A DNA stretch of 64,000 nucleotides, taken from positions 1 through 64,000 of the IMG/VR virus record IMGVR_UViG_3300021167_000128. The stretch is one strand, 5' to 3'. Shown in pieces: positions 1-64,000 of this stretch. Source of the stretch: a virus. Lineage: Duplodnaviria; Caudoviricetes. The number at the start of each line of letters is the position of its first letter. Position 1 is the first letter of the stretch. A program made the translations under genes and the position numbers. The notes beneath the pieces are model-generated. The model worked only from the letters and a program-made list of their open reading frames with translations, searched no databases and was not told the origin of the DNA.

Positions 1-435
1 GAATTTGTACCCGGCCAGCCCGTAGCTGTCCCAGACGCCGAAGTGGTGGCCGTTGTGATAAACCTGACCATTCTTCCACGACGCCATGCCTGTATTGACC
101 GGAATCCAGCCGAGCGAATACTTGGCAGAGTTGCGATTCGATACGCGCCAGTTTAGACGGGCTTTCTTGAACTGAACCCGGCGAGTGACGTATTCCTTGC
201 CGACAGATTGAACCGTCTGCGAGTGCAGGCCAAGTTCTTTGCCCGATCCGTTCGTGTATTTCTGGATGTCGTAGTTCGACAGGAACTTGCCGCGCTCTTT
301 GATAGAGCGGGATGACAGCTCGTTGACGTAGTTCCAGACCGTGTTGACGCTACGCGCCCATTGCCGAAGCAATGGAACGTGCTTGTCCTTGATGCGGACT
401 TTTAGCGTTTTCGTAGGTTGGTCTGATTTCGACAT
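1..435 (-). CDS. tnpB: TnpB RNA-guided endonuclease, N-terminal 145 aa (partial, not in ORF track)
   Basis: Manual translation from ATG 435: MSKSDQPTKTLKVRIKDKHVPLLRQWARSVNTVWNYVNE...FKKARLNWRVSN...SLGWIP...FGVWDSYGL. This is a typical IS605 OrfB N-terminus, open to the window edge. Confidence 0.85.
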   Translation of the reverse strand, partial: MSKSDQPTKTLKVRIKDKHVPLLRQWARSVNTVWNYVNELSSRSIKERGKFLSNYDIQKYTNGSGKELGLHSQTVQSVGKEYVTRRVQFKKARLNWRVSNRNSAKYSLGWIPVNTGMASWKNGQVYHNGHHFGVWDSYGLAGYKF

Positions 436-662
436 AGCGTGTATTATCCATGCTTCAAAACAAATTGCAATGGTTGGTCTATGGATGAATTTCGTAGGGG
501 TAGGCACGTTGTCTGCGCTATGCACGTCCACTTGGTTTTCGTGACCAAATACAGGCGCAGAGTGCTGGACGGAGATGCTATCGAACGGCTTCGGGCGATG
601 TTCGCAACGGTATGCGCAGAGTTTGAGTCCCGGCTTGTTGAGATGGATAGCGCAAGTCCGGG
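1..662 (-). mobile_element. IS200/IS605-family element (divergent tnpA/tnpB), left part only; runs off window start
   Basis: Abrupt GC-rich segment holding divergent tnpB (-) and tnpA (+). The junction with AT-rich phage DNA is at 662/663, with TTAC immediately 5' on the minus strand. It interrupts a macro-domain gene. Confidence 0.85.
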
Positions 663-666
663 GTAA
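481..666 (+). pseudogene. tnpA: Truncated IS200-type Y1 transposase
   Basis: MDEFRRGRHVVCAMHVHLVFVTKYRRRVL...LVEMD stops just before the expected HUH motif. Confidence 0.85.
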
Positions 667-821
667 AAACTTCGGTATTGTTCATAAGCTTTAGGATACA
701 TAGTTTTAACTTGCAATGCAAATCCAGAACCCATAACACCCTTACAGTTACAACCGTGTGCAATAAATACTTTAAGATCTTTTACGTTAGCTAATAGATC
801 ACCATATTTATATTTAACCAT
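663..821 (-). pseudogene. Macro-domain (Appr-1-p processing/ADP-ribose binding) gene, 5' part, disrupted by the IS
   Basis: YKYGDLL...IAHGCNCKGVMGSGFALQVK macro-domain motif; the frame then runs into GC-rich IS sequence. Confidence 0.8.
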
Positions 822-1134
822 TATTCATCCTCCAGGAATGCAGAAGTAAAATCATGAATGATTTGAATAGCATGCTCCTCAATAAGAGGAAACAAAGAGA
901 ACAAATATGGCATGATAAAGATCAACTCGTTCATGATTAACTCCTTATAATTTATTTTACTCGAACAAGTATTGGACAAGCATCTGAAATTTCTTGCTTA
1001 ACCAAGTAAGAAAACTGATTATAATTAAATTCAAGTTCAGTGTCAAGCTTTATAATGCGTACTTTTGTTGGTTCTGACTTCTTACGGAAACCAATATAGT
1101 ACGTATTGAGTTCTGTATCAATATCTTGCATTTA

Positions 1135-1434
1135 TTATGCAGGAGTATTCAGTGAAGCTCGCAATGCAACTTGTACAGCTTCATACTTCTTCTTTTTCTT
1201 TTGAATGTCTCTCTTCACATCACGAATAAGGTTTAGATCATTAAAAGCAATACGAGAAGAAATATCAGGAGAATTGGGGTTACATTGCGACCATACTTTA
1301 TTTTCTACTTCTTTCATTTCTTGTTCCATTTGATTAATGGCACGAAGAGTAGCAGTTACCATTGCTCGTAGAAAGCTAATCTCCGAATCAGTAAAAGTAA
1401 CCTCGTGAAAAGAACGACCAGTATTATTTTTCAT
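1135..1434 (-). CDS. Hypothetical protein
   Basis: ORF in the leftward operon with AT-rich codons. Confidence 0.6.
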   Translation of the reverse strand: MKNNTGRSFHEVTFTDSEISFLRAMVTATLRAINQMEQEMKEVENKVWSQCNPNSPDISSRIAFNDLNLIRDVKRDIQKKKKKYEAVQVALRASLNTPA

Positions 1435-1465
1435 TTATATATATCCTTAATTTAATGTTAATAGA

Positions 1466-1657
1466 TTAGCAGTTGGAATCTTTCCACTGATTAGATGATT
1501 CCCAATCTTCTTCTTGTTCGAGAAAACTAGCAAGACCTGATGCTTCACCTGCAGTATCAATTTGTTCAAGACTGATATTCTTTTGAAGACAAAAAATAAC
1601 TACTTCATCCCAAGATTTTTTATCAACAGCAAAGACAACTTTATCTTCATAGTTCAT
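1466..1657 (-). CDS. Hypothetical protein
   Basis: Start overlaps the stop of the upstream ORF. Confidence 0.55.
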   Translation of the reverse strand: MNYEDKVVFAVDKKSWDEVVIFCLQKNISLEQIDTAGEASGLASFLEQEEDWESSNQWKDSNC

Positions 1658-1899
1658 TTGTTTTTCCTTTCGTTTATATATATATATATTACCTTATCGC
1701 GGTTTTGTAAAATAACCTCTATACAAAGAGAAATTGCAGCCCAAGTATTTATAATTGGTAGCATAAATATACAAAGCAGAAGTACATCTTCTAACGTAAT
1801 GATTCCGTACTTTTTATATTCATAATAAAACATTAATCCAACTATAAACATGCCTATAATTTGTAAATTACAATAGAAATAATTACCGTAATCATTCAA
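1654..1899 (-). CDS. Hypothetical membrane protein
   Basis: Two hydrophobic stretches; overlaps its neighbours. Confidence 0.5.
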   Translation of the reverse strand: MNDYGNYFYCNLQIIGMFIVGLMFYYEYKKYGIITLEDVLLLCIFMLPIINTWAAISLCIEVILQNRDKVIYIYINERKNK

Positions 1900-2251
1900 T
1901 CACCATGTAGTAATCTTCAAAACTTACATTAAGTTCATTATTCTTCAGTAAGCAGTTTACTGCAATTGTAAGTAGTTTGTCAAGATTCCTCTTTCGATTT
2001 TTAATGTAAGAAATATCCTCATGATAATTCCACACTTCTTCTGTATATTTGTCAGCAAGTGCAGCAATCTTACACTCTTCTGCTGTACGATCTTTGAAGA
2101 ATAGACGCTTAGTATAAGTATCTTTGCTCCAGGAACTAAACTCATTTTCAATGGTGGAAATATCATCTTGACAACGACCAATTTTATAGTGTAGCTGACT
2201 AATAAAATCTTCAGTGTTACTGATTTTAACATGACCTTTTGGATTTCGCAT
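1892..2251 (-). CDS. Hypothetical protein
   Basis: GGAGG RBS upstream of the ATG. Confidence 0.6.
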   Translation of the reverse strand: MRNPKGHVKISNTEDFISQLHYKIGRCQDDISTIENEFSSWSKDTYTKRLFFKDRTAEECKIAALADKYTEEVWNYHEDISYIKNRKRNLDKLLTIAVNCLLKNNELNVSFEDYYMVIE

Positions 2252-2336
2252 AATACCTCCAAGTAAAGCTCGACGAATCGGGCGGTTAGTTTATCAGTTT
2301 TGTAGAGTAGTTGATATTTAAAACTTTGTCAACAGT

Positions 2337-4532
2337 TTACTCTACATCATTAGAAACAGCATCAATCAGTTTCTTAGCTTCGATAATGTAATAACTATAA
2401 TCTAAATCTTTCCAATCGAAATCATCAATGTCATTACAAGTTTTTACATTCCAGTCAGTGTCAATTCCAAGCCTACGAATATCACCTCCTTCAACAAGAG
2501 GTGGCATTAACTTTACAAGTTTACCACCAATTTTGCTTGGGTAGTATCGGCAAATATTCTGCTGCTTAACATCTTCTCCATCAATCACAAGAACTAGACT
2601 AGACGAACGAGGAACCTTAGTTCTCAATAGGAAATCAAACTTATCTTCGTGCAGTCGAATAAATTCCTCATGGTCAATTTCATGAATAAGTTCAGCTTCA
2701 ACTGCCTTTGCAATTACCATTGCCGAGTGGTTCTTATGCCATCCGTGCTTCGTGTATTCGTTGTACTCATAAGCACCTTTGAGTTTTACCTTTCCCGATT
2801 CCGTTTTACTTATGTAGTTATTTACATTATTAATAAACATGACTTCGTAGTTATCGCCTTCCATTGTCAGCTTAGTAAGTTCTTCCCATTCCGATATACA
2901 CTTATCAATAATGTCTAGTTTATCTCGTTGAACCATGAATTCAAAACCATCGGTATTAGCCATCAGAATACTAGCATTACACCTTTCAATTACCGACTCG
3001 ATTAGCATTGTAAGTAGCATTTGACCAGAACAAGTAATTGACATTGTGTACTGTGGATCGTACAGAGGGCTGTACTCGTTACCGCTGTCACCGAAACTTG
3101 AGTTGAGTGCCAACTTAAGGGCAGCATTCATAGCAGAACCTTTTGGTGCCGATTTACGCATATCATACAAATCAGAATAAACCTTGCAAAACGTCTTACC
3201 TAAATGCTCCGGTGCAATATTATTTTTAATTGATAAGTTGGGGTAGAAACTTGCAACATCAAAAGTTTTAATGACTTTCGTATCATCTGAACGATGGATT
3301 CCTTTAACGGCAGCGTGCAAACCACCTTGGCCGTAGTCATAACGTACTCCATTTATAACTACGTTCAACCCTTCGGCTTCACGCCAGCAACCATAATACG
3401 ATACTTTCTGTTTGCGTTGTTTCTTTAATTTACCTACAGGTTCTCCAAATTCATTTACGGGTTGATACATAATATGATTTCCATCTTCATCAAATACCCA
3501 TTCTGTAGCTTTTAATTCTTCCTCCTTAATCCAACCTAGAGGGTGTTCGTTTAGAAAGTCATCGATGTCGTGTTGCTCCGGTTTTTGTTTGAATTTCTTT
3601 TGCTTGGTCACCATTTCGCAATACTTAGCAAGTTCCCCAAGTTCAGATTCATCAATATCAGAGAATACACCTTTAGTCTCACTGATGACTCGATTCTGAA
3701 ACCAAGTGAGTAGAGCTTGAAATTCAGGACGGTTGAACTTTACATAAGGTACGATACAGTCTTTAATTTTAATTTTATTACGCTTCGTCTGATTGATCTT
3801 ACGACCTCGCTCTGTTTGAATATAACAACTCCCTGGTTTTTCTTTTTCAAGACTGGTAATAAATAGTTGCTTACCAATCTTACCGTCATTGTAATTTGTG
3901 CAATCAAATCCGAATACTCCAGAAAGTTCTTCGCGGAGTTTCAATGCGTCGTATGAATGACAGTAAAACTTCAGAGTTTCCATAACATCGTGCTTATTGT
4001 ATTTAATCAGAATATCTTTCTGATTATCATCAAGTACAGTACCAACAGGAAACGGAAGGTCTTCAATGTTTTTACTGCGCATATTAAATTCAAGCATTTT
4101 GAGTGATGTAGAACGTGCGCGGTTGTTAAAATGGTGAATCAAAAATAGATCCACTTGTGGAACGATTACATCAGACTCCTTGATAGATTTACCAAAACGA
4201 TCATCTTTCATGGTATTGATTAAATCCATACCAACTTTATATAATTCTTTAGCTGTATATGTTACAGATTTTTCTTCTTTAAATGCTTTGCGGGATTTTT
4301 CCAGCATATAATGCAAAAGAGGATAATCGAAGTTTACATTATTAAACGCAACAAGACGATAACCTCCAGCTTTTACTTTCCTTAAAAATTCGAGTATTTG
4401 TTCACTTTCATTTTTTCTGTCGCTAATTTCAAATACACGAAGACCTTTTCCGTTTGCATACACAAAGCAAGCAGTAAAGATATTAGGATAGCATTCCAAA
4501 TCATAGATGAAATCTGTTTTAAACCATGTCAT
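2337..4532 (-). CDS. DNA polymerase with 3'-5' exonuclease, family-B-like motifs
   Basis: ExoI DLECYPN, ExoII FNNVNFD; polymerase motifs DVASFYPN, KLALNSSFG, NTDG. Confidence 0.8.
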   Translation of the reverse strand: MTWFKTDFIYDLECYPNIFTACFVYANGKGLRVFEISDRKNESEQILEFLRKVKAGGYRLVAFNNVNFDYPLLHYMLEKSRKAFKEEKSVTYTAKELYKVGMDLINTMKDDRFGKSIKESDVIVPQVDLFLIHHFNNRARSTSLKMLEFNMRSKNIEDLPFPVGTVLDDNQKDILIKYNKHDVMETLKFYCHSYDALKLREELSGVFGFDCTNYNDGKIGKQLFITSLEKEKPGSCYIQTERGRKINQTKRNKIKIKDCIVPYVKFNRPEFQALLTWFQNRVISETKGVFSDIDESELGELAKYCEMVTKQKKFKQKPEQHDIDDFLNEHPLGWIKEEELKATEWVFDEDGNHIMYQPVNEFGEPVGKLKKQRKQKVSYYGCWREAEGLNVVINGVRYDYGQGGLHAAVKGIHRSDDTKVIKTFDVASFYPNLSIKNNIAPEHLGKTFCKVYSDLYDMRKSAPKGSAMNAALKLALNSSFGDSGNEYSPLYDPQYTMSITCSGQMLLTMLIESVIERCNASILMANTDGFEFMVQRDKLDIIDKCISEWEELTKLTMEGDNYEVMFINNVNNYISKTESGKVKLKGAYEYNEYTKHGWHKNHSAMVIAKAVEAELIHEIDHEEFIRLHEDKFDFLLRTKVPRSSSLVLVIDGEDVKQQNICRYYPSKIGGKLVKLMPPLVEGGDIRRLGIDTDWNVKTCNDIDDFDWKDLDYSYYIIEAKKLIDAVSNDVE

Positions 4533-4556
4533 AACCGCTCCATATTAGCAATGAAA

Positions 4557-4580
4557 TAAGCCGGGATTTTACCCGGCTTT
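4557..4580 (-). terminator. Intrinsic terminator-like hairpin
   Basis: AAGCCGGG/CCCGGCTT stem between primase-helicase and polymerase. Confidence 0.6.
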
Positions 4581-4583
4581 GGA

Positions 4584-6347
4584 TCAGAAGTCAACTACTT
4601 GTTTAGTTTGTTCTTTCATACTTTCCACCTCTTCTGCTGTCTCTGGTTGATCTAGATAAGGATTAGCTGTAGCAAATAAATGAGTTGTACTGTGGTCATA
4701 ACGCAACCATCCTGCTTCTCCTGTATTACCTGTGCGTCTGCATTTTACAAGTTGAATTCTAGTAGCTGACTTTTTAATAGGATCTTCATTAAGTTTATCT
4801 CTAGAAATTAGAATCGTATTAAATGCAATTTGATTAATCGACGATGAACCTAACAACTGATACTCCGTAACAGAGTGAGGGTTATCTTCAGAAGGCTTTT
4901 TCATGTGGCTAATTGCACATACACAAGTATCTGTCTCTTTAGCAAACTTTAGAAGGGTATCCATGAATTGAATAATTGCGCCATTGTCACTACTATTGAC
5001 ACCCGCTTGGATAGGATCAATGATAATAACATCACAACCTTCTGCTTTAGCTAGATAGTTTAATTTATCAAAGATTTCATCAGTGCTGATACTACCCTGG
5101 TGATCTACATAGACAAATTGATTCTTTTTAGCTAAACCTTCAAAGAATTGTTGCTTTAGTTCTTTAATGTTAATAGTAGAACGATCTACAGTACGAAGAT
5201 TAATACCTGCATCTAATGAAAGCAAATCACGGACTACTTCTCGTTTAGTACCTTCAAGATACATTGCTCCAACTTTGAACATTGTGTTTTCGATCAAGTT
5301 ATATACAATGTTATTTACAACACTGGATTTACCAATTGACGTCAATGCACCTATTACCGTGATTTCACCTTTCTCCATACCACCATTCATCATTTCATTT
5401 AGATGACTCCATGCAGAAGGAAAAGGAATCTTTACATTGTTATCTTCAGCTTCAAAATCATCCCACAGTTGCTCTAGATGAAGCACATCTACTCGACTGA
5501 AAGGTACAGCCTTCCAGAAGATTTGCTTTAGTTCTGATACTTTACCTGCTTTCAGTAGATCGCAAGCATCTTTATATCCTTGTGGAAACTTTGCAATAAA
5601 CACTTTACCCGGAGATAGTAACCGTGCAGCTTCTTCAAGATAGCGCTGACCGGATTCGTCTCCATCAAATGCAAGCACAACCTTAGAAAAAGACGAAATG
5701 TATTCAAAATTAGCTTTGAATTGCTTAATAATACTACCATCGCCACAAGTAACGGAAACACATGGAGTCCAATATTCAGTACCATCCTCTTTGCCAGTGC
5801 GAAGAACTTCAGCAAAAGCCATAGCATCCTCTTCACCTGTGGTAATAACTAGATACTTTTGACCAGCTTCAAATACAGATTGACCAAACAATTCATTTGT
5901 AGCTTTACATGAACCGATAGCCGTAAATTCCTTATTAGCTGTACGCTTTTTGTACCCGACAATCTTTCCATCACAAGTAGAAGGGTAATAGCGGTCGATA
6001 ACTTCTAACGATTCATCTAGTAATGTATGGACTTCATATTTAGCCGAAGTTTGACGACCGATACCTCGACTCTTCCATCCTCGTTTCGGCAATGCTTGAA
6101 TATCAGAAAAATCCAACTTTATTTCCTTTCGTTTAGATTTTGTTTCTACTTCTTTTACACCATGTTCTTGAACTTTTTCATGAGAAAAATACTTATGACA
6201 ACTCCAACAGAATGCATCAAAAGTTTCTTCCCCTTCTTCGGATACTTTTTTATATACTGCCATAGCATCGCTACTCGGACAAGAAATACATTCAGTATGG
6301 TATAGAAGTTCCCCGTTTTCGATACTTTTATTCAATATACTCACCAA
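4584..6347 (-). CDS. T7 gp4-like primase-helicase
   Basis: Zn finger (CISC...CWSC), TOPRIM (TGEEDAM, FDGDESG), DnaB-type helicase (GALTSIGKS, IIDPIQ, ISHMKK, GSSSINQ). Confidence 0.92.
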   Translation of the reverse strand: MVSILNKSIENGELLYHTECISCPSSDAMAVYKKVSEEGEETFDAFCWSCHKYFSHEKVQEHGVKEVETKSKRKEIKLDFSDIQALPKRGWKSRGIGRQTSAKYEVHTLLDESLEVIDRYYPSTCDGKIVGYKKRTANKEFTAIGSCKATNELFGQSVFEAGQKYLVITTGEEDAMAFAEVLRTGKEDGTEYWTPCVSVTCGDGSIIKQFKANFEYISSFSKVVLAFDGDESGQRYLEEAARLLSPGKVFIAKFPQGYKDACDLLKAGKVSELKQIFWKAVPFSRVDVLHLEQLWDDFEAEDNNVKIPFPSAWSHLNEMMNGGMEKGEITVIGALTSIGKSSVVNNIVYNLIENTMFKVGAMYLEGTKREVVRDLLSLDAGINLRTVDRSTINIKELKQQFFEGLAKKNQFVYVDHQGSISTDEIFDKLNYLAKAEGCDVIIIDPIQAGVNSSDNGAIIQFMDTLLKFAKETDTCVCAISHMKKPSEDNPHSVTEYQLLGSSSINQIAFNTILISRDKLNEDPIKKSATRIQLVKCRRTGNTGEAGWLRYDHSTTHLFATANPYLDQPETAEEVESMKEQTKQVVDF

Positions 6348-6360
6348 TAACCATCATTGA

Positions 6361-6573
6361 TCATAATTTATCCTTAGTTGTATTGTAAAATCCTTCCATA
6401 ACTTCATCGTATAGGTTTTTACAATCAATAAAATATGAATACTTCTCATGTTCTACTGAAATTACAATATAGTCATCAGACTTCCAAGAATAATCATCTA
6501 ATTCTTCTGCAAAACACCAAGTATTATCTGGCCAAATAACCATATCTTCGTTGTCAGTAGGATATTTATTCAT
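6361..6573 (-). CDS. Hypothetical protein
   Basis: Short acidic ORF coupled to the RNA ligase stop. Confidence 0.55.
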   Translation of the reverse strand: MNKYPTDNEDMVIWPDNTWCFAEELDDYSWKSDDYIVISVEHEKYSYFIDCKNLYDEVMEGFYNTTKDKL

Positions 6574-7630
6574 TTTTAAGTAACCAAGTATTAGAAATTA
6601 CCTTAAAAGAAGTTACGTCACGATTATCATAACACGCATCTTCAGTCTTGAATACCCACCCTTCAATATTACTTCCATTGATTTTGGACTTTTCGCCTTC
6701 AACCATCCTTAGAAGATCTTGAATAGTTTCAACTTGAATAACTCGATTCCTTGAAATAATAGGAACATGCTTTAGTCTAAGCGCTTCAACAATACTATAT
6801 CGTTCTTCAGGAGTTAGATACCTACTATCATTTACAGAATATACATCAAATACATAGAAGTCAACCCCCTTAATTCCATACTGATTACCATTAATACCTT
6901 CACCAATAAGTTCCCCTTGGATAGCATAACCTTTCAATCCCTGGTCTTTCATCTTCTGCTCAACATTATACATCACTGCAGCTTTCCAATAAGCGTTATT
7001 CTCTTCAAACTGAAGATCTAGATTACGTGAGCATACATGAAAATTATTATCCATATCAAGATAGAACGAACAACTTGAACCGTTTAATTTTTCAGTAACT
7101 TCCCACTGTTTAGTTTTAATAAAATTAAAATGTTTAGAAAGATTCTGGATACGCTCTTGATCTGTCTTAGGGATTTCAGTATGGAAGTTACCCTTGATTT
7201 TACCACGAAGACAAGCAGGAATAGAAGGTTCCCACTTTACAACGTTTAGAGCTTCTGTTACGTCCATTCCTTCAAATAATTGCTCATTCAAACCAATATT
7301 AAAAGTAACCCAATAATTAATTCTAAATAGAATATCAGCATTGAGTGCTAGAATTAAGCCTTGGCTGAGTTCTTTACGCAGTTTAATACTACGAAGCCGT
7401 TCTCCACTAATATCTTCATAAATCTTAGGTCCATTACCTTTGGACAGGAATGGTGCAATCTCATGAGGAATCCATGAATCAATCTCAAAATAAACCACAA
7501 GTTGATCTTTAGTGAATTCACCCTTCTTAACAACAACCTGCCAATCATTAATCATGGCAAGTTCAAGAGAATCGGCATTAGTATGCGGAAGGATTTCACG
7601 AACTTTTTGAATGCTAGCCATTTTACGCAT
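6566..7630 (-). CDS. ATP-dependent RNA ligase (Rnl2-like family)
   Basis: MRKMASIQ..HTNADSLE N-terminus, FEIDS, SQGL, motif I TEKLNGSS, QGELIG, EGWVFK. Confidence 0.85.
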   Translation of the reverse strand: MRKMASIQKVREILPHTNADSLELAMINDWQVVVKKGEFTKDQLVVYFEIDSWIPHEIAPFLSKGNGPKIYEDISGERLRSIKLRKELSQGLILALNADILFRINYWVTFNIGLNEQLFEGMDVTEALNVVKWEPSIPACLRGKIKGNFHTEIPKTDQERIQNLSKHFNFIKTKQWEVTEKLNGSSCSFYLDMDNNFHVCSRNLDLQFEENNAYWKAAVMYNVEQKMKDQGLKGYAIQGELIGEGINGNQYGIKGVDFYVFDVYSVNDSRYLTPEERYSIVEALRLKHVPIISRNRVIQVETIQDLLRMVEGEKSKINGSNIEGWVFKTEDACYDNRDVTSFKVISNTWLLKNE

Positions 7631-7646
7631 ATTTAATCTTCCTTAT

Positions 7647-7934
7647 TTAGTTAATAAATAGTTTAACTTCATTAATAGGATCTGAGAATGATAAACCTCC
7701 TGAAATTGATAGCATCTCTTCTTTATTAATCTCATCTAGATTCATAACAATTACAGGTGAATTAAATCTATTTCCGTCAAAAAGTGAAATTAACTGAACG
7801 CTAGAACTACATACTTGCGCTAGGATAGCGTATCCTGCCATAGTATTAATAATATCACCAACGCTATAAGTAACTTCAGATTTATTGACGGTATTATCTT
7901 CAATAGTAATTTTAGTCATTATACATCCTCCCAA
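7647..7934 (-). CDS. Hypothetical protein
   Basis: ORF in operon; the true start is probably the internal Met. Confidence 0.5.
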   Translation of the reverse strand: MGGCIMTKITIEDNTVNKSEVTYSVGDIINTMAGYAILAQVCSSSVQLISLFDGNRFNSPVIVMNLDEINKEEMLSISGGLSFSDPINEVKLFIN

Positions 7935-8128
7935 ATAATAATTTTATTTCCAGTTTCATGGTCAATATAAGAAGCAATCTTACCGTATTCTACACCTTTA
8001 AATTCAAACATACCCAATACTGGCACCCTTGCTGCTCTTAGCTTGGATACAATATACATGCTTTCCATTCCTGGGTCAAGTTTAGATAATTCATAATTGG
8101 TTATAACTATTTTGACAATAGAGTTCAT
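7919..8128 (-). CDS. Hypothetical protein
   Basis: Overlapping start and stop with neighbours. Confidence 0.55.
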   Translation of the reverse strand: MNSIVKIVITNYELSKLDPGMESMYIVSKLRAARVPVLGMFEFKGVEYGKIASYIDHETGNKIIIWEDV

Positions 8129-8397
8129 TTAAATGAATTTCCGTAGTTATCCGTCTGTTTTATGCAAGTATTACATAGACAACAGTATTCGGAACGAACT
8201 GAATATCCTTGTTCATAACCTACAGGTTCATAATAAACTTCATGGAAGTATGTTCCTACGTTATGGGAGCATATTTCATATAGTTTATAGAGTTTGTCTT
8301 GCTCAATTTTTAACTTATCTTTAATCTTTTTAACTTTGTCTTGTTGTAAGATTACTTTATCATTGAATTCTAATTTAGGTTTCATTTTCTTTCTCAC
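8125..8397 (-). CDS. Hypothetical protein
   Basis: Overlapping start and stop with neighbours. Confidence 0.55.
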   Translation of the reverse strand: MRKKMKPKLEFNDKVILQQDKVKKIKDKLKIEQDKLYKLYEICSHNVGTYFHEVYYEPVGYEQGYSVRSEYCCLCNTCIKQTDNYGNSFK

Positions 8398-8729
8398 TGT
8401 GTTAAATATATGATATTAGATGGATCATGAATAAGTTCTAGCTGATTTTCTGCATCTGCTAATTGACTACTTAGAATTTTAATTTGTCTTTCTTTTCTTT
8501 TAATGAAACTATTAATTGCATCTTCTTTTGTTGGATATGCAAATTTTTTAGTACTGGAGGTCAGAATAAAGTGCTTTCTTGACATAGGGTTATCTCTACA
8601 AGATATTTTTTTAATCCAAACACCTTTTGGTGTTTCTTTAATTACTACATATACTTTGCAGATAAGACATCGAGTAGGATAATATCCATCATAATAGTCT
8701 GGTTCAATCCTATAATATTCTTTATTCAT
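8394..8729 (-). CDS. Hypothetical protein
   Basis: Likely start MNKEYY overlapping the ligase stop. Confidence 0.55.
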   Translation of the reverse strand: MNKEYYRIEPDYYDGYYPTRCLICKVYVVIKETPKGVWIKKISCRDNPMSRKHFILTSSTKKFAYPTKEDAINSFIKRKERQIKILSSQLADAENQLELIHDPSNIIYLTQ

Positions 8730-9684
8730 TTGCTGTTTTCCAATCTTCATAGGTTCCCCAAATACGAGAAAACGTAGGGAATCGTGGTTTATCTTTAATT
8801 CCATGTGGGAACATTTTAAACACAATTACATTACCTACAAGAATATCCTGATTTGCAAAAATATGCAAACGTTCAGGTAGCGATAGTTCCCCTGGACCTA
8901 CAGTAATTTCTTCCCCTTTTTCAATGATAGTCTTACCTGTAGAAGGAGACTTAATATCCTTGAGAAGGATACCATTAATATTACCAACTTGTCCATTTGG
9001 TTGCATATTTTCTTGGTGAGTACTACGTTCTGTATGTCCTAATTTGTTAATCTTAGCTTCATTCTGATTAGAATTTCCTTCTTCAATAGAAGTAACTAAG
9101 CATTCTTCTTCAATAAAACGCTTGACACGCCAAGATTGCATATTCTTATCTGAACGCCCCTCTTTATATTTTGCTTTAGGATTCTTTAGCATTGAACCTT
9201 CATAACCAAGTTCAATAGCTGCTGCATCAAGTTCTTCAAACTCATCTAATGAATGAATTACTGAAGTAGGAACAACCTTAATAGAAGAATCATTGAGAGA
9301 TTCTACAAGGTTCTCAAGGAGTGTTAAACGTTCTTCGTAGGGAAGATTAATAGTATGTTCTGTTACGTAGTCAAATACATACCATGTAATAATAGGTTCT
9401 CCATGCTCTCGACGGAGAGCACCAGAAGTCTCCCTACATAAGTCTAGATTCATCGGTCCAAGTTCCGTTAGGTACATTTCACCATCAAGACCTTTATACC
9501 TTTCTTGACTATACTTAGCTGTAATATATTTATTATTATGAGACTTTAGAGTACGTGCTACAAGCGTACCATCTAGATTTAGAGCACGTACACCATCTAC
9601 CTTGACTTGGTAGTAACAAGGGAATGTTATCTTAGAAGGAATCCAATCCCTTGCTTTCATTGGTTTAATTGGTTTAATTTTCAT
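8722..9684 (-). CDS. ATP-dependent DNA ligase
   Basis: Motif I QVKVDGVRA, LDGE, FD, EGSMLK, RVK; C-terminal PRFP. Confidence 0.9.
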   Translation of the reverse strand: MKIKPIKPMKARDWIPSKITFPCYYQVKVDGVRALNLDGTLVARTLKSHNNKYITAKYSQERYKGLDGEMYLTELGPMNLDLCRETSGALRREHGEPIITWYVFDYVTEHTINLPYEERLTLLENLVESLNDSSIKVVPTSVIHSLDEFEELDAAAIELGYEGSMLKNPKAKYKEGRSDKNMQSWRVKRFIEEECLVTSIEEGNSNQNEAKINKLGHTERSTHQENMQPNGQVGNINGILLKDIKSPSTGKTIIEKGEEITVGPGELSLPERLHIFANQDILVGNVIVFKMFPHGIKDKPRFPTFSRIWGTYEDWKTANE

Positions 9685-9710
9685 TTATTACTCCTTAATT
9701 AATATAATGC

Positions 9711-9884
9711 TCACAGCATAGAGTGTACGTCGTCTAGACCTGTAAGCAAACCATCAAAGTCTTCCTCTGCACCTAGAGTATCCGCTAGCAGCATTACAGT
9801 GTCAAGATGAACATCATATTCTTCTGCTAGGGATTCCAAGTATTCCATCCTGGACTCATAACCATGTTCTTGATAAGTGTTCAT
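9711..9884 (-). CDS. Small conserved-looking phage protein (57 aa, not in ORF track)
   Basis: MNTYQEHGYESRMEYLESLAEEY...EEDFDGL, with GAAGGAG RBS and an upstream TTGACG-17-TAGACT promoter. Confidence 0.65.
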   Translation of the reverse strand: MNTYQEHGYESRMEYLESLAEEYDVHLDTVMLLADTLGAEEDFDGLLTGLDDVHSML

Positions 9885-10138
9885 TAGTGTTTTCTCCTTC
9901 AGTTAAGTTCAACTAAGTCTAGACTAACTTCTGCATAACGTCAAGAGTACCTTCAAGATAACCTACAACACCTCTACGGCTTGAATACAGCCCGTTTGAG
10001 CTGTGTTATACGCTGGTTGGTACTTGCATAGCCTATACACCTTAAAATTGATTGTAGAGAGTTCTAGAGGCTTCTGCTAGGTGTTAAGTTAGTATTCATT
10101 CTACGCTCTACGTTCTAGTTGTCAACAAGAAGTTTAGC

Positions 10139-10167
10139 TTGACTTCTAGAAGTTTGTACCTTAGACT
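10139..10167 (+). promoter_or_regulatory. Sigma70-like promoter, rightward; divergent from a leftward promoter near 10100-10126
   Basis: TTGACT-17bp-TAGACT. Confidence 0.6.
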
Positions 10168-10290
10168 TGTGTAATACACTAAAAACACGTAACAGATAAA
10201 AGGTGTATGCACCAATACACTAGCAAATACACTTTTTACACAAACTACTTAGTAGTGCGGAAGGTGCAACCAAGCACATAGGAGGTAATT

Positions 10291-10953
10291 ATGAAAACTA
10301 AAGTTGACTTAGCGTTAGCTATAAAACTAAGGGAGGAAGGTTTAAGCTATAAACAGATTAGTACAGAGTTAGGCTGTTCTGTAGACTGGTGCAAGAGGAA
10401 TCTTTCTGGTACAACTAAAAATAAACTTAAAGAGGAAAAGGTTAGAGATTTAGTTAACAAAGCACAACAACCTAGAGCATTAACTAAATCTGAAATTCGC
10501 TTAGTTGTTCTTGAAACCGACAGACCGGAGAGTAATATGACTAAACTTCAGTTTAACGAAGAAGTAAGAACTAAAGTTAACAACATAGCGAATAAGATTA
10601 ATAAGAAAGAAGGAACTATTATTAGACCTATTTGGATGAATCCAAATAACGCTGAATCTTGTTACTATAAATTAGCAGAATTTGCTGAGATCCTTGATGC
10701 ACAACTAGATGAGCTAGTTAATAGCTACTTTATGGAAACAGGAACTGAAGTAACAGAGTGGTCTAAGAAAAGTTTTCTTTGTGCTCTACTACAAATATCT
10801 AAAGCTAGTCAAGTTATGAATGTGTCTCCAACTACTCTCTTGACAAATTATGAAGAAATTGCTAGAAAGCTAGTTGAACGTAATGGAGATTCTGGTTGTG
10901 TTGAAGTCTTACCGGAATACTGTGTTGTAAAAGAAAATGAAGTTACTTACTAA
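10291..10953 (+). CDS. N-terminal HTH DNA-binding protein
   Basis: AIKLREEGLSYKQISTELGCS HTH pattern; GGAGG RBS. Confidence 0.6.
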   Translation: MKTKVDLALAIKLREEGLSYKQISTELGCSVDWCKRNLSGTTKNKLKEEKVRDLVNKAQQPRALTKSEIRLVVLETDRPESNMTKLQFNEEVRTKVNNIANKINKKEGTIIRPIWMNPNNAESCYYKLAEFAEILDAQLDELVNSYFMETGTEVTEWSKKSFLCALLQISKASQVMNVSPTTLLTNYEEIARKLVERNGDSGCVEVLPEYCVVKENEVTY

Positions 10954-10963
10954 GGAATAAAAT

Positions 10964-11536
10964 ATGAACAAAGATTATATTAAGTCCAATGAATTTCTTA
11001 ACTCGTATGAATGGAGAAAACTACGTCAAGAAGTTCTCCTTAAATATGAGACTAGATGTATGTGCTGTGGAGCAGAACCAAACGGTGAAGTATATCTTTG
11101 CGTAGATCATATTAAGCCAAGAAAGACACACCCTGAACTTGCGCTAGATATTAGTAATCTGCAAATTCTGTGTAATGTGTGCAATCATGGTAAAGGTAAT
11201 TGGCATTGTAAGGACTGGAAGCCTGGAGAAACTTTTATTGTAACTAAGCAGTGGTTGCACAAGAACAAGACTCCGGCAGGAGGCTATACACGCACACAAA
11301 TTGAAGCACTAGGTAACAAGTGGCCTCCTAAATCTGGGTGGCCTAAAAGAGCAATTGGAATTCATATTACTGAGGATCAGCGTAAGATGTTTGAAGATGG
11401 TGCTTTTATTAAAGCTAAACAAAAGAAACAAGAGATTGTTAACCTAACTAGAATCGTATTCCTTGAGAAAGAATTGGAGATTCTAAAGTTAGAAGAGGAA
11501 ATCAAAAGACTAAAGAAGAAACTACTTGACGGTTAA
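10964..11536 (+). CDS. HNH endonuclease with extra C-terminal domain
   Basis: CMCCG...VDHIKP...NLQILCNVCNHGKGN. Confidence 0.85.
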   Translation: MNKDYIKSNEFLNSYEWRKLRQEVLLKYETRCMCCGAEPNGEVYLCVDHIKPRKTHPELALDISNLQILCNVCNHGKGNWHCKDWKPGETFIVTKQWLHKNKTPAGGYTRTQIEALGNKWPPKSGWPKRAIGIHITEDQRKMFEDGAFIKAKQKKQEIVNLTRIVFLEKELEILKLEEEIKRLKKKLLDG

Positions 11537-11698
11537 CTTCAGTTCCTCTAGAATCTAGGTATCGATCAACAAGAAAGAGAGAATTGTTATGTTTATTCCA
11601 GGTAGACAAGTAAGATGTAATGATCTTCTATCATGAAGATTACGGTAGAGCATATTTGTAAAAGTATTATTGAAATATCTGGTGTTAAAGATTAAATA

Positions 11699-12061
11699 AT
11701 GCTTAAGAAACCCAAAAGTAAACGCTTCGTAATCACTTGCACAGCTTATGATAAATCTGGTAGAGTAATTGCAATTGAAAATAATTCATACACAGACAGT
11801 TGTAGGCTTATGCGATTCTTTGCCAAAGCTGTAGGTGATAGAACTAAGAATGACCAAAGGAAAGTTTATAATCATGCAGAAATAAAATGTATTGACAGAG
11901 CAATTAAGCTTGGTAAGATTGTTCATATGCTTAAAGTAGAGCGGATAGAGAATGGTCTATACCAAAATGCTAAACCATGTTATATTTGTATGCATGCAAT
12001 AAAGCACTTCAAAATTGCTAAAGTTATATATAGCACAACTGAAGGTTTTAAAACACTTTAA
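11699..12061 (+). CDS. Cytidine/dCMP deaminase-fold protein
   Basis: Zn-binding HAE...PCxxC (HAEIKC, PCYIC). Confidence 0.75.
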   Translation: MLKKPKSKRFVITCTAYDKSGRVIAIENNSYTDSCRLMRFFAKAVGDRTKNDQRKVYNHAEIKCIDRAIKLGKIVHMLKVERIENGLYQNAKPCYICMHAIKHFKIAKVIYSTTEGFKTL

Positions 12062-12076
12062 AGTAAAGGTATGTAA

Positions 12077-12994
12077 ATGCTTATTATTGGATCTTTTGCT
12101 ATTATTGAGAATCTTCCTAATGAACGTATCCCTAAAGATATTGATCTTATTTGTAGTCGAGAAGAATTTTTAGATATTGTTAAATATACTAGGTTGAATC
12201 TTGAAGTTGAAAAACTTCAGATTAAAGATTCTGGTGCAATGCTTAAAGCAAAAAATTATATCCCACTTGAAGTAACATTCCTAGGTGAAGGACAATTTGC
12301 TGAAAGCAATAAACTACTAATCTCTTTGTGTAAAGAGACTAAATCTAAGGCTATTCCATACAGTTGTAATATGATTTCTTGTATCAGCTACGATATATAT
12401 GCTCTTATGAAGGAAACTCATAAATATAGGAAGAATAGTCCTCATTTCTTGAAAACAATGAATGATCTGCTGTTCTATCATACTCAATTTAATATTGAAT
12501 ATTTTAAATATAAATATAAAGACTTTTATGATCTTAGGTGCAAAGAGACTTACAATTATTCTCACCCTAATCTAAATCAGATTAAAGATACATTCTTTAC
12601 TGATTCTGTAGGTTATATCTATGATCATGACTGTATCCATGAAGCTGTTAAACATCTTGACAAGCCTTCATATAAATACTACATTGAAGACTCTTGTGAA
12701 GTTAAGTGCAGTAAAGAAAAGTTTGACAAACTTCCAGAAATTGTTAAACTGTATGGAGTTCTTGAAGAGGCATATGTGTTAGCACTAGAGCGTGCTATCA
12801 TTCCAAATAAAACTGAAGTTAATAAAGCATTTGATATTGCACTTGAAAAAGTTTGTACAAGTATTACTTCAGGTTGGTTTAGGGAGTATGCTTACAATAA
12901 TTACTTTAAAGTAAAAGAGTTATATCATGATAGTTTTGTTGATAAGTTTAATTCCGCTTTGATGGAAGGTGAGATTAAACTTTTTAAGGGGTAA
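12077..12994 (+). CDS. Putative Pol-beta-type nucleotidyltransferase
   Basis: N-terminal IIGSFA...DIDL (GS/DxD) motif. Confidence 0.55.
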   Translation: MLIIGSFAIIENLPNERIPKDIDLICSREEFLDIVKYTRLNLEVEKLQIKDSGAMLKAKNYIPLEVTFLGEGQFAESNKLLISLCKETKSKAIPYSCNMISCISYDIYALMKETHKYRKNSPHFLKTMNDLLFYHTQFNIEYFKYKYKDFYDLRCKETYNYSHPNLNQIKDTFFTDSVGYIYDHDCIHEAVKHLDKPSYKYYIEDSCEVKCSKEKFDKLPEIVKLYGVLEEAYVLALERAIIPNKTEVNKAFDIALEKVCTSITSGWFREYAYNNYFKVKELYHDSFVDKFNSALMEGEIKLFKG

Positions 12995-13035
12995 CTAAAT
13001 GAAATACTACCCACTTCAAATAGATGAAATTTTGG

Positions 13036-13064
13036 TTGACACTTACGTAAATTAAGTATAAACT
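13036..13064 (+). promoter_or_regulatory. Sigma70-like promoter of the tRNA pair
   Basis: TTGACA-17-TAAACT. Confidence 0.7.
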
Positions 13065-13077
13065 TTAGTTTAAATAT

Positions 13078-13154
13078 CTGCCGTTAGCTCAATAGGATAG
13101 AGCAAGGGTTTTCTAGTCCCTAGGTTGTGAGTTCAAGTCTTACACGGCAGGCCA
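13078..13154 (+). tRNA. tRNA-Arg(TCT)
   Basis: Cloverleaf: CTGCCGT/ACGGCAG acceptor, loop TTTCTAG, T-loop TTCAAGT, encoded CCA. Confidence 0.9.
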
Positions 13155-13159
13155 AACAC

Positions 13160-13250
13160 AGAAGCATAGTTTAACGGTAAAACAGCGGACTTATACCCCG
13201 TAGCCATAGATAATGGGCTGATCTCGGTTCAACTCCGGGTGCTTCTACCA
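13160..13250 (+). tRNA. tRNA with anticodon TAT (nominally Ile) and a long variable arm, 91 nt
   Basis: AGAAGCA/TGCTTCT acceptor, loop CTTATAC, 21-nt variable region, CTCGG-TTCAACT-CCGGG T-arm, A73, CCA. Confidence 0.85.
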
Positions 13251-13279
13251 AATAGTATCAGTATCAATATCAAAAGTAA

Positions 13280-13308
13280 TTGACAGTATCTTTTAATGTT
13301 GGTATTAT
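13280..13308 (+). promoter_or_regulatory. Sigma70-like promoter upstream of the VWA gene
   Basis: TTGACA-17-TATTAT. Confidence 0.7.
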
Positions 13309-13424
13309 GCGTATGTCGGGCGGACTCACGAGAAACATTATATACTACTACTACTACTACTAGTAGTATTAGTCGAAAGGGTCTAATACCAACACAACCT
13401 TATAATTAATTGAAAGGAAATTAA

Positions 13425-14726
13425 ATGAAAAACTATATCTGTTTTGTAAACGATCATTCTGGTTCTATGTATGATGTAGTTAATGCAGCTATCAATGACT
13501 ATAATTCCATTATTGAATCTGTAAAGAATGCTGCAACGCGAGAGATGCAAGATACTATTGTTAATACTGTAGGTTTTGGATTTAACCATCCTTCTATTAC
13601 ACGTCAAGTAATTAATTCAAATCCTCACGTTCTAAATCCAGTAATTAGTTGGCCTGCTATGGGACAGACTCCTCTTTATGATGCAATTGGAGATGCTATT
13701 GATCTACTTAAATCTGTTCCTGACTATGACAATTCTAATGTATCTTTCCTTGTGAGTATTACTACTGATGGTGGTGAAAATAACTCTACTAAATATGATA
13801 TGATTAGTATTCGTTTCCTTATTGAACAGCTTCAAGCTTCTGGCCGTTGGACTTTTGTAATTCGAGTACCTACTGGTAACAAAAAGATTGTAGCTAACAT
13901 TGGTATTCCTATAGGTAATATTCAAGAATGGGAAACTACGAATAAAGGTCTTGAAGCTTCTACTGTCAAAACACAATCAGCAGTAGATAAGTTCTTTACT
14001 ATGCGTTCTTCTGGAAGTCGTTCTTCTACTACGTTTTATGCAGATGCAAGCGATGTTGATACTTCTAATCTTGTAGATATTACTTCTGAGATTTCTCTAT
14101 ATGTTGTTCCTGTAGATAAGATGGGGATTGAAATTCGAGATTTTATTCTTGAACACAGAATGGAATACCTAAAGGGTGCTGCATTCTATCAACTGACTAA
14201 AACTGAATCTCGTGTTCAACCTACTAAGCTGATTCTAGTTCGTGATCGAGGTACAGGTAAGATCTATGCTGGTAAGGATGCTCGTAGCATGATTGGTCTT
14301 CCTTCTGATAAGAATGCACGTTTGCATCCTGGTGATCATAAGAACTTTGATATTTTTATTCAGAGTTCTTCTGTAAATCGTAAGCTAGTCGGTGGAACTG
14401 GTGTTGTATATTGGAGTAAGATTGGTGTTCCTTTTACGGATAAGGATCTTGAATATCTAAAGCCGAAAGCTAAAACTGCTGTAGAACTTCCGAAGGTTGA
14501 ACCTACTAACAAGCCTACTAAGAGCCCTATTCCAATAAGTAACAAGGTTCTTAATCCTTCAGTCAATAGTAAGTTTGTTGTATTCTTCACTACTCGTAAA
14601 GAAGCGCGAGAATACAACCAAAGGTATAATCGATCTGGTGTGAAGGATCTATTTATGCTGACTACACAAGAGCTTGCAACTGTTGTTGGTAACACTAGCA
14701 ATAATCGCTGGTTTGTATTTGTTTAA
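13425..14726 (+). CDS. von Willebrand A (MIDAS) domain protein with extra C-terminal domain
   Basis: FVNDHSGSM (DxSxS), GQTPLYDAI, ITTDGGEN. Confidence 0.8.
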   Translation: MKNYICFVNDHSGSMYDVVNAAINDYNSIIESVKNAATREMQDTIVNTVGFGFNHPSITRQVINSNPHVLNPVISWPAMGQTPLYDAIGDAIDLLKSVPDYDNSNVSFLVSITTDGGENNSTKYDMISIRFLIEQLQASGRWTFVIRVPTGNKKIVANIGIPIGNIQEWETTNKGLEASTVKTQSAVDKFFTMRSSGSRSSTTFYADASDVDTSNLVDITSEISLYVVPVDKMGIEIRDFILEHRMEYLKGAAFYQLTKTESRVQPTKLILVRDRGTGKIYAGKDARSMIGLPSDKNARLHPGDHKNFDIFIQSSSVNRKLVGGTGVVYWSKIGVPFTDKDLEYLKPKAKTAVELPKVEPTNKPTKSPIPISNKVLNPSVNSKFVVFFTTRKEAREYNQRYNRSGVKDLFMLTTQELATVVGNTSNNRWFVFV

Positions 14727-14736
14727 TAATTAAAGC

Positions 14737-14764
14737 TTGACTCCAGGCTGAACTGCTGTATAAT
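14737..14764 (+). promoter_or_regulatory. Sigma70-like promoter of tRNA-Leu and the ncRNA array
   Basis: TTGACT-16-TATAAT, overlapped by the inverted repeat GGCTGAACTG/CAGTTCAGCT. Confidence 0.65.
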
Positions 14765-14786
14765 AACTACTTCAGTTCAGCTTATA

Positions 14787-14871
14787 GCCTCTGTGGTGGA
14801 ATTGGTATTCACAAGGGACTTAAAATCCCTCACCGTTAGGTATGTCGGTTCGAGTCCGACCAGAGGTACCA
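14787..14871 (+). tRNA. tRNA-Leu(TAA)
   Basis: GCCTCTG/CAGAGGT acceptor, loop CTTAAAA, variable arm, TTCGAGT, ACCA. Confidence 0.92.
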
Positions 14872-15612
14872 ACAAGTAGAAGAGTTATTTATAGGGCGTC
14901 ATAATATTAGAAAGAAACGAGTGCCGGAGCTTGGATCTGGAGATAGTTATGGCTTTGAGTGGCGACGGTCACTTATAGGGTGGTGGTTCGATCCCCCCCT
15001 CACGCCCTGCAAATAGCTTTTCTACTTGTTGGTGAATGCGCAGGCTGATGCGCCTGTGTGGGATCACACTTGGCTAGTCCATGCCGGAGATCAGCACCGG
15101 CCACCAACAAAGCAGTTCCTCCGTGCTACGGGTTAGGGGTTCCTAGCCGACAAACGGAGGGCCAACATTGAAGCCCTGTGCGCAATAGCGCGCCTCTGGT
15201 ATCCCGGTAGCTGCCGTGAAGCGTGGAAGAGACTTTACTGTCCGTAGCGGGATGGTCAGCCGGTGCCGAGCGCGAAGGTGTCTAAATCCGGTTCGCGTAA
15301 CACAGGGCTTCAATGTTGGTGAATGTGTAGGCTGATACATGCTGTTGAAGTACTAACGTGAAGGCTAAATAAACCACACTATCGGTAAAGCCGGAAGAAG
15401 TCAGTGCCGGCCACCAACAATCTCTCCGGTGGATTGCAGCGGATGGAAGACTGGAAGAAGTCGGGCGTGTCAGTGATGCCGCCCTGTGAGGGACAAAACC
15501 CCGTTCCGGTGGAAGGCCGGGCCAACATTGAAGTACCTTGAGCTGAAAGAAATAGCGGTCAAAGTAAGATGTCGAGCGAAGCTGTGGTCACCCGGAAAAG
15601 TAGCGGGTCAAC
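14872..15612 (+). ncRNA. Array of unidentified structured non-coding RNA modules
   Basis: GC-rich, no credible ORF, two 19-bp stems, two homologous modules with compensatory changes, repeated CCAACA junctions. Confidence 0.75.
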
Positions 15613-15729
15613 AATATTTAATAATCTCACAAATAGTTAAGAATTAACTGCAGTAAAGTCCTACTTAGACTGTAAATAAGTAATCGTAACACATCGTAAT
15701 TATCGTTACTATAACAAAGGAGTAAATAC

Positions 15730-16386
15730 ATGGAAGAAAATAACGTAAATCCTTATGAAAAAATTGAAGGTATGCTGCAATATGTTTGTATCCGGGATGC
15801 AGTCAAAGCTTATCAAAAGCCTGGAACTGACCCTAAGCCGGATGAATGGAAGGTCAGTATTGTTCTTACGGATGAGGATTATGTAGATGCTCTTGAAGAA
15901 TGGGCAACTAAGATTGATTGTAAGCTGTCGCTAAAGAAAGTTAAATCTGCTTCGTTTGAAGAAACTTACAAGACCGCACCTCCAGAAAATGCAGGTAAGA
16001 ATGTGTGGGTCTGGACTCTGCGTAAGAGCGTAGAACTTGGTAAGACAGGTAAGCCCGTTCCTGACAAGTTTAAGCCTAAAGTTTATCAGCGTAAAGGTGC
16101 TACTCTGGTAGATATTACCAATACTGCTCTTGTGGGTAATGGATCTACGGGTGTTGTTAGTACTGATCTATTTGTTCGTAACAACGGTTCTGTTAGTATT
16201 TATCTCAAGAATGTTCTTGTTACGAATCTAATTGAGTGGATTAAAACTGATGCTAGTGATTCTTATGTAGAAGGTTCTGAGTTTGAAGATGTAGTTCAAC
16301 CTCAAGTAGAAGTTAATAAAAACTCTACTAAAACTAAGGTTAAGCAAGAAGATCCTGAAGAAGATCTAGAAGATAGCCCGTTTTAA
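15730..16386 (+). CDS. Single-stranded DNA-binding protein (T7 gp2.5-like)
   Basis: Acidic tail ending in an aromatic residue (EEDLEDSPF); VGNGS motif; replication context. Confidence 0.7.
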   Translation: MEENNVNPYEKIEGMLQYVCIRDAVKAYQKPGTDPKPDEWKVSIVLTDEDYVDALEEWATKIDCKLSLKKVKSASFEETYKTAPPENAGKNVWVWTLRKSVELGKTGKPVPDKFKPKVYQRKGATLVDITNTALVGNGSTGVVSTDLFVRNNGSVSIYLKNVLVTNLIEWIKTDASDSYVEGSEFEDVVQPQVEVNKNSTKTKVKQEDPEEDLEDSPF

Positions 16387-16443
16387 TCTGTTATAAATAA
16401 ATATGGAGGTTGAAAAATATCTCCATAACTTGAAAGGAGTAAA

Positions 16444-16701
16444 ATGCCGATTGTTTTCTTAGTTTTTATCATCCTGTTTCTAGTAGCCCTCCTTCTAGTT
16501 GGTTTTCTCCTTGTAAATGCTTTTGCTGTAGTTCTATCCCTATTTGGATTTATTATTCCTGCCTTTGGCATATTGGAATATATGTCTGTTGGGTTTATTC
16601 TAGTTTATTTCCGTGGATACTTTAATAAAAGTACTAGTATTAGACATATCATGCAAGAGCATTTTAATAAATTTAAGACTGAAAGGAATACTAATGACTA
16701 A
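16444..16701 (+). CDS. Hypothetical membrane protein
   Basis: Long hydrophobic N-terminus; GGAG RBS. Confidence 0.55.
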   Translation: MPIVFLVFIILFLVALLLVGFLLVNAFAVVLSLFGFIIPAFGILEYMSVGFILVYFRGYFNKSTSIRHIMQEHFNKFKTERNTND

Positions 16702-16918
16702 TATTGAAGTAATTGATAAGCTTGTACCTATTTATACTGAAATTGATCTTCTGACTCAAGACGCTAAACAAATCCTAGCAGATGCTAAAGAATCCTCATT
16801 AGACGCTCCTGCACTTTCTAAGGTTGCAAAAGCAAAGGTTCAACAAAAACTTGAAGACCTAAAGGAAAAGACTGATGCTCTCTCTGATCTAATTGATTCC
16901 GTACAAAGCCAGACTTAA
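16694..16918 (+). CDS. Small helical DNA-binding protein (DsbA/GapR-like, tentative)
   Basis: EIDLLTQDAKQILADAKESSLD..ALSKVAK pattern. Confidence 0.45.
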   Translation: MTNIEVIDKLVPIYTEIDLLTQDAKQILADAKESSLDAPALSKVAKAKVQQKLEDLKEKTDALSDLIDSVQSQT

Positions 16919-16933
16919 AATTTAAGTAAGTAG

Positions 16934-16965
16934 TTTGCCCCTAGCTGAAAGGTTAGGGGCTTTAT
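16934..16965 (+). terminator. Intrinsic terminator
   Basis: GCCCCTAGC/GTTAGGGGC stem followed by TTTATT. Confidence 0.65.
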
Positions 16966-16979
16966 TATTGGAGGTATTT

Positions 16980-17969
16980 ATGGCAAGTAGTGTGTCCTTG
17001 ATTGTTGATCTAGATACTCCGTGTTATATTGCAGCGGCAGTTGTGGAAACTCGATCTGTGATTGTAACTCACAATCCGACTGGAATTAAAAAAGAATTTA
17101 GCACAAAAACAGACTTTAAAAATTTATTAAAATCTAAAAATAAACTTGATAGACTTGAAGAATATTCTTTTGAAGATAGACAAGTAACAGAAGATGTTTT
17201 CAATGCTTGTCAAATCTTGAAGTCGCATATTAATAAAGTAATTGAATACGTGTCTCCCGATACTGTTCACTATATGATTAGCGGAAATAATAATTTTCGA
17301 AATGCTTTAGAATACCCTAAACAATATAAAAGTAACCGAGTAAATGTTATTAAGCCATTACTATTACATGAAGTTCAAAATTATGCACGGAACAAATACA
17401 AACCAGAAGTAGTAAATGGGTTTGAACCAGACGACCTGCAAGTTATAATTGGCTATGAAGAACTACGACGCGGTAACAAACCTATCATGCTATTATACGA
17501 AAAAGATGGTTTAGCGTATTCTGGATTATATGTTTATAATCCTAATAAAGAAGATGGTATATTTGAAATTCCAAAACTAGGAAGCCTTTATTTAGATAGT
17601 AAAGGTAAACTCCGAGGTAATGGATTTTTATGGTATGCAGCGCAAGTGACAATGGGTGATCCTGTAGATCTGATTAAACCTACTTGCTTGAGTAGTGCGA
17701 GGTTTGGAGAAAAATCTGCATTTAAAGAGTTTAAAGATTGTTCAAGTGAGCAAGAAGCTCTTGAGAGAATAATTTCGCTATACAAAAAATGGTACCCTAG
17801 CCCTGTCACATATATTTGTTGGGATGGTAGAGTATTAACAAAAAATTGGGTTGAAATTTATGACATGATGCATAAAGGGGTGAGAATGAAAGTCAGCAGA
17901 GATGATGACTTATGTGTTCTAAAATTTTGCAAAGAAAGGGGTATTGAAATTGAATTTAACAGGGACTAA
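16980..17969 (+). CDS. 5'-3' exonuclease (T7 gp6/FEN-like)
   Basis: LIVDLD, NFR, YKSNR, EPDD, GDPVD acidic motifs; GGAGG RBS. Confidence 0.8.
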   Translation: MASSVSLIVDLDTPCYIAAAVVETRSVIVTHNPTGIKKEFSTKTDFKNLLKSKNKLDRLEEYSFEDRQVTEDVFNACQILKSHINKVIEYVSPDTVHYMISGNNNFRNALEYPKQYKSNRVNVIKPLLLHEVQNYARNKYKPEVVNGFEPDDLQVIIGYEELRRGNKPIMLLYEKDGLAYSGLYVYNPNKEDGIFEIPKLGSLYLDSKGKLRGNGFLWYAAQVTMGDPVDLIKPTCLSSARFGEKSAFKEFKDCSSEQEALERIISLYKKWYPSPVTYICWDGRVLTKNWVEIYDMMHKGVRMKVSRDDDLCVLKFCKERGIEIEFNRD

Positions 17970-17974
17970 AATTA

Positions 17975-18763
17975 GTGAGAGAATCCACCCTTTTATCTGG
18001 AGAAAGTTCTAGCTGTGGTTGCCAGGCAGCTATTAAAGCAGGGAAAAGACTAAGAACTCATGGCCTGTCTAAACACCCTTTATACAATACATGGAAGAAA
18101 ATGCTTTATCGGTGTAATAAAGAAAGTGCTAAGGATTATAAACATTATGGAGGAAGAGGAATTGCGGTATGCAGTAGGTGGAGTCTTAATGGAATTGAAG
18201 GATTTAAAAACTTTCTAGAAGATATGGAGGAATCTTTTGAATATGGTCTTGAATTAGACCGTATTGATGTTAACGGAAATTATGAAAAGGATAATTGCAA
18301 ATGGTCTTCAAGACGGGAACAGGTAATAAATCGCAGACTAATCGGCTCTTATTTCGATACCCATTATTTAGAGTATGATGGTAAAAAACTATGTATGTCT
18401 CAGTGGGCAGATATTACTAGGATTAATAAGCAAATAATTTCAGATAGAATTTCAAAACTTAAGTGGTCTGTTCAAGATGCTTTAACAAAACCAATAAAAC
18501 CACGTGAGACTGTCGTTATTATTGACGAAATTGAATATAAATTGAATGAAGTATTTAAGAATCCTACAAATTTATATACGAAGATTGGTAAAAGATTTAC
18601 CCTTTATCAATATCTATCAAATATGATGAGTGGTTTTGCTACGATTAAAGTCTATTTAAATAAGACTTGGCATGCAATAGATCCAAGTGAGGATAATTCT
18701 GATGAATTATGGAGACACCTATATACGGACAGGTTTAAAAGTATTCTGGAGCAACTCCAATGA
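17975..18763 (+). CDS. Free-standing HNH homing endonuclease (N-terminus possibly truncated)
   Basis: SCGC, HGLS, W..M..RC, YGGRGI.VC, LDRIDVNGNYEKDNCKW. Confidence 0.85.
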   Translation: MRESTLLSGESSSCGCQAAIKAGKRLRTHGLSKHPLYNTWKKMLYRCNKESAKDYKHYGGRGIAVCSRWSLNGIEGFKNFLEDMEESFEYGLELDRIDVNGNYEKDNCKWSSRREQVINRRLIGSYFDTHYLEYDGKKLCMSQWADITRINKQIISDRISKLKWSVQDALTKPIKPRETVVIIDEIEYKLNEVFKNPTNLYTKIGKRFTLYQYLSNMMSGFATIKVYLNKTWHAIDPSEDNSDELWRHLYTDRFKSILEQLQ

Positions 18764-18921
18764 CTACCGAAGACTTATACACCACAGCACATGGTAAAAC
18801 AGTTACTAAGGGACATTTAGAGCTATTACAAATATATTGGACATGTGCTTATATGAAGAGGACACCTGATGATAAATCTTGCTTTAAAGAGTTTGCTTCA
18901 AAGTACGGAGTATTAGTATGA
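18760..18921 (+). CDS. 53-aa ORF paralogous to the exonuclease C-terminus (not in ORF track)
   Basis: Ungapped 47-aa alignment to the exonuclease tail, 12 identities; ATGA overlaps at both ends. Confidence 0.7.
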   Translation: MTTEDLYTTAHGKTVTKGHLELLQIYWTCAYMKRTPDDKSCFKEFASKYGVLV

Positions 18922-19214
18922 TATATACTCAAGATATAGAACCTGATGAAGGTAAATTTCACACTAATACTTTGTATGATGAAGAAGGATATGAAGTAGT
19001 TGGATGGGAGTATGTACTAGATGAAGATGGTAATAAGATTCCAATAGACGTTTGCATTTGTGAAGCAAATAATTCATCAGAATGCGGCTGTAGTTGTACT
19101 AGCTGGTATGAATCTAGTTGGTCAGATTGTGATGAAGATGGTTGGTATGATGAACAAATGAAGTGGGAAGAACACAGAGAAATGTCGTTCGGTAGGCACT
19201 TAGATAACTTTTAA
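18918..19214 (+). CDS. Hypothetical acidic, Cys-rich protein
   Basis: ORF coupled to the upstream stop. Confidence 0.55.
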   Translation: MIYTQDIEPDEGKFHTNTLYDEEGYEVVGWEYVLDEDGNKIPIDVCICEANNSSECGCSCTSWYESSWSDCDEDGWYDEQMKWEEHREMSFGRHLDNF

Positions 19215-19254
19215 GGAGCTAAAAATTAACAAATCATTATATACAGCAAAGGAA

Positions 19255-19725
19255 GTGAAGGAGTTCAAAGAGCAGCTCATTAAAGCTCAAAACGGTATTG
19301 ATCCAATTCTTAATGAACCTTTTAAAGAAACAGTTTGTCTTGACCACGATCATTTTTCACAGCATTGTAGAGCAGCCCTAAATAGGAATACAAACGCATT
19401 TGAAGGTCTTGTTGTTAATGCATACAAGAGGTGCTTGAGTTGGCTTACTGACAAACCCTTACCAGAGATCTTACGAGGGCTTGCTTTGTATCTTGAGAAG
19501 GACTATACTTCTAATCCATACCACCCATCCTTTTTAAAGAAACTTAAAACTGAGTTCAATAAACTATCAGCTTCTCAACAAAATGAAGTTCTTAAATCAC
19601 TAGGTTCAACACCAGGGTCAAATCCTAAGATAAGAAAAGAATTATTTGCAAAGATTGTAATACAGCGAGAACTAGGCTATGATAATATTCTTGCAGTAAT
19701 TAATGGAGTATTAAATGCACAATGA
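19255..19725 (+). CDS. Recombination endonuclease VII-like (Holliday junction resolvase)
   Basis: QNGIDPI...CLDHDH...CRAAL...N..EG. Confidence 0.8.
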   Translation: MKEFKEQLIKAQNGIDPILNEPFKETVCLDHDHFSQHCRAALNRNTNAFEGLVVNAYKRCLSWLTDKPLPEILRGLALYLEKDYTSNPYHPSFLKKLKTEFNKLSASQQNEVLKSLGSTPGSNPKIRKELFAKIVIQRELGYDNILAVINGVLNAQ

Positions 19726-19862
19726 CACGGATTATGTAATAATGATAATTGTATTCATCCTTCTTGGATTTACTGCTTGTTTACTATTTACTGCACTTGG
19801 ACCCTACATTTGGTCTATGGTTATTAAACCACTACTATTAACCCTCGTTTAAGGAGTAACAT

Positions 19863-20177
19863 ATGGCTGAACTTTATTTCAATTCACGGTCAGAAATTAT
19901 TAATCACTTAAAATCTAATTTGAATTTTTCAAAAGAAGATGCTGAATACTTTGACGATGATTTATTTGATTATGAGGAGGTACAAGATAAGCGTAGTAAT
20001 CACTGTAGTGGATATTTTCTAGATCAAACTAGAGGTATTTATTATTTCGTGTCATTTCTTCATGACTATGATTGGGGAAACTCTGACTATACGCTAGAGA
20101 CTACTCCATGCAAACGAGAAGAATATGAGGAAACCTTAGTAGTTAAGAAAGTTAAATATACAGAAATTAAGGAGTAA
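19863..20177 (+). CDS. Hypothetical protein
   Basis: AAGGAG RBS. Confidence 0.6.
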   Translation: MAELYFNSRSEIINHLKSNLNFSKEDAEYFDDDLFDYEEVQDKRSNHCSGYFLDQTRGIYYFVSFLHDYDWGNSDYTLETTPCKREEYEETLVVKKVKYTEIKE

Positions 20178-20178
20178 T

Positions 20179-20439
20179 ATGAATCTTCTATCAAAACCTA
20201 TTTATATTCTTGAACTAACGTCACGACAACAACAAGAAATTGCAAATGCTATCCTAGAGAACAAGGGAGATATTCCAGAAATTATCCTGAAGAATTCTCC
20301 TACTACAAGTCTTCAAGGTAAGCATATTCAGAAGCTAATTAGACAGCAGTTATTTGAATTACAAATGCAACCATATCTTGTTATGCAGAAATATTTTATG
20401 CTATGGTTTAACTCTCTAAAATATCCTAAAGGAAATTAA
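20179..20439 (+). CDS. Hypothetical protein
   Basis: AAGGAG RBS. Confidence 0.55.
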   Translation: MNLLSKPIYILELTSRQQQEIANAILENKGDIPEIILKNSPTTSLQGKHIQKLIRQQLFELQMQPYLVMQKYFMLWFNSLKYPKGN

Positions 20440-20440
20440 T

Positions 20441-20674
20441 ATGAAAATCTCAAAACAAGAATTAAATGCCTTGATTAGTTTAGTTGTATTCGGTGCAGCA
20501 ATTACTCTTCAACAGGATGATGACTTAAAAATCTCAACGCAATTAAAGATTACTGATATGGTTGAAAATCTTGATACAACAAACACTATCAATGATTCTG
20601 AACATATTCTATATCTTGCTATTAAACTTAAAGCGTATCTTGAAACCAACCTTAAGGAGAATAACAATGCTTGA
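20441..20674 (+). CDS. Hypothetical protein
   Basis: AAGGA RBS; tightly packed with neighbours. Confidence 0.55.
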   Translation: MKISKQELNALISLVVFGAAITLQQDDDLKISTQLKITDMVENLDTTNTINDSEHILYLAIKLKAYLETNLKENNNA

Positions 20675-21149
20675 TAAATTTGCAGATAATGTATTTCAAT
20701 TTAATGAAATTGCAGGTAATAATACTAAAGTCTCTATTGCAGATTTCAAATCACAACAAAAATGTCTGATCGAAGAAGTAAATGAAATCTCAGAAGGTCT
20801 GAATAATGCTAACCTGGAGGAAGTGTTAGATGGTGTCGTAGATGTTCTGTATGTTGCAATCGGTATGCTTATTAAGTTAGAAGAACTTGGTGTTGATACT
20901 GAAGTTGCACTACAACGTATTGGAGAGAATAACCTTAGTAAATTTCCAGAATACTCTAAAGAAATCAGTGATAAAACATTTGAGCAATATAAGTTACAGG
21001 GAGTAACTCTTGTAGAGAATCTTACATTCACTACTAACTATCCAAACGGTATTATGGTTTTTAAAGATAATAATAGTAAAATTCGTAAACCTTATGGTTT
21101 TAGCAGTGTTACACTGAATGATCTTGTTGAAGGTATTGAATTTAAATGA
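20667..21149 (+). CDS. MazG-like NTP pyrophosphohydrolase
   Basis: EEVNE...EVLDGVVDVLYV (ExxE/ExxD) motif. Confidence 0.75.
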   Translation: MLDKFADNVFQFNEIAGNNTKVSIADFKSQQKCLIEEVNEISEGLNNANLEEVLDGVVDVLYVAIGMLIKLEELGVDTEVALQRIGENNLSKFPEYSKEISDKTFEQYKLQGVTLVENLTFTTNYPNGIMVFKDNNSKIRKPYGFSSVTLNDLVEGIEFK

Positions 21150-21382
21150 CAGATACCAAATACAGGCACTATAAATATTCATTTAAAGGGATTAAATTAG
21201 ATCCTTATCGTATTCTTAAAGTCTATGGTATTACCTGTCCAGCACAACAACATGCAATTAAGAAACTTCTACGTGCTGGAAATTCTGTTAAAGATTTAGA
21301 GCAGGATATTCAGGAAGTAATAGATACTCTACAACGCAAATTAGAAATGTTAAAAGAAGACAAATTTTTAATTGACTTGTAA
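21146..21382 (+). CDS. Conserved phage hypothetical protein
   Basis: DPYRIL..Y.I...QHAIKKLLRAG pattern; ATGA coupling. Confidence 0.65.
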   Translation: MTDTKYRHYKYSFKGIKLDPYRILKVYGITCPAQQHAIKKLLRAGNSVKDLEQDIQEVIDTLQRKLEMLKEDKFLIDL

Positions 21383-21439
21383 ATAACCTACGGTATAATA
21401 GTCTCTTGCTTGGGACTATTATCGTTGTAAGGAGAAAAT

Positions 21440-21835
21440 ATGAATAAAAATAATTACACGTCTAAGATTGCTGCATTTATTCATGTGTCGGAATCTGAAA
21501 TTGCTGCTTTATATCCACACTACTTATCAAATTGGAGTGAAACTGAAATTAATTATGCTTTATGGGAGTTAGGTTTAGATACTGACTTCAATTTTGAATT
21601 TCAAGAAGCAAGTCAGCATCGCAATAGAATGAATAAAGTAGTTACATGTGCTAGATGGTATGGAGTAGAACGGGAAGATGTAGAGTGGATTAAGTCTGGT
21701 TTAGCATCGCAGACAGTAAAAGATAAATTAAAAAATAGTAAAATGCTAGATGATGTTTATCGTAGTAAAGGGCTTACAGTGGATTGTATTGAAGCTGCTG
21801 AGTGGAGAGATAAGTATAGTGAAGATAATGAGTGA
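21440..21835 (+). CDS. Hypothetical protein
   Basis: Promoter TTGACT..TATAAT at 21372-21399 and AAGGAG RBS. Confidence 0.6.
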   Translation: MNKNNYTSKIAAFIHVSESEIAALYPHYLSNWSETEINYALWELGLDTDFNFEFQEASQHRNRMNKVVTCARWYGVEREDVEWIKSGLASQTVKDKLKNSKMLDDVYRSKGLTVDCIEAAEWRDKYSEDNE

Positions 21836-21845
21836 AGGAGAGTAT

Positions 21846-23879
21846 ATGGAGTTAGTAAAGAATGATAATCCAAGTTTTCGATCACAGTTTGTTGTAAAGC
21901 GCACGTATAATAGACCATTAGATGATGAAGGTACTATCTTTGAAACATTTGAAGAAACAATTGATCGAGTTATTCAACATCAAGCTTGGTTGTGGGAGAA
22001 AGCAAAAGGTTCTTTAGTGAGTGAAGAACTTGTTTTCTTAAATAGCAAGGAAAAGGAAGAGTTACAAGAACTCAAACAACTACTAATGAATCGACAGGCT
22101 GCTGTATCTGGTAGAACAATGTGGCTTGGTGGAACGGACATATCAAAGCAATATCAAGCTACTAATTTCAACTGTGCCTTTGGTCAAATTAGAACAATCC
22201 ATGATATGGTAGATGCGTTTCATAATTTACTTCTTGGTGTTGGTGTTGGGTTTGAACCAATCACAGGTATCCTTAATGGTTTTGCAAAAGAAGTAGAAAT
22301 TGAGATTGTACGCAGCACACGAAAAGATCGCGGTCAAGATAATAATAAAGAATTATTTTATAAACGAGATGGTAAACGAGTGTGGCGTCTAGTGATTGGG
22401 GATTCTGGTATTTCTTGGGCTAAAGCTGCAGGTAAGCTTGTAGCAATGAAGAAACCAGTTGAAATTATTATCCTAGATTTTACTGAAGTACGTCCGGGAG
22501 GAAAACCTTTACGTGGCTTTGGTTGGATTTCTTCTGGTGATGAACAGATTTCAGAAGCATTCTATGCAATTGCTAATATTCTAAACCGTAAAGCGGGTCA
22601 GCTACTATCTCGCATGGATATACTGGATGTTCTTAATTGGCTAGGAACAGCTCTGTCGTCTCGCAGGTCTGCTGAGATTGCACTGTTCCCTGCAGAAGAC
22701 CCGGAAGCTGAAGAGTTTGCTACAGCTAAACGTGATCACTGGAAAAATGGTAATAAACAACGTTCTCAGTCTAACAATAGTCTTGTATTTTATTCACGTC
22801 CATCTAAACGTGAAATTAGGGGCTTAATTAGTCAGATGATTGAATCAGGTGGATCTGAGCCTGGATTTCTAAATGGACGTGCTGCACTAAAAAGGGCTCC
22901 TTGGTTTAAGGGTGTGAACCCGTGCTGTGAAATCCTATTAGGAGACAAGAGTTACTGTAATCTAGTAACATTAAATCTTTCTAAGTTTAATGGTAAAGAA
23001 GAAGAGTTACACCGTGCAGCTTGGATTATGGGTAGGGCTAATTATCGTCAAACTTGTGTTGACTTACGTGATGGTATTCTACAAGAAACATGGCATGAAC
23101 TTAATCAGTTCTTACGATTAACTGGTGTTGGTTGTGCTGGTATTGTTATGTGGGAAGGTCATAAGAACCCTGAAATGATTAAGCTACTGAAAGAAGCCGC
23201 TCATACCGGAGTACATAGTATGGCAGATGAACTAGGATTGCCCCGCTCTAAAGCTATTACAACAGTCAAACCTGACGGAACGGTAGGTAAGATGATGGAT
23301 ACCACTGAAGGAATTCATAAACCACTATCTAAATATATCTTTAATAATATTCTTATTTCAAAAGCAAGTCCTTTACTACAATTTGCTATTGAAGCTGGAT
23401 ACAGGCATTTTGAACATCCGTTTGATTCTACTTCAGAGATTGTTACACTTCCTGTCTGTTTTGAAGGTGTGGAGTTTGATAAGGTTTCAGTAGAGCGTAA
23501 TGAAACTACTACAGAACTTGAGGTTAATTTAGAGTCTGCTGTAGATCAACTTGAACGGTATAAGCTGTGGATGAATAATTATGCAGACCATAATGTTAGT
23601 ATTACCGTTTCATACTCTGTTGATGAATCTGAGAAAATTGTTGAGTGGCTTCATAAGAATTGGGATTATTTTGTAGGTGTATCATTTCTTTTACGTGCTG
23701 ATCCTACAAAAACAGCAGAAGACCTGGGATATGTTTATCTTCCCCAACAACCTGTAACTAAAGAGGAATATTATGAATATGTATCTACCCTAAAAGAAGT
23801 AAATCTAGACGCTGTATTTGTAAATTCACTAGAAGAGCTTGAAAATGATTGCGCTTCTGGAGTCTGTCCAATTCGTTAA
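21846..23879 (+). CDS. nrdJ: Class II (adenosylcobalamin) ribonucleotide reductase
   Basis: FNCAF, GVGVG, NPCxE, CNL, TVKPxGT and C-terminal CASGVCPIR; no small-subunit gene adjacent. Confidence 0.85.
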   Translation: MELVKNDNPSFRSQFVVKRTYNRPLDDEGTIFETFEETIDRVIQHQAWLWEKAKGSLVSEELVFLNSKEKEELQELKQLLMNRQAAVSGRTMWLGGTDISKQYQATNFNCAFGQIRTIHDMVDAFHNLLLGVGVGFEPITGILNGFAKEVEIEIVRSTRKDRGQDNNKELFYKRDGKRVWRLVIGDSGISWAKAAGKLVAMKKPVEIIILDFTEVRPGGKPLRGFGWISSGDEQISEAFYAIANILNRKAGQLLSRMDILDVLNWLGTALSSRRSAEIALFPAEDPEAEEFATAKRDHWKNGNKQRSQSNNSLVFYSRPSKREIRGLISQMIESGGSEPGFLNGRAALKRAPWFKGVNPCCEILLGDKSYCNLVTLNLSKFNGKEEELHRAAWIMGRANYRQTCVDLRDGILQETWHELNQFLRLTGVGCAGIVMWEGHKNPEMIKLLKEAAHTGVHSMADELGLPRSKAITTVKPDGTVGKMMDTTEGIHKPLSKYIFNNILISKASPLLQFAIEAGYRHFEHPFDSTSEIVTLPVCFEGVEFDKVSVERNETTTELEVNLESAVDQLERYKLWMNNYADHNVSITVSYSVDESEKIVEWLHKNWDYFVGVSFLLRADPTKTAEDLGYVYLPQQPVTKEEYYEYVSTLKEVNLDAVFVNSLEELENDCASGVCPIR

Positions 23880-23886
23880 GTAATTA

Positions 23887-23910
23887 ATAAAGCCCCTTGC
23901 GGGGCTTTTC
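23887..23910 (+). terminator. Intrinsic terminator
   Basis: AAAGCCCC-TTGC-GGGGCTTTT. Confidence 0.7.
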
Positions 23911-23928
23911 TATATGAAGGGAATCTGA

Positions 23929-24654
23929 ATGATTTCAAAGGAAAGACGAATAATCGAGTACAAAGATAAAGGTATTATTAAACAATGCACTGTATTTGAT
24001 AAAATATCAGATAAAACTGAAGCTTATATTGTAGGTATTATGTGGGCTGATGCAGGTTTTGGGCTGTCTAAGAGTAAATATCCAAGGATGACTATGAACT
24101 CTTCTAATGAATGGTTAGTCAAGGCTTTTAATGATTTCTTTATAGCAGGTAAATTTAGAAAAAGAACTAGAGACATATCTATAACCAACAGTCAAGGTAA
24201 CGAATATAGGTATGAAAATAGTGTATCTTATGAGTACTGCCTACCAAGTAGATCAACACTTGGTCTAATTAGTACAGGCATTGTTGCACTAAAGCCAGAT
24301 AGAGATATTATTAACCTTAGTGATGAATTTATTTTTCAAGTAATTTTAGGATTCTTTGATGGAGATGGATCTATTGTAGTTCTCCGCAGGAAGGATTGCC
24401 GAACACCTAGATTAAATATCCATATTGTTTCTGGAGCTTTTAATGCTTTAAATTTTATTCAGAAAGAACTTAATGTTTTTGGAATTTCTAGCAGTATATA
24501 TTCAAGAAGCGAAAAGTGCAAAGAACTTAGAATCAATAATACAGAGCACGCTATTAAGTTTTGTGAAATGATCTATAAAGATCTTCCAGATTTTTACGAT
24601 AAAAAGAAAAAGAAAGTATTTAATGAATATATGATAGAATGCTTGTCCTATTAA
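23929..24654 (+). CDS. Free-standing LAGLIDADG homing endonuclease
   Basis: Two motifs: AYIVGIMWADAG and ILGFFDGDGS. Confidence 0.8.
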   Translation: MISKERRIIEYKDKGIIKQCTVFDKISDKTEAYIVGIMWADAGFGLSKSKYPRMTMNSSNEWLVKAFNDFFIAGKFRKRTRDISITNSQGNEYRYENSVSYEYCLPSRSTLGLISTGIVALKPDRDIINLSDEFIFQVILGFFDGDGSIVVLRRKDCRTPRLNIHIVSGAFNALNFIQKELNVFGISSSIYSRSEKCKELRINNTEHAIKFCEMIYKDLPDFYDKKKKKVFNEYMIECLSY

Positions 24655-24667
24655 GTAACCCATAAAA

Positions 24668-24707
24668 GAATACCCGGACATCCTTAACAGGACTCCGGGT
24701 ATTTTTA
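24668..24707. terminator. Bidirectional terminator between converging operons
   Basis: AATACCCGG...CCGGGTATTTTT. Confidence 0.7.
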
Positions 24708-24717
24708 CGTCTAAATT

Positions 24718-25545
24718 TTAAACATCCATAATACAATCAGCTTCAGCAACTCTACGCTTAGTTAAACCTTTCAGTACAACTAAATTTCCTTTAACTCTAG
24801 CTTTATCCCACTTTAAGCATTCCCTTGCAGCAGCATTCCAATCTTTTAAGTCAATCTTTTTCTTAAACGTACTAGCCTTATAGTTACCAATCCCTAAATT
24901 ATATACCCAAGATAAAACTCCAGATACTCGTCTGATGGATTCTTCCTTAAGATTAGGAGAAGCAATATATAAATCTGTTAAAAATTTATTTAAGATAACT
25001 TGCTTATGTGCAATAGCACGATGATAACTCCATTTATCTCCTAGCTTAATTTTGTTACCTTCTTCATCAGAGGTGAATCCCCAAGAGATTGTAGGAATAC
25101 CAACAGGATCTAAATAAGCTATAAAGTTACCTTCCTTATCTTTAGGTCCAGTACCTTCAAAAGGGATTAGTAGGTTCTTACTACAATATTCTAAAATATC
25201 TTCAGTTTTTAACTTTGGTGCTACTTCTAACTTTGGAAAATCTGATAGAATAGTTTCATCTTCATCTGATCTATCTACCTTTTCTGGTAATCCAATCTTA
25301 TCTGTTGTAACGTAAGTTAAGATAGTATTGAACACTGCAATCAAACCAACAGCAATGATATTTGCTGTATCCACATCAACAGGAATTGGAACACCAAATA
25401 CAGTGGCTACATTAGCTCCTGCTACTATTACACCAGCAAGAACAGTAGCTTGTACTTGTCTATTTTTCCATTTACCTGGGTCAGCTACACTTTGACCTTT
25501 CCTGAATAGGTCAATTACAGCAGCTACTTTATTTAAAGCAATCAT
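24718..25545 (-). CDS. Lysozyme-type (GH24) endolysin fused to an N-terminal two-TM membrane domain
   Basis: FEG...AYLDPVGIPTISWG catalytic E/D/T, WVYNLG, GL.KRR.AE; two hydrophobic segments in the first 85 aa. Confidence 0.85.
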   Translation of the reverse strand: MIALNKVAAVIDLFRKGQSVADPGKWKNRQVQATVLAGVIVAGANVATVFGVPIPVDVDTANIIAVGLIAVFNTILTYVTTDKIGLPEKVDRSDEDETILSDFPKLEVAPKLKTEDILEYCSKNLLIPFEGTGPKDKEGNFIAYLDPVGIPTISWGFTSDEEGNKIKLGDKWSYHRAIAHKQVILNKFLTDLYIASPNLKEESIRRVSGVLSWVYNLGIGNYKASTFKKKIDLKDWNAAARECLKWDKARVKGNLVVLKGLTKRRVAEADCIMDV

Positions 25546-26066
25546 AATTCATCCTCCTGCATATAACCTTCGTTTATATCTGCACAAGCTTTTCTATCAT
25601 CAGCTTTTAATCTAAGTTCTAGATTGTGAACTCTATCTTTCATAGTAAGAATCTCCCTAATAAGATTTGCAATACGATTGTCCCTATCTTGAATAATGAA
25701 ATCTTTCTCATCTAACCTATTCTTGAGAACTTCTATTGTTTCTCTAAGTTTTTCGTTATTAGATTCTACTGTTTCTAGATGTAATACCTTACCTTTTAAT
25801 TCATTTAATCTCTCTTGTAACTCAATCCTGCTCTGCATTACTCTTTCAAGTTCTAATTTTTGTTGCTTAATTTCATCAGACTGAAGGCGTACTTGTTCAG
25901 ATAATTGAGTATAAAGACTTATTTGTGCATTTGCTTCTTTACTTGAGTTCCAAAACTGTCTAATAAGAGGAATCATCAATAATATAATTACAATGATCCC
26001 TCCAATAATACCAGTAATGGAACCAGAAGCTACTGTTGAAATTACAACGGGAGCAACTGTTTCCAT
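25542..26066 (-). CDS. Putative holin or inner spanin (one TM plus coiled coil)
   Basis: N-terminal TM GIIGGIIVIILLMIPLI, long heptad coil, next to the endolysin. Confidence 0.5.
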   Translation of the reverse strand: METVAPVVISTVASGSITGIIGGIIVIILLMIPLIRQFWNSSKEANAQISLYTQLSEQVRLQSDEIKQQKLELERVMQSRIELQERLNELKGKVLHLETVESNNEKLRETIEVLKNRLDEKDFIIQDRDNRIANLIREILTMKDRVHNLELRLKADDRKACADINEGYMQEDEL

Positions 26067-26078
26067 TCCTTTCCTTTC

Positions 26079-26582
26079 TTATACCAGGGTTGTAGGAGGT
26101 AAATCTAACTTAGGAAGTTCTTCAATAAGAGCTTCAATTGTATGAATTTGCCTTTCACCAGAAGCTACCTCAGCTTTAACTTGATTAACTGCAAACCAAT
26201 ATAAAGATCTCCATGATCGGAACGCTTTACCTTCTAACTGAAATTCAGGTACAGAGGGTTCCTCTGCATAAGAAATAGCAGTATAAATATTGTCATACCC
26301 ATACTCTTTTGCTTTATTGTCTAGATGCAACTGTAGTGCAATTTCAAATGCTTTTACAACTTCATTTAATGAAGGTTCAAATTTAACAGCAGATGGGAAT
26401 CCATCCAAGTCTGGTTGAATGCTATATCCACTCTCTTGTAGCCTGAAAAGATCCTTGTATTGATCTTCAGTAACCTCAACAGCACCCTCTAAGATTCCAA
26501 TTGGAATACCATTTTCATTAAATAGATCAGTGTGAATAGTTGGAATATAAAATCCATTTGTGTTTTTGTCATAAAAATACAT
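26079..26582 (-). CDS. Tail fibre assembly chaperone
   Basis: YFYDKNTNGFY N-terminus; directly after the fibre gene. Confidence 0.7.
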   Translation of the reverse strand: MYFYDKNTNGFYIPTIHTDLFNENGIPIGILEGAVEVTEDQYKDLFRLQESGYSIQPDLDGFPSAVKFEPSLNEVVKAFEIALQLHLDNKAKEYGYDNIYTAISYAEEPSVPEFQLEGKAFRSWRSLYWFAVNQVKAEVASGERQIHTIEALIEELPKLDLPPTTLV

Positions 26583-26595
26583 ATTATTCCTTTTT

Positions 26596-27816
26596 TTAAT
26601 ATCCGGTTGCAAACCAATATAATGGGTATGTAGTTGTCGTTGTTTCTTGGTATGAAAATCCAGAATTAGTTAAGCTACTAATATTTATAAAGGTTTCATA
26701 TCCCGATGCTGCACCAGCAGAAATTGCGGTTCTAGTACTTTGAATGTTTAACACAGCATTGGGGAAACTAATCGGAAAATTAATTGGACCTGAACCTGTT
26801 GTAGTAACACCCCATTGAACAATTAATTTATTAGGTAACTTTGAATAACCAGTACTTCCGAAAGAACTAGCACCTGCACTAAATTTCCAGACATCATCAG
26901 CAGCAATACCTGAAAAGTAATTCTTACCATTAGATCTATTATGCTCTACAAGGGCTCCACCAGAAGCTGAATATAAACCCCAAGTAGTATCTGTACTACA
27001 TAAATATGCTGTATTTTGTCCAGACTTAGCAACCACAAGCAGAGGATTAAATGTTCCCGAAACAATAACTTGATCTACAAAAGTTCCAGTATTGCTAGAA
27101 GTAATACCCGCTGATGTAACTCTACCTGCGGCAGTAAAATCTCCAGCAGCAGTAAATGAATACTTACTAACAATAGATGTTGAGTTACCTCCAAATCCTA
27201 AGTTTAATGTACCACTGACCGAATACATGGAAATATAGTAAGTACCATCTTCTAGTAAATATCCACCTCCATAATTTCCTGTAGTTTTTATTGCATAATT
27301 AGTAGCTAAAGCAGGATTAGATTGTGAGTAGTTAAATACGTTTTGAGAACCCGTGAAGGTATTCCCTCCACTTACTTTAGCTGCCCAAGTAGAAATCTTA
27401 TTACTAGACCAAGTTTTTATAGCAGATGTATTAGTATCATCAAACAAAGTACCTACAACAAAACCTTGTGCAATCTGCCCCCAATACTTAGCAGAGTATT
27501 CACTTCCCGATACAGGACCATCTGTTTTAATAGCCCAGTTCTGTGCTGTTGTTGCACTTGTAGAAGAATTAGTAGCAGATGTATTTGCATTTGAAGCACT
27601 TGTTGCTGCATTACTTGCAGACGTTGAGGCTTCTCCGGCCTTTGTAGTTGCTGTATTAGCTGCCGTACTAGCTGTAGTTTGTTTAGAATTTACATCAGCA
27701 GCTAGTGAGTTAGCCTCTGTTGCAAAAGTAGGTAACTGAGCCATGAAAGCATCAGCTCTAGGGCTGAAATTAGCTGAGTCTGCTCTAGATGGTGGCAATG
27801 GTAATGGTGTAATCAT
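26596..27816 (-). CDS. Tail fibre protein
   Basis: A/S/T-rich N-terminal coil; C-terminal GYSKLPNKLIVQWG fibre-tip domain. Confidence 0.8.
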   Translation of the reverse strand: MITPLPLPPSRADSANFSPRADAFMAQLPTFATEANSLAADVNSKQTTASTAANTATTKAGEASTSASNAATSASNANTSATNSSTSATTAQNWAIKTDGPVSGSEYSAKYWGQIAQGFVVGTLFDDTNTSAIKTWSSNKISTWAAKVSGGNTFTGSQNVFNYSQSNPALATNYAIKTTGNYGGGYLLEDGTYYISMYSVSGTLNLGFGGNSTSIVSKYSFTAAGDFTAAGRVTSAGITSSNTGTFVDQVIVSGTFNPLLVVAKSGQNTAYLCSTDTTWGLYSASGGALVEHNRSNGKNYFSGIAADDVWKFSAGASSFGSTGYSKLPNKLIVQWGVTTTGSGPINFPISFPNAVLNIQSTRTAISAGAASGYETFINISSLTNSGFSYQETTTTTYPLYWFATGY

Positions 27817-27870
27817 TAATTAGTTCCTTTATAGTAAGTATTAATCATATGTATATAATCTCCTTGATAA

Positions 27871-29448
27871 TTAACTTAAACCTTCTATCTCAATTGAGAC
27901 AAGGCTATATGTAGGATAAGAAATCTCTGTTGTAAAGTCTTTATAGAATCCCCATACAATCATGGCTTCTTCATATGTTGGGTCATCAACACCAATCCAT
28001 ACAACCGGTGTTGCTCTAATGGAATACAACAGTCTTTGAACTTTATTAATATCTCTGTTAGGTACAAAGCATCTTGCAGATAATCTTTTACTGAAGTTTC
28101 GTTGAACTAGCGATGTATTTCCATAGTCATCTGTAGATTTAACAGAAAAGTCTACAATACCTGCACTAGCACCATATTCTACTTCTCCAATTTCACTCAA
28201 GAATCCAAAAGAAGCTAACGCTAACTTTGCCGCTTCAGTTCCATTCTTAATACGAAGAGTTACAATAGGATCTGTATATTGACTAGGTAAATCTTGAAAT
28301 ATATATTGTGTTCTTCTCATTTCAATTAGAGGCGATAAGAAGAAATAATCATACCAATTATTTACCTCTACTCCAGATAAACCAATTGTCTGTGAAAATA
28401 TAACACCATCTGTTAAGTCTCTCATTGCAAATTCAAATAGAGAACCCGTCATATCTACAAGACCACAGGAGTTAATAGCTCCTGGCTTAACAACTAAAGT
28501 TAATTCTCCAGTAGCGCTTGATATTGTGCTTACGGAATTATCTAAAGCTGCATGTTTATTATCCGGACCAAGTAACAACCACCAAGTAAGCGAAGTGTCT
28601 GGTGTATGCCCTACGTTTGCATTTTGAAGGGATTCATAGATTTTTCCTAAGTAAGTAACTCTGTTACCAAGAGCATATGTAGTTCCTCCCGCATAGTTAG
28701 CATCTGCATTAACAGCATCACTATAAATAAAACCAGAACCTGTGATAACATCGGCAGACCTTGTTGCAGCAGACCCGGATGTTTTAATGTAAGAAGATAC
28801 TTTATCTGAAATTTCCATTTGCCTACCCCAGACAAGCACCTTTTCAGACGTACTACCTGCATAAATAAATTCATTACTAGAATTTATTAGTTGAACCCGG
28901 AAGAATGTCCAGGCCGAAGACGAAGAAGTCATCCATATTCTGTAGTAGTCATTACCTAAAACTTCAAACCCTAAATCAGCAATACCGTAAGATACAACAA
29001 ATGCTTTTGCTGTAAAATCAAATATTACGCATCCTTCTAAGGTTCTTAAGGCAATTCTTCGATTTAATCCAGCAGGTCTTTTTACAAAAGCTGACCATGT
29101 GTATACTGTTGGAGAGCTAAATACATAAGTAAAGTCTAGTGGGAAATGTTCAGAATTAGCTGTGGTTTCAACTAGTTCATCTGCTGTAGTCGTACCATCA
29201 GGAGCTAACTCTGTATTACTACTTACTGTTGTCCCAGTGGAAGCTACCAATACCTCACTACTAGGAATATTGTTTGTCATTGCAGATTCATATAATAAAC
29301 CTTTAAATTCACCATTAATGTAGTGAAATCTTGGTTGATTAACTCCTGCTACTTTTAAAATATTATCAGCATCTACATATGTTCCTACTGAGGCTCTAGA
29401 AAATGATCCATCAGTAGGGGATAAAATATTAGGTCTAATTAGTTTCAT
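27871..29448 (-). CDS. Distal tail structural protein
   Basis: Lies between tape measure and fibre; beta-rich, lectin-like central part. Confidence 0.6.
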   Translation of the reverse strand: MKLIRPNILSPTDGSFSRASVGTYVDADNILKVAGVNQPRFHYINGEFKGLLYESAMTNNIPSSEVLVASTGTTVSSNTELAPDGTTTADELVETTANSEHFPLDFTYVFSSPTVYTWSAFVKRPAGLNRRIALRTLEGCVIFDFTAKAFVVSYGIADLGFEVLGNDYYRIWMTSSSSAWTFFRVQLINSSNEFIYAGSTSEKVLVWGRQMEISDKVSSYIKTSGSAATRSADVITGSGFIYSDAVNADANYAGGTTYALGNRVTYLGKIYESLQNANVGHTPDTSLTWWLLLGPDNKHAALDNSVSTISSATGELTLVVKPGAINSCGLVDMTGSLFEFAMRDLTDGVIFSQTIGLSGVEVNNWYDYFFLSPLIEMRRTQYIFQDLPSQYTDPIVTLRIKNGTEAAKLALASFGFLSEIGEVEYGASAGIVDFSVKSTDDYGNTSLVQRNFSKRLSARCFVPNRDINKVQRLLYSIRATPVVWIGVDDPTYEEAMIVWGFYKDFTTEISYPTYSLVSIEIEGLS

Positions 29449-29471
29449 TATTCATTTATGCCTCTTGAAAG

Positions 29472-29503
29472 TAAAGAGGGTGAGAATTAACCCACCCTCT
29501 ATT
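29472..29503 (-). terminator. Terminator after the tape measure gene
   Basis: AGAGGGTG/CACCCTCT stem with T-tract on the minus strand. Confidence 0.6.
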
Positions 29504-29505
29504 AA

Positions 29506-32500
29506 TTAAACAACAGTAACTTTGATTGAATCTCCTTCTGGAATAACTCTATCAAGAAGTTTTGCAGTTTTAGCATTGTGTGAAACATCTGCCCTTACCT
29601 CTGCACGAAGCATTGAAATATTTTCGTTTAGATTAGTAATAGCATCTACTACACTTGCATTATTTAGTAGGCTTGCAGTTTGAGCTGCTGTATGAACTGA
29701 CCCTGATGAATTAAAGTTAATTAACTCTGGTCCTTGTTCTCCAACTAAAGCAAGACCTCCGGGATAAGAACCTCCAGAAGCAAATCCTGGGATCTGTACA
29801 GTTGATCCAGAATTCATCCATTCAGAGTACAATGCAGCCTCAAATGAAGATATTGCCGTATTAAGTTCTACAACACCGTAAGAGATTTCCCTTAATGTGT
29901 TATATTGCTTTTCAGCAAATGCTAACTGCTCATTCAAAACTGTTAATTGACCTTCAAGATTCTGTAGAGTAAGTTCTTCATTGGAAAGAGAAGTACCAGT
30001 AACAATCTTTAACGCTTCTAGTTCATTAGCAAAAATGAGATATTGTCTATCTCTATCCTGCTTAGAAGCAAATTTTGTATTGTCTAGGTTAGATTTTACT
30101 GCACCATAAGCTTTAGAAATAAGTTCCTTATCCGGAACTACTCCACTTACAGTAGCTTCATAAATTATCTTTTTAGCTTCTCCAACAGACATTCCAGCAG
30201 AAGCTACTCCCCGTAGTTCATCAATGTAACCAGAAAGCATATCAAAGATTGCTTTAAGGTTGCTTACTTGATCTTCTACAAGTTTCTTTTCTTCTTCAAT
30301 TACTTTACGTCTGTTTTCAATACTCTTTTGTAATGCATCATATGCTGCATCTGTTGCTTCTTTATAAGTATTTAGGAGAGTATCTTTTGCTTCTTCAGAA
30401 TACTTTGTAACTTCACTAAAAGCTTCTGACACACTAATTAGATTATAATAAGCTAATCTACCAGACTCTGTACTTAAATCTAGTGATTTAACTAATGTTT
30501 TATACTCTTCATTAGTAGTAGGAAGTGCAATATTTAAGGAAGCAAATATAGAAGTTAATTGTTCTAACCTCTTTGCATTCTTTTCTTCTTCCGTGTAGAA
30601 GTTATCATAGAAATTACTTGTTGCAGTTTCAAAATTACTTAAACCACCAAAGATTTCTATCAACGACTGACTAGCTGCTGCACCTGATATACCTAGATTT
30701 AATAAAGAAATACCAAGCATATCAAACCAAGAATTCACATTCTCAAGTTCAGTAGCTACTCTGATTAAGGTTTCAAGATAACCTTCTCCTACCTTTTGAA
30801 ACTTCTCAAGGCCAGGAAATACTGACTTAGCAATACTATCCCCTGCTGCACCAAAAGCTGCGGTAAGTGTTTCTTGCATTTCTTGTGCAGTACCTGAAAG
30901 CTTAATTTTACCAAGATCTACAACAAAGTTATTTAGCGCATTGATAATTTCGTTCTCAGATCCACCAAGCATTTTAGCACCAAGTAAAACAGAGTCATAT
31001 ATACTATCAAATACGGCTGTTATTTGTTGTTCAATTTCAGCATCAGCTTCTGTAAAATAAGTTCTGTATTTAGTAGAACTACTGAACCATCCAGACTTCT
31101 TAATTTTTACATCAGTGAAGTATTTAGCATCAAAGCCAGAACCTAAAATGTTTCCAAGAGACTGTTTATCACCTGTCACGCCAGACCCTAAATTTGTTAC
31201 TTTTGTGCTTCCAAAAATACTACCAACAAGCTTACCAAGAGGTTTAAATACAAATCCTGCAACACCAAAAAGCAGTGCTGTGGTTATCTTAGTTAATGCT
31301 TCATAGTTCTGTTTAGAACCCTCAACCACAAAAGGTGCTTTACCTTCAATGCCTCCCGTTCTAATCATAAGATTAACTAAACCACCAATGCTATTGTCAA
31401 TATTTCTAAGGTGAAGTAGCATTCCTGGGCTATACTTTTGAGTTAAACTATTAGCTTTCTCTAGTAACTCTAATGACTTGGTTATACTTTCTGATTTAGC
31501 TTCTTTATCCCCAAATACTGTACCAGTACCTGAGTTATATACAGGAGCAGCACCGGATACTTTACCTCCAAAAGAACCACCTACAGAACCAATTAGAGCA
31601 GCGACAACAGCAGCTACAGTAGCACCTGCTGCAAGGTTAAGAGGAAATGGAAGACTAGCTATTGTTTTAACAACGGCAGCAGTGCCATCTACAACCATAG
31701 TCCCTAGTGCTGAAGCTTTTTTAGCACCATCCGCAGCAAGAGTAACTCCAACAGAACTGATAGTTTCTGCCATTTCTACAGCAAGCATACCAATACGAAC
31801 CATGTGCAGGACTTTTTCAATAGCACCAAATGCTTTAGCAGCAGCCGTCTTTTCACCAAACATTTGTTTTGCAGCACCTGCAGTTTGAGCGTAAAGTCCA
31901 ATCTCATCTTTAGCTAACTTCTTTTGCAGTTTTGCATATTGAATAGGATCTTTCTTAGCATCTTCTAACAGTTTAGAATTAAGTTCTAAGGTAGCACCTA
32001 ACTTGCTAAATGCAGTTACAGCAGTTGCAATATTTTTACCAAATCCACCAAAAGCACCTTCCATTGAAACACCAAACTCATTAGTTCTTTCAATCAGTAA
32101 TCTAAATTCTTCACTGAACATTGAAAGTTCTTGTGTTTGAGTTTTGTAAGAAAGATTTGATAAAGAAGATGACTTTAACTTTTCAGCTTTAGCTAGTAAA
32201 TCTTCAATTGCAGCCTTAGTTTCAGGAGCATCACCTATGAAAGTATCCCTAATCCTTTGAACTTCATTCTGATACTCACGTTCAATCCTTAGTTTTTCCT
32301 TATTGATTTCTCCTAAGCGTTTAATATCTTCAGATTCTGTAGCAGAGCCAGCCAGTAAAGAATTACGTTCTACATCGAGAGAAGTTCTAGCATCAGCAAG
32401 TTCTCTGGTTTTATTAGCCATTTCACGAAGAGTTGTTACATAGGCTCTACCTTGTTCTGTAGCTTCAAATAGACGCTTCTTTGCTAATTCAAAGTCAGTA

Positions 32501-35500
32501 CCACTCAACTGCCCACTTTGATGTAATGCTTGCAACCTACGAAGATCTTCATAATACTGCGAACTGAGTTTGCTAGACTGACCAAGCAGCTTATTAGCTA
32601 ACTTTTGTCCTTCTGCAATATCAGACTGAGCAATAGCTTCTTCTGCCATAACAGCAATAGTTTTTCTCTTCTCTTCACTATATTTAGCAAAGTTAGGATT
32701 AGACATTATATCAAGAACTTTTTGCTGTGCTTTGCTATAGTTATTTTGATATGAAATAGCATCTGCTGTAATACCATTGATAGCTTCAATATCTTTAGCG
32801 TATGCTTTCATTAGACGATTAGCTTCTTTTTCAGAATCAGTTTTACCTTTCTTCTGTTTATTAGCTGCATCATATTGCTCACCACGCATCTTCTTGAATA
32901 ACTCTTGCTCTTTTTCAGTCATTCCATGGTACGTCTTTAAAACATCTTCAAGTTCCGCTTTTATGTAAGCTGACCTGCTACCTGCACCTTTCATCTTATT
33001 TTTAGGTTTATCTTCATACTTATCAATTTCATCTAGAACTTTACGTCTAGCTTTCTCTTGACTTGCATTATCTGCTGCAATTTTTGCTCTAACTTTGGCA
33101 TTCTCTTGCTCTGCTTTAGACTCCTTACTACCGAGACTAAGCATCTTATTGATAAATTTCTCTCTATCTTGCTCACGTTGAATATTGTGTTTATCAATCT
33201 CTGAGTCAATTTTTAGAACTTGATCCCATTCCCCAGAAGCAATAGCAGCACCTTTGGCAGCTAACCCACCTAAACTAGATCCAAGTCCAGTTATAGTGTA
33301 ATAAACTTCATATGCAGCTATACCAATAGTCTGTAGTGCTGTTTTGAGAGGATCTAAGAATGTACTTGACTGTGCAAATTCTTGAATACTTTGCCAAACA
33401 TCAGAAATTACACTATTAATATCTTTCCAAAGAATTTCAATAGGAGACATATCAGAAAGCATATTAGCTGATTCTTGCTTTAATGAAGCAGCCATAATCT
33501 TTTGTGCTTCTGTTACTGCTTCTGTTTCCTTACCAATACGAACAAGTTGTTCTACTCTTTCCATTTCAGATTGAGTTACAAGACCTGTTGCTACTCGATA
33601 TGAAGATAATCCTTTTATTGGATCATCATATACTTTGGTCAGTAAGGCGGTAATATCTGCAACTGATCTACCTCCATTAATTGCAAGATCTCTAGCAGCA
33701 GCAGCAACTTCAGATAAAGCATCTTTAGTTACTTTTCCTGTCTTTGCTAATTCCGTAAAAATACCAAGCATTCTTAATGAAGTTGTACCAGAAACTACCA
33801 TAGACTCAGATGTAGCAATTATCTCATCTTTAGTAAAGCCCCACATTGCAGAGTTCTGTTGTAATGCAGCATTAAGACCAGTTTGAGCTTTCATTAACTG
33901 ATATGCAGCTACTGCAGCAGAAGAATAAGCCACAACAAGTCCAGATGCAACCAACCCATTGATAGTTGTAATTATTTTAGCTGCACCATCAAAGGACTTG
34001 ACCCATAGCGAAGTTTCGGACCTATTATCTACTAGATATTGTCGTAACCTCTCAAGAATTGGTCCAGTTAAAGTAATATCACTTGCAAACTTCGTAATAA
34101 CAGAACCTGCACTTTGAATAGATCCAATGAAGAACGATCCTACTGCTTGACCAACTAAAGCAAAAGAACTTACAATTTGACCTAAAGCAGTCTTCATTAC
34201 ACCATTCATTTGTTGAGCATCTGCACCAACCTGCTGGATAACACCTCTGATTTGATCACCTTGTTGGAAGAAGACTAATAAAGGGTTCATACCGCCAGCA
34301 AGTGAAACACCCACGTCACCTAACTGAACTGACATAGCACGTGCAAGGTGTTGCATATCTCTAGCTTTATCTTTAGAACTTACTTCACGTAACTTTTCTT
34401 CTAATCCTTTAAATTTAATTGCAGCGGCATCCGCACTTAGACCAGACTTATCAAGAGCAGTTTTAATTTTAACTAATTCATCTGTAGAAGCACGATTCAT
34501 AGCTATATTAGAACTATCAAGAGAAGCCGCTAGTCTTAATTCAGTTTCTCTTAGGAAATCATTTGCAGCAGCAGCTTCTCTACTTGCTCTAGCAGCTTGC
34601 TCTTTAGCATTAGCTTCTTTGACAAAAGAATTAATAACGTCTTGAGGAACACCCTTAACTTCCATACCTGCAGCTACGTTAGCAGTAGAACGACTGGCTC
34701 CAGTATTCAGGAATTTAGTCATTGATACTTCTTTATTAATGCGTGCAGTAATTCCTGCTAGATGACGTTCTGCTTCTGATGCTTCTTGTTCAAGAGCTGA
34801 ATAGAAATTACGATAAGCTTGCATATCTTTGTCGTAGTTTTGCTTATCTTGTTCTCGTTTCCAAGTCTTAATTTGAATTTCTTTATTGAAAGACTCTTTA
34901 ATTACCGTTTGTCTTTCATTCTGTATTCTTGCCTCTTCTTGATATTGCTCACGAAGAATCTTCATGTCATTTTGATATTGTTCTTCAAGACCAGAAGATT
35001 TCATGCTTCTGCGATTAGCAGCTTGTTTGTCTGCTTCTTGTGAAGCTTTAGCAATAGCATTAGCTCTCTCAATTTCAGCCTTAGCATGAGACTTTGCAGC
35101 AGCTTCAGAATCCTTCGCAGCTTGCTTTAGCATATTTAAAGAGTTGGCTTCAGCTACAGTCGCTAATTCTAGTTTAGATATTCTTTGTTGCAGTTGTTCT
35201 GTGGATTCCCCTGCTTGTTTAGAAGCAATAGTTACACCTTGAATATCTCGGGTTAATCCTACGATCTGATCTCTAGTTAAATTAAAACCTCTAGCTGAGT
35301 ATTCATTTACCTTAACAAGCTCTTGAACCTCTTTACGCATCTTCTCAAGACTACCCGCTGTCTTATCGAAGGGTGACACTTGAGAGATAGAATTAATTTG
35401 AGTAATTGAGTTAGCTAGAACATTAAATTCACCAGATAAAGCCCCTGCTAATTTTAAAGTAGCTAATTTTGCAGCTTGACCTGCTGTAAATGTTTTATTC

Positions 35501-35892
35501 AGAGTTACATTACCATCAGATAGCTCAATAGTTTGTCCAGTAAGAATTTTAAGTACAGTTGCTTCTTTTTCAAGCATACGTTGCACACGACCTAATTCCT
35601 CTTCTTGAGGTAGAGACTTACGATGCTTCTCTTGAGCAGATGCTAATTCAGTTGAACTTTCGGATAACTTCTTTTGAGTTTCTTCTAATTTAGCTTGAGC
35701 TTTAATTAATCTTTCTTTAATCTTTACAAGTTCAACTTCATTCTTAGCTGCATCTTTACTTGATGTACCTAAAGCATCCAATTGAGTAGCTAGATTCTGA
35801 ACTTGCTTACCTAATTCTTCAACTTTCTTAAATGCAGTATCAAGAGAAGAAGTTTCAACCATTAGAGTGAGTGACTCAAGGGTGACGGACAT
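29506..35892 (-). CDS. Tape measure protein (2128 aa)
   Basis: Very long Ala-rich helical ORF after the tail chaperones; lambda-type QQGDQI and C-terminal GFASGG..GG.ALVGEQGPE motifs. Confidence 0.92.
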   Translation of the reverse strand: MSVTLESLTLMVETSSLDTAFKKVEELGKQVQNLATQLDALGTSSKDAAKNEVELVKIKERLIKAQAKLEETQKKLSESSTELASAQEKHRKSLPQEEELGRVQRMLEKEATVLKILTGQTIELSDGNVTLNKTFTAGQAAKLATLKLAGALSGEFNVLANSITQINSISQVSPFDKTAGSLEKMRKEVQELVKVNEYSARGFNLTRDQIVGLTRDIQGVTIASKQAGESTEQLQQRISKLELATVAEANSLNMLKQAAKDSEAAAKSHAKAEIERANAIAKASQEADKQAANRRSMKSSGLEEQYQNDMKILREQYQEEARIQNERQTVIKESFNKEIQIKTWKREQDKQNYDKDMQAYRNFYSALEQEASEAERHLAGITARINKEVSMTKFLNTGASRSTANVAAGMEVKGVPQDVINSFVKEANAKEQAARASREAAAANDFLRETELRLAASLDSSNIAMNRASTDELVKIKTALDKSGLSADAAAIKFKGLEEKLREVSSKDKARDMQHLARAMSVQLGDVGVSLAGGMNPLLVFFQQGDQIRGVIQQVGADAQQMNGVMKTALGQIVSSFALVGQAVGSFFIGSIQSAGSVITKFASDITLTGPILERLRQYLVDNRSETSLWVKSFDGAAKIITTINGLVASGLVVAYSSAAVAAYQLMKAQTGLNAALQQNSAMWGFTKDEIIATSESMVVSGTTSLRMLGIFTELAKTGKVTKDALSEVAAAARDLAINGGRSVADITALLTKVYDDPIKGLSSYRVATGLVTQSEMERVEQLVRIGKETEAVTEAQKIMAASLKQESANMLSDMSPIEILWKDINSVISDVWQSIQEFAQSSTFLDPLKTALQTIGIAAYEVYYTITGLGSSLGGLAAKGAAIASGEWDQVLKIDSEIDKHNIQREQDREKFINKMLSLGSKESKAEQENAKVRAKIAADNASQEKARRKVLDEIDKYEDKPKNKMKGAGSRSAYIKAELEDVLKTYHGMTEKEQELFKKMRGEQYDAANKQKKGKTDSEKEANRLMKAYAKDIEAINGITADAISYQNNYSKAQQKVLDIMSNPNFAKYSEEKRKTIAVMAEEAIAQSDIAEGQKLANKLLGQSSKLSSQYYEDLRRLQALHQSGQLSGTDFELAKKRLFEATEQGRAYVTTLREMANKTRELADARTSLDVERNSLLAGSATESEDIKRLGEINKEKLRIEREYQNEVQRIRDTFIGDAPETKAAIEDLLAKAEKLKSSSLSNLSYKTQTQELSMFSEEFRLLIERTNEFGVSMEGAFGGFGKNIATAVTAFSKLGATLELNSKLLEDAKKDPIQYAKLQKKLAKDEIGLYAQTAGAAKQMFGEKTAAAKAFGAIEKVLHMVRIGMLAVEMAETISSVGVTLAADGAKKASALGTMVVDGTAAVVKTIASLPFPLNLAAGATVAAVVAALIGSVGGSFGGKVSGAAPVYNSGTGTVFGDKEAKSESITKSLELLEKANSLTQKYSPGMLLHLRNIDNSIGGLVNLMIRTGGIEGKAPFVVEGSKQNYEALTKITTALLFGVAGFVFKPLGKLVGSIFGSTKVTNLGSGVTGDKQSLGNILGSGFDAKYFTDVKIKKSGWFSSSTKYRTYFTEADAEIEQQITAVFDSIYDSVLLGAKMLGGSENEIINALNNFVVDLGKIKLSGTAQEMQETLTAAFGAAGDSIAKSVFPGLEKFQKVGEGYLETLIRVATELENVNSWFDMLGISLLNLGISGAAASQSLIEIFGGLSNFETATSNFYDNFYTEEEKNAKRLEQLTSIFASLNIALPTTNEEYKTLVKSLDLSTESGRLAYYNLISVSEAFSEVTKYSEEAKDTLLNTYKEATDAAYDALQKSIENRRKVIEEEKKLVEDQVSNLKAIFDMLSGYIDELRGVASAGMSVGEAKKIIYEATVSGVVPDKELISKAYGAVKSNLDNTKFASKQDRDRQYLIFANELEALKIVTGTSLSNEELTLQNLEGQLTVLNEQLAFAEKQYNTLREISYGVVELNTAISSFEAALYSEWMNSGSTVQIPGFASGGSYPGGLALVGEQGPELINFNSSGSVHTAAQTASLLNNASVVDAITNLNENISMLRAEVRADVSHNAKTAKLLDRVIPEGDSIKVTVV

Positions 35893-35934
35893 TTCATACT
35901 CTCCTTAAAAATAAAGCCTCCGAAGAGGCTATGT

Positions 35935-36300
35935 TTATTTCTTTTTATCTTCTTTCATTTTCTTATTAAAATGTTCTCTTGCTACATTATCTAAAAGTCT
36001 AATAGCGGTAATTTCATAGTCTTCAGGTTCAATATTGAATAATTTGAAGTATGCAAGCATTTCAGAGTATTGTATAGGATTGATACCAAAACCATTGCTT
36101 GTCCTAGTAGAATCTAAATCAATAAACATTTGCCACACATGAGTAAGATCTTCTGGTAATTCTACTAGGTTTTCTAATTCTTTAGGAGTTATTCCTAATT
36201 GCTTCTGTGCAGATAGTAATTCAGCTCTTTTGGAGCCTGAACCTCCCTCAAGTTCAAACTCCTGTTTAGCGTAATCTACTAACTGCCTTAAACTTTTGGG
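35935..36300 (-). CDS. Tail assembly chaperone, -1 frameshift extension (gpGT-like)
   Basis: The -1 frame is open from the slippery site at 36300 through to the 35935 stop. Confidence 0.8.
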   Translation of the reverse strand, partial: PKSLRQLVDYAKQEFELEGGSGSKRAELLSAQKQLGITPKELENLVELPEDLTHVWQMFIDLDSTRTSNGFGINPIQYSEMLAYFKLFNIEPEDYEITAIRLLDNVAREHFNKKMKEDKKK

Positions 36301-36698
36301 GAGAAGTTAGTAACTTCAGCAGCTTCCTTTAGAATAAGGTCACGAATCCAAGAGTGCTCTTGAAGGATTTCTTCTGCCTTATCCTTTGAGAAAGGAACTT
36401 CCTTACCATCTTCCGTAAATCCAGACCACCCGACTAATCGAATTAAGGCATCTGCAATTACATACTCTTCAGCTTCAGCGATGGTTAGTTCATCATCTTT
36501 ACCCTTACGGGCAGCAGTCTTAGAGCGTAGTTGAAGCTCTTGGTAACGCTTACGACTATGTGCCTTTACAGCTTTAGACATATCACCAATAACAGTAAGA
36601 GTAGCGTCGGATTCAGTACCATCCGGTAGGGTTAAATTGAAGGTATAACCTTCGGATGCAGCCTTAGAGAAATTTTGCTTATTAAGATCAAATGACAT
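36288..36698 (-). CDS. Tail assembly chaperone (gpG-like)
   Basis: Position between tail tube and tape measure; LVGWSGF motif. Confidence 0.8.
   Translation of the reverse strand: MSFDLNKQNFSKAASEGYTFNLTLPDGTESDATLTVIGDMSKAVKAHSRKRYQELQLRSKTAARKGKDDELTIAEAEEYVIADALIRLVGWSGFTEDGKEVPFSKDKAEEILQEHSWIRDLILKEAAEVTNFSPKV
36294..36300 (-). other. Programmed -1 ribosomal frameshift site C CCA AAA
   Basis: X XXY YYZ heptamer two codons before the chaperone stop, as in the lambda G/T arrangement. Confidence 0.8.
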
Positions 36699-36835
36699 AT
36701 TATTCCTTTCATGAATTATTAATGATATAAACGATAGGTACGTTTATTAATAGTATTATATCATGATATTATATAAAGTCAATAATATAGACGTAAAAAA
36801 TCCCTCCGAGATTTCTCAGGGAGGGATATGGAGGG

Positions 36836-37960
36836 TTAGTCTTTTATTAATTTCCAACCCGCTACAGTTTTGTAGGGTTTCTTTGCGAAGAGTTGTTTAC
36901 ACCCAACTCCACTTAATTTCTTAAAGTCTTGTCTAGAGCACTCTAAGATAGTTCCTAGTTCTTCATTTTCAAAGACATAGGTTCGGATGTCATCTCTTGG
37001 TTTCTTACCTTCTAGGTATGTTGATTCAAGCATCCACCCAAAAGCAGATATACTAGGCTTTTTATTAAACAAGCTAGCTACATTTATATTGTATTTCTCT
37101 TGAAGCTCAAACCTAGTACATTCTTCTCTATTCTTAGAATAGAAGTTTATGAATTTATAAATAGTTTTATCAGCTCTTGGATTATTTAAACCACTTGTAT
37201 TGATAGAATCTCTTATTTTATCAATTCCATATTCTTCAATAAGTTCTTTAGTTGTCCATCCCTTACAAACAAAGTTGTTACCAAGAGTAATAGGACCTAC
37301 GGTAGTACCAAGGAATTTAGTCATCTCAGAAGGATATTCTAGCTTCTTTTCTAAAGTTGTTATGTTTACAAACCAACGCTTATCTCCAATATTAGGATTC
37401 CATCTCCCTGAAAAGTTATTTTTAACTGCTTCTAATCTGTCTTCTGGAAACAGCTCTTTAACTACCCATCTTTTAGAGCTATTTGGACCGTGAAACATGG
37501 AATCAACATTAAGATGTAGGTTAGCTATAGTGAAGTTATACCTAGTATCTTTGATTACTTCTTCAGTATCTACATTGTAGAAAGTCCAGATGCGTTTATC
37601 ATATCTAGGATGACCTTTTCCAGTATATTTAATTGACTGCCTTTTTCTTTGATCTTCTGAGGCAATATAACCAGATGTTCCTTCACCTCCGTCTGTCATA
37701 TTTGCTAAACAACCTGCATTAATGTTTCTTCTTCCATAGAATAGAATTAATTCTTTTTCAAGAGAATGTGCTTGAAACTCTGTCAGGTTATCTAATACAA
37801 TCTCTACAAGAGTACCATGTTTCTTATGAATTTTATTCCAAAGAGGATTTCTTGCGCTTTGACTTAGAATCCATGCGCGTTTATTCCTACCTTTACCTAC
37901 ATAATAGATTTCGTTATTTGTTTTCTTTCTGTGAATATAAACATAGAAATCAGATTTCAT
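36836..37960 (-). CDS. GIY-YIG-like homing endonuclease with repeated C-terminal modules
   Basis: FYVYIH...YYVGKG..RAW, E..LI, NMTDGGEG; sits between tail tube and chaperone with its own terminator. Confidence 0.8.
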   Translation of the reverse strand: MKSDFYVYIHRKKTNNEIYYVGKGRNKRAWILSQSARNPLWNKIHKKHGTLVEIVLDNLTEFQAHSLEKELILFYGRRNINAGCLANMTDGGEGTSGYIASEDQRKRQSIKYTGKGHPRYDKRIWTFYNVDTEEVIKDTRYNFTIANLHLNVDSMFHGPNSSKRWVVKELFPEDRLEAVKNNFSGRWNPNIGDKRWFVNITTLEKKLEYPSEMTKFLGTTVGPITLGNNFVCKGWTTKELIEEYGIDKIRDSINTSGLNNPRADKTIYKFINFYSKNREECTRFELQEKYNINVASLFNKKPSISAFGWMLESTYLEGKKPRDDIRTYVFENEELGTILECSRQDFKKLSGVGCKQLFAKKPYKTVAGWKLIKD

Positions 37961-38061
37961 ATAACTCCTGTATGGTCAAGTTAATCTATAATTTTAACAT
38001 GAAATATACAAAAGTAAAGCCCGACATAGAATTATCTACGCGGGCTTGGATTGCTAACTAA

Positions 38062-39282
38062 TTAAACAAGAGTAGTATCTTGAACCTGGATGGTAGTTAA
38101 TTCCAACCCACCCGTAGCTACATCATTCAGAAGTGCAGTGAAAGCAATACTTTGAACCAAAGAAGTTTCACTGTCGCTTACTGACGCCGAATTCAACTTG
38201 ACCTTGGGAAAGACAAATGTCATAACATCTGCATTCTTTTCGGTACTGGTGGTGAGCGCCATAACAACAGTAACAGCAGTCTCGTTAGCAAAGTAATCTC
38301 GAAGAGTACCATCACTAAAGTAAGCACTAAGATTACCAGAAGCAGTAATGCGTCCCGCAAAAATCTCAGAAGCAAAGTTAGAACCTACACACTGCGCAGC
38401 TTCCATATTACGGTCAATAGTAAAGTCAGCAGAAGTAACACAAGCACCTGCAGTACCATTAACAATTAGAGCACCTTGAACAGCAGCAAAGATACCAGTA
38501 GTACCGGCAGCAGTAGGTGAAGTAAAGTAACGAGTAGTTCCAGTCTGTTCGAGGTTCTTACCCATGAAACCAATATCAGTAGTAACTAGACCAGTAGCAG
38601 GAAGAGAAACAGCAATACTGTTAGGCTTCAGACCAGTGAATACTTCAGATTGGTTAATGTCTGAATACCAGTTTTCAAAGGTAAATGAATTATTGGTATG
38701 TCCGCTTAGAGGAACATAAGTAGTCTTACCAACTGCACTCACAGCCGCAGCGGTAATAGATGCTTGAACAACCAAAGAAATGCGTGATAGAACTTGTACT
38801 GTAAGAACAGTAGCTGTCATACTCACAATCAGGAGGTTGTTATTAAGGTTAGCAGGGTCAGCACCAGTACCTGCTGTAATACGGACAACTTGACCTACAC
38901 GGAAACCATCAGTAAGGAAAGAACCAACAGATCGAGTAAGTGTAAAGTTAGTACCAGACGAAGCAACAGCTAGGGTAAGACCTGTAGCAGTACCAGAAGC
39001 AGTAAAGTCCCGAGCTAGAACAGAAGCAAAGAAATCACTATAAGAGCCTGGAGAAAGTTCAGCAGAGATAGAACCTTCAGCAGAACGAACACCGTGGCGG
39101 TAATCAGCTACTTGTTGGTCAGTACGGATTTCGTTGGATTCATAAGCATCTTTAACTAGGTTAAAATCAGCGGTAACTCGACGAATTTGTTTAGCGCCAG
39201 TTGCACCCGGAAGTTGTCCCCAATTACCGTTTTCATTTTTATATGCTACTTGTTTGAACACGCCTGTGGCTTTAGTTGCCAT
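38062..39282 (-). CDS. Major tail tube protein
   Basis: Position, size, and beta-rich low-complexity composition with strong codon bias. Confidence 0.8.
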   Translation of the reverse strand: MATKATGVFKQVAYKNENGNWGQLPGATGAKQIRRVTADFNLVKDAYESNEIRTDQQVADYRHGVRSAEGSISAELSPGSYSDFFASVLARDFTASGTATGLTLAVASSGTNFTLTRSVGSFLTDGFRVGQVVRITAGTGADPANLNNNLLIVSMTATVLTVQVLSRISLVVQASITAAAVSAVGKTTYVPLSGHTNNSFTFENWYSDINQSEVFTGLKPNSIAVSLPATGLVTTDIGFMGKNLEQTGTTRYFTSPTAAGTTGIFAAVQGALIVNGTAGACVTSADFTIDRNMEAAQCVGSNFASEIFAGRITASGNLSAYFSDGTLRDYFANETAVTVVMALTTSTEKNADVMTFVFPKVKLNSASVSDSETSLVQSIAFTALLNDVATGGLELTTIQVQDTTLV

Positions 39283-39297
39283 ATATAATTCTCCTTA

Positions 39298-39696
39298 TTA
39301 ATTAATAAAAATAGTAACAGGAATAATAATAGGAATTACCATTCTCTGTGTGGTAGGAATTGCTCCTGTAATTTGAGGGCTATTGAGAATCATCAACCTT
39401 GTGTTAGACTCTTCGATAGTTGTACCTCTTTGAAACAATTGTTCAATCTCATATGCAACTTCTAATGCATTGCCTGAACCTACGTTTAATTCCTCCATAA
39501 CATAGATATTTACATTTGCATTTTTAATCTTGCAGGTATCACCTACAGAATTATCATTAGGTTTTCTAAAGGTATAAGTAACAGCAAGATATAATTCTTC
39601 TGGAGGATTAAACTCAACATTTTGCCAAGCAATAGGATAACCAAGGGTATCAATTCGCTCTTCAATTAGTTTTCTAAATATATTTTCTGGAGCCAT
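39298..39696 (-). CDS. Tail terminator-like protein
   Basis: IAWQNVEFNPP motif; neck-gene synteny. Confidence 0.65.
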   Translation of the reverse strand: MAPENIFRKLIEERIDTLGYPIAWQNVEFNPPEELYLAVTYTFRKPNDNSVGDTCKIKNANVNIYVMEELNVGSGNALEVAYEIEQLFQRGTTIEESNTRLMILNSPQITGAIPTTQRMVIPIIIPVTIFIN

Positions 39697-39713
39697 TGGA
39701 TATACCTCGTAGA

Positions 39714-40199
39714 TTAAGTCTCGTCATAGTATTGTTTTAGATTAGATTCAATAGCAGTTTTAACTAATTCAATAGTTGGTTGCATAATTCCATTTGGAGC
39801 TTGATCTGATAAACCTTGTTCTAATTTCACATAAGCAGGACCAGAAGCACCTATATAGAAAGTATTTCCTAGTTGATATTGCCTGTCTGCTTCTCCAAAT
39901 ACATCATTCTGCATTTCAGTTATGCTATTAATATTTGGGCTAAAAGGTATATTAGAATCTTCTTCATATGACCAACCACCTTGGTGAAAGCCTGCTTCAA
40001 TTGGAATTCCAAACCTATCTTGTCGTAGTTTATATAAAGCAGGATATTGCATAGGATCACCAACAGGGGTATTCTTTGCAGCAGCATAAGCAACTTCTTC
40101 AGCAAACCTGGTAGTCATATATTCCAATTTTCTCTTGAAATCTTTAGAGAATTGTTCTAACTGTAAAGCTATTTTATCTGCGTTAGAAGTAATTTGCAT
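39714..40199 (-). CDS. HK97 gp10-like tail completion protein
   Basis: TPVG...GGW...YV.KLE.G.S.QAP.G pattern. Confidence 0.7.
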   Translation of the reverse strand: MQITSNADKIALQLEQFSKDFKRKLEYMTTRFAEEVAYAAAKNTPVGDPMQYPALYKLRQDRFGIPIEAGFHQGGWSYEEDSNIPFSPNINSITEMQNDVFGEADRQYQLGNTFYIGASGPAYVKLEQGLSDQAPNGIMQPTIELVKTAIESNLKQYYDET

Positions 40200-40200
40200 A

Positions 40201-40557
40201 TTAAACCTTTGAAGTTAGAATCTTATAGATTACTGAAGATCCTTCTGCAGTATGTTCTTTTGTACTAACTACAAGATACTTAACACCAGACCAAGTAATC
40301 TTGTCGGTAGCTTTAGGTTTAGTAGGAAGATCTTGAGATACAACTAGAAATTCAACTAATTCTTTATCAATTAAAGAAGGATAGTTGAAAGTATTTGCTT
40401 TAATAGTCTTAGGGAATGCTTTGACTGGAGTAGATACTTCTGTTTTAGTAACTTTACCTAGAGTCTTATCATATGCTCCTTCAGCTATTGTAGTTACTGA
40501 AATATTTACTCCATTCTTGTAAATCACCTGTATTGCAGATCTAATAAAATCATTCAT
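40201..40557 (-). CDS. Head closure protein
   Basis: Synteny in the neck module; YD..LG motif. Confidence 0.6.
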   Translation of the reverse strand: MNDFIRSAIQVIYKNGVNISVTTIAEGAYDKTLGKVTKTEVSTPVKAFPKTIKANTFNYPSLIDKELVEFLVVSQDLPTKPKATDKITWSGVKYLVVSTKEHTAEGSSVIYKILTSKV

Positions 40558-40558
40558 A

Positions 40559-40975
40559 TTAAATACTCCAAGGATTGTAACTACAATTACTTTCGCTTGT
40601 AAATGGTTTTACAAAATTATTATCTGCATTATCGTTATTTGATTGCATGTCGGATTTACTAATACCAGAACCGTATACGTTAATAAATGAGTACATTCCA
40701 TTTAAATCTGGATTGCGAATATATAAGATTAACGCCTGTCTGTATGCTTCTGCTGCCTTACTATTTTTAATTGACAGAACATCCACGGTTCTATCCGAAG
40801 AATTTATCGATAGGTGCATTAAGATAATCTTAGCGGCTTGTAAAGAAGCACGTCTAATATTCTCATTACTATTCTCTAGGCAATAGGTATATACATCATC
40901 AGTTAGAATAGGAAGCACAACATCTAAGTCACCAACCTCCATCCTTACTTTTTGGATCATTTCTGGAGTAATCAC
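40559..40975 (-). CDS. Head-tail adaptor
   Basis: VRMEVGD..ILTDD.Y motif; synteny. Confidence 0.65.
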   Translation of the reverse strand: MITPEMIQKVRMEVGDLDVVLPILTDDVYTYCLENSNENIRRASLQAAKIILMHLSINSSDRTVDVLSIKNSKAAEAYRQALILYIRNPDLNGMYSFINVYGSGISKSDMQSNNDNADNNFVKPFTSESNCSYNPWSI

Positions 40976-41067
40976 ATAGGGTTCCTTTCTGTTAGTTTAT
41001 ATTCATTTAGTAAGGATACCTTTGGTTATATTGGGCTATAACGTAAGATATTCTTCGTGAAGGAAGG

Positions 41068-42081
41068 TTAGTTTGTTAGGAGTTCAAGATACAAGTCTTT
41101 GAATTCAGTTTGTCTATCAATAGCTTCTTCTAATGTTCTAAATGCGCCTAAGTATATCTTCTTAGACCCAATATAATAAGCAGTTCTGTAAGAAAACTTT
41201 CCACTTTTAAGTTCATGAGTTTCGATTCCTTTAACATCAAAGGGAAGCCCTTCTCTAGTTTTATTTCTTTCAGACTCACTTTCAACCATTCTTTGCATCA
41301 TATTATATTTACGAATTAATCTGTATCTTGAATCAGAACCTTGGTACAGATGTTTTACTATTTCAACTGCATCTCTTCCAGAGAAAGATACACTATGGAT
41401 ATTTTGAACTTTAGTTATGACGGGGTTTTTATCAAAACATAGAGATTGTGTGCAATACTCTTTAAAATTCTCACATAGGTCAAAACTTCCAACTAAATTG
41501 ACAACTCTACATCCTTTGCCATTTATAAATAATGATCCATCTCCATCAATAACTCCTCTCCAGAAATGTCTGCTCCATGTGTTACTGGGTTGATAATTAT
41601 TTGGCACTGTGGCTATTTTTGATTTCTGTGGAGCTAACCCATGATTTTCTAAGTTTTTTCTAACTATCTTACTGGTGAATGTAAGCCTTTTCATTGTACT
41701 AATATATCCACTATCTCTTTTGGTTATATACGTCCCAATTTTAGCGTTAGTTTGTAACCATTCTTTCATTGTCTCTAGTATGTGGATGTCTTTCTCTTGC
41801 AAAGCAAGAGTCACATGACTACCATCTTTTTTCAAATAACCATCCGTAACTAGAAAACCATAAAAATAGGCATCCGCTTCACTTTCAAGAGTTAAAAATC
41901 TTTCTTCGTTTATTACACCCTTGTTTACAATATATTGTATCCCATTACTTATACAATAATTTCTTACACTTGGTGATTTTAGTTCAAGAGTTTTCGAAAT
42001 CTCTGCAATTGTTTTATTTTTAGACAGCCTTACAATTTCTTCATGATAATCAGAAATACATTTACATTTTCTTTTATTCAT
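41068..42081 (-). CDS. Free-standing LAGLIDADG endonuclease with N-terminal HTH and C-terminal AP2-like tail
   Basis: AYFYGFLVTDG and FWRGVIDGDGS; KKIYLGAFRTLEEA. Confidence 0.85.
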   Translation of the reverse strand: MNKRKCKCISDYHEEIVRLSKNKTIAEISKTLELKSPSVRNYCISNGIQYIVNKGVINEERFLTLESEADAYFYGFLVTDGYLKKDGSHVTLALQEKDIHILETMKEWLQTNAKIGTYITKRDSGYISTMKRLTFTSKIVRKNLENHGLAPQKSKIATVPNNYQPSNTWSRHFWRGVIDGDGSLFINGKGCRVVNLVGSFDLCENFKEYCTQSLCFDKNPVITKVQNIHSVSFSGRDAVEIVKHLYQGSDSRYRLIRKYNMMQRMVESESERNKTREGLPFDVKGIETHELKSGKFSYRTAYYIGSKKIYLGAFRTLEEAIDRQTEFKDLYLELLTN

Positions 42082-42196
42082 AGTCTCTCCGTATAGAGTT
42101 TATTTGGAACCTCTATCTATGAAACGGCATAGCACAGCTTGCAGGCTGGTTTCGAGGTATTGGTAGATAACTGCAATTATCTCTGCAAGACTTGAT

Positions 42197-42225
42197 ATTT
42201 TACCCTAGTAAACTTGAGAAAGCAA
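42197..42225 (-). promoter_or_regulatory. Sigma70-like promoter of the LAGLIDADG gene
   Basis: TTGCTT-17-TAAAAT, just after the capsid terminator at 42236-42257. Confidence 0.6.
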
Positions 42226-42275
42226 TACTAAGGTAAAACCCCTCGTTAGAGGGGTTAATACACACTACAAACTAC

Positions 42276-43289
42276 TTACACAGCAATACACTTTACAACA
42301 CACTGAGGACGGCGAATCAGGTTCAGGAAGTTAGACTCAGATTGAATAGTAATTTCACTATCATTCTGGTCGCGCTGGACCCAAACGTAAGCCTGCTCAC
42401 CTAAAGTATTGACCATGCTAAATTTGTTGGCCGGACCGAAGTAAGTCTTGAAGGTATCTGAAGTACCCTGAGGGAGCATGTAAGCTTCGCCAGCAGGGAT
42501 CAGGCGCTGACCATTGTAAGAACCTCTCATTTCAATATACTCAACAGAGCCATGAATAAACCTGCGATAAATACCAGTACCTAGACGTTGACGCAAAGGC
42601 TCTTGAGTGCTAGAGTAATACTTGTAGGCTTCCTTGACAGAAGCATGGTCAATAAGCTTACTAAAGAATTCAGGAGAACATAGGACAATGATGTTACTTA
42701 CAGCCTCACCGGACATAATATTGTCTTGAATATGAGCAATACCTTCCTCAGACTTAGCCAGCAGGTTTGTGGTTGCTGTATCTAGGGACCACGTAATTTC
42801 CTTACGAGTAACACCAAATTCAGTGTAGTAATTGCCAGCAACAGTACCATTAGGAGCATATACAGTACCTTGAGTAATAGCCTGAGCACGGGCAAATTCA
42901 AGGGTAACAGCATGGTTACGGCGAATACGCTCTAGCTTGCGTGCAATGACATTGGCCTCAGTTTCAGCAACTTCCGAAGTACCGTAAGCACGGACACCTT
43001 GAATGTCATTGGGCTTAATTGCATCATCAAGCGGGAAGTGAGGAATAGGAAGGCTACGAAGAACACGATTCTCGTCGCGATTAACGTTATTGCGATCACC
43101 ACGAACACGGTCAGTGATTAGACCTAGAGTGCCAGTAGTGCTTTCAATTGTAACGGTATTTTGAGAGATAGATTCTGGAGAGAAAATACCTAGCTCATTG
43201 ATAAGACCCCAAGTATTGGGGATAAGCATTAGGTCAGGGGTAAGGTCTGTTAGTTGAAAACCATTAGTAAAACTACGTGCAATAGGCAT
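42276..43289 (-). CDS. Major capsid protein (lambda gpE-like)
   Basis: 337 aa, IPHFP.DD, TLEFARAQA, ESNFL..RRP; follows the decoration gene. Confidence 0.9.
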   Translation of the reverse strand: MPIARSFTNGFQLTDLTPDLMLIPNTWGLINELGIFSPESISQNTVTIESTTGTLGLITDRVRGDRNNVNRDENRVLRSLPIPHFPLDDAIKPNDIQGVRAYGTSEVAETEANVIARKLERIRRNHAVTLEFARAQAITQGTVYAPNGTVAGNYYTEFGVTRKEITWSLDTATTNLLAKSEEGIAHIQDNIMSGEAVSNIIVLCSPEFFSKLIDHASVKEAYKYYSSTQEPLRQRLGTGIYRRFIHGSVEYIEMRGSYNGQRLIPAGEAYMLPQGTSDTFKTYFGPANKFSMVNTLGEQAYVWVQRDQNDSEITIQSESNFLNLIRRPQCVVKCIAV

Positions 43290-43321
43290 ATTTATATTTC
43301 CTTATAATTATTATTTAAACT

Positions 43322-43720
43322 TTAAATAGTTTCGTTGATAAGAATACATGCAGCTTCAAGGTCTGCATAAACAACAGCCTTCTTTGCATCCGTATCATAG
43401 GTAGAATCAAGAACCAGAGCAGTCTTAGAAACGATAGCAGCACCGCGAACCATAACTAGAACCTTAGTATCGGTAGTACCAGGAACAGTGTAATCACCAA
43501 GGACGATAGCAGCAGCAACCTTAGAACCATCTACAGCAGTTTCAACAGCAATCTTATACTTACCGGAAGCAGTAACCTTACCTAGAACAGTACCTACAGC
43601 ATAGGTCTTAGCAGCGGCTTCATTAACAGTTACAACAGCGCGAGTGTAACCAAATTCGGGCCACAGCTCTTTCTTAACTAGGTGACTTAGACGGAACGGT
43701 TCTGTAGCAATTAGTGCCAT
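43322..43720 (-). CDS. Head decoration protein (gpD-like)
   Basis: GTVLGKVTASGKY...DGS..AAAIVL...RG motif. Confidence 0.85.
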   Translation of the reverse strand: MALIATEPFRLSHLVKKELWPEFGYTRAVVTVNEAAAKTYAVGTVLGKVTASGKYKIAVETAVDGSKVAAAIVLGDYTVPGTTDTKVLVMVRGAAIVSKTALVLDSTYDTDAKKAVVYADLEAACILINETI

Positions 43721-43747
43721 ATTTATTCTCCTTATTTATGTTTAAAA

Positions 43748-44725
43748 TTATTTAGCAATACGGGCCTTAACAGCCTTAGTGACAAGCGACTCAGTTACAA
43801 CTTCAGTCTCGTCAGAACTTGCACCAGCTTCAACAAATAGCGAAGCATTCTTGTTAAGTTCTGCTAGAGCCTTTACAACAGAAGTAAAGACTTCATCTGA
43901 AGCGTCCTTACAACCCTCAAAGATAGCAACTGCACGTTCATCATCATCACCAGCAGCTTTAGTTAATTCAGCAAGACGACTCTTCTGAATCTCTTGCTTC
44001 TTTTCATCTTCAAATTTCTTAATAGTATCCAGTGCCTTTGTTAACTCAACTTGCTTTTCGTCAAGAGCCTTTTGTACTTCTGCATATGACTTCTGAAGAT
44101 TTACAAACTTGGACTTTTCGATAGTCTCAATCTGTTCACTCATGTATTTATTTTCCTTATTAAGTTGTTTATCTTTATTATTTTCATAAACTGAAAATGC
44201 TTTTTCTACTAGCTCTTGATCTTGAATAAGCTGTAGGTATTCTTCTTCGGATAGCTCTCCTAGAACAGATTCAATATCGTTAGAATCCTTTAGTTTCTTC
44301 ATTACAGAGATAGACTGAAGTTTGTAATTAACGTAATCTTCAAGTTCTTTATCACCTAGTTCTACATCCCAAGAATTAGGAGCTTCAGGAGGTTCATTCA
44401 TTTCAACTAAGTCTTCCTGAACTTCTAGAGCATATTGGTCCATACCTACGGTAACGAAACCTAGAGAACGTGCTAGAAGTTCTTGATTTCCCTTGTCCCA
44501 AATACCAAAGAACTTCTCTAGGTATTCGTTAATAGAAAGGGTTACAGTAACTTGAGAGGCTTTCTTAATGAACTCTTCGGAGAGCTGACGATTAGACTTG
44601 GTTAGTAGTGTTTGATACCCATTTGCACTACCACCAACAATAGGACCGACTAGACTTACCGTTGCATCTTCACCAGAAAAATCAAACTTAGTGATCTTCC
44701 TTGTAGCTTTTTGTTTTGTAGCCAT
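43748..44725 (-). CDS. Capsid scaffolding/assembly protein
   Basis: Acidic coiled-coil C-half; lies between protease and decoration genes. Confidence 0.65.
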   Translation of the reverse strand: MATKQKATRKITKFDFSGEDATVSLVGPIVGGSANGYQTLLTKSNRQLSEEFIKKASQVTVTLSINEYLEKFFGIWDKGNQELLARSLGFVTVGMDQYALEVQEDLVEMNEPPEAPNSWDVELGDKELEDYVNYKLQSISVMKKLKDSNDIESVLGELSEEEYLQLIQDQELVEKAFSVYENNKDKQLNKENKYMSEQIETIEKSKFVNLQKSYAEVQKALDEKQVELTKALDTIKKFEDEKKQEIQKSRLAELTKAAGDDDERAVAIFEGCKDASDEVFTSVVKALAELNKNASLFVEAGASSDETEVVTESLVTKAVKARIAK

Positions 44726-44745
44726 AATACTCCTTTATTTAATAA

Positions 44746-45291
44746 TTAAAGGTCTTCTACCGTACCTTTGCATTGCACAGAGACTCCGTTGAACACACCT
44801 GACTTAATTCCGGCCCAGATCCAATCAGAGCACTTTAATGTCATCAGCCAAGTTCCAGCTTTGATAATCTTATTTTCTATGGACATATCAGCCGCTAAAA
44901 TGTATGACTCTAAAAATTCATAACCATCTGTATCTACTGCATGGTGCAGATTAGCTTTACGAAGGTGCATATTCTTGTTAAATTGATAGCAGGCATCTGC
45001 AATAGTCTCTGCATCATAAGTATCTGCATGAAGGTCAGTAGTTAGATCAGGGTCTTGAGGCTCTAGTACAATAAACGTAGCAATCTGCTTCTCTTCGTTT
45101 AAAGACTTTTGAATTACTTTGGATTTCTTGAATGCTTTCTCAGCGTTTGATTGAGCTGCTAATGAAGCACGTCTTGCTTTCTGTTCGCTTCCAGATCGTT
45201 TAAATTCTTCGTTAAATGTTTCTACAGCTACTTTTTGAACAGCTTTAGATTTCTTATTAGACCATTGAGGTGGGTCTTTTAGTGAATACAT
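44746..45291 (-). CDS. XkdF-like prohead protease with possible ChaB-like N-terminus
   Basis: VLEP..D.H.D....I..A...F, N.HH, ESY, GTW, W..IKSG.F.G.S. Confidence 0.75.
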   Translation of the reverse strand: MYSLKDPPQWSNKKSKAVQKVAVETFNEEFKRSGSEQKARRASLAAQSNAEKAFKKSKVIQKSLNEEKQIATFIVLEPQDPDLTTDLHADTYDAETIADACYQFNKNMHLRKANLHHAVDTDGYEFLESYILAADMSIENKIIKAGTWLMTLKCSDWIWAGIKSGVFNGVSVQCKGTVEDL

Positions 45292-45310
45292 AAATAACTC
45301 CTATACATCT

Positions 45311-45339
45311 ATTATATAGTATAATATATAATTTGTCAA
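45311..45339 (-). promoter_or_regulatory. Consensus sigma70 promoter of the head genes
   Basis: TTGACA-17-TATAAT. Confidence 0.8.
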
Positions 45340-45389
45340 TAGTTTTAGTTAAATCATTATAAAAGGAGCCTAAACTCCCTGTATAAACT

Positions 45390-45578
45390 TTAGTTATTAA
45401 TCAACTTAAGACCTAACCTATCAAGAGCTTCACTTGCAGGCTGTTCACTAATATCTGAAGCTCCTGAACCACCTCCTCCACTACCTCCTGCTAAAGTACC
45501 ATCAGCAGTTACTTTTACGGGAATAATTTCATCTGGTAATCCTGATTGTTTATATACACCAGCGATAACTGTAGTCAT
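45390..45578 (-). CDS. Hypothetical small protein
   Basis: AAGGA RBS; Gly-rich linker. Confidence 0.55.
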   Translation of the reverse strand: MTTVIAGVYKQSGLPDEIIPVKVTADGTLAGGSGGGGSGASDISEQPASEALDRLGLKLINN

Positions 45579-45660
45579 TTAGTATCCTTTATTTTATGTT
45601 TGGTTAAACCCTCCGGAGAGGGTTAGAGAAGGGTAACCCCCGCGCACTGCGGGGGTTGGA

Positions 45661-47148
45661 TTATTGCGCCGCGAGGTCCGACAGCAGCACGTTTTCAGCG
45701 TTACCGGCGTCGATATGGGCTCGGATTGCAGCCGCAAACTGCCGGAGTCGATTCGTCGAAATCTCAATCGTGCTGGCAGCTGCATCGACGCCAACAACTT
45801 TGTGCAATTTGATGTGACAGTCCGCCCGCGCATCCACTGCGCTTTGTATGCGAGCAATCACGTTTGTGGCGTTCGTCGCCTCGTCAGTGCTGCTCCATGT
45901 GTGCCCGACACAATTAAGTGTCATCCGGTAGGGATTTCGGCCCGAAATAAGATCGGTGCGGTACTTTTGGAAAGCGTTTTCGGTAGTCCCAAACCCTGTA
46001 TTAATTCCGAGATCCATCAGCAAATACAGCAAGGAATCATCTGTCAGGCTTTCGAGATAGCGGCCGGTCGGCCATACGTATGTCCGCTTGCCGTTTTCTG
46101 TAATAAGCCCGCGATCGGCAAGCCACTGGATGACGCCGAGAATGTCTCCGGCTCTTTCGGGGTTAGTTATCCAGGCATCAAAAAGCGACCCATTCAAGTA
46201 GCCGGGACGATTCGGGCCATGTGGCACGCATTCGTTGCCCCCCGCGACGTACATCCGCAAATCAGCTTCAGTCACAAAACCGGGTTGTCCGACACGCTCA
46301 GGGATGACTGCAAGGGACGACCGCAGGCCGTATTCGTCGAGTATCTTCTGCCCGATATGAATGAACGAGGGGTACCCGTCATCGGACCGAATTGCAATTC
46401 GCGCCTTACCGCCCAGCCCGCCACCCGTAACCGAGCGGAACCAGATCGTCCCGGTTTGCCCGTTCAGAACAGCGCAGCGGATTTTCCCGCCTTTCCACGG
46501 GTAGTCTCCAGCGTTGCCCGTAGTGACTCCTGTTTTTCCCAGCATGTCCCCGCAGACGTTGTAATGCGACATTCCGTTTTTGACTGGGGATAGTGCTGTA
46601 GTCGGGCCAGCGAGGCCGCCGTAGGAGCCAGTGATGTACGTAGAGTACGTGCCGTTTGATGCGGCGGTCGTGAAAAACGGATACACGCCGACGAATTTAG
46701 TGCAGTCCTCGAAGGCCATTTCGATCTGTATCGATGTTGCCGAAAACCCTTCCGTCAGCGTCGGGAACAGCAGCTCAAACGCATTCGCGGTCGCATCCGT
46801 GGCCGTCGCGGTGACGCGATAGCATTGTTCTCCCTTGTACGTCTCCCAACCCTGCGAGACGATCGTGCAGTTGGCCTGGGGCACGGCATTGAGTGCGCCG
46901 CCCGTGCTGGGGTCGAACCATGTGAACTTCTGACGTGATCGTGGGGCACCTGCGAGCTGAATACGTCGGCCCCCGATTTCAAGGTTCAGCGGCGCCGCGC
47001 CGAACACGCCGGAAAGTTTTCCAATCCCCTGGGCCGAGTTGCTTGCAGTAACTACGTTAGCCATATTATAACTAATGTTCTTACCGTCAGATTTCTCAAT
47101 ATCTACCTGACCAGTTTCATCATTAAAATTCATTTGTTTTACTGTCAT
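45661..47148 (-). CDS. Chimeric protein with C-terminal polysaccharide deacetylase (NodB/CE4) domain
   Basis: IRSDDG, ECVPHG, IKLHKV motifs; first ~30 codons AT-rich, remainder GC-rich. Confidence 0.75.
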   Translation of the reverse strand: MTVKQMNFNDETGQVDIEKSDGKNISYNMANVVTASNSAQGIGKLSGVFGAAPLNLEIGGRRIQLAGAPRSRQKFTWFDPSTGGALNAVPQANCTIVSQGWETYKGEQCYRVTATATDATANAFELLFPTLTEGFSATSIQIEMAFEDCTKFVGVYPFFTTAASNGTYSTYITGSYGGLAGPTTALSPVKNGMSHYNVCGDMLGKTGVTTGNAGDYPWKGGKIRCAVLNGQTGTIWFRSVTGGGLGGKARIAIRSDDGYPSFIHIGQKILDEYGLRSSLAVIPERVGQPGFVTEADLRMYVAGGNECVPHGPNRPGYLNGSLFDAWITNPERAGDILGVIQWLADRGLITENGKRTYVWPTGRYLESLTDDSLLYLLMDLGINTGFGTTENAFQKYRTDLISGRNPYRMTLNCVGHTWSSTDEATNATNVIARIQSAVDARADCHIKLHKVVGVDAAASTIEISTNRLRQFAAAIRAHIDAGNAENVLLSDLAAQ

Positions 47149-47250
47149 TTAGTAACCTTCCTTATAAAATAAATTACTTCCATCATCGTACTCATAGAAT
47201 ACCTGACCGTTCTCTTCTTGAAGAATAAACTCTTTAATAGTTTTTGTCAT
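47149..47250 (-). CDS. 33-aa ORF paralogous to the N-terminus of the downstream deacetylase gene (not in ORF track)
   Basis: MTKTIKEFILQEENGQVFYEYDDGSNLFY vs MTVKQMNFNDETGQVDIEKSDGKNISY; TAAATG junction. Confidence 0.6.
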   Translation of the reverse strand: MTKTIKEFILQEENGQVFYEYDDGSNLFYKEGY

Positions 47251-47270
47251 AGTTACCTTAAAGTTAAATG

Positions 47271-47603
47271 TTATTTATAGCATCTAAGTAATGCTTCTTT
47301 TCTGGCAGAGAATAAACTATCAGAAGTTGATGTAGATTTCTGTTCAAATATTCTTACCCTATAAAGTCCATCAAATATAAGAAAAGAATCTCCCTTATCT
47401 ATAAAATTAGTCTTTCGTTTTCTTGGTATATAATCCTCTACAACAAGCAATTTATCTCTAAATTTAATATGCCCGAAGTGCGGAATTAATCCTTTTAGTC
47501 CGATAGACCTAGTTACAAATAAAGAAGATTTCATTCTATTATGAAACCACATACCAACTGCAAATATAAGACAGTTCATTCTAAATCTTATATCGTTTAG
47601 CAT
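47271..47603 (-). CDS. Hypothetical protein
   Basis: Start overlaps the portal stop. Confidence 0.55.
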   Translation of the reverse strand: MLNDIRFRMNCLIFAVGMWFHNRMKSSLFVTRSIGLKGLIPHFGHIKFRDKLLVVEDYIPRKRKTNFIDKGDSFLIFDGLYRVRIFEQKSTSTSDSLFSARKEALLRCYK

Positions 47604-49087
47604 TATGCTGTATTTTCTAGGTTATTAGAACTTGTATCTTCTCCTGAAGCATTAGAGCTAGTTCCATTGATACCACCAGCAGCTAATCCATCGCCAGAAC
47701 GAGAAGAGTTCCCTGTTAGAATATCCTTTCTAGGAGGTTCATCATCAGGGTATGGATCAATTCCGATTGAAGATCTAATGGAATTAAGAACATCACGATC
47801 AAGCTCAACAAGGCCAGAGGTAGCAACACGCTGCCAAAACTTACTGGTAAGCTCCAAGTCTGGTGAATGGAGATTTTCATAGTCAAGCTCACAGAAGCGG
47901 CCCGTGAATCCATTGAGTTCATATAATTGTCTAACAACATCACGCTCAAGAGACTCTACAATATTGTCTAACATAGACTCAATAGCTGCACCTGTTAAGG
48001 AAGATTTAAGCTGCCCAACTGCAAATGAACCTACGCCATTAGTCCCTAAAACTAAGAGATCTCCACCTAAACCTACATATATTTGATTTTGATAATATGT
48101 CTTGATATCCGAAATGTCATAATTCTTCTTACCACCTTCAGAAGAAAGAAGACTAATATCAAATAAAGGTTGTCTAGTCATTTCATCTACAGCAGATGGA
48201 ATCATAATACCTGACTGAGAATTAGCTTGTAGATTTCTTAGAATATTCTTTAAATTTTCAAGAATAGTTTTCTGTTCTACTGAAGCATCAGCAGACATAT
48301 ATTGTGCAGGAACCTTGAAAACGGGTATCCCCTGAAGATCCTTCTGAACTCCAGTAGCTTCCATTTCAGCTAAAGCTTCTAAATATCTCCAAGCCATATA
48401 TACATCACGTAATGGAGATTTACCAAAAGGATCTTGTCTATTTCTGCCTACAGTGATATGAAGGAATTTACTTCTAGGAATTACCACAGAACCTTTTCTA
48501 GTTCGTCTATAAAGGTTAGAAACTAAGTCTAAATTTTGCTTTACGCCTTTAATATCTCCAGTCTTCTCATCAAACAAGAATCCTTCAATGGTTTCCTGAT
48601 TACGCAGAGAAATCTTCTTCAGACCAATCTTATTATCTGAATAAATACTTCCGCTCTCTTTATTACGTTTTCGATATACTTTTTCTAGAATAGCAAAACC
48701 ATAAATATTAGAACTTAATGCATCTTTAATGATAGACCTGAAAGGAACATCCATATCATGTAGGCAATCTTCAATAAACTTGGTTTGTTCAAGTTCTTGT
48801 GTAGATGCATCTTTAGGAGGTTTAACTCTCCATTTAACTTTAGAAATAAGGTTCTCAAATAAAGACAAACAAGCATTCACAGGAACACTATACGTCATCT
48901 TTTTATAAGTTAATACACTATTTGGCCACTGTAAATCTTGCTGTAGTTCATCATAGGTTACACCTGAAAATATATTAAGACCAGAAGAACCAATAGCTGA
49001 TAACTTAAACTTCTCAGGTGTATCCATATCAGAAACTGCCTTTTGAATTTCTACAATTTCTTTTTGCATAGCTTTCGCTTTCTGCAT
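47603..49087 (-). CDS. Portal protein
   Basis: Follows terL; PFGKSPLRDVY.AW, G.P..K.P, GSFA motifs; 494 aa. Confidence 0.85.
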   Translation of the reverse strand: MQKAKAMQKEIVEIQKAVSDMDTPEKFKLSAIGSSGLNIFSGVTYDELQQDLQWPNSVLTYKKMTYSVPVNACLSLFENLISKVKWRVKPPKDASTQELEQTKFIEDCLHDMDVPFRSIIKDALSSNIYGFAILEKVYRKRNKESGSIYSDNKIGLKKISLRNQETIEGFLFDEKTGDIKGVKQNLDLVSNLYRRTRKGSVVIPRSKFLHITVGRNRQDPFGKSPLRDVYMAWRYLEALAEMEATGVQKDLQGIPVFKVPAQYMSADASVEQKTILENLKNILRNLQANSQSGIMIPSAVDEMTRQPLFDISLLSSEGGKKNYDISDIKTYYQNQIYVGLGGDLLVLGTNGVGSFAVGQLKSSLTGAAIESMLDNIVESLERDVVRQLYELNGFTGRFCELDYENLHSPDLELTSKFWQRVATSGLVELDRDVLNSIRSSIGIDPYPDDEPPRKDILTGNSSRSGDGLAAGGINGTSSNASGEDTSSNNLENTA

Positions 49088-49096
49088 ATTTTCTCC

Positions 49097-50836
49097 TTAA
49101 ATAAAAGGTGTTGGAAGCGTAGCACCTGAAATAGGAACTGAAGCAATAAATGGAATTTTATTATTAGACCCTGAGTATAAATCAGGTACGGTAAATTCAG
49201 GTAAAACAATATCTTTATTGAGAACAAAGAATGCATCACTTAAAGTATCCGCAACGTCATCATGTGTATGGTGAGAGAAGTCCATATTCTCTAGCTCTGT
49301 AAATGCTTCCTCCAACCACTCCCCATTAACAAACTTTACATACTTTGCTTCTGCTGCACTTGCAAATGGAAGAAATCTTGCTTGTTTACCTTTCTCTGGT
49401 CTTACTAGCTTAGTGTGAAATCCTCGTTCTGCTAATCGTCTAGATAAGTCTCTGCAATATGCACCCGCTGTTGCACCAGGATCTAATGGAAGAATAATAG
49501 TAACTTCTCTACCATCTTTCTCTGCTACATTGAAGATCATACGTTCTACTTCATGCACTCTATCTCGCATTAATACACAATCTTCTACTGTATAAAAGTT
49601 TAATTTATCTTTAGATACAAGAGTTCCACATGTAGCATCAACATCTGGACGAACTTCTGATGGTTTAGAAAATGCTAAATCCCATGCTCTCACTCGCTTA
49701 GTAGCTGCAAAGTTAGGCAAATCTACAACTTCAACCCATTCTCGTTTAAAGTAACCTGAAGCGGATTCTCTTGCATACCATGATCCAAGTAATAGACGTT
49801 CCATTTCAACACGGGGAAGAGAACGAAGAGTAGAGAGATATTCAGGGTTATTCTTGAGTAGAACCTTATTATCTTCTGCTGTAGCTGGAATAAACCTAAA
49901 AGATTTAATACCAGAATCTCTCTTATTTCCATAGATTGCTACAGCATCTTCTTTTTTATCAAACCACTTGATTCCTCCATTATTTGTATTTACATAATAA
50001 CGTAATGGGTAATTATGCCCATCAATTCTTTTAGGGATACCTCGTTCATCTAAACAAAATTCTACCCATTTACGAAGAAACGAATTGTAGTCTGGGTTAC
50101 AAGTAGCTACAGCCCGAACAGGGTAATCAACAATAGTTGAACGAAGACGAGAAAGAGCGTATAGTACGTTATCTTCGGTAAGCTGTTGGCACTCATCAAA
50201 TGCCATAAAAGAATATTCCTTACCTTGAAGGTTATTTCTATCTTGAGGTTTGTCTAAGTATGTAAATTGAAGGACTGCACCTGAGCTAAATGTAATAATT
50301 AGGTCTTTATTATTTACTCTAATCTTGGGATCTACTTTGTAGAATAACTGAATTGCAGCGTCAAATAGACCACCTGCACCTGCAAGCATTCGGGTAGTTT
50401 GACGGATAACAATAGCTCTGGTGCCAGGATGATGACAAATTGGAAGGATAGATCCTAGAATAGCTGCTGATTTACCAGCACCTGCTGCCTAAACTGTTGT
50501 GTGCTTCGCTAGAGCACTCCCAAGTTTCCTTGGGTGTCGGACCATATCTTGCTCCCTAATAAATCAGGGAACCCTACTGTTTCGTGTTCGCTTGAACTCT
50601 ACTTCCTTGCGGAATGGCCTCTACACACGCCAGAAGATTTCTCTTCAGCTTGGCTCGGTATTGCCCTCGACTAATAATTTATATTACGTTAGGGTTTCAC
50701 CGAATTAAATAGGTTTTAAATGGAGGCGCAATTCACCACCATAAACTGTTAATGAAGCTGTACTATTCAGAAATACCTCTTGAGGCTTACTACAAGGTGC
50801 AAAAACTATATCTTTACTTTGATTATTCGCTGTCAT
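49097..50836 (-). CDS. terL: Terminase large subunit, two exons: join(50735..50836, 49097..50488)
   Basis: Splicing restores the Walker A YGGAAGAGKS. Also FDECQQL Walker B, RAWDLA and HDDVAD nuclease motifs. Confidence 0.9.
50489..50734 (-). ncRNA. Group I self-splicing intron (246 nt, no ORF) in terL
   Basis: 5' exon ends in U (GGTGGT), which pairs with intron GCCTCC (U-G wobble); terminal G; core-like elements AATTCGGTGAAACC, GGCAATACCGAGCCAAG, GTAGAGG, AAGATATGGTCCGAC. Confidence 0.88.
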
Positions 50837-51206
50837 CATCAAGCATCTTTAAACTAAATACTGGAGCTGGAGGATCTTGAGTAATTTCTTCTGCAACATC
50901 CTCATCATACCTGTAATCGTATAGATCTTTTAATAGTGCTCTATGTGTTTCAATTAACAATGCAGCAGCACGAAGCTTAGATCCATCATTAGATTCTGCA
51001 TTGTCGATAACCTTAACAGCAGCTTGAATAGCTTTAGTCTGTAATGGTTTAAACTTGCGTACAAGACTTAGTAATTCCTCCTGCCTCAATTCTCGATTAG
51101 TCTTTTTCTCTTTATCTTGTTGTTCTGATTTCTTTGGACGGCCATTGACATTTCTCCCATTTTCGGGACCGCGCCATCCTGTTTTTTTAACCTTTTCAAC
51201 TGTCAT
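50823..51206 (-). CDS. Terminase small subunit (putative)
   Basis: NVNGRPK N-terminal motif; overlaps the terL start. Confidence 0.65.
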   Translation of the reverse strand: MTVEKVKKTGWRGPENGRNVNGRPKKSEQQDKEKKTNRELRQEELLSLVRKFKPLQTKAIQAAVKVIDNAESNDGSKLRAAALLIETHRALLKDLYDYRYDEDVAEEITQDPPAPVFSLKMLDDDSE

Positions 51207-51368
51207 TAAATTCTTCCTCCTTTATATAAAACTAAAGCCCTAGCAGGATAAAACCTGCAGGGCTATTTTTGAGCATCTGGTTGAGATTAAACTAACTACT
51301 TCAAAGAAAGGTATTCTATCATATAAACTACAGATGCAATACCTGATTATATAACAGATATAATAAGT

Positions 51369-51459
51369 TGGCGGAAAATGATAGCATCGAACTATTAACC
51401 CTGCTTAGGTGTTACCACGGTTTTCAAGACCGTTCAGGGAGCCAACCCCGGCATTTTCC
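51369..51459 (-). tRNA. tRNA-Ser(TGA)
   Basis: GGAAAAT/ATTTTCC acceptor, G73, loop CTTGAAA, long variable arm, CCA. Confidence 0.85.
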
Positions 51460-51553
51460 TTTAATTGTATTCGTGAGCAGGATGATTTACAAGGTTAACC
51501 TGCCTGTCCTTGATTTACGGCTATAACATATCACGTACTATCTTACAACTATC

Positions 51554-51730
51554 TTAATTCTTATTAGACAATACTTTTGCCAAGTTCATTGCAGAACTAT
51601 TCCATAAAGGAACATTTGACATTAAAATATTAGCTTGTTCAATTGTATCCATAAGAATTTGATTCTGAATTTTTAAGACTTCAATCTCAGCTTTCAATTC
51701 CTGAATAATAACTTCACTTGCTTTATCCAT
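51554..51730 (-). CDS. Hypothetical coiled-coil protein
   Basis: AAGGA RBS before MDKASE. Confidence 0.5.
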   Translation of the reverse strand: MDKASEVIIQELKAEIEVLKIQNQILMDTIEQANILMSNVPLWNSSAMNLAKVLSNKN

Positions 51731-51766
51731 AATATTATTCCTTATGTTTAATGTAGGACTATTAAT

Positions 51767-51851
51767 TGGTGCGTTTGGAGGGACTTGAACCCACACGCCT
51801 TACGGCAATAATTCCTAAGACTATCGCGGCTACCTATTACGCCACAAACGC
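51767..51851 (-). tRNA. tRNA-Leu(TAG)
   Basis: GCGTTTG/CAAACGC acceptor, loop CTTAGGA, ACCA. Confidence 0.9.
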
Positions 51852-51858
51852 AAAAGTG

Positions 51859-51934
51859 TGGTCTAAGCGGTTGGACTCGAACCAGCGACCATATGCTCCC
51901 AAAGCATATGCGCTACCAACTACGCTACACTTAG
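51859..51934 (-). tRNA. tRNA-Pro(TGG)
   Basis: CTAAGTG/CGCTTAG acceptor, loop TTTGGGA, ACCA. Confidence 0.9.
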
Positions 51935-51999
51935 ACTAATAAACTTTAGTAATTATAATACATTTAGCCACATCAGTTTGCTGGATTTGGTAGGAACTG

Positions 52000-52073
52000 T
52001 GGTGCCTCAGGAGGGAATCGAACCCCCATAAGATGATTACAAGTCATCCGTAATACCTTTATACGACCGAGGC
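52000..52073 (-). tRNA. tRNA-Thr(TGT)
   Basis: GCCTCGG/CTGAGGC acceptor, loop CTTGTAA, ACCA. Confidence 0.88.
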
Positions 52074-52155
52074 GACTCCTAATAGCTCAAACCTTCTTTA
52101 TACCTTTCCTAGACTGTATTTGTTATTACTCCCTCACTGAGCTACAGTGACTATC

Positions 52156-52383
52156 TTAATCATAAAATATAGCTTCGGTTCTATAACCGTTTGGATTAAG
52201 ATCTAAAAATAACTCCTTTTTAACCTCGATTGAACTATACTCGTCATCCTCAACCTTGTCAACAACAGTATTCAAACATCTATCGCAAATACAGTCGCCA
52301 GCTTCAAGCAAATTAGCTATATATAACGAATCACAAATAATACAAGGTTTCGTTATGTTATACCTAAAATTACTCATTGTCAA
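52156..52383 (-). CDS. Hypothetical protein with CxxC...CxxC
   Basis: GGAG RBS; four Cys pairs. Confidence 0.55.
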   Translation of the reverse strand: MTMSNFRYNITKPCIICDSLYIANLLEAGDCICDRCLNTVVDKVEDDEYSSIEVKKELFLDLNPNGYRTEAIFYD

Positions 52384-52585
52384 CTCCTAGTGAAATTTAT
52401 TATTATTGTAGGTAGAGTGCGCTGACTTCTTACCAAGATAGATAATAGTTTCAGCGACTCTAGTTTTCACCGTCGAAAGGAAGTAAGCCGGTGTTGTGTA
52501 TGGTCTGACTAAAGATTAGAAATTTATAGTTTCTTAAAATAAATTCTAAGACTTTATTATTTCACATTAATCAGCATACACAACT

Positions 52586-52614
52586 ATTATATATTACACT
52601 TTATTGTTTGTCAA
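52586..52614 (-). promoter_or_regulatory. Consensus sigma70 promoter upstream of the tRNA cluster
   Basis: TTGACA-17-TATAAT. Confidence 0.8.
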
Positions 52615-52703
52615 TAGTAATTACTAAATAGTATTCATCGCATGTTCTTTTACAGAACTGAAACTATCCTGTTGGAGAATAGCAATATTATATTTTATAC
52701 TTA

Positions 52704-52817
52704 TCATTTATCCTTTCTAAAGTTTAATTCAGATTCTAGCACATATCTCATATTGTCTGAGATATATTGCAAATCTAGAACAGCTTGAAGATGTGTGAGT
52801 TCCATATCTTTGCTCAT
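52704..52817 (-). CDS. 37-aa ORF paralogous to the C-terminus of ORF 53656..54048 (not in ORF track)
   Basis: 16/33 ungapped identities; own TAGGAG RBS. Confidence 0.65.
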   Translation of the reverse strand: MSKDMELTHLQAVLDLQYISDNMRYVLESELNFRKDK

Positions 52818-52826
52818 ATCATTCTC

Positions 52827-53672
52827 CTAGTAGTTTGTCACTAAAACTTCATTGGCTTCCTTGCCGCGCTTGCCGCCATTGCAGTTGATAGCGCGGGTAG
52901 CGTGAATGATTTCGATGTTAAACTCTTTGTACAATTCGTGGATAACTGGTGTGTTGGAGTTGGACAACATCACCTTCACCCCTTTATTCGCCAAGTCAGT
53001 AAACACCTTTGCAAGCTCGGCTTGGTCATTCAGGCCAAAGCCGCCTTTGACATAACTCGCGAAGCTGGCTGTTTTCGTCATCGGGGCATAGGGCGGATCG
53101 AAGTACACAAAATCACCGGGCTGCGCTTCGTCCAAAACAAACTGATAGCCGCTGTGCTTGATTTCCACATCGCATGTGTTCAGGTATTCGCTGATGGCCC
53201 GCAGGTTTTCCGTATCCACAATTTTCGGATTTTCGTACCGGCCAAATGGCGAATTGAATTGACCGCTTTTGTTCTCGCGGTATAGCCCATTGAAGCAAGT
53301 TTTATTCAGGAAAATAAATCTGCTTGCCCTCTGCACAGCCGTCATTGTTGGGAGTTTTTTAGCACGAACAGCATAGAAGTGCGCTTCTTCATTCTTGTGC
53401 GTCCGCAAGCTCCTGATAAGCGCCTCAACATCATCACGGATCACCTGGTAGCAGTTGATCAATTCCGGGTTTGCATCGGAGATTGTCGCGCTATCTGGCA
53501 GTTGTGAGAATAAGTACGCACCCCCACCGATGAAGGGTTCGTAATACCTGTCAAAATTGTCTGGTGCGGCAGCGTGCAGAATATCTAGCAATTGCCGCTT
53601 GCCGCCTACCCATTTAACAAAGGGGCGTGGCGGTGGGACAATGTGTTTTGGGCAATCAAATACTTTTAGCAT
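52827..53672 (-). CDS. dam: Dam-family DNA adenine methyltransferase (GC-rich import)
   Basis: FVKWVGGKRQL, YYEPFIGGG, FLNKTCFNGLYR, YFDPPY; GGAG RBS before MLKVF. Confidence 0.92.
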   Translation of the reverse strand: MLKVFDCPKHIVPPPRPFVKWVGGKRQLLDILHAAAPDNFDRYYEPFIGGGAYLFSQLPDSATISDANPELINCYQVIRDDVEALIRSLRTHKNEEAHFYAVRAKKLPTMTAVQRASRFIFLNKTCFNGLYRENKSGQFNSPFGRYENPKIVDTENLRAISEYLNTCDVEIKHSGYQFVLDEAQPGDFVYFDPPYAPMTKTASFASYVKGGFGLNDQAELAKVFTDLANKGVKVMLSNSNTPVIHELYKEFNIEIIHATRAINCNGGKRGKEANEVLVTNY

Positions 53673-54048
53673 CACATGCTCCTTTCCTAAACTCAAGTTC
53701 TTTCTCAAGTACAATTCTGAACTTACTCCCTAGATAACGCAAATCTAGGATACTAAAGATATGATCCGTATCTAAATCTTTAATCTTAACCTTCTTCAAA
53801 GGCTGATCTCCAGCCTTCCCGCGAGTTCCCCATTGTAGAGTATCTCGAATCTTACTGAACTCATCCTCTAGTGTCAAACTTAGTTCTTCATAATTCCTAT
53901 CCCCACATCGTTTAAGATATTCAAGCCCACCATCTACAGCATAAAATTTACCATTAGCGTCAGAGTGGCTTACAAAGTCATGAACGGAACGACTTTCAAG
54001 GATAGTTCCATCTGGAGTACGGATAGCGTTATAGATTAGGTCTGACAA
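53656..54048 (-). CDS. Conserved phage hypothetical protein
   Basis: NAIRTPDGT.L.S...HDF...YAVDGGLEYL pattern. Confidence 0.7.
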   Translation of the reverse strand: MSDLIYNAIRTPDGTILESRSVHDFVSHSDANGKFYAVDGGLEYLKRCGDRNYEELSLTLEDEFSKIRDTLQWGTRGKAGDQPLKKVKIKDLDTDHIFSILDLRYLGSKFRIVLEKELEFRKGACDAKSI

Positions 54049-54501
54049 TTATGCACTCCAATCTTCTGTAATTTCAATAAAGTTATAGCCACAAGTTGTA
54101 AGGTAGTTGGTTGGACTCTCGAGTTTTTTAATCCAACCTCCATAGGAGCCATTTGAACTATTACGAAAGATCACATCACAGTACCCTTTAGTTGTAGTAA
54201 TTTTATAGCCATATACTTGGTCATACTCTTGTCTGCAACGTCCATCATTTATGTTATACTCATCTAATACATTAATAGAAATTTCTTCTACAGAAAGAAC
54301 TTTGTTTCCAATTAAGAAATTCGTTCCAAGAACGTCTGCAAACCAAGTATTAGAACAACACTCTTCTTCAGTTTCATAAATATATTCTTCATTATCAGTT
54401 ATGAAAGCTAGAACACTCTCACCTTCACTAATCAGGACTTTCTTTACAGTATTACTAACTAGTTCTTTCATATCTACCTCAAAGTTTAAAATTAGTTTCA
54501 A
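54049..54501 (-). CDS. Hypothetical protein
   Basis: ECCS..W, RNSSNG.YGG pattern. Confidence 0.6.
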   Translation of the reverse strand: MKLILNFEVDMKELVSNTVKKVLISEGESVLAFITDNEEYIYETEEECCSNTWFADVLGTNFLIGNKVLSVEEISINVLDEYNINDGRCRQEYDQVYGYKITTTKGYCDVIFRNSSNGSYGGWIKKLESPTNYLTTCGYNFIEITEDWSA

Positions 54502-55453
54502 TCTTATTTACAACATGACCGGTACCTTTACAACAGTCACATTGCTCAACTTCAGAATTAATAATATCCATAAGTTTTGTAAGGTATTCCTCAAGTTTAA
54601 CCTTCATATCTCCAAGACTGCTTGCATTTAGTGCCTGGATCGGAGTATATCCTTGATAGCCTGTAGACTTACCTCCATATCCACTCCAAGTCATTTCAAA
54701 GACCTCAAAAAGATCTTCCGTAGATTTCTTATACTTTGTAACTGCAGAAGGTTCTTTTTTGATAACTTTCTTTACAGTAAAACAAAAGTCATAGTCTGAT
54801 GTAATTCTTGCTTCACTCGGATTAATATTTTCTTTTACATAATAACGAATAATCTTAAACATCTGTTCACTGCTGAGAGTACAAGGACAATTATGAACAA
54901 GGAATTCAGGAGTGAGTATTTCATGTAGTTCTTCGTAGCGAACAATAGAAGAAAGATCAACATTAGTAGGTTTTCCATCAGTTCTTTCATGTTTCTGTTT
55001 AATAATTATTTTTTCTGGAGAATTATAATTCTCCACTTCGATTTCTCCCAAATCGATAAGCTCAAAAGGAACCTCTTCTAGTTGTTCAGGAATATCATCA
55101 AACTTAGGCTTATATAGATAAGCAAATTCTTTATATTCTCCAGAATAACCATAAATATCATCATCATCTTCAACAGGAGTTAGTTGTTCAAGAGTAAGAA
55201 AAGCTGGGATATTATCCGAGGCAAGGGAAGTGCTCTTTAGTTCATAACCGACAAGAGTTTTCTTAGTTGGTACTTTCTTCTTGATAGAGAAAGGAATATT
55301 ATCAATTTTGTACCATCTATTATTTAGTTCCTGAATATTATCTACATAAGTATCATCAATATACGTGCAGTAACTATTTAGATCATACACATAACTATGT
55401 GCGATTTTAAATATAACACCTACATTAGTGCTGTAGTATTTGATTTTAAGCAT
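54479..55453 (-). CDS. Hypothetical protein
   Basis: Long ORF with RBS; C-terminal CxxCxGxG. Confidence 0.65.
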   Translation of the reverse strand: MLKIKYYSTNVGVIFKIAHSYVYDLNSYCTYIDDTYVDNIQELNNRWYKIDNIPFSIKKKVPTKKTLVGYELKSTSLASDNIPAFLTLEQLTPVEDDDDIYGYSGEYKEFAYLYKPKFDDIPEQLEEVPFELIDLGEIEVENYNSPEKIIIKQKHERTDGKPTNVDLSSIVRYEELHEILTPEFLVHNCPCTLSSEQMFKIIRYYVKENINPSEARITSDYDFCFTVKKVIKKEPSAVTKYKKSTEDLFEVFEMTWSGYGGKSTGYQGYTPIQALNASSLGDMKVKLEEYLTKLMDIINSEVEQCDCCKGTGHVVNKIETNFKL

Positions 55454-55650
55454 TTGTTTTCCTTTCGTTTAAACACAGGTTACATCCTAACCTCTCTAAC
55501 CTACCTTGTCAACACCCCTAGAACCTTCCAGAACGCTCTAGGATTGATTATAATTACGTTCCTGCTAGGGATATACCTAGAGGACTGTAGCACGTGTTGT
55601 AGAGGCTGTAAAGAGGTTTGTGATGCACTCAACTTATCTTAACTTACCCG

Positions 55651-55679
55651 TTGACAAGCACTAGTACATAGCCTATAAT
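55651..55679 (+). promoter_or_regulatory. Consensus sigma70 promoter, rightward
   Basis: TTGACA-17-TATAAT; divergent leftward -35 at 55507-55512. Confidence 0.8.
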
Positions 55680-55708
55680 TAACTTACCTATTTAAACAAG
55701 GAGTAGCT

Positions 55709-55957
55709 ATGACTAAACTAGAAGAATTCCTGCAATCCAAGCACACTGCTGCTACTAAACTACTTCTCATCTGGTTCAAACAAAGAGAAGCTCAAGACAT
55801 CAAGAATAAGATTTCTGTACGTTCTATCTGTAAAGAACTTAACCTGAGTCACATGACGGTACTATCTTCTGTTGCTGCACTGGAAGATGATAAGTATATT
55901 GTCGTGCATGATAATGGTAAGTGGCATGATGCATATGAATACTTTGTGACTATTTAA
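55709..55957 (+). CDS. Small winged-HTH protein
   Basis: ISVRSICKELNLSHMTV..L..LED..YI pattern. Confidence 0.6.
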   Translation: MTKLEEFLQSKHTAATKLLLIWFKQREAQDIKNKISVRSICKELNLSHMTVLSSVAALEDDKYIVVHDNGKWHDAYEYFVTI

Positions 55958-55967
55958 GGAGATACGT

Positions 55968-57428
55968 ATGTTTAAACCTACTCAAGAACAGATTGAGATT
56001 ATTAAAGCCTTTAACGAAAATAAGATTATTAAAGTTAACTCTATTGCAGGTTCTGGTAAGACCGGTACGCTACTTCTTCTAGCTGCTGAAAACGTAGTAC
56101 CCAGCCTTTACTTAGCTTTCAATAAGTCTGTTCAGCTCGAAGCAGCAGAGAAGTTTCCTAAACATGTAGAGTGCCGAACTATTAACAGCCTAGCATATAT
56201 GGATTTTGGGATTAAACTATCTCATAAAATGAGACCTAACCGTCCAAAGACAAAGAACTATGTAAATACATGCGGCACTCTAAAGGAGATAGTTAATTTC
56301 TTTAAGATTGAGGACTATACAGCAGCAGAGCCTCCTATTCCTGCTAAAACTGTTGCAGGACTTGTTAAAGATTCTCTGAATAACTATCAACTGTCTGATA
56401 TTGAAACTATCGGACAAAAGACTCTTCCTATTGGCGAAATTAAGCGTCTTGAGAAGAATCATAAGTTCGATTCTAAGCACCTTGCACTACAAGTAATTCA
56501 CTATGCAAGAAAGTTATGGAATGAACGTATCAATCCTAAGAGTGAGATTGCTGTAACTCATGATACTTTCCTTAAACTATGGAGCCTTTCCAATCCTAAA
56601 CTTGATTGTGAAATTCTATATGTGGATGAAGCACAAGATACTAACCCTGCTGTATTTCATGTGCTTAAACAACAGAAACATTGTAAGATTTGCTATGTAG
56701 GGGATACCTATCAAAGTATATATGCTTTCCGTGGAGCTATTAATGCAATGGAAGAAATTAATGTACCAACATACTACTTAACTCAGTCCTGGAGATACGG
56801 AAAAGAAGTTGCAGATGCCGCTCAATTTGTAATTGGAAGTGCTATTACTGTAAAAGGAAATCCCAGCATCAGTTCTAAAGTTGTTGACACACTTTCGGAT
56901 GATGAAAAAGTAACCGTTATCTTTAGAACCAATGCTGCACTTTTCGATGAAGCATATAGACTACTTACAGAAGGAGTTGCGGTTAATATTGAAGTTGATG
57001 TTAGAGTATTTATTGAGAAACTCAGGTCCATTATTGCACTTAAGAATAATGACCACAAGAATGTAAAGAATCAAGAGATCGCTAAATTTACCTCTTACTA
57101 TGACTTACTGGAGTTTTCTAAAGAAGATCATGAAACAAAGAAATTAATTAAGAGAGCTACTGAAGGAAATGTAGAAGATTTTATCTCAAAGATTTCTATG
57201 TCTTGTTCAAATGAACATTCAGATGTAATCTTGACTACTGCGCACAAATCTAAGGGTAGAGAATGGGATAATGTTATTATTTTCAATGACTTTAAATTTA
57301 ATGAAGATACATATTACCCTCTCAATGGTATGCCGCAACAAGAGATTAATCTTCTGTATGTTGCTATTACGCGTGCTAAGAAGAATCTTGTTCTACCTGA
57401 ACAAATTACTAACTATAAGGATTTATAA
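55968..57428 (+). CDS. UvrD/Rep-like SF1 helicase
   Basis: AGSGKT, YVDEAQD, VGDTYQSIYAFRGA, LTQSWRYG, TAHKSKGREW, YVAITRAK. Confidence 0.92.
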   Translation: MFKPTQEQIEIIKAFNENKIIKVNSIAGSGKTGTLLLLAAENVVPSLYLAFNKSVQLEAAEKFPKHVECRTINSLAYMDFGIKLSHKMRPNRPKTKNYVNTCGTLKEIVNFFKIEDYTAAEPPIPAKTVAGLVKDSLNNYQLSDIETIGQKTLPIGEIKRLEKNHKFDSKHLALQVIHYARKLWNERINPKSEIAVTHDTFLKLWSLSNPKLDCEILYVDEAQDTNPAVFHVLKQQKHCKICYVGDTYQSIYAFRGAINAMEEINVPTYYLTQSWRYGKEVADAAQFVIGSAITVKGNPSISSKVVDTLSDDEKVTVIFRTNAALFDEAYRLLTEGVAVNIEVDVRVFIEKLRSIIALKNNDHKNVKNQEIAKFTSYYDLLEFSKEDHETKKLIKRATEGNVEDFISKISMSCSNEHSDVILTTAHKSKGREWDNVIIFNDFKFNEDTYYPLNGMPQQEINLLYVAITRAKKNLVLPEQITNYKDL

Positions 57429-58306
57429 TGATTACAGAAAGAGAAAAGAAAGAAATAATTGATAGCTTAGGTATTACAGAAGAAGATTTAGAGAACTTAG
57501 AACAACAATGTATCTTTGATCCTTCGGTAGACAGAGCAAGCCTAATAAAAGAAATGCAAGACATTAACTACGCTAAACGTGAGTTACTACAAAGAGAAAT
57601 CAGAGTAAGACAACAGCTAGCTAATCCCGAAGAAACAAAGAAAGTGATTGAGATTGTTTCTAGGAAACATAAAACTATTCTTGATAACGAAGTTACTGAG
57701 CATAACTTTAGTATTGTGCACAAGTCTTGCACTACACCGGAAGAAGAGCTACTTTATGATAAGAGAAAGAATCAAGTTATTTATAACCTTTCGTCTGTAA
57801 TTAAAGATCATAAGGATCATGTTATGCACAAAGAAATGAAGAAAAGAGGTCTACTAGATATGCGGAAACAAAGACATAAGAAGAAGCCTTCAGATTATAT
57901 CGATAGTATTGCTTTAGCTAAATTTGCAATGGACACACAGCGTAAGCTCGAAGAGCTGGAACTTAAAGTTAAGCACAATGAAGAAAGAACTAATGCTAGA
58001 CTTGATAGAGTAGATAATGTGATTAGTGAGCTAAAAGAAAAACAAGCACAGGAGATTTGTAGCGTTAATGTAAATATTGTGCTAAATGAAGAAGTAGCTT
58101 CAAAGATTGCTTTCTTAGCTAGCTATGGACTTTCGTTAGAAAAGATCGATCTTTATAGAATGAAAACAAACTACCCTACACTAACACAGAAACAATTAGC
58201 TTCTAGTTTAGGTAAAACTGATAGGACTGTTCGTAACTGGCTTAAAGTGATAGATGACGCTTTACTTGACTACGAAGCACTGAACGTCAAGTCTACATCA
58301 AGTTAA
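57428..58306 (+). CDS. Coiled-coil protein with C-terminal HTH
   Basis: TLTQKQLASSLGKTDRTVRNWL. Confidence 0.65.
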   Translation: MITEREKKEIIDSLGITEEDLENLEQQCIFDPSVDRASLIKEMQDINYAKRELLQREIRVRQQLANPEETKKVIEIVSRKHKTILDNEVTEHNFSIVHKSCTTPEEELLYDKRKNQVIYNLSSVIKDHKDHVMHKEMKKRGLLDMRKQRHKKKPSDYIDSIALAKFAMDTQRKLEELELKVKHNEERTNARLDRVDNVISELKEKQAQEICSVNVNIVLNEEVASKIAFLASYGLSLEKIDLYRMKTNYPTLTQKQLASSLGKTDRTVRNWLKVIDDALLDYEALNVKSTSS

Positions 58307-58485
58307 AAGAGCTGACTTAGTTTCATATTTCCTCTAAAGTCTAAGCGGAATTAGAAAGCGGAAAAAAAAAGCGGAAAAATTTCAAAAGTATCCTTATAGA
58401 TAAGTATATATATATAGGAACAACATTAACTGAGTTGCAACGGTAGGTGTGCAATTTTTGCACAGTTGGTTAAAATTTCCCCTAG

Positions 58486-58641
58486 ATAATAAAGTGTATA
58501 TGTAACGAAAACAAGTTTAGAGTCTACAAACTTAAAGAAGAGAATCCACACATATCTTCTAAAGAAATTTCCATCATTATTGGAGTTAGCAGAAGAACTA
58601 TAACTTCATGGTTAAAGGAGATTAGAGACCTTGATCTATAG
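58486..58641 (+). pseudogene. Start-less HTH remnant paralogous to the C-terminus of 57428..58306
   Basis: VYKLKEENPHISSKEISIIIGVSRRTITSWLKEIRD, 12/36 identities; no ATG/GTG in frame. Confidence 0.55.
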
Positions 58642-59065
58642 GTAAAGATTCTTTAGGTGGGAAGAGGTGGGCAATTTCGGATGTGAAATTTCGTATATAG
58701 AGAAATAAACAATGTAATAAATTTAACGTAACTGCCTACAAACTGAAGTTTATTCTTAAGCAAAGTTCGTTTGGTTCGTCAGAACCACTCTTGCACAAAC
58801 TAAAGTATAAGAGGTTCGCCTTCTAGCTCAACTAACCTCTTTCTCTTAGGTTTAAACTTCAGTTATACCTTATGTACAGTCTATCTTTCTTGTGCTAGAC
58901 TATATCTTTGTTAGAAGGTATTCCTTAGCACCTTGATTATAGGCTTCATCATAACTAACTTATCTGAAGTCTCATCCTAACAAACCTCTTGACACAACTA
59001 GACCAGTGCTATAAGCTGTAGTTCATCAGTAGCTTATCTGTAGTTAACATGAAAGGAAAATAGTA

Positions 59066-59371
59066 ATGAAAGAACTTAAATCTAAGTCTAAAACTAAACT
59101 CTACCGTTCTGATAGCGGTATCTTAGCTGTAACCTCTGTAGACAACGTAGTAACTCTCCGAGATACTGTCGGTTCTTTGGGTTATTCTACAGATGAAAAC
59201 GAAGTAGAAACTATCTTGACTGATACACAGAATGGCTATATCTGTAAGTTCCCTTCGTTTAATTCAGTTAGCCAGGATTATTATGTTTGTTTGGATTATG
59301 CTCAAGCTGAGTATCTGTATTTGGTGCTTAAGGAAGCTCTAGGTAAGAATGTTAAGAGGGTAAAGGAATAA
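59066..59371 (+). CDS. Hypothetical protein
   Basis: Promoter TTGACA-17-TAAGCT at 58989-59017 and RBS. Confidence 0.6.
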   Translation: MKELKSKSKTKLYRSDSGILAVTSVDNVVTLRDTVGSLGYSTDENEVETILTDTQNGYICKFPSFNSVSQDYYVCLDYAQAEYLYLVLKEALGKNVKRVKE

Positions 59372-59372
59372 T

Positions 59373-60941
59373 ATGGATTATAAACTGTATAACAATGATT
59401 GCTTAGATAAACTAAAAGAACTAGAAGATAACTCTGTAGATTCTATCATTACAGATCCTCCTTATGGTCTTAACTTCATGAATAAGAAATGGGACTATAG
59501 TATTCCTAGTGTCGAGATTTGGAAGGAATGCTTACGTGTTTTAAAGCCGGGAGGTTACTTGCTGTCCTTTGCAGGTACTAGGACTCAGCATAGAATGGCT
59601 TGTAATATTGAAGATGTTGGATTTGAGATTAAAGATATGATTGCTTGGGTATATGCTTGCTACTCAGAAGATACGGAGTGTCTTACTAATAATGGGTGGA
59701 AGAAATACAATGAAATTCTAGGAGATGACATGATTTTGCAATGGGACCATGAGTCTAATAATTTGTCATGGTATAAGCCAAAGGAAATCCTTGCATATGA
59801 TGCCCCTGATGAAATGGTTCATTTTGAGAATCGTCATACAGATCAACTTCTAACAAAGAATCATAGATGTTATATCAACTACAAGAAACACCAAAGGAAT
59901 AAATTCAATGAAGGCTATACAGTAGTTGAAGCTGGTGATATTAAGAAACATTGGATTAAGAACTTCCCTCTTGCCGGCAACTTAGATCAAGGTTCAACTG
60001 TGAATAACCCTTATTTACTTGGTTGGTGGATGACTGACGCTTGGGTACACGGTGGCGGAAAGGCGTGTATGTTCTCCCAAGTTAAACCTAAAACTCTTGC
60101 CAAGTTACGAGATGCTTTGTCTTTAGCTGATTGCAAGTTTTCAGAGTACATCAAAGAACGCAGGTGTTTCAACGAACTACACGGAGATGAGCATTCATTC
60201 TATGTAACAGGTAATCTAGCAGAACAGTTTCTAAGTAGTTATCCAATTCGTAAGTTCTCTTATGAAATTATGGCTTGGGATTTTAACTCTCGGCAGCTAT
60301 TCCTTGAAGGGCTACTTGACGGCGATGGTTCTCGTCCTATGGATCAGCACAGCGAAACATTCTGGTCTTTAGACCATGAACGCTTGGATGTTGTGCAGGC
60401 ACTGTGCCTATCACTGAACATTAGAAGTTACGTTGATTACAAGAAAGGTTGTGTGTATTTGAATCGTAAGACCAATACAACACAACTTCAATGTAAGCAT
60501 ACTAATAAAGTTGAGAGTTATAGCGGCAAGGTTGTTTGGTGCCTACAAACGGAAACAGGGGCATTTGTGGTTCGTAGAAATGGTAAGGCTTTTATTTCAG
60601 GGAACAGTGGTATGCCAAAACACCGTAGTTGCTTAAAGCCAGCATTAGAACCTATTACACTTGCTAGGAAACCAGCTAAGAAGGCTACATTGTTGAACAT
60701 TGAGGAGTGTAGAGTAGAACGAATACAAGGTGATCGTACAGATTATGGCTTGAAGAATGCTGTACGAAGTCAAGGGAATTGCTTCGGTGCTCCGACTTCC
60801 TCTGCTGATTTTGATAGTACTAAAGGTAGGTATCCGTCTAATGTAATCTTGTCGTATGATGAAGATGAATATCAATTAGCTGACTCTGTTACTGAAGAAC
60901 AATTAGAAGAACTGAACAGATGGTTTTATGAGAACTCCTAA
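59373..60941 (+). CDS. N4/N6 DNA methyltransferase (beta type), N-terminal half, containing an intein
   Basis: IITDPPY catalytic motif; lacks the SAM-binding motif I, which is in the next ORF. Confidence 0.85.
   Translation: MDYKLYNNDCLDKLKELEDNSVDSIITDPPYGLNFMNKKWDYSIPSVEIWKECLRVLKPGGYLLSFAGTRTQHRMACNIEDVGFEIKDMIAWVYACYSEDTECLTNNGWKKYNEILGDDMILQWDHESNNLSWYKPKEILAYDAPDEMVHFENRHTDQLLTKNHRCYINYKKHQRNKFNEGYTVVEAGDIKKHWIKNFPLAGNLDQGSTVNNPYLLGWWMTDAWVHGGGKACMFSQVKPKTLAKLRDALSLADCKFSEYIKERRCFNELHGDEHSFYVTGNLAEQFLSSYPIRKFSYEIMAWDFNSRQLFLEGLLDGDGSRPMDQHSETFWSLDHERLDVVQALCLSLNIRSYVDYKKGCVYLNRKTNTTQLQCKHTNKVESYSGKVVWCLQTETGAFVVRRNGKAFISGNSGMPKHRSCLKPALEPITLARKPAKKATLLNIEECRVERIQGDRTDYGLKNAVRSQGNCFGAPTSSADFDSTKGRYPSNVILSYDEDEYQLADSVTEEQLEELNRWFYENS
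59658..60605 (+). mobile_element. Intein (316 aa) with LAGLIDADG homing domain
   Basis: Begins CYSEDTECLT, ends AFVVRRNGKAFISGN, +1 Ser; LLGWWMTD and FLEGLLDGDG motifs. Removal gives WVYA-SGMPK. Confidence 0.9.
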
Positions 60942-61077
60942 TTGTGGTTGTATAACATGCAGGGGAGATGCACTAATTCATTCTAATATACTCTGGGACT
61001 TGAATAATGGAATAACACTTTGCATGAAATGTCACTATGAAGAACATGGGAGAAACTTTAATGAAGATAGAGAGTAA
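60928..61077 (+). pseudogene. HNH endonuclease remnant (49 aa) between the MTase halves
   Basis: LWDLNNGITLCMKCHYEEHG is an HNH C-terminal signature; alternate frame overlapping both halves. Confidence 0.7.
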
Positions 61078-61630
61078 TCGGTATGAACGACTTCCAAATC
61101 ACTTGAAATCGTTGTTTGTAAAATGTAAAAACACAGGAAAAGAAGAAGTAGTAAGTCTATTTCCTGATAGTTTAGGTGCAGGAGGTTCTTTACCTAGAGT
61201 TAAAATTACAGGTTATGGTGATGGTATTGGAACAGGCAAATCTGAATATCTAAGAGGTGATAGAATTCCTTTTGATTCAGGTACAGGTTCAGCAGCTAGA
61301 TTCTTTTATTGTGCTAAAGCTAATCGAAAAGATAGAGAAGAAGGCAACTTGCATCCTACAGTAAAACCTACAGAATTAATGAAGTATCTGATTAAGCTAG
61401 TTACTCCTAAAGACGGTATTGTTCTTGATCCATTTATGGGTAGTGGTAGTACAGGTAAAGCTGCTAAGATTCTAGGTTATTCTTTTATTGGTATTGAGCG
61501 AGAAGAGGAATATTTTAAGATTGCAGAACAACGTATTACAAGCGCGGTTCGTCAGAGCGATCCCGAAGGGTTCGTGATCTTTCAGAGCCAAACAAACCTT
61601 ACAAGTGCTGTAGCTGAAGTACAAGAATAA
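61061..61630 (+). CDS. N4/N6 DNA methyltransferase, C-terminal half
   Basis: GGGAG RBS; SAARFFYCAKA, HPTVKP, VLDPFMGSGSTG (motif I), FIGIE. Confidence 0.85.
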   Translation: MKIESNRYERLPNHLKSLFVKCKNTGKEEVVSLFPDSLGAGGSLPRVKITGYGDGIGTGKSEYLRGDRIPFDSGTGSAARFFYCAKANRKDREEGNLHPTVKPTELMKYLIKLVTPKDGIVLDPFMGSGSTGKAAKILGYSFIGIEREEEYFKIAEQRITSAVRQSDPEGFVIFQSQTNLTSAVAEVQE

Positions 61631-61690
61631 CTTGACTTCTTGTAACTCTAGTGATAACCTAAACCAACTATTTAACACAAAGGAGCAAGT

Positions 61691-61945
61691 ATGGAAGAAC
61701 TAAAGATTGAAGCCTATGACCTGTATGATTATACTAATCAAGTAATCGAAGCTGCAAAACAAGGGTATGTAACTTCTACTGATAATAACAAATATCCTTT
61801 TAATTACTCAGGTTATTTCTTTGCTATTCTAGTCAAGGAGGATGGTAGCGATGAAAAGGTAGCTACAGTTGTATCACCTAAGAATCCTACTGGAAGTGCT
61901 TCTAAAGGTCGTCCTAAGAAGGTAGCGGAAGATCTAGCAGCTTAA
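61691..61945 (+). CDS. Hypothetical protein
   Basis: Promoter TTGACT-17-TAACCT at 61632-61660; AAGGAG RBS. Confidence 0.6.
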   Translation: MEELKIEAYDLYDYTNQVIEAAKQGYVTSTDNNKYPFNYSGYFFAILVKEDGSDEKVATVVSPKNPTGSASKGRPKKVAEDLAA

Positions 61946-62028
61946 ACTAAGGTTGTAGCATAACAAGGTTGTGTTTGACTAAAACGGTTAAACACAACCT
62001 TTTATTTAACCAAACTAGGAGAAAGACT

Positions 62029-63015
62029 TTGGGGATTAACGTATTATCTTTATTTGATGGTATTTCTTGTGGAAGAATTGCACTAGAACGTATAGGTATT
62101 CAAGTAAATAATTACTTTGCTAGTGAAATTGATAAACATGCTATTAAGGTATCTCAGAATAATTGGAAAGATGTTACTGCAATTGGTAATGTAACTAAAA
62201 TTTCGTTTTCTAATGGAGTTCTTTATACTGAAGTTGGTCAATTTCAAGTTGGAAGGATTGATCTTGTAATTGCGGGTAGTCCATGCCAGGGCTTTTCAAT
62301 GGCAGGGAAACAGCTAGCTTTTGATGATGAAAGGAGCAAATTATACTTTGTATTTGAAAGAATTCTTAAAGAAATTCAAGCAGAGAATCCTGGCGTAAAA
62401 TTCTTACTTGAAAATGTAAAGATGAAACAAGAGTATAAGGATATTATTTCTGAACATTTGGGTGTGACACCTGTCGCTATTAATTCAAACCTTGTTTCAG
62501 CACAGAATAGGTATCGTTTATATTGGGCTAACTTCCCTATTACTGTTCCAGAAGATAAAGGAATTCTGCTAAAAGATATTCTTCAAAAAGAAGTACATGA
62601 AAAATATTATATTAAGGGTGGAAGACTTCAGTGGTTAAAGAACTTTGGTGAAGTAAAGGAAAAAGATGGCTATATCGCATTTAATCCAATTAAAGCAAAG
62701 TGCCTAACAGTCCGAGCTGAACCAAGCTGGAATTGTACATACATTCTACAATGGCCGCATGGTAGTAATATTGGAGGTTATCGTGCTAAAGATGGGAAGA
62801 CTCCTGCACTAACTACATCCTCTTGGGAAAGTAATAATTTACTCCTAAATGAAGGATTAGTTCGTAAACTTACACCAGAGGAATGCGAGGAACTACAAAC
62901 AGTTCCAATAGGTTATACATCTAGTGTTTCTGATAGTCAAAGATATAAGATGCTTGGAAATGGATGGACAGTCAATATTATTTGTGCTATATTTGAAGGG
63001 TTGAAGTTTAACTAA
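62029..63015 (+). CDS. C5-cytosine DNA methyltransferase
   Basis: VLSLFDG, GSPCQGFS, LLENV, SAQNRYRLYW, C-terminal LGNGW; likely TTG start after AGGAG. Confidence 0.9.
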   Translation: MGINVLSLFDGISCGRIALERIGIQVNNYFASEIDKHAIKVSQNNWKDVTAIGNVTKISFSNGVLYTEVGQFQVGRIDLVIAGSPCQGFSMAGKQLAFDDERSKLYFVFERILKEIQAENPGVKFLLENVKMKQEYKDIISEHLGVTPVAINSNLVSAQNRYRLYWANFPITVPEDKGILLKDILQKEVHEKYYIKGGRLQWLKNFGEVKEKDGYIAFNPIKAKCLTVRAEPSWNCTYILQWPHGSNIGGYRAKDGKTPALTTSSWESNNLLLNEGLVRKLTPEECEELQTVPIGYTSSVSDSQRYKMLGNGWTVNIICAIFEGLKFN

Positions 63016-63026
63016 CAAGGAGGTGA

Positions 63027-63785
63027 TTGATGGTACAAAAGAAACGTCTTACACGTAAGGAAAAGGTTAGTGTTGAAGTACCGCGAGTAATTAAAGAAAA
63101 GTTTATTGAAGAACGTAATCCTCCTTCGATTACAGCAAAGACAGATAAACAACGTGCTTACCTGAAGATGCTCAATGATCCAAATATCCAAGCAATTTGT
63201 TGTTTAGGACATGCTGGAGCAGGAAAAACATTTCTTTGCTCTGTGGTAGCTGCCGATAAATATCGTAGAGGAGAGATTGAAAAGATCATTGTCGCACGAC
63301 CTTATGTTCAGACTGGTAAATCTAGCGGAAGTAAGCCGGGTTCAATTTTACAGAAATTATATCCTTATGTAAGAAATGTTTTAGACACTATTAAATCCCG
63401 TATTGGTGCTGGAGCATTTGAGATTGCTCTACAAGATGGAGAACATGGTCAGATTGAGGTTCAAGAACTAGAAAGTATCAGAGGTCGTAGTTTTGATACA
63501 CCTAGCTGGCTTATTTTGGATGAAATTCAGCAATCTACACCAGAAGAGATGCTTGCTATTCTTACCCGCGTATCTGATAATTGCAAACTTGTATTGTGCG
63601 GAGACATTAACCAGCGAGATATTAAAGGAGAATCTGGATTGGAATGGTTCTTAAATTTTGCTGAAAGGCATAATCTACCGGAAGTAGGAATTATTAATTT
63701 TGATTCAGTTGATGATATTATTCGTGGTGGATTATGTAGAGATGTAATTAAAGGAATGATCAAGGATGGTAAGCTAAAGAAATAG
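63027..63785 (+). CDS. phoH: PhoH-family ATPase
   Basis: GHAGAGKT, IRGRSF, LDEIQ, CGDINQRD. Confidence 0.9.
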   Translation: MMVQKKRLTRKEKVSVEVPRVIKEKFIEERNPPSITAKTDKQRAYLKMLNDPNIQAICCLGHAGAGKTFLCSVVAADKYRRGEIEKIIVARPYVQTGKSSGSKPGSILQKLYPYVRNVLDTIKSRIGAGAFEIALQDGEHGQIEVQELESIRGRSFDTPSWLILDEIQQSTPEEMLAILTRVSDNCKLVLCGDINQRDIKGESGLEWFLNFAERHNLPEVGIINFDSVDDIIRGGLCRDVIKGMIKDGKLKK

Positions 63786-63829
63786 TTAGTGTAGTATTAA
63801 CTTTAAGTAATACACGGCAAATAACAAAC

Positions 63830-63858
63830 AAGGAGGCTAGCCACCTCCTTTTACTTTT
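63830..63858 (+). terminator. Intrinsic terminator
   Basis: AAGGAGG/CCTCCTT stem followed by TTACTTTT. Confidence 0.6.
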
Positions 63859-63870
63859 GAAAGGAACACT

Positions 63871-64000
63871 ATGAATAAAAAAACTACTATTAACTTTGAC
63901 GATGAAGAGGATGATAAATCTGTAGGTACTCTAGGTTATTTTACTAAAGAAAATATCTCTTATGAAATCACAGTACCTATTGACGAAGAGATTAAAGGAC
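63871..64000 (+). CDS. Partial ORF at window end
   Basis: AAGGA RBS; open to the edge. Confidence 0.5.
   Translation, partial: MNKKTTINFDDEEDDKSVGTLGYFTKENISYEITVPIDEEIKG

Follow-up and report, generated by a model that had tools for sequence, protein, structure and literature searches.

Among the sense codons, AUA stands alone in being read by nearly all bacteria through a special modified base, lysidine, and to our knowledge the few exceptions to this arrangement have changed either the synthetase or the ribosome. The lysidine-type tRNA-Ile2 encodes CAT, for TilS, within an Ile-like body that carries A73. The isoleucyl-tRNA synthetase (IleRS) of Escherichia coli charges tRNA-Ile2 bearing UAU approximately 360-fold less well than the same tRNA bearing lysidine, and W905R, a single change in that enzyme, relieves the disfavour (PMC3575796). 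In Mycoplasma mobile, where a tRNA-Ile2(UAU) reads AUA as isoleucine free of lysidine, the solution to UAU lies in the enzyme and the ribosome, the IleRS carrying Arg865 and the ribosome being adapted (Taniguchi et al. 2013, PMC3575796), and a UAU suppressor of Bacillus subtilis likewise reads AUA as isoleucine without lysidine (PMC3919564). Both are class I tRNAs with four arms, and tRNAs of this type share the problems of poor recognition by a Trp905-type IleRS and of a risk of misreading AUG; in the M. mobile arrangement, the class I tRNA is accompanied by an IleRS adapted to U34, with Arg or Lys at the position of E. coli W905.

Anticodon-arm mimics that are read by synthetases outside of tRNAs have also been described, as in the E. 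coli thrS operator; hairpins of this type show a cognate triplet to the synthetase away from the decoding anticodon, reside in mRNAs and regulate translation. Two further groups of tRNAs combine a UAU anticodon with a long extra arm. The acidobacterial allo-tRNA(UAU) displays a five-stem junction, with 8/4 or 9/3 acceptor and T stems and a long, Sec-like D stem closed by a tetraloop (Mukai et al. 2017, PMC5389517); six species of it were inactive as amber suppressors in E. coli and were treated as potential serine acceptors, and the main text of that report makes no mention of a GAU loop or of Ile identity (PMC5389517). The nematode nev-tRNA-Ile(UAU) is a nuclear tRNA with a Leu-type class II body, and is charged with leucine in vitro (Hamashima et al., PMC3333845; PMC4300185).

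The stretch of DNA that was analysed here (the window, 64,000 nucleotides in length) is taken from a virus record of 80,636 bp, IMGVR_UViG_3300021167_000128, which possesses direct terminal repeats and a G+C content of 36%. On its forward strand, which also holds the promoter at 13036-13064, the tRNA-Arg gene and the genes at 11699-12061 and 12077-12994 that are described below, ARAGORN places a 91-nt tRNA-Ile(tat) at positions 13160-13250 with its anticodon at 13192-13194, and the Rfam tRNA model RF00005 scores the same interval at 55.3 bits (gathering score 29; E = 1e-10). The gene is built as an elongator tRNA is expected to be: its acceptor and T stems are of the 7/5 type, it has U8, A14, G18G19, a TTCRA T-loop, A73 (13247) and an encoded CCA (13248-13250), and the seven nucleotides of its anticodon loop include U33 and a purine at position 37. 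Its acceptor strands (AGAAGCA/TGCTTCT, with A1-U72 and A4-U69) are followed by U8 and A9 and then by a D arm of four base pairs and a seven-nucleotide loop (GTTT-AACGGTA-AAAC), to which the single nucleotide A26 joins the decoding anticodon arm, here termed arm X (13185-13201; GCGGA-CUUAUAC-CCCGU, UAU at 13192-13194). Arm X contains C32, U33, A37, C38, a G29-C41 pair and an A31.C39 mismatch (13189/13197). Beyond it lies an extra region of 21 nucleotides (13202-13222), the greater part of which is occupied by a second anticodon-like hairpin, here termed arm Y (13202-13219), in which a stem, AGCCA/UGG(G)CU, closes a 7-nt loop, UAGAUAA (13207-13213), with GAU at 13209-13211. A linker that itself reads GAU (13220-13222) leads from arm Y to the T arm (13223-13239; CUCGG-UUCAACU-CCGGG), and its final U could pair with A15 as the 15-48 pair. 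The initial annotation of this gene, made from the letters alone, had described an intact cloverleaf with anticodon TAT, a 21-nt extra region containing a stem, A73 and CCA, and ARAGORN, Rfam and the sequence bear out each of these; it had missed the feature that concerns us most, which is that the loop TAGATAA shows GAU at loop positions 3-5. RNAfold, applied to the lone sequence, did not return a cloverleaf (z = -0.63), an outcome that is usual for single tRNA sequences and that was not used.

A tRNA-Arg(UCU) gene (13078-13154; 56.6 bits) ends five nucleotides upstream of the tRNA(UAU) gene, and the two are probably co-transcribed. A sigma-70-like promoter (13036-13064; TTGACA, 17 nt, TAAACT) stands upstream of the pair and matches 10 of 12 consensus positions, at a score for which sites are no commoner in this region than in its shuffles. 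ARAGORN finds seven tRNA genes in the 80.6-kb genome, all of which encode CCA; the six besides tRNA(UAU) have anticodons UCU, UAA, UGA, UAG, UGG and UGU and correspond to codons AGA, UUA, UCA, CUA, CCA and ACA, confirming the earlier statement that all six serve codons ending in A. The gene directly upstream of the tRNA pair (12077-12994) contains domains DUF7277 and DUF7275 (2.7e-60). Some 1.1 kb upstream of the pair, 11699-12061 encodes a 120-residue protein of the cytidine/dCMP deaminase fold (PF00383, with a weaker match to MafB19-deaminase) that probably serves nucleotide metabolism; no link was found between it and the C39/U39 polymorphism of the tRNA that is described below. Downstream, the interval 13280-13420 contains a near-consensus promoter (TTGACA, 17 nt, TATTAT, with TG; 11/12), followed by a leader of approximately 110 nucleotides that has no open reading frames and contains a (TAC)n/(TAG) repeat, ahead of a gene of 433 residues at 13425; contigs from public sequencing runs break at 13334-13377.

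Each of the described systems resembles this tRNA in part. It shares with the lysidine-type tRNA-Ile2 an Ile-like body and A73, and would share the decoding of AUA, but encodes TAT in place of CAT and carries the extra arm; given its UAU anticodon, it should have no need for the TilS of the host. With the M. mobile and B. subtilis tRNAs it shares UAU, but at 91 nt and with an additional GAU hairpin it exceeds the class I length, and the phage brings no IleRS of its own, its genome giving no match to PF00133 (the class I synthetase core) or to PF01171 (the PP-loop domain of TilS). The acidobacterial sequences have the same UAU, long extra arm and five-stem junction and display in that arm a CAGATTA loop that is also found in members of the phage family described below, whereas the window tRNA has 7/5 stems and a canonical 4-bp D stem; an 8/4 fold of the allo-tRNA type was considered for it and rejected, as the possible eighth pair (U8.G65) is not conserved across the family. 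The nematode tRNAs match it in UAU and a long extra arm, and differ from a phage tRNA with a class I, Ile-like body and a GAU arm. The thrS-type mimics resemble arm Y in showing a synthetase its triplet, although the putative mimic lies here within a tRNA and would serve charging. Literature on a second or anticodon-like tRNA arm, on anticodon mimicry by a variable arm and on phage tRNA-Ile with UAU yielded no description of a GAU arm.

The initial annotation had proposed a survey of homologues, and pattern scans of viral contigs revealed a large family of phage tRNAs with the same design. A first scan used the anticodon arm of the window tRNA as its query, with A31.C39 forced; every tRNA that shared this arm was long-armed, and their remaining arms differ. 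A second scan specified only CTTATAC and a T-loop, with a spacing open to both short and long tRNAs and with neither GAU nor an extra arm named, and yielded 13 class I tRNA(UAU), ten new long tRNAs of 91-96 nt and three other long forms. Seventeen distinct UAU tRNAs of 91-96 nt from the two scans, the window's own among them, were aligned. Their acceptor, D, T and arm sequences vary, and their Y loops are closed by stems of differing sequence, yet GAU is invariant in the Y loop (17/17), always at positions 3-5 of a 7-nt loop with the consensus Y-W-G-A-U-W-R. All five helices are supported by covariation: 95.5% of alignment cells are paired, and both partners have changed in 21 of the 24 pairs, values that none of 500 shuffles reached; sliding one partner by one to three columns as a control lowered the paired cells to 39-50%. 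For the Y helix itself, 94% of cells are paired and three of its four pairs have changed on both sides. A single nucleotide separates the D stem from arm X in every member (17/17), G1.U72 or A1-U72 is frequent, and positions 31 and 39 are usually paired in the sets that were not forced for that feature, such that C38 and A31.C39 of the window tRNA represent minority states. A family model, R1, gives the window tRNA 84.1 bits, having been built with that sequence included. The window tRNA is therefore a member of a widespread two-armed phage tRNA(UAU/GAU) family. The possibility that the Y loop pairs with the T-loop, or with the linker behind arm Y, was considered and rejected, as the complementary letters are not conserved.

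Membership in this family is not universal among long-armed UAU tRNAs. Three long UAU tRNA calls are without a GAU loop, namely an 88-nt tRNA whose extra arm ends in a TTCG tetraloop (L066:3174-3261), an 81-nt tRNA with a 9-nt variable region (L115:1618-1698) and a doubtful call of 86 nt (L049:3581-3666). A large subfamily keeps both arms and has its D arm replaced by a non-canonical region (for example GCCAGCG-AGACTTGGTAGTCAGAG-...CTTATAA...CAGATTA...); it is represented at L232, L234, L236, L243, L244, L246, L254 and many other loci, and several of its copies were missed by ARAGORN.

The association of the GAU hairpin with the UAU anticodon was found from both directions. At loci that had not been selected on their extra arm, GAT occupies positions 3-5 of a 7-nt loop closed by a stem in 17 of 19 long UAU tRNAs, and no such loop occurs in the 59 phage tRNAs for Leu (25), Ser (22) and Tyr (12) encoded at the same loci. 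A reverse scan of viral contigs, which specified CAGATTA and a T-loop and left the anticodon unspecified, returned 56 long tRNA(tat), approximately six family members that ARAGORN had not called, two tRNA-Leu and chance matches in coding DNA; among the unique cases, the hairpin directly upstream of arm Y presents a TAT anticodon in 44 of 48. In that set, arm X has U33 in 92% of cases and a purine at 37 in 94% (position 38 being A in 58% and C in 33%), and so is fit to decode; arm Y has mostly A at position 33 and often U at position 37, and so is unfit to do so.

The initial annotation had described the extra region as a class II long variable arm. The arm is indeed long, and the bacterial class II tRNAs (Leu, Ser and Tyr) likewise have five helices, the additional stem-loop lying between the anticodon arm and the T arm, but the class II premise is misleading. 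A class II variable arm is expected to have a short loop (3-5 nt) and to be separated by 0-2 nt from the anticodon and T stems. In phage tRNAs for Leu, Ser and Tyr the loop of this arm is 3-6 nt long, most often 4, with 0-1 nt between the arm and the anticodon stem and about 1 nt (3 in Tyr) between the arm and the T stem. Arm Y of the family has a conserved GAU loop of 7 nt, with 2-6 nt on its 5' side and, measured from the contiguous Y stem, 5-6 nt on its 3' side; with the outer AG/CU pairs formed, the 3' linker of the window tRNA would measure 3 nt. The window tRNA is thus distinct from class II in its arm, and also in its anticodon, UAU, and in a body that is not of a Leu, Ser or Tyr isotype. 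By this comparison of layouts, arm Y and its linker are arranged as an anticodon arm would be with a class I variable loop behind it, and in the members typified by L002 the arm and linker (GCGC-CTGATAA-GCGC-GAGGT) resemble that portion of tRNA-Ile(GAU).

Several features of the body point to isoleucine. The window tRNA displays the Ile-like marks U12-A23, A73 and U72, and its D arm is identical to that of the tRNA-Ile(GAU) of phage KVP40, which is among the D-arm matches of 20-25 nt that were all that a sensitive blastn search returned. When both arms were removed and the rest compared with 1,698 phage and bacterial tRNA bodies, with the best 150 considered, the nearest were other members of the family, followed by Lys, Met/Ile2, Ile(GAU) and Trp; Leu(UAA) contributed six and Ser(GCU) three of the best 150, and Tyr was absent from the isotypes listed. 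The E. coli tRNA-Ile identity set (Nureki 1994), as summarised in PMC9976931, comprises A73, U12-A23, C4-G69 and C29-G41 and, in the anticodon arm, G34 or L34 with A35 and U36, t6A37 and A38; that review prints U12-G23 where the identity set has U12-A23. From this set the window tRNA retains A73, U12-A23, A35, U36 and A37, and departs by U at position 34 and, as the initial annotation had pointed out for the last three, by C38, A4-U69 and G29-C41 (positions 34, 38 and 29-41 as counted in arm X). The series G34-A35-U36-A37-A38 is present in the loop of arm Y (13209-13213).

The codon to which the tRNA would be assigned is indicated by the company it keeps. The two-armed tRNA occurs, in phages that encode 25-27 tRNAs, beside separate tRNAs for Ile(GAU), Leu, Ser and Tyr, and it therefore fills the AUA slot. 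The window phage itself uses ATA at 223 in-frame codons (10 per 1000, or 14% of its Ile codons), which are evenly distributed along its genome. Taken together with the Ile-like class I body and with the ATA codons facing Ile and Val in relatives (described below), these observations favour two proposals of the initial annotation, a role at AUA and a non-canonical Ile tRNA; the window gene is a real tRNA, and most likely an AUA-reading tRNA-Ile.

The explanation that we prefer for arm Y, with the case for and against it about evenly balanced, is that the tRNA is an elongator that reads AUA as isoleucine, in which the GAU arm supplies the IleRS recognition that is missing from UAU. According to this explanation, the tRNA would read AUA alongside the six phage tRNAs for codons ending in A; arm X (U33, UAU, A37) would act as a normal decoding anticodon arm at which the ribosome reads UAU; and arm Y would constitute a conserved copy of the ordinary tRNA-Ile anticodon display, with GAU, a 7-nt loop and a class I-like linker. 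The gene would accordingly need to be expressed and its product charged with isoleucine, and IleRS would read GAU on arm Y, probably in a conformer in which Y, rather than X, is stacked under the D stem. Arm Y would be needed because a Trp905-type IleRS takes UAU poorly, because the phage has neither an IleRS nor a TilS, and because the enzyme of the host cannot be changed by the phage. For a conserved display of the cognate anticodon that goes with UAU and does not occur in other long tRNAs, the simplest reading is a handle for IleRS. The specific division of labour, in which the synthetase reads GAU on Y and the ribosome reads UAU on X, is nevertheless proposed only tentatively, at somewhat less than even confidence, because Y is imperfect, the geometry is unfavourable, UAU tRNAs without the arm exist, and the handle is something that we infer. 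As a mimic, arm Y is mostly without U33 and often without A37. An extra arm held in the usual class II geometry is directed away from the face of the tRNA that is bound by class I synthetases, such that IleRS could read Y only after a rearrangement that brings it under the D stem. Arm-less class I tRNA(UAU) also occur in phages (the 13 found by scanning viral contigs), and the three long UAU tRNAs without a GAU loop (L066, L049 and L115) provide further counterpoints. The inactivity of six allo-tRNA(UAU) species as amber suppressors, the presence of TilS in acidobacterial genomes with the design and the absence of the tRNA from closer relatives of this phage also count against the explanation. 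For bacterial IleRS, t6A37 is described as a strong determinant (PMC9976931).

Among the alternatives, the one that survives best accepts an isoleucine-charged AUA reader and assigns arm Y to something other than IleRS: a handle for a modification or processing enzyme, a means of fending off MetRS, LeuRS or SerRS or else a host tRNA nuclease, or a structural brace by which decoding is tuned and UAU is kept from misreading AUG. All of the evidence for a functional Ile tRNA applies equally to it, the differences between the Y loop and a true tRNA-Ile loop at positions 33 and 37 would fit a reader that wants only A-G-A-U, and an added control on decoding is plausible given that unmodified UAU misreads AUG on E. 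coli ribosomes (PMC3575796). This reading has no known candidate for the reader, makes it a coincidence that the invariant triplet is the anticodon of the cognate isoacceptor, and must accommodate the tie between arm Y and UAU in the viral contigs; we consider it unlikely, if deserving of attention.

That the RNA is not translational at all, but a decoy or regulator, such as a bait for a host anticodon nuclease, a toxin or IleRS, appears improbable; a decoy was the third proposal of the initial annotation. The idea was suggested for the acidobacterial allo-tRNA(UAU), which were inactive as amber suppressors and are often located beside toxin-antitoxin genes (PMC5389517); those sequences have the same CAGATTA loop as the phage family, and two anticodon-like loops would suit a bait. 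The window tRNA nonetheless has every mark of an elongator, sits in tRNA operons, fills the AUA slot in near-complete phage tRNA sets and keeps, in arm X, both U33 and a purine at 37.

Charging with Leu, Ser or Tyr, by which a class II tRNA would recode AUA or make it ambiguous, is unlikely, and we give it little weight. It would draw on the long extra arm, A73 and the putative A15-U48 pair, features that are also used by the E. coli LeuRS, and it has a precedent in the nev-tRNAs (PMC3333845, PMC4300185). Against it stand a D arm of class I type with A9 and a 4-bp stem, an arm loop and linkers unlike those of phage Leu, Ser and Tyr tRNAs, nearest bodies that belong to other isotypes, A73 in place of the G73 of tRNA-Ser, and the absence of the G34-U35 that TyrRS reads. 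The codons of the phage were also compared with 34 related loci and five whole related genomes. The residues opposite its ATA codons in relatives are Ile and Val, followed by Leu and Thr, whereas true Leu codons in the same comparison face Leu at 44-55% of positions; well-covered ATA sites in the genes for DNA polymerase, primase-helicase and portal face mostly Ile or Val. This alignment speaks against Leu, Ser or Tyr, in a test of low power (23 positions with at least three subjects, in a host whose own tRNA already decodes AUA as isoleucine) with which partial ambiguity is compatible, and to the same extent the mischarged Leu or Tyr tRNA that the initial annotation had envisaged finds no support.

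Finally, the possibility that arm Y is itself the working anticodon arm, reading AUC and AUU, with X an accessory hairpin of about 21 nt inserted after nucleotide 26, has in its favour the L002-type members, whose Y arm and 5-nt linker are like those of native tRNA-Ile(GAU), but can be given very little credence when Y is mostly without U33 and often without a purine at 37 and X keeps both, X is joined to the D stem by one nucleotide in all members, phages with this tRNA also possess a separate tRNA-Ile(GAU), and the tRNA set of this phage targets only codons ending in A.

The distribution of the element was followed among related phages, metagenomes and bacteria. The two-armed tRNA is absent from the relatives compared (34 loci identified by DNA polymerase, and five whole records), megablast of positions 12000-16000 against cultured phages gave no match, and, judged by terminase, the phage has its closest cultured relative in a Limnohabitans phage (47% identity). 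The stretch or close variants of it are present in wastewater metagenomes from several studies; contigs among them carry a C39U variant of the window tRNA that restores A31-U39, and no changes in the triplet of the X or Y loop are reported among the wastewater contigs compared. Contigs from public runs accumulate over the core of the tRNA whether the run is of DNA or is marked 'RNA?', because the sequence is common to related phages. At one related locus (L177:8133-8304, in IMGVR_UViG_3300020045_006660, with a DNA polymerase 70% identical), an 87-nt 'tRNA-Met(cat)' directly follows a tRNA-Arg(UCU); its acceptor and T arms resemble those of the window tRNA, its anticodon CAU lies in a CTCATAA loop, its extra arm is short and closed by a GAAA loop, its D region is odd and lacks U8, and it may be a homologue of the window gene with another anticodon and arm. 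Suppressor-type tRNAs are also encoded by phages that have the two-armed tRNA, with anticodon CTA at L017:3369-3462 and L052:2292-2385 (94 nt each) and at L110:4685-4759 (75 nt), and with TCA at L082:5558-5653 (96 nt), which hints at the reading of stop codons in those phages.

A scan of bacterial genomes with a pattern naming both arms recovered at least 120 loci (L344-L463). Among the matches listed, most are from Acidobacteriota; the canonical 7/5 form is found in Pyrinomonadaceae, often where tRNA genes are densely arrayed, Acidobacteriaceae and Terriglobales have a form in which a Sec-like D arm is combined with a CAGATTA second loop, and many of the 8-kb loci contain 10-34 tRNA genes. 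To judge from its sequence, the second of these forms is probably the 'allo-tRNA(UAU)' described by Mukai et al. 2017. TilS is kept in all five of five acidobacterial genomes that carry the design, so that a simple replacement of TilS in bacteria is rejected, and the design there adds to lysidine rather than taking its place.

If the preferred explanation is correct, and IleRS does recognise the tRNA through arm Y, the family would represent a third solution to AUA, in which the tRNA carries its own synthetase handle and is portable across phage hosts, and phages and some bacteria would decode AUA without lysidine and with the host synthetase unchanged. It would also mean that tRNA identity has, in nature, been moved to a second arm, possibly by means of a switch in which arm is stacked under the D stem; we know of no other natural case in which the triplet read by the synthetase and that read by the ribosome reside on different arms of one tRNA. 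Such an arrangement would bear on the evolution of tRNA identity and could be taken over directly in the design of orthogonal or recoded tRNAs. In annotation, genes of this type appear as unusual class II tRNA-Ile, and tRNA finders overlook some of the subtypes. The acidobacterial allo-tRNA(UAU), which were judged inactive, may deserve a second look as isoleucine acceptors.

Follow-up and report, generated by a model that had tools for sequence, protein, structure and literature searches.

Bacteriophage T4 produces two small, stable non-tRNA RNAs, species 1 and 2 (rnaC and rnaD), which are co-transcribed with the phage tRNAs and matured by the tRNA machinery; to our knowledge, their function is unknown. 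The C4 RNA of phages P1 and P7 and the CI RNA of P4 are cloverleaf-like and are cut by RNase P from a leader in which complementary copies flank an antisense segment. At the DNA level, integron attC sites carry RYYYAAC and GTTRRRY boxes in an inverse-core/core arrangement, and it is the bottom DNA strand that folds. GOLLD and ROOL are large, ornate phage-associated RNAs that are often found beside tRNA genes (PMC12286853). Prophages of Salmonella and pathogenic E. coli encode the Hfq-associated sRNAs STnc100 and PasD, which are located downstream of Q or stx and about whose function little is known (PMC12370729; bioRxiv 10.64898/2026.05.13.724894).

The locus described here belongs to a tailed phage (Duplodnaviria; Caudoviricetes) represented by the IMG/VR record IMGVR_UViG_3300021167_000128. 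The window that was analysed comprises the first 64,000 nucleotides of this record; the genome as a whole is 80.6 kb, with direct terminal repeats, and also encodes an RNA ligase and seven tRNAs. The initial annotation had singled out positions 14872–15612 as a GC-rich, ORF-free stretch in an AT-rich genome, directly behind a tRNA-Leu(TAA) gene and its promoter, and this description was borne out in full. The GC fraction of the array is 0.536, compared to 0.364 for the genome, and it ranges from 0.47 to 0.60 in 200-nt windows across 14800–15600 and from 0.28 to 0.40 in the flanks. The longest ORF within 14872–15612 encodes 65 amino acids and none is credible; none of the four longest had a PHROG match. 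The tRNA-Leu(UAA) gene, which has an encoded CCA, occupies positions 14787–14871 of the plus strand (ARAGORN; 56 bits with the Rfam tRNA model over 14787–14868). It is preceded by a putative sigma-70-type promoter, TTGACT-16-TATAAT (14737–14764, plus strand), which matched 11 of the 12 positions in a consensus scan and is one of seven near-consensus sites in the 80.6 kb. No terminator was found 3′ of the array, and the next gene starts at 15730, so that read-through into this gene is possible.

When the entire array was folded, it was far more stable than shuffled versions of itself (z = −7.35). A blastn search with the full region against named phages matched the tRNA only, and the tRNA alone was matched when Rfam 15 was run on the window, both at the gathering threshold and at E ≤ 10. 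Thus, the Rfam search that had been proposed as a check assigned no module to a known Rfam family or to tRNA. Rfam likewise returned only tRNAs from 20 related loci, save for one abiF match. A synteny comparison by way of the flanking proteins gave one truncated relative in one search and none in another, and complementarity between the module interiors and the phage's own genome reached 10–12 nt at most, which is the chance level. As argued below, we interpret the locus as a non-coding RNA operon, with a probability of roughly 0.6, in which a putative sigma-70-type promoter would transcribe tRNA-Leu(UAA) and a chain of tRNA-mimicking cassettes that would then be processed and would act on the host. 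The more limited statement, that the region is an array of RNA cassettes, is very probably correct. The initial annotation had already proposed a chain of structured ncRNA cassettes with CCAACA/TGTTGG junctions, a view upheld by the strong fold, the covarying families and the competing pairings described below.

We divided the chain into seven segments, denoted A, B, X, C, B′, D and E, all on the plus strand. About six folded modules had been expected; four of the segments (A, B, X and C) do fold better than shuffled sequences on their own, with z between −2.7 and −3.0, whereas B′ (z = −1.3), D (−0.3) and E (+0.2) do not. Homologues elsewhere were counted for four of the seven segments, and those cited are of B and B′ (model R1), C, X and D. 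None of the modules A–E matched the tRNA model RF00005 at E ≤ 10 (29-bit criterion). ARAGORN tRNA calls made at lowered thresholds were mutually contradictory and were discarded.

Module A (14868–15033) is enclosed by a leader/trailer stem with 32-nt arms that are 88% complementary (inverted repeat I1). One arm of this stem contains the ACCA-ACA tail of tRNA-Leu itself, and the other is a sequence ending in UGUUGGU. The stem surrounds a cloverleaf-like core (14892–15012; z = −2.7) with an acceptor-like stem, GGGCGU/ACGCCC, and a T-loop hairpin, GGUUCGAUCC. No homologue of A was found, even by an exact-word search of IMG/VR, and the Rfam tRNA model did not match it; its anatomy resembles that of the M-type modules that lie upstream of B frames in other phages.

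Modules B (15026–15110) and B′ (15313–15420) are two tRNA-shaped frames with common ends (direct repeats D1 and D2). In B, which is 99% identical in the contig L152, a closing stem, UGUUGGUG/CACCAACA, is followed by an AAU junction, the hairpin GCGC-AGGCUGAU-GCGC, an insert of 29 nt and the hairpin GCCGG-AGAUCAGCA-CCGGC. The loops of the two hairpins are complementary over 6 bp (GCUGAU/AUCAGC) and could form a loop–loop kiss. In B′, the insert is AT-rich and 50 nt long, and the corresponding kiss includes two wobble pairs (GCUGAU/GUCAGU).

Module X (15111–15164) consists of a stem, CCUCCGU/ACGGAGG, with an inner 7-bp hairpin, followed by G-CCA (z = −3.0), and is best modelled as a minihelix with a tRNA-like 3′ end. 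Copies of X that are 98–99% identical are found in L145, L146 and L152, where each likewise precedes a C-type module. Module D (15421–15524) is a cassette that ends with the hairpin CCGG-UGGAAGG-CCGG and G-CCA, so that X and D both present a GC-rich hairpin at the end, followed by G-CCA-ACA. We considered D as a copy of X; the similarity between them was not significant without the shared 15-mer, and the idea was dropped.

Between X and B′ lies module C (15162–15319), closed by a perfect outer stem of 19 bp, which runs from CCAACA at its start to UGUUGG at its end and encloses five inner helices, including a pseudoknot. It carries the invariant stretch of the C family described below, GGUGCCGAG...GAAGGUGUCUAAAUCCGGUU, and all six helices can form. 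The 15-nt sequence GGGCCAACAUUGAAG occurs for the second time at 15519–15533 (repeat D3, inverted repeat I6). The initial annotation had taken the second copy of the repeated GGGCCAACATTGAAG as a module end in its own right. However, in L144 module D is ≈97% identical, with a frame on one side and a complete C-type module on the other; this module starts at the same position, where our genome has E. By this comparison, 15519–15533 is the 5′ strand of a C-type outer stem that has lost its partner, and it can also pair with 15308–15319. The remaining segment, E (15534–15613), is a GC-richer tail with GGGUCAACA at its end, for which no homologue was found, including by exact-word search of IMG/VR. 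E was also compared with C as a possible decayed copy, and again the similarity was not significant without the shared 15-mer.

The two frames belong to a large family. R1 is a covariance model built from 53 sequences, with B and B′ among the seeds and the other 51 from other phages. In the window it finds exactly two matches, both over the full model, B with 81.7 bits and B′ with 68.9 bits, a result that is partly by construction since both are seeds. The 23-nt 5′ motif of B is present in more than 119 IMG/VR contigs, and B-like sequences occur in 216 named phage records, nearly all of them unannotated at this place or annotated as “hypothetical protein”. The carriers include HK620, Stx2c-converting phages and phages of Klebsiella, Pseudomonas, Burkholderia and Aeromonas. 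The HK620-type copy is found in 108 complete E. coli genomes, where it is mostly unannotated and is called a hypothetical protein in one listed record. The frame sequences were not found in any paper by a full-text literature search. The B frame family is absent from Rfam 15 and very widespread in phages.

The family consensus has the same order of parts as module B, with a 4-bp first hairpin and a 5-bp second hairpin that abuts the closing stem; frame length varies from 85 to >350 nt, which leaves room for inserts of between about 30 and about 300 nt. At the ends of the frame, 28–30 nt do not vary among phages of Klebsiella, Pseudomonas, Burkholderia and E. coli. In a diverse set retrieved with R1, compensatory changes were seen in all four helices, including the kiss, which is not part of the model. 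The frame helices were paired in 97.5% of the cells of the alignment, with a covariation score of 0.252 compared to 0.109 in shuffled alignments, and none of 500 shuffles scored as high. The kiss was paired in 97% of cells across the family, with one compensatory pair (23/241; CG 21, GC 3). We model the B frame as a tRNA shape in which the D/T-loop elbow would be replaced by six Watson–Crick pairs and the anticodon arm by the variable insert. The frames have no encoded CCA after the discriminator position, and no CCA-adding enzyme was found in the genome. No terminator-like site was found 3′ of B or B′. At other loci, tRNA genes near frames are always on the same strand, several of them 5–8 nt from the 3′ end of the frame, and in HK620 and PAJU2 the frame is flanked by the Q gene on one side and the lysis genes on the other.

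Module C represents a second uncatalogued RNA family, with a pseudoknot. An exact 20-mer from C retrieved five viral contigs and 15 metagenome contigs; four of the viral contigs contain true C-type homologues, and the fifth, L129, matches the 20-mer only. An alignment of 15 sequences (A3), consisting of C and its counterparts from 14 other contigs, upholds all six helices, with 88% of cells paired and 25 pairs changed on both sides. Covariation in A3 was 0.283, compared to 0.116 in shuffles, none of 500 being as high. The pseudoknot, AGC-NNN-C with G-NNN-G, was paired in 100% of cells, and one of its positions is GC in eight sequences and AU in seven. A local hairpin, GCGC-AAUA-GCGC, and a CGCG/CGCG stem can also be drawn in C; they are unsupported by the relatives, and the covarying long-range pairings were preferred. 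A looser C pattern gave mostly chance matches in coding sequence. Covariation among homologues had been put forward as a check on the array; it was found for the B frame and for C, whereas A and E have no homologues in which to look for it.

The modules are held together by a short connector. CCAACA is found at 14869, 15104, 15162, 15414 and 15522, its complement TGTTGG at 15027 and 15314 and the variant TCAACA at 15608, and GGGCCAACATTGAAG occurs twice, at 15159 and 15519; every one of these sites had been located correctly in the initial annotation. Five copies of CCAACA in 654 nt compare with ≈0.2 expected (there are 20 in 64 kb). The first of them arises from the ACCA of tRNA-Leu and the adjoining ACA. 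The initial annotation had also pointed to overlapping closing stems and competing folds, and indeed the TGTTGG that ends the outer stems of A (arms 14868–14899/15002–15033) and C (15162–15180/15301–15319) is also part of the closing stem of the next module. UGUUGG is able to pair with a CCAACA upstream, which closes the hairpin cassette, or with one downstream, which closes the frame. With the kiss left uncounted, the two states are 4–5 kcal/mol apart. The nearest-neighbour fold favours the hairpin-closed state, leaving the frames open; the frame-closed state costs the hairpins just their lowest 6–8 pairs.

Most other loci also have a hairpin cassette upstream of the frame, with a 3′ strand that runs into UGUUGG. 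Among 105 loci, the 5′ start of this hairpin was CCAACA in 34, CUAACA in 12 and UCAACA in 10. The changes opposite UGUUGG are thus C-to-U only, which is compatible with G.U pairing, and the 3′ strand of the frame itself shows the same restriction. Since only C-to-U changes are seen opposite the G residues, pairing most likely takes place in plus-strand RNA, on both sides of UGUUGG. Beyond the connector, the stem varies freely between phages, with its complementarity kept. By these sequence comparisons, the connector, with its capacity for two-way pairing, is common to the whole family.

We considered the possibility that these competing CCAACA/UGUUGG pairings serve as the control element of a cis-acting structured leader of the mRNA downstream, from 15730, comparable to P4 CI (seqA-seqB-seqC), P1 C4 or a put-type antiterminator. 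With no terminator between the array and the next gene, the array could be such a leader rather than a separate operon. Moreover, CUUCAAUGUUGG (15308) is flanked by complementary copies, one at 15162 and one at 15522, and in HK620 and PAJU2 the frame stands in the late-operon leader downstream of Q. However, the same cassettes are found upstream of different genes and also within tRNA clusters, they are swapped whatever the neighbouring genes, and at other loci (L152, L010, L017, L019 and L057) they form units that run from a promoter to a terminator. The Rfam C4 model had no match at E ≤ 10. A leader of this kind is therefore an unlikely explanation for the array.

The evidence for swapping comes from blocks of near identity in otherwise different phages. 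L152 is a metagenome contig with a GC fraction of 0.61; the 8.5 kb of it that were examined and our whole 80.6-kb genome have only 15023–15320 in common. This 298-nt block, which consists of B, X and C and is 99% identical in an otherwise unrelated contig stretch, is a new observation. X and C together are 98% identical in L145, and C alone is 92–99% identical in nine metagenome contigs. The blocks of identity stop either at UGUUGG or GGGCCAACA, or within a conserved frame half. Because they end at connectors or in adjoining frame halves, it is the modules that appear to be exchanged between unrelated phages. Such exchange would also explain the GC-rich island in an AT-rich genome and the orphan C-stem strand at the second GGGCCAACAUUGAAG. 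The simplest mechanism is recombination at these short stretches of conserved sequence. The exchange may also be site-specific; the genome, however, has no integrase.

Could the array be neutral debris, the decayed tRNA genes of a former tRNA cluster, without function? It adjoins tRNA-Leu and contains tRNA-like stems and, in A, a T-loop; D and E fold poorly, and E follows an orphan half-stem. Decay is nevertheless hard to reconcile with frame ends that are invariant across phages of four host groups, with compensatory changes in every helix, or with 92–99% identity across unrelated contigs, and the tRNA model matches no module. We regard this as improbable.

Conservation might also result from recombination rather than from RNA function, if the array were a DNA-level element made of attC-like or MITE-like recombination sites. 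The identity blocks end at the connectors or in adjoining conserved frame halves, and CCAAC...GUUGG resembles RYYYAAC...GTTRRRY, with an inverse-core/core arrangement like that of an integron attC site. The variation argues otherwise: C-to-U changes give G.U pairs on the plus strand and A.C mismatches on the other, and the loop–loop kiss and the pseudoknot covary. The strand is always that of the neighbouring tRNA genes, the motif falls one base short of the attC core, and no tyrosine integrase (PF00589) was found in the genome. Integron attC was rejected as a candidate on these grounds, and a DNA-level element of any such kind is highly improbable. Least probable of all is an assembly chimera, in which GC-rich reads of another phage were joined through the conserved frame sequences: the metagenomic source and the block in common with an otherwise unshared GC-rich contig would permit it, but it would need two chimeric joints in one contig with direct terminal repeats, the 3′ end of tRNA-Leu itself goes into the stem of A, the segments A, B′ and E are found only in this genome and have an intermediate GC content, and isolated phages, among them Klebsiella phage Magnus, have comparable arrays next to tRNAs.

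We return to the non-coding RNA operon as the best explanation. In this model, one putative promoter would drive tRNA-Leu together with the cassettes: the frames B and B′, the pseudoknotted C, the G-CCA-ended X and D, and A with its T-loop. Elements would end with NCCA-ACA and frames begin with UGUUGG, making the connector universal. The hairpin would form first, during transcription; the 3′ strand of the frame would then displace its lower 6–8 bp, freeing the NCCA tail of the preceding element. By analogy with tRNA and rRNA maturation in Proteobacteria, RNase P, whose measuring rule suits an 8+5-bp stack with U before G, would cut 5′ of the acceptor-like stems, RNase III or RNase E would cut the long stems, and exonucleases would trim the 3′ ends to CCA, so that stable small RNAs are released. 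We see about an even chance that host tRNA-maturation enzymes process the transcript as proposed.

What the released RNAs might do is more tentative. They could act on the host as STnc100/PasD-like regulators or as tRNA decoys. The link to STnc100 and PasD favours, by analogy, Hfq-type regulators, in which the insert would do the work. Decoys of tRNA agree just as well with the abundance of NCCA ends, the invariance of the frame and the RNA ligase of the phage. The expression “tRNA-mimic arsenal”, used in the initial annotation, suits the anatomy. A bolder generalization, to which we give slightly less credence, is that such loci are plug-and-play arrays of tRNA mimics, in which the connector links the cassettes, orders their folding and processing and serves as the joint for swaps between unrelated phages, the whole acting as a collectable arsenal of decoys or regulators against the host tRNA machinery or against tRNA-targeting defences.

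Two structured RNA families in this locus are missing both from Rfam 15 and from the annotation of genomes. One of them, the B frame family, is carried by hundreds of phages, including HK620, Stx-converting phages and phages of Klebsiella, Pseudomonas and Burkholderia. In Klebsiella phage Magnus, the annotation of a comparable region shows several tiny hypothetical proteins in a row. Given modules that share a connector and appear to move between unrelated phages at 99% identity, ORF-free, GC-rich stretches that adjoin phage tRNA genes may be readable as operons of exchangeable RNA parts. The little-understood STnc100 and PasD would become linked to a much larger, tRNA-shaped superfamily, and the function of these two sRNAs would become testable in standard laboratory phages.

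Among the known systems, tmRNA (RF00023, RF01849 and RF04321) is similar in having a tRNA-like frame with a large, structured and pseudoknotted insert. Weak matches to tmRNA models were seen just upstream of the B frame in HK620 and Magnus, in HK620 together with a tag-like ORF. Within 14600–15800, however, no tmRNA model matched at E ≤ 10 and ARAGORN found no tmRNA; in contrast to tmRNA, the window lacks a G3.U70 pair and a reading frame for a tag, and CCA is not encoded on the frames. Bacterial Y RNA (YrlA, RF02553) had no match at E ≤ 10. GOLLD and ROOL are likewise large, GC-rich, structured and non-coding, adjoin phage tRNAs and use kissing-loop contacts; each of them is one RNA, whereas the present locus is a chain of separately conserved and separately exchanged modules, and neither model matched in the window. 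The topology of C4 and CI, with complementary copies on either side of a central segment, is matched by 15162, 15308 and 15522. Unlike C4 and CI, the array has no immunity context and lies in a phage without an integrase, as well as being missed by the C4 model. The arrangement of T4 species 1 and 2, for which Rfam has no family, is comparable by description only; it involves two fixed RNAs, in contrast to the exchangeable cassettes with a common connector found here.

A further comparison is with STnc100 (RF02076). Its printed consensus appears to share with the B frame an 8-bp closing stem ending in UGGUG, followed by AAU and a 4–5-bp hairpin with an 8-nt loop. In both, a 5-bp hairpin abuts CACCA, CCGGG-AGGCA-CCCGG in STnc100 in place of the second hairpin of the B frame. 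When R1 was run on the true STnc100 copy of phage Magnus, it gave a full-length match of 19.5 bits in a 321-nt search with filters off, and nothing with default filters. In the other direction, RF02076 (gathering threshold, 47 bits) had no match in the region at E ≤ 10, nor one elsewhere in the genome. The B frame differs from STnc100 in its longer 3′ loop with a 6-bp kiss, in having no terminator of its own here and in being chained behind a tRNA, and we found no paper that describes STnc100 as tRNA-shaped. Nevertheless, RF02076 matches the Magnus genome at a distance of ≈1.3 kb from a B frame that lies within the same non-coding region, and in HK620 and PAJU2 the B frame holds the very niche in lambdoid phages, downstream of Q or stx, that STnc100 and PasD occupy. 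The initial annotation had recognized no family with confidence; this is true with respect to Rfam, but it overlooked the likeness to STnc100. Judging from the similar order of stems, junction and loops, the B frame is not a member of RF02076, but is probably a structural relative of STnc100 and PasD.

The window contains seven phage tRNAs (13078–13250, 14787–14871 and 51369–52073), with the anticodons UCU, UAU, UAA, UGA, UAG, UGG and UGU, all for A/U-ending codons and all seven with an encoded CCA. Unusually for an isoleucine tRNA, the 91-nt tRNA-Ile(UAU) (window 13160–13250) has a long extra arm. The bias of the tRNAs towards A/U-ending codons, together with the sharing of RNA cassettes with GC-rich contigs, suggests that the window virus is lytic and AT-rich and infects a host whose own GC content is higher.

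HNH endonuclease genes are found on both sides of the tRNA and RNA-array region (window 10964–11536 and 17975–18763). If these are homing-type endonucleases, they could help to co-convert adjacent cassettes during mixed infection. The minus strand at window 6596–7108 encodes an RNA ligase domain of the Rnl2 type (PF09414, 110 bits), within an open frame of 358 amino acids, and the phage may be able to repair cleaved RNAs.

Several variants of the B frame, the tRNA-shaped kissing-loop RNA, were seen in other contigs. In L145, a variant frame hairpin (200–250) that abuts CACCAACA has a canonical T-loop (GCCGG-UUCGAUU-CCGGC), and another frame (455–578) has a compensated kiss, GGUGAU/AUCACC. In two B frames (L017:3944–4056 and L042:4126–4238), the insert includes the D-arm and the T-arm of a tRNA (GUAGCUCAGUUGGUAGAGC ... 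GGGUUCAAGUCCC), without an acceptor stem or an anticodon stem. In L019, an abiF RNA motif (RF03085, 55 bits; 1269–1305) comes immediately after a B frame, whose terminator it overlaps. A different recurring module, starting with UGUUGGUAUUGCAGUAGC, follows the pseudoknotted module C in L152 (2601–2935), L144, L146 and L147; the L152 copy ends at an intrinsic terminator, beyond which lies a pentapeptide-repeat ORF.

In the late-operon leader of phage HK620, weak matches to the tmRNA model (E = 0.05–0.09) precede the B frame by ≈200 nt. A reading frame resembling a tmRNA tag (L123:2276–2310), GCA AAC GAA GAA ATG TAT CTG GCC GTA GCT TAA, or ANEEMYLAVA*, is flanked by pR'/qut on one side and by the tQ terminator on the other. 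Weak tmRNA-like matches are also present in Klebsiella phage Magnus, in a region of ≈3 kb (L124:1475–4414) that precedes tRNA-Met and tRNA-Arg and whose annotation consists of ten tiny hypothetical proteins of 31–72 amino acids. The same region contains a B frame, whose insert is long, and a bona fide match (52.9 bits) to the prophage sRNA STnc100. It probably represents an array of non-coding RNAs annotated as genes.

Follow-up and report, generated by a model that had tools for sequence, protein, structure and literature searches.

What is encoded by the long, G+C-rich and seemingly empty stretch that follows a tRNA gene in this phage, and why does the same tRNA-like RNA layout occur in it twice? 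The window considered here, that is, the whole stretch of 64,000 nucleotides that was analyzed, comes from a complete IMG/VR virus genome of 80.6 kb with direct terminal repeats, which codes for a family B DNA polymerase, a primase-helicase, RNA and DNA ligases, a ribonucleotide reductase, a portal protein and a terminase. The list of open reading frames in the window holds no ORF of note between 14737 and 15730. The approximately 780 nt that follow the tRNA gene have 53.6% G+C as against 36.4% for the genome, and the array of elements found there is highly structured (MFE z-score -5.9). All of these elements lie on the plus strand. The operon is headed by a sigma-70-type promoter, TTGACT-16-TATAAT (14737..14764), with 11 of 12 consensus matches, and its first gene is a tRNA-Leu(UAA) with an encoded CCA (14787..14871), which is called by ARAGORN and scores 56 bits with the Rfam tRNA model. 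Next comes a domain that we term S1 (14872..15026), recognized from its folds and inverted repeat I1 as a cloverleaf-like structure with a T-arm-like hairpin; it is enclosed by a 32-nt long-range helix in which 14868-14899 pairs with 15002-15033, is not called as a tRNA and has no match in Rfam. The first copy of the element that concerns us, a frame locked by a predicted loop-loop kiss (15027..15109), is followed by a minihelix with a 7-8 bp stem CCUCCGU/ACGGAGG round a hairpin and then GCCAACA (15117..15167; fold z -2.5), which contains repeat D3. Domain S2b (15162..15319) is closed by a 19-bp helix of 15162-15180 with 15301-15319 (inverted repeat I2) and has the conserved core GGTGCCGAG-N3-GAAGGTGTCTAAATCC; it recurs in 19 IMG/VR contigs as a second, separate conserved phage RNA family, for which Rfam likewise gave no match. 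The second copy of the frame (15314..15419) leads into the 3' part of the array (15420..15650), where repeats D3 and I6 and the predicted fold mark hairpins, a second GGGCCAACATTGAAG (15519-15533) and a CACCCGGAAAAGTAGCGGGT hairpin. A third CCAACATTGAAG is found at 15522. No intrinsic terminator was detected between the array and the next ORF at 15730, and a search for an orthologous locus through the upstream 433-aa protein recovered one relative only, whose contig stops inside the gene.

The two copies share a common layout, as the original prediction had proposed, namely an 8-bp closing stem P1, an AAU junction (AAT in DNA), a 4-bp hairpin P2, an insert, and a 5-bp hairpin P3 that directly abuts the 3' strand of P1. 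Their boundaries fall at 15027-15109 for module 1 and 15314-15419 for module 2, and a covariance model of the family (R1, described below) recovers them with 82.4 bits (E 1e-18) and 70.6 bits (E 1e-15), respectively. Stem P1 is built from TGTTGGTG/CACCAACA in both (15027-15034/15102-15109 and 15314-15321/15412-15419), its inner 4-5 bp reading (U)GGUG/CACC(A). Behind the three-base junction, hairpin P2 has the strands GCGC/GCGC in module 1 (15038-15041/15050-15053) and GUGU/ACAU in module 2 (GTGT/ACAT in DNA), and its loop of 8 nt, which contains GCUGAU, is identical in the two (AGGCUGAU; DNA AGGCTGAT). Hairpin P3 is GCCGG/CCGGC in either module (15083-15087/15097-15101 in module 1), with loop 3 being AGAUCAGCA (DNA AGATCAGCA) in module 1 and the 12-nt AAGAAGUCAGUG (DNA AAGAAGTCAGTG) in module 2, a long form that recurs in other frames. 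The inserts, in turn, are unrelated to each other, with 29 nt in module 1 (15054-15082) and 49 nt in module 2 (15341-15389). Repeats D1, D2, I10 and I11 of the repeat scan belong to the modules. A 23-nt pattern for the 5' part occurs twice in the window and at the same two places in the 80.6-kb genome, and a 27-nt pattern for the 3' part hits only these two genome sites, where shuffles lead one to expect 0.00 matches for each.

A pattern search of viral contigs and bacterial genomes uncovered a large family. The 5' pattern matches at least 119 IMG/VR contigs and, with one genome taken per species, at least 120 bacterial species, those among the matches listed being mostly Gamma-, Beta- and Alphaproteobacteria. 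From 48 short members we prepared a MAFFT alignment (A1), and R1 was built on 48 homologues. In every match examined the scaffold was identical and the middle different, so that what had been noticed between the two copies, a middle of differing length in a fixed scaffold, extends to hundreds of homologues. Cultured phages with the frame include HK620, Stx2 phages, P1-type phages, Burkholderia CSP3, Klebsiella Ackermannviridae and the Pseudomonas phages D3, PAJU2 and PMG1. Of 5426 complete E. coli genomes, 1761 (about a third) contain a 261-nt copy of the Stx-phage type, which is annotated in none of them. The frame lies between pR'/qut and the late terminator tQ in HK620, which bears out the suggestion that a similar scaffold occurs in lambdoid leaders, while phage lambda gave no frame; it sits after cI in an Stx2a phage, and two to three frames stand behind trnA-trnT in P1-type phages, those of phage P1 underlying plp and upl, which are annotated on the strand opposite to the frames. 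Searches against Rfam 15 at permissive E-values, with 4 kb and with pieces of 176-416 nt, returned tRNAs and noise but no match to the frame. The literature, covered in part with topic words and the exact scaffold sequence, yielded no paper on it, and an earlier description is possible.

For the stems, the evidence comes chiefly from 98 frames at 100 other loci realigned with R1 (alignment A2). There 97.4% of the cells are paired, as against 24-66% when the partners are slid, a figure that favors the structure by construction since the alignment is fitted to the model. Double changes are seen at 12 of the 17 pairs and all three stems covary, the outer four pairs of stem P1 with 20-48 double changes each; the MAFFT alignment A1 gives the same covariation for P2 and P3. 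The covariation of P2 noted between the two copies thus holds across the family too. On this comparative evidence the fold is real and strongly conserved. Approximately 40 cells of A2 are G-U pairs and they occur on the plus strand only, which identifies the fold as that of a plus-strand RNA and excludes a double-stranded DNA site. This bears directly on a recombination or replication site acting at the level of DNA, which together with a riboswitch-like cis aptamer makes up an alternative that we regard as close to negligible. With its conserved junction and loop bases on either side of a variable middle the frame recalls split aptamers such as ZTP, and an ORF follows closely on 22 of 91 copies. 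These downstream genes are, however, mutually unrelated, on which ground the riboswitch reading was rejected, and many copies are followed by a tRNA or a terminator that does not overlap stem P1.

The loops provide the most distinctive feature of the structure. The pairings that had been proposed between loop 2 and loop 3 can be drawn as described: GCUGAU:AUCAGC with six Watson-Crick pairs in module 1, and GCUGAU:GUCAGU with four Watson-Crick and two G-U pairs in module 2, the family being defined by a loop 3 that is complementary to the P2 loop over 5-6 bases. Between the copies in the window the kiss does not itself covary, for loop 2 is identical and the changes in loop 3 are wobble-compatible; at the level of the family the covariation that had been claimed is borne out. 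Among 75 distinct frames, a complementary run of at least 5 bases is found in 76% and one of 6 bases in 64%, as against 9.5% and 1.6%, respectively, with loop 3 shuffled. Furthermore, besides the frames with loop 2 GCUGAU (class A) there is a class B, first met in L137, in which loop 2 is GGUGAU and loop 3 AUCACC. When structured matches were selected on loop 3 AUCACC alone, 5 of 6 had loop 2 GGUGAU and none had GCUGAU, which amounts to a C-G to G-C swap; the class B frames are those of L137, L163, L174, L205 and L240. Hence, by comparison between homologues, the kiss appears well supported. One could also suppose that the partners of a kiss belong to separate molecules, or one to each copy, and so build dimers or larger assemblies of the ROOL/GOLLD type. 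Loops 2 and 3 are complementary whichever molecule carries them, the window transcript bears two frames, and loop 3 shares the 2-6-1 layout of the HIV-1 dimerization loop. Such assemblies are nonetheless very improbable in our estimate: most genomes have a single frame, and the lengths of the linkers to the loops compensate each other inside one frame (8+9 nt in class A as opposed to 9+8 nt in class B), which suggests a geometric constraint within the molecule.

Pairing is not the whole story. The inner 4 bp of stem P1 (GGUG/CACC), the AAU junction and the 8-9-nt loops are nearly invariant from Alpha- to Gammaproteobacterial phages and prophages, and the near-invariance of loop bases that are unpaired indicates that selection also acts on something other than pairing. 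Searches in which a single change in loop 2 was forced returned nine contigs only, compared to at least 119 with the standard pattern. These included a compensated U-A swap (GUUGAU with AUCAAC in L129) and a wobble (L131), while in L125-127, L130, L132 and L133 the loop change is uncompensated; we read the latter as rare damaged copies, although they may be said to weaken a model of pairing pure and simple. These observations speak for a reading in which the frame itself would be the working part, mimicking a tRNA so as to bind or titrate some conserved factor of the host, with the insert merely tolerated and exposed to solvent. Candidates for such a target of decoy action would be a tRNA-processing or tRNA-modifying enzyme, a tRNA-targeting toxin or defense nuclease, or a ribosome-associated factor. 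The loops, AAU and inner P1 are kept where pairing alone would suffice, the inserts are hypervariable in both sequence and length, a tandem pair would fit an effect of dosage, and no conserved protein neighbor was found for the frame among 91 copies, so that its partner, if any, must be a host factor. Against this, class B alters the junction (CAA, AGC, AAUC) and the flanks of the loops and keeps the architecture only, which indicates that selection maintains the shape and not a protein site of defined sequence, and some inserts are conserved across otherwise unrelated arrays (that of module 1 recurs in L116) and have covarying hairpins of their own. We consider a frame that acts by itself to be unlikely, if still a contender of some weight.

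Whether the frame is a tRNA, or a tmRNA, can be decided more firmly. Calling it tRNA-shaped is fair, with P3 placed as the T arm and P2 as the D arm. The T stem of tRNA (RF00005) runs on into the acceptor stem over 12 bp just as P3 runs on into P1 over 13 bp; P2, with 4 bp and a loop of 8 nt, begins three bases behind stem P1 in the manner of a D arm; and the corner of tRNA is held by a loop-loop contact for which the frame would have a Watson-Crick kiss. The insert takes the place of the anticodon arm, where tmRNA likewise has a large insert, the frame is predicted to be co-transcribed with tRNAs, and in L140, one of the homologues, P3 gives way to a genuine T arm, GAGGGTTCGAGTCCCTC. Yet the frame lacks the T-loop and D-loop consensus, having AGGCUGAU and AGAUCAGCA as its loops, as well as an anticodon arm and a free NCCA end, and its stem P1 is 8-9 bp long and tail-less as opposed to the 7-bp acceptor stem with a free 3' end. 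ARAGORN and Rfam call only the true tRNAs and leave the frames uncalled, which rejects tRNA identity. We also discarded CACCAACA as a 3'-CCA end, since its CCA takes part in a stem and homologues such as L132, L137, L147 and L252 have lost it. The tmRNA models (RF00023, RF04321) had no hit in the window, 14872-15700 contains no tag-like frame, and, with regard to the tRNA-like domain of tmRNA, the frame has neither a G3-U70 pair nor a CCA end; tmRNA was accordingly set aside. HK620 and Klebsiella phage P01 do have a tag-like template upstream of the frame, but this template is a separate module, which Felix O1-like phages have without the frame.

Comparison with known RNAs places STnc100/PasD as what appears to be the nearest named relative. 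In Salmonella and pathogenic E. coli, STnc100 and PasD are prophage sRNAs that bind Hfq and are abundant; they have been detected in Northern blots and in RIL-seq, which also assigned targets to them, and have no known function (PMC13192938). The Rfam consensus of STnc100 (RF02076) begins with UGGUG...AAU and ends with ...CCGGGAGGCACCCGGCACCA, and it has in common with the frame the inner closing stem UGGUG/CACCA, the AAU, a first hairpin, a variable middle of several hairpins and a last hairpin of 5 bp that is G+C-rich and abuts the closing stem, with a loop AGGCA that equals the AG..GCA of AGAUCAGCA. Both are borne by phages or prophages, near Q and tRNAs, and Klebsiella phage P01 has the two in one non-coding region. 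A targeted search of 401 nt with R1, filters off, aligned the STnc100 core of P01 with 18 bits (E 8e-5), with stem P1, AAU and P3 all matching in position and AGGCA taking the place of the longer loop 3, AGAUCAGCA. Conversely, the Rfam STnc100 model did not match the modules of the window at E<=1 in 4 kb or E<=10 in 416 nt; its gathering cut-off is 47 bits, and a true STnc100 in L124 scores 53.6 bits. STnc100 differs in having a loop 3 without the central AUCA and another first hairpin, and hence would not form the 6-bp kiss, and a Rho-independent terminator, which was also looked for as a trait of STnc100, does not follow the array in the window, though 19 of 91 homologues of the frame have a T-run within 90 nt. 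The link between the frame and STnc100 is therefore to be regarded as weak. The Rfam model of rydB matched the P3 hairpin alone with 13.7 bits, and E. coli RydB was rejected as a relative as it has neither stem P1 nor P2.

Small, stable structured RNAs are also co-transcribed with the tRNAs of other phages, namely rnaC/rnaD (species 1 and 2) of T4 and RNA1/RNA2 of T5. Going by the comparison made for T4 alone, some RNAs of such clusters have a T arm; however, R1 finds nothing in the T4 cluster, and rnaC/rnaD, which have no kiss and resemble the frame in neither sequence nor layout, were dismissed as relatives. The c4 antisense RNAs of P1/P7 and the CI antisense RNA of P4 are reportedly cut by RNase P, a result attributed to Hartmann et al. 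and Forti et al., both in 1995. These RNAs combine a closing stem and two hairpins with tRNA-type processing and variable loops that set specificity; the two loops of c4 pair with the target mRNA, whereas those of the frame pair with each other. The C4 clan, GOLLD, ROOL and the self-cleaving ribozymes of Rfam had no match on the modules at E-values up to 1-10. Like the frame, GOLLD and ROOL are phage-borne, often lie beside tRNA genes, and are multi-domain RNAs with kissing loops (PMC12286853). They measure 500-800 nt as against 83-106 nt for the frame, and the array of the window is, unlike them, a chain of separable and freely recombining modules.

The genomic setting of the frame raises the further question of whether it acts in cis. 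Tandem frames are seen in the window, in P1-like RCS47 and in L111. A tRNA starts 7-9 nt downstream of the frame in L007, L023, L026 and L056; 22 of the 91 copies lie 15-56 nt upstream of ribosome-binding sites of unrelated genes, and 19 of 91 have a T-run within 90 nt, which puts the frame near a transcript end before an intrinsic terminator. Domain S2b directly precedes the frame in 10 of its 19 arrays, where a tRNA can replace the frame, and the frame is found at the 3' side of a tmRNA-like RNA in HK620 and Klebsiella phage P01. Each stem P1 in the window has, moreover, in its TGTTGG strand an alternative partner for a CCAACA further upstream, the two forming one end of a long helix, 14868-14899/15002-15033 for copy 1 and 15162-15180/15301-15319 for copy 2. 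The same three-way agreement recurs elsewhere with other sequences (CAUCA/UGAUG/CAUCA in L138, L140, L142 and L149), so that both pairings, the stem and the long helix, seem to be selected. These 19-32-bp helices resemble RNase III processing stems and may function as such. The positions before terminators and ribosome-binding sites, the places behind S2b and the tmRNA-like RNA, and the long helices would be in keeping with a processing or stabilizing element, a tRNA-like punctuation that directs cleavage and shields the ends of neighboring RNAs and has no role in trans. Punctuation of this kind would, however, need neither a hypervariable structured insert nor near-invariant loops, ordinary tRNAs or hairpins already serve that purpose in the same operons, and tandem copies are hard to account for. 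On balance we hold a purely cis-acting element to be rather unlikely, a little more so than a frame that is itself the active part.

The inserts furnish the remaining evidence. The 91 inserts, of 29-301 nt, fall into 76 clusters, and related inserts have covarying hairpins of their own, some with T-arm hairpins. That of module 1 recurs in an array that is otherwise different (L116), with P2 and P3 covarying around it. The original prediction looked to base-pairing targets for the middles, and such targets were sought in the phage's own start regions; there the best duplexes of the window inserts were no better than those of shuffled inserts, which lends it no support.

Taking these strands together, the reading that we put first, tentatively and as somewhat short of probable, is that of a stable tRNA-like frame that is cut from tRNA-operon or leader transcripts and acts in trans, with the insert giving specificity. 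Under this proposal the modules would encode a structured non-coding RNA that belongs to a large phage family. The RNA is predicted to be L-shaped, with the 8 bp of stem P1 leading on into the 5 bp of P3 in the style of acceptor stem and T stem, P2 locked to the P3 loop by a 6-bp kiss that would replace the tRNA elbow, and the variable insert at the position of the anticodon arm. The frames and tRNA-Leu would be transcribed from the strong promoter as one non-coding precursor of ~900 nt, which host nucleases (RNase P, RNase E or RNase III, plus exonucleases) may cut into stable pieces; the frame could then lend its cargo the stability of a tRNA. The mature RNA would work in trans, and by analogy with STnc100 and PasD the insert would be its specific part, through base pairing or protein binding. 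In favor of this reading, the promoter and tRNA-Leu stand ahead of the frames in the window, and the tRNAs close behind the frame in L007, L023, L026 and L056, trnA-trnT ahead of the frames in P1-type phages, the T arm of L140 and the tRNA that can follow S2b likewise point to a tRNA-operon setting. Some features count against it: stem P1 is without the free 3' NCCA tail that RNase P prefers, the CCA inside it is not kept in L132, L137, L147 and L252, neither a terminator nor a U-tail such as Hfq sRNAs possess is seen at the window frames, and the degree of conservation in the loops and at AAU exceeds what structure alone would demand of a frame. As to the processing, stability and trans action of the frame, we infer that action in trans by a nuclease-resistant tRNA-like frame, be it through the insert or through the frame itself, is the most likely.

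Irrespective of its exact function, the frame is among the most widespread phage non-coding RNA structures without a name, absent from Rfam 15 and unannotated in textbook phages such as P1, HK620, D3 and the Stx2 phages. It ties STnc100/PasD, by the weak link described above, to a much larger family with a three-dimensional logic, that of a tRNA shape with a kissing-loop elbow, and it could account for the structured but "empty" regions that phage tRNA clusters and late leaders contain. As a natural and presumably very stable frame that takes inserts of 29-301 nt it would also suit use as an RNA expression scaffold. A wider and distinctly less likely extension, speculative at present, is that of a general phage platform, in which phages of Alpha-, Beta- and Gammaproteobacteria would load rapidly evolving cargo RNAs onto a tRNA mimic that the host handles as a tRNA, with targets in the host or in rival phages. 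Such cargos would be guides, decoys or sponges against tRNA- or RNA-directed defenses, or regulators of host genes. If this were true, the frame would represent a programmable RNA arm of the phage-host conflict that has gone unnoticed in P1, HK620, the Stx phages and a third of E. coli genomes.

Between the two kiss frames of the window, tRNA-shaped modules in which a closing stem P1 surrounds the hairpins P2 and P3 with complementary loops 2 and 3, lies the domain S2b (15162-15319), in which a long closing helix encloses the conserved core elements GCGAUAGC, ACCUCUACGG, GGAAUAGAC and GGUGCCGAG-N3-GAAGGUGUCUAAAUCC. A search with one exact pattern recovered S2b in 19 IMG/VR contigs (loci including L090, L116 and L134-L150); a kiss frame follows directly 3' of it in 10 of these and a tRNA takes that place in two. 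S2b, for which no match was found in Rfam, is a second conserved phage RNA family besides the kiss frame.

The array also contains several TGTTGG/CCAACA pairing strands (14868-14899/15002-15033, 15162-15173, 15308-15319 and 15522-15533), such that two or three copies of CCAACA are available for pairing with every TGTTGG strand, namely in the upstream long helix, in the downstream P1 and in a third copy at 15522. This three-way match recurs in other arrays with different sequences. The alternative pairings might act as a folding switch, or they may be two processing stems for RNase III.

Further tRNA-like elements accompany the frames. A cloverleaf-like fold at 14890-15012 has AGGGCG/CGCCCU as its acceptor-like stem and includes the T-arm-like hairpin GGTTCGATCC. 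It lacks an anticodon arm and CCA, and was not called as a tRNA by ARAGORN or Rfam; the locus L116 has a similar element without an anticodon arm, likewise ending in TGCAAATA. Upstream of many IMG/VR frames (e.g. L009, L012, L023, L026, L111) we find another such element, CGCAUGGGGAUUG...AGUCCCCAGCCG, often including a T arm, with an acceptor-like stem GGGGAUU/AGUCCCC and GCC where CCA is expected. Small hairpins with the loop GAAAGAC are also recurrent in these arrays. Upstream of the frames in HK620 (L122 2298-2330) and Klebsiella phage P01 (L124 2308-2340) lie tmRNA-style tag templates, ANEEMYLAVA* and ANDNTFLAVA* respectively, in regions with weak Rfam tmRNA or permuted-tmRNA matches (E 0.3-0.7). 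The tag-template piece was found in 717 phage records, most of which lack a kiss frame, and is absent from the window.

In class B frames (L137, L163, L174, L205, L240), loop 3 and the start of P3 read GGAUCACCUCC, identical to the 3' terminus of 16S rRNA in E. coli, while GGUGAU in loop 2 resembles a Shine-Dalgarno (SD) sequence; hence their kiss copies an SD/anti-SD helix. This likeness may be coincidence, and GGAUCACCUCC was itself fixed in the search pattern. The hairpin GCCGGAGAUAAGCGCCGG of the E. coli K-12 sRNA RydB (L396 6723-6739) is nearly identical to the P3 of the frame, although RydB lacks both P1 and P2.

Elsewhere in the genome, a 495-aa ORF on the minus strand (45661-47148), adjoining the portal gene and without a Pfam match, has 56-62% G+C versus 36% for the genome. 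A second G+C-rich island lies beyond the window, at about 80100-80600 of the genome.

In the P1-like phage RCS47, three frames, two of them strong and one weak (L271 1798-1930, 2228-2325 and 2489-2609), lie downstream of trnA-trnT, and phage P1 (NC_005856) has the same region. On the other strand, plp and upl are annotated as genes across these frames; therefore, both ORFs may merit re-examination.
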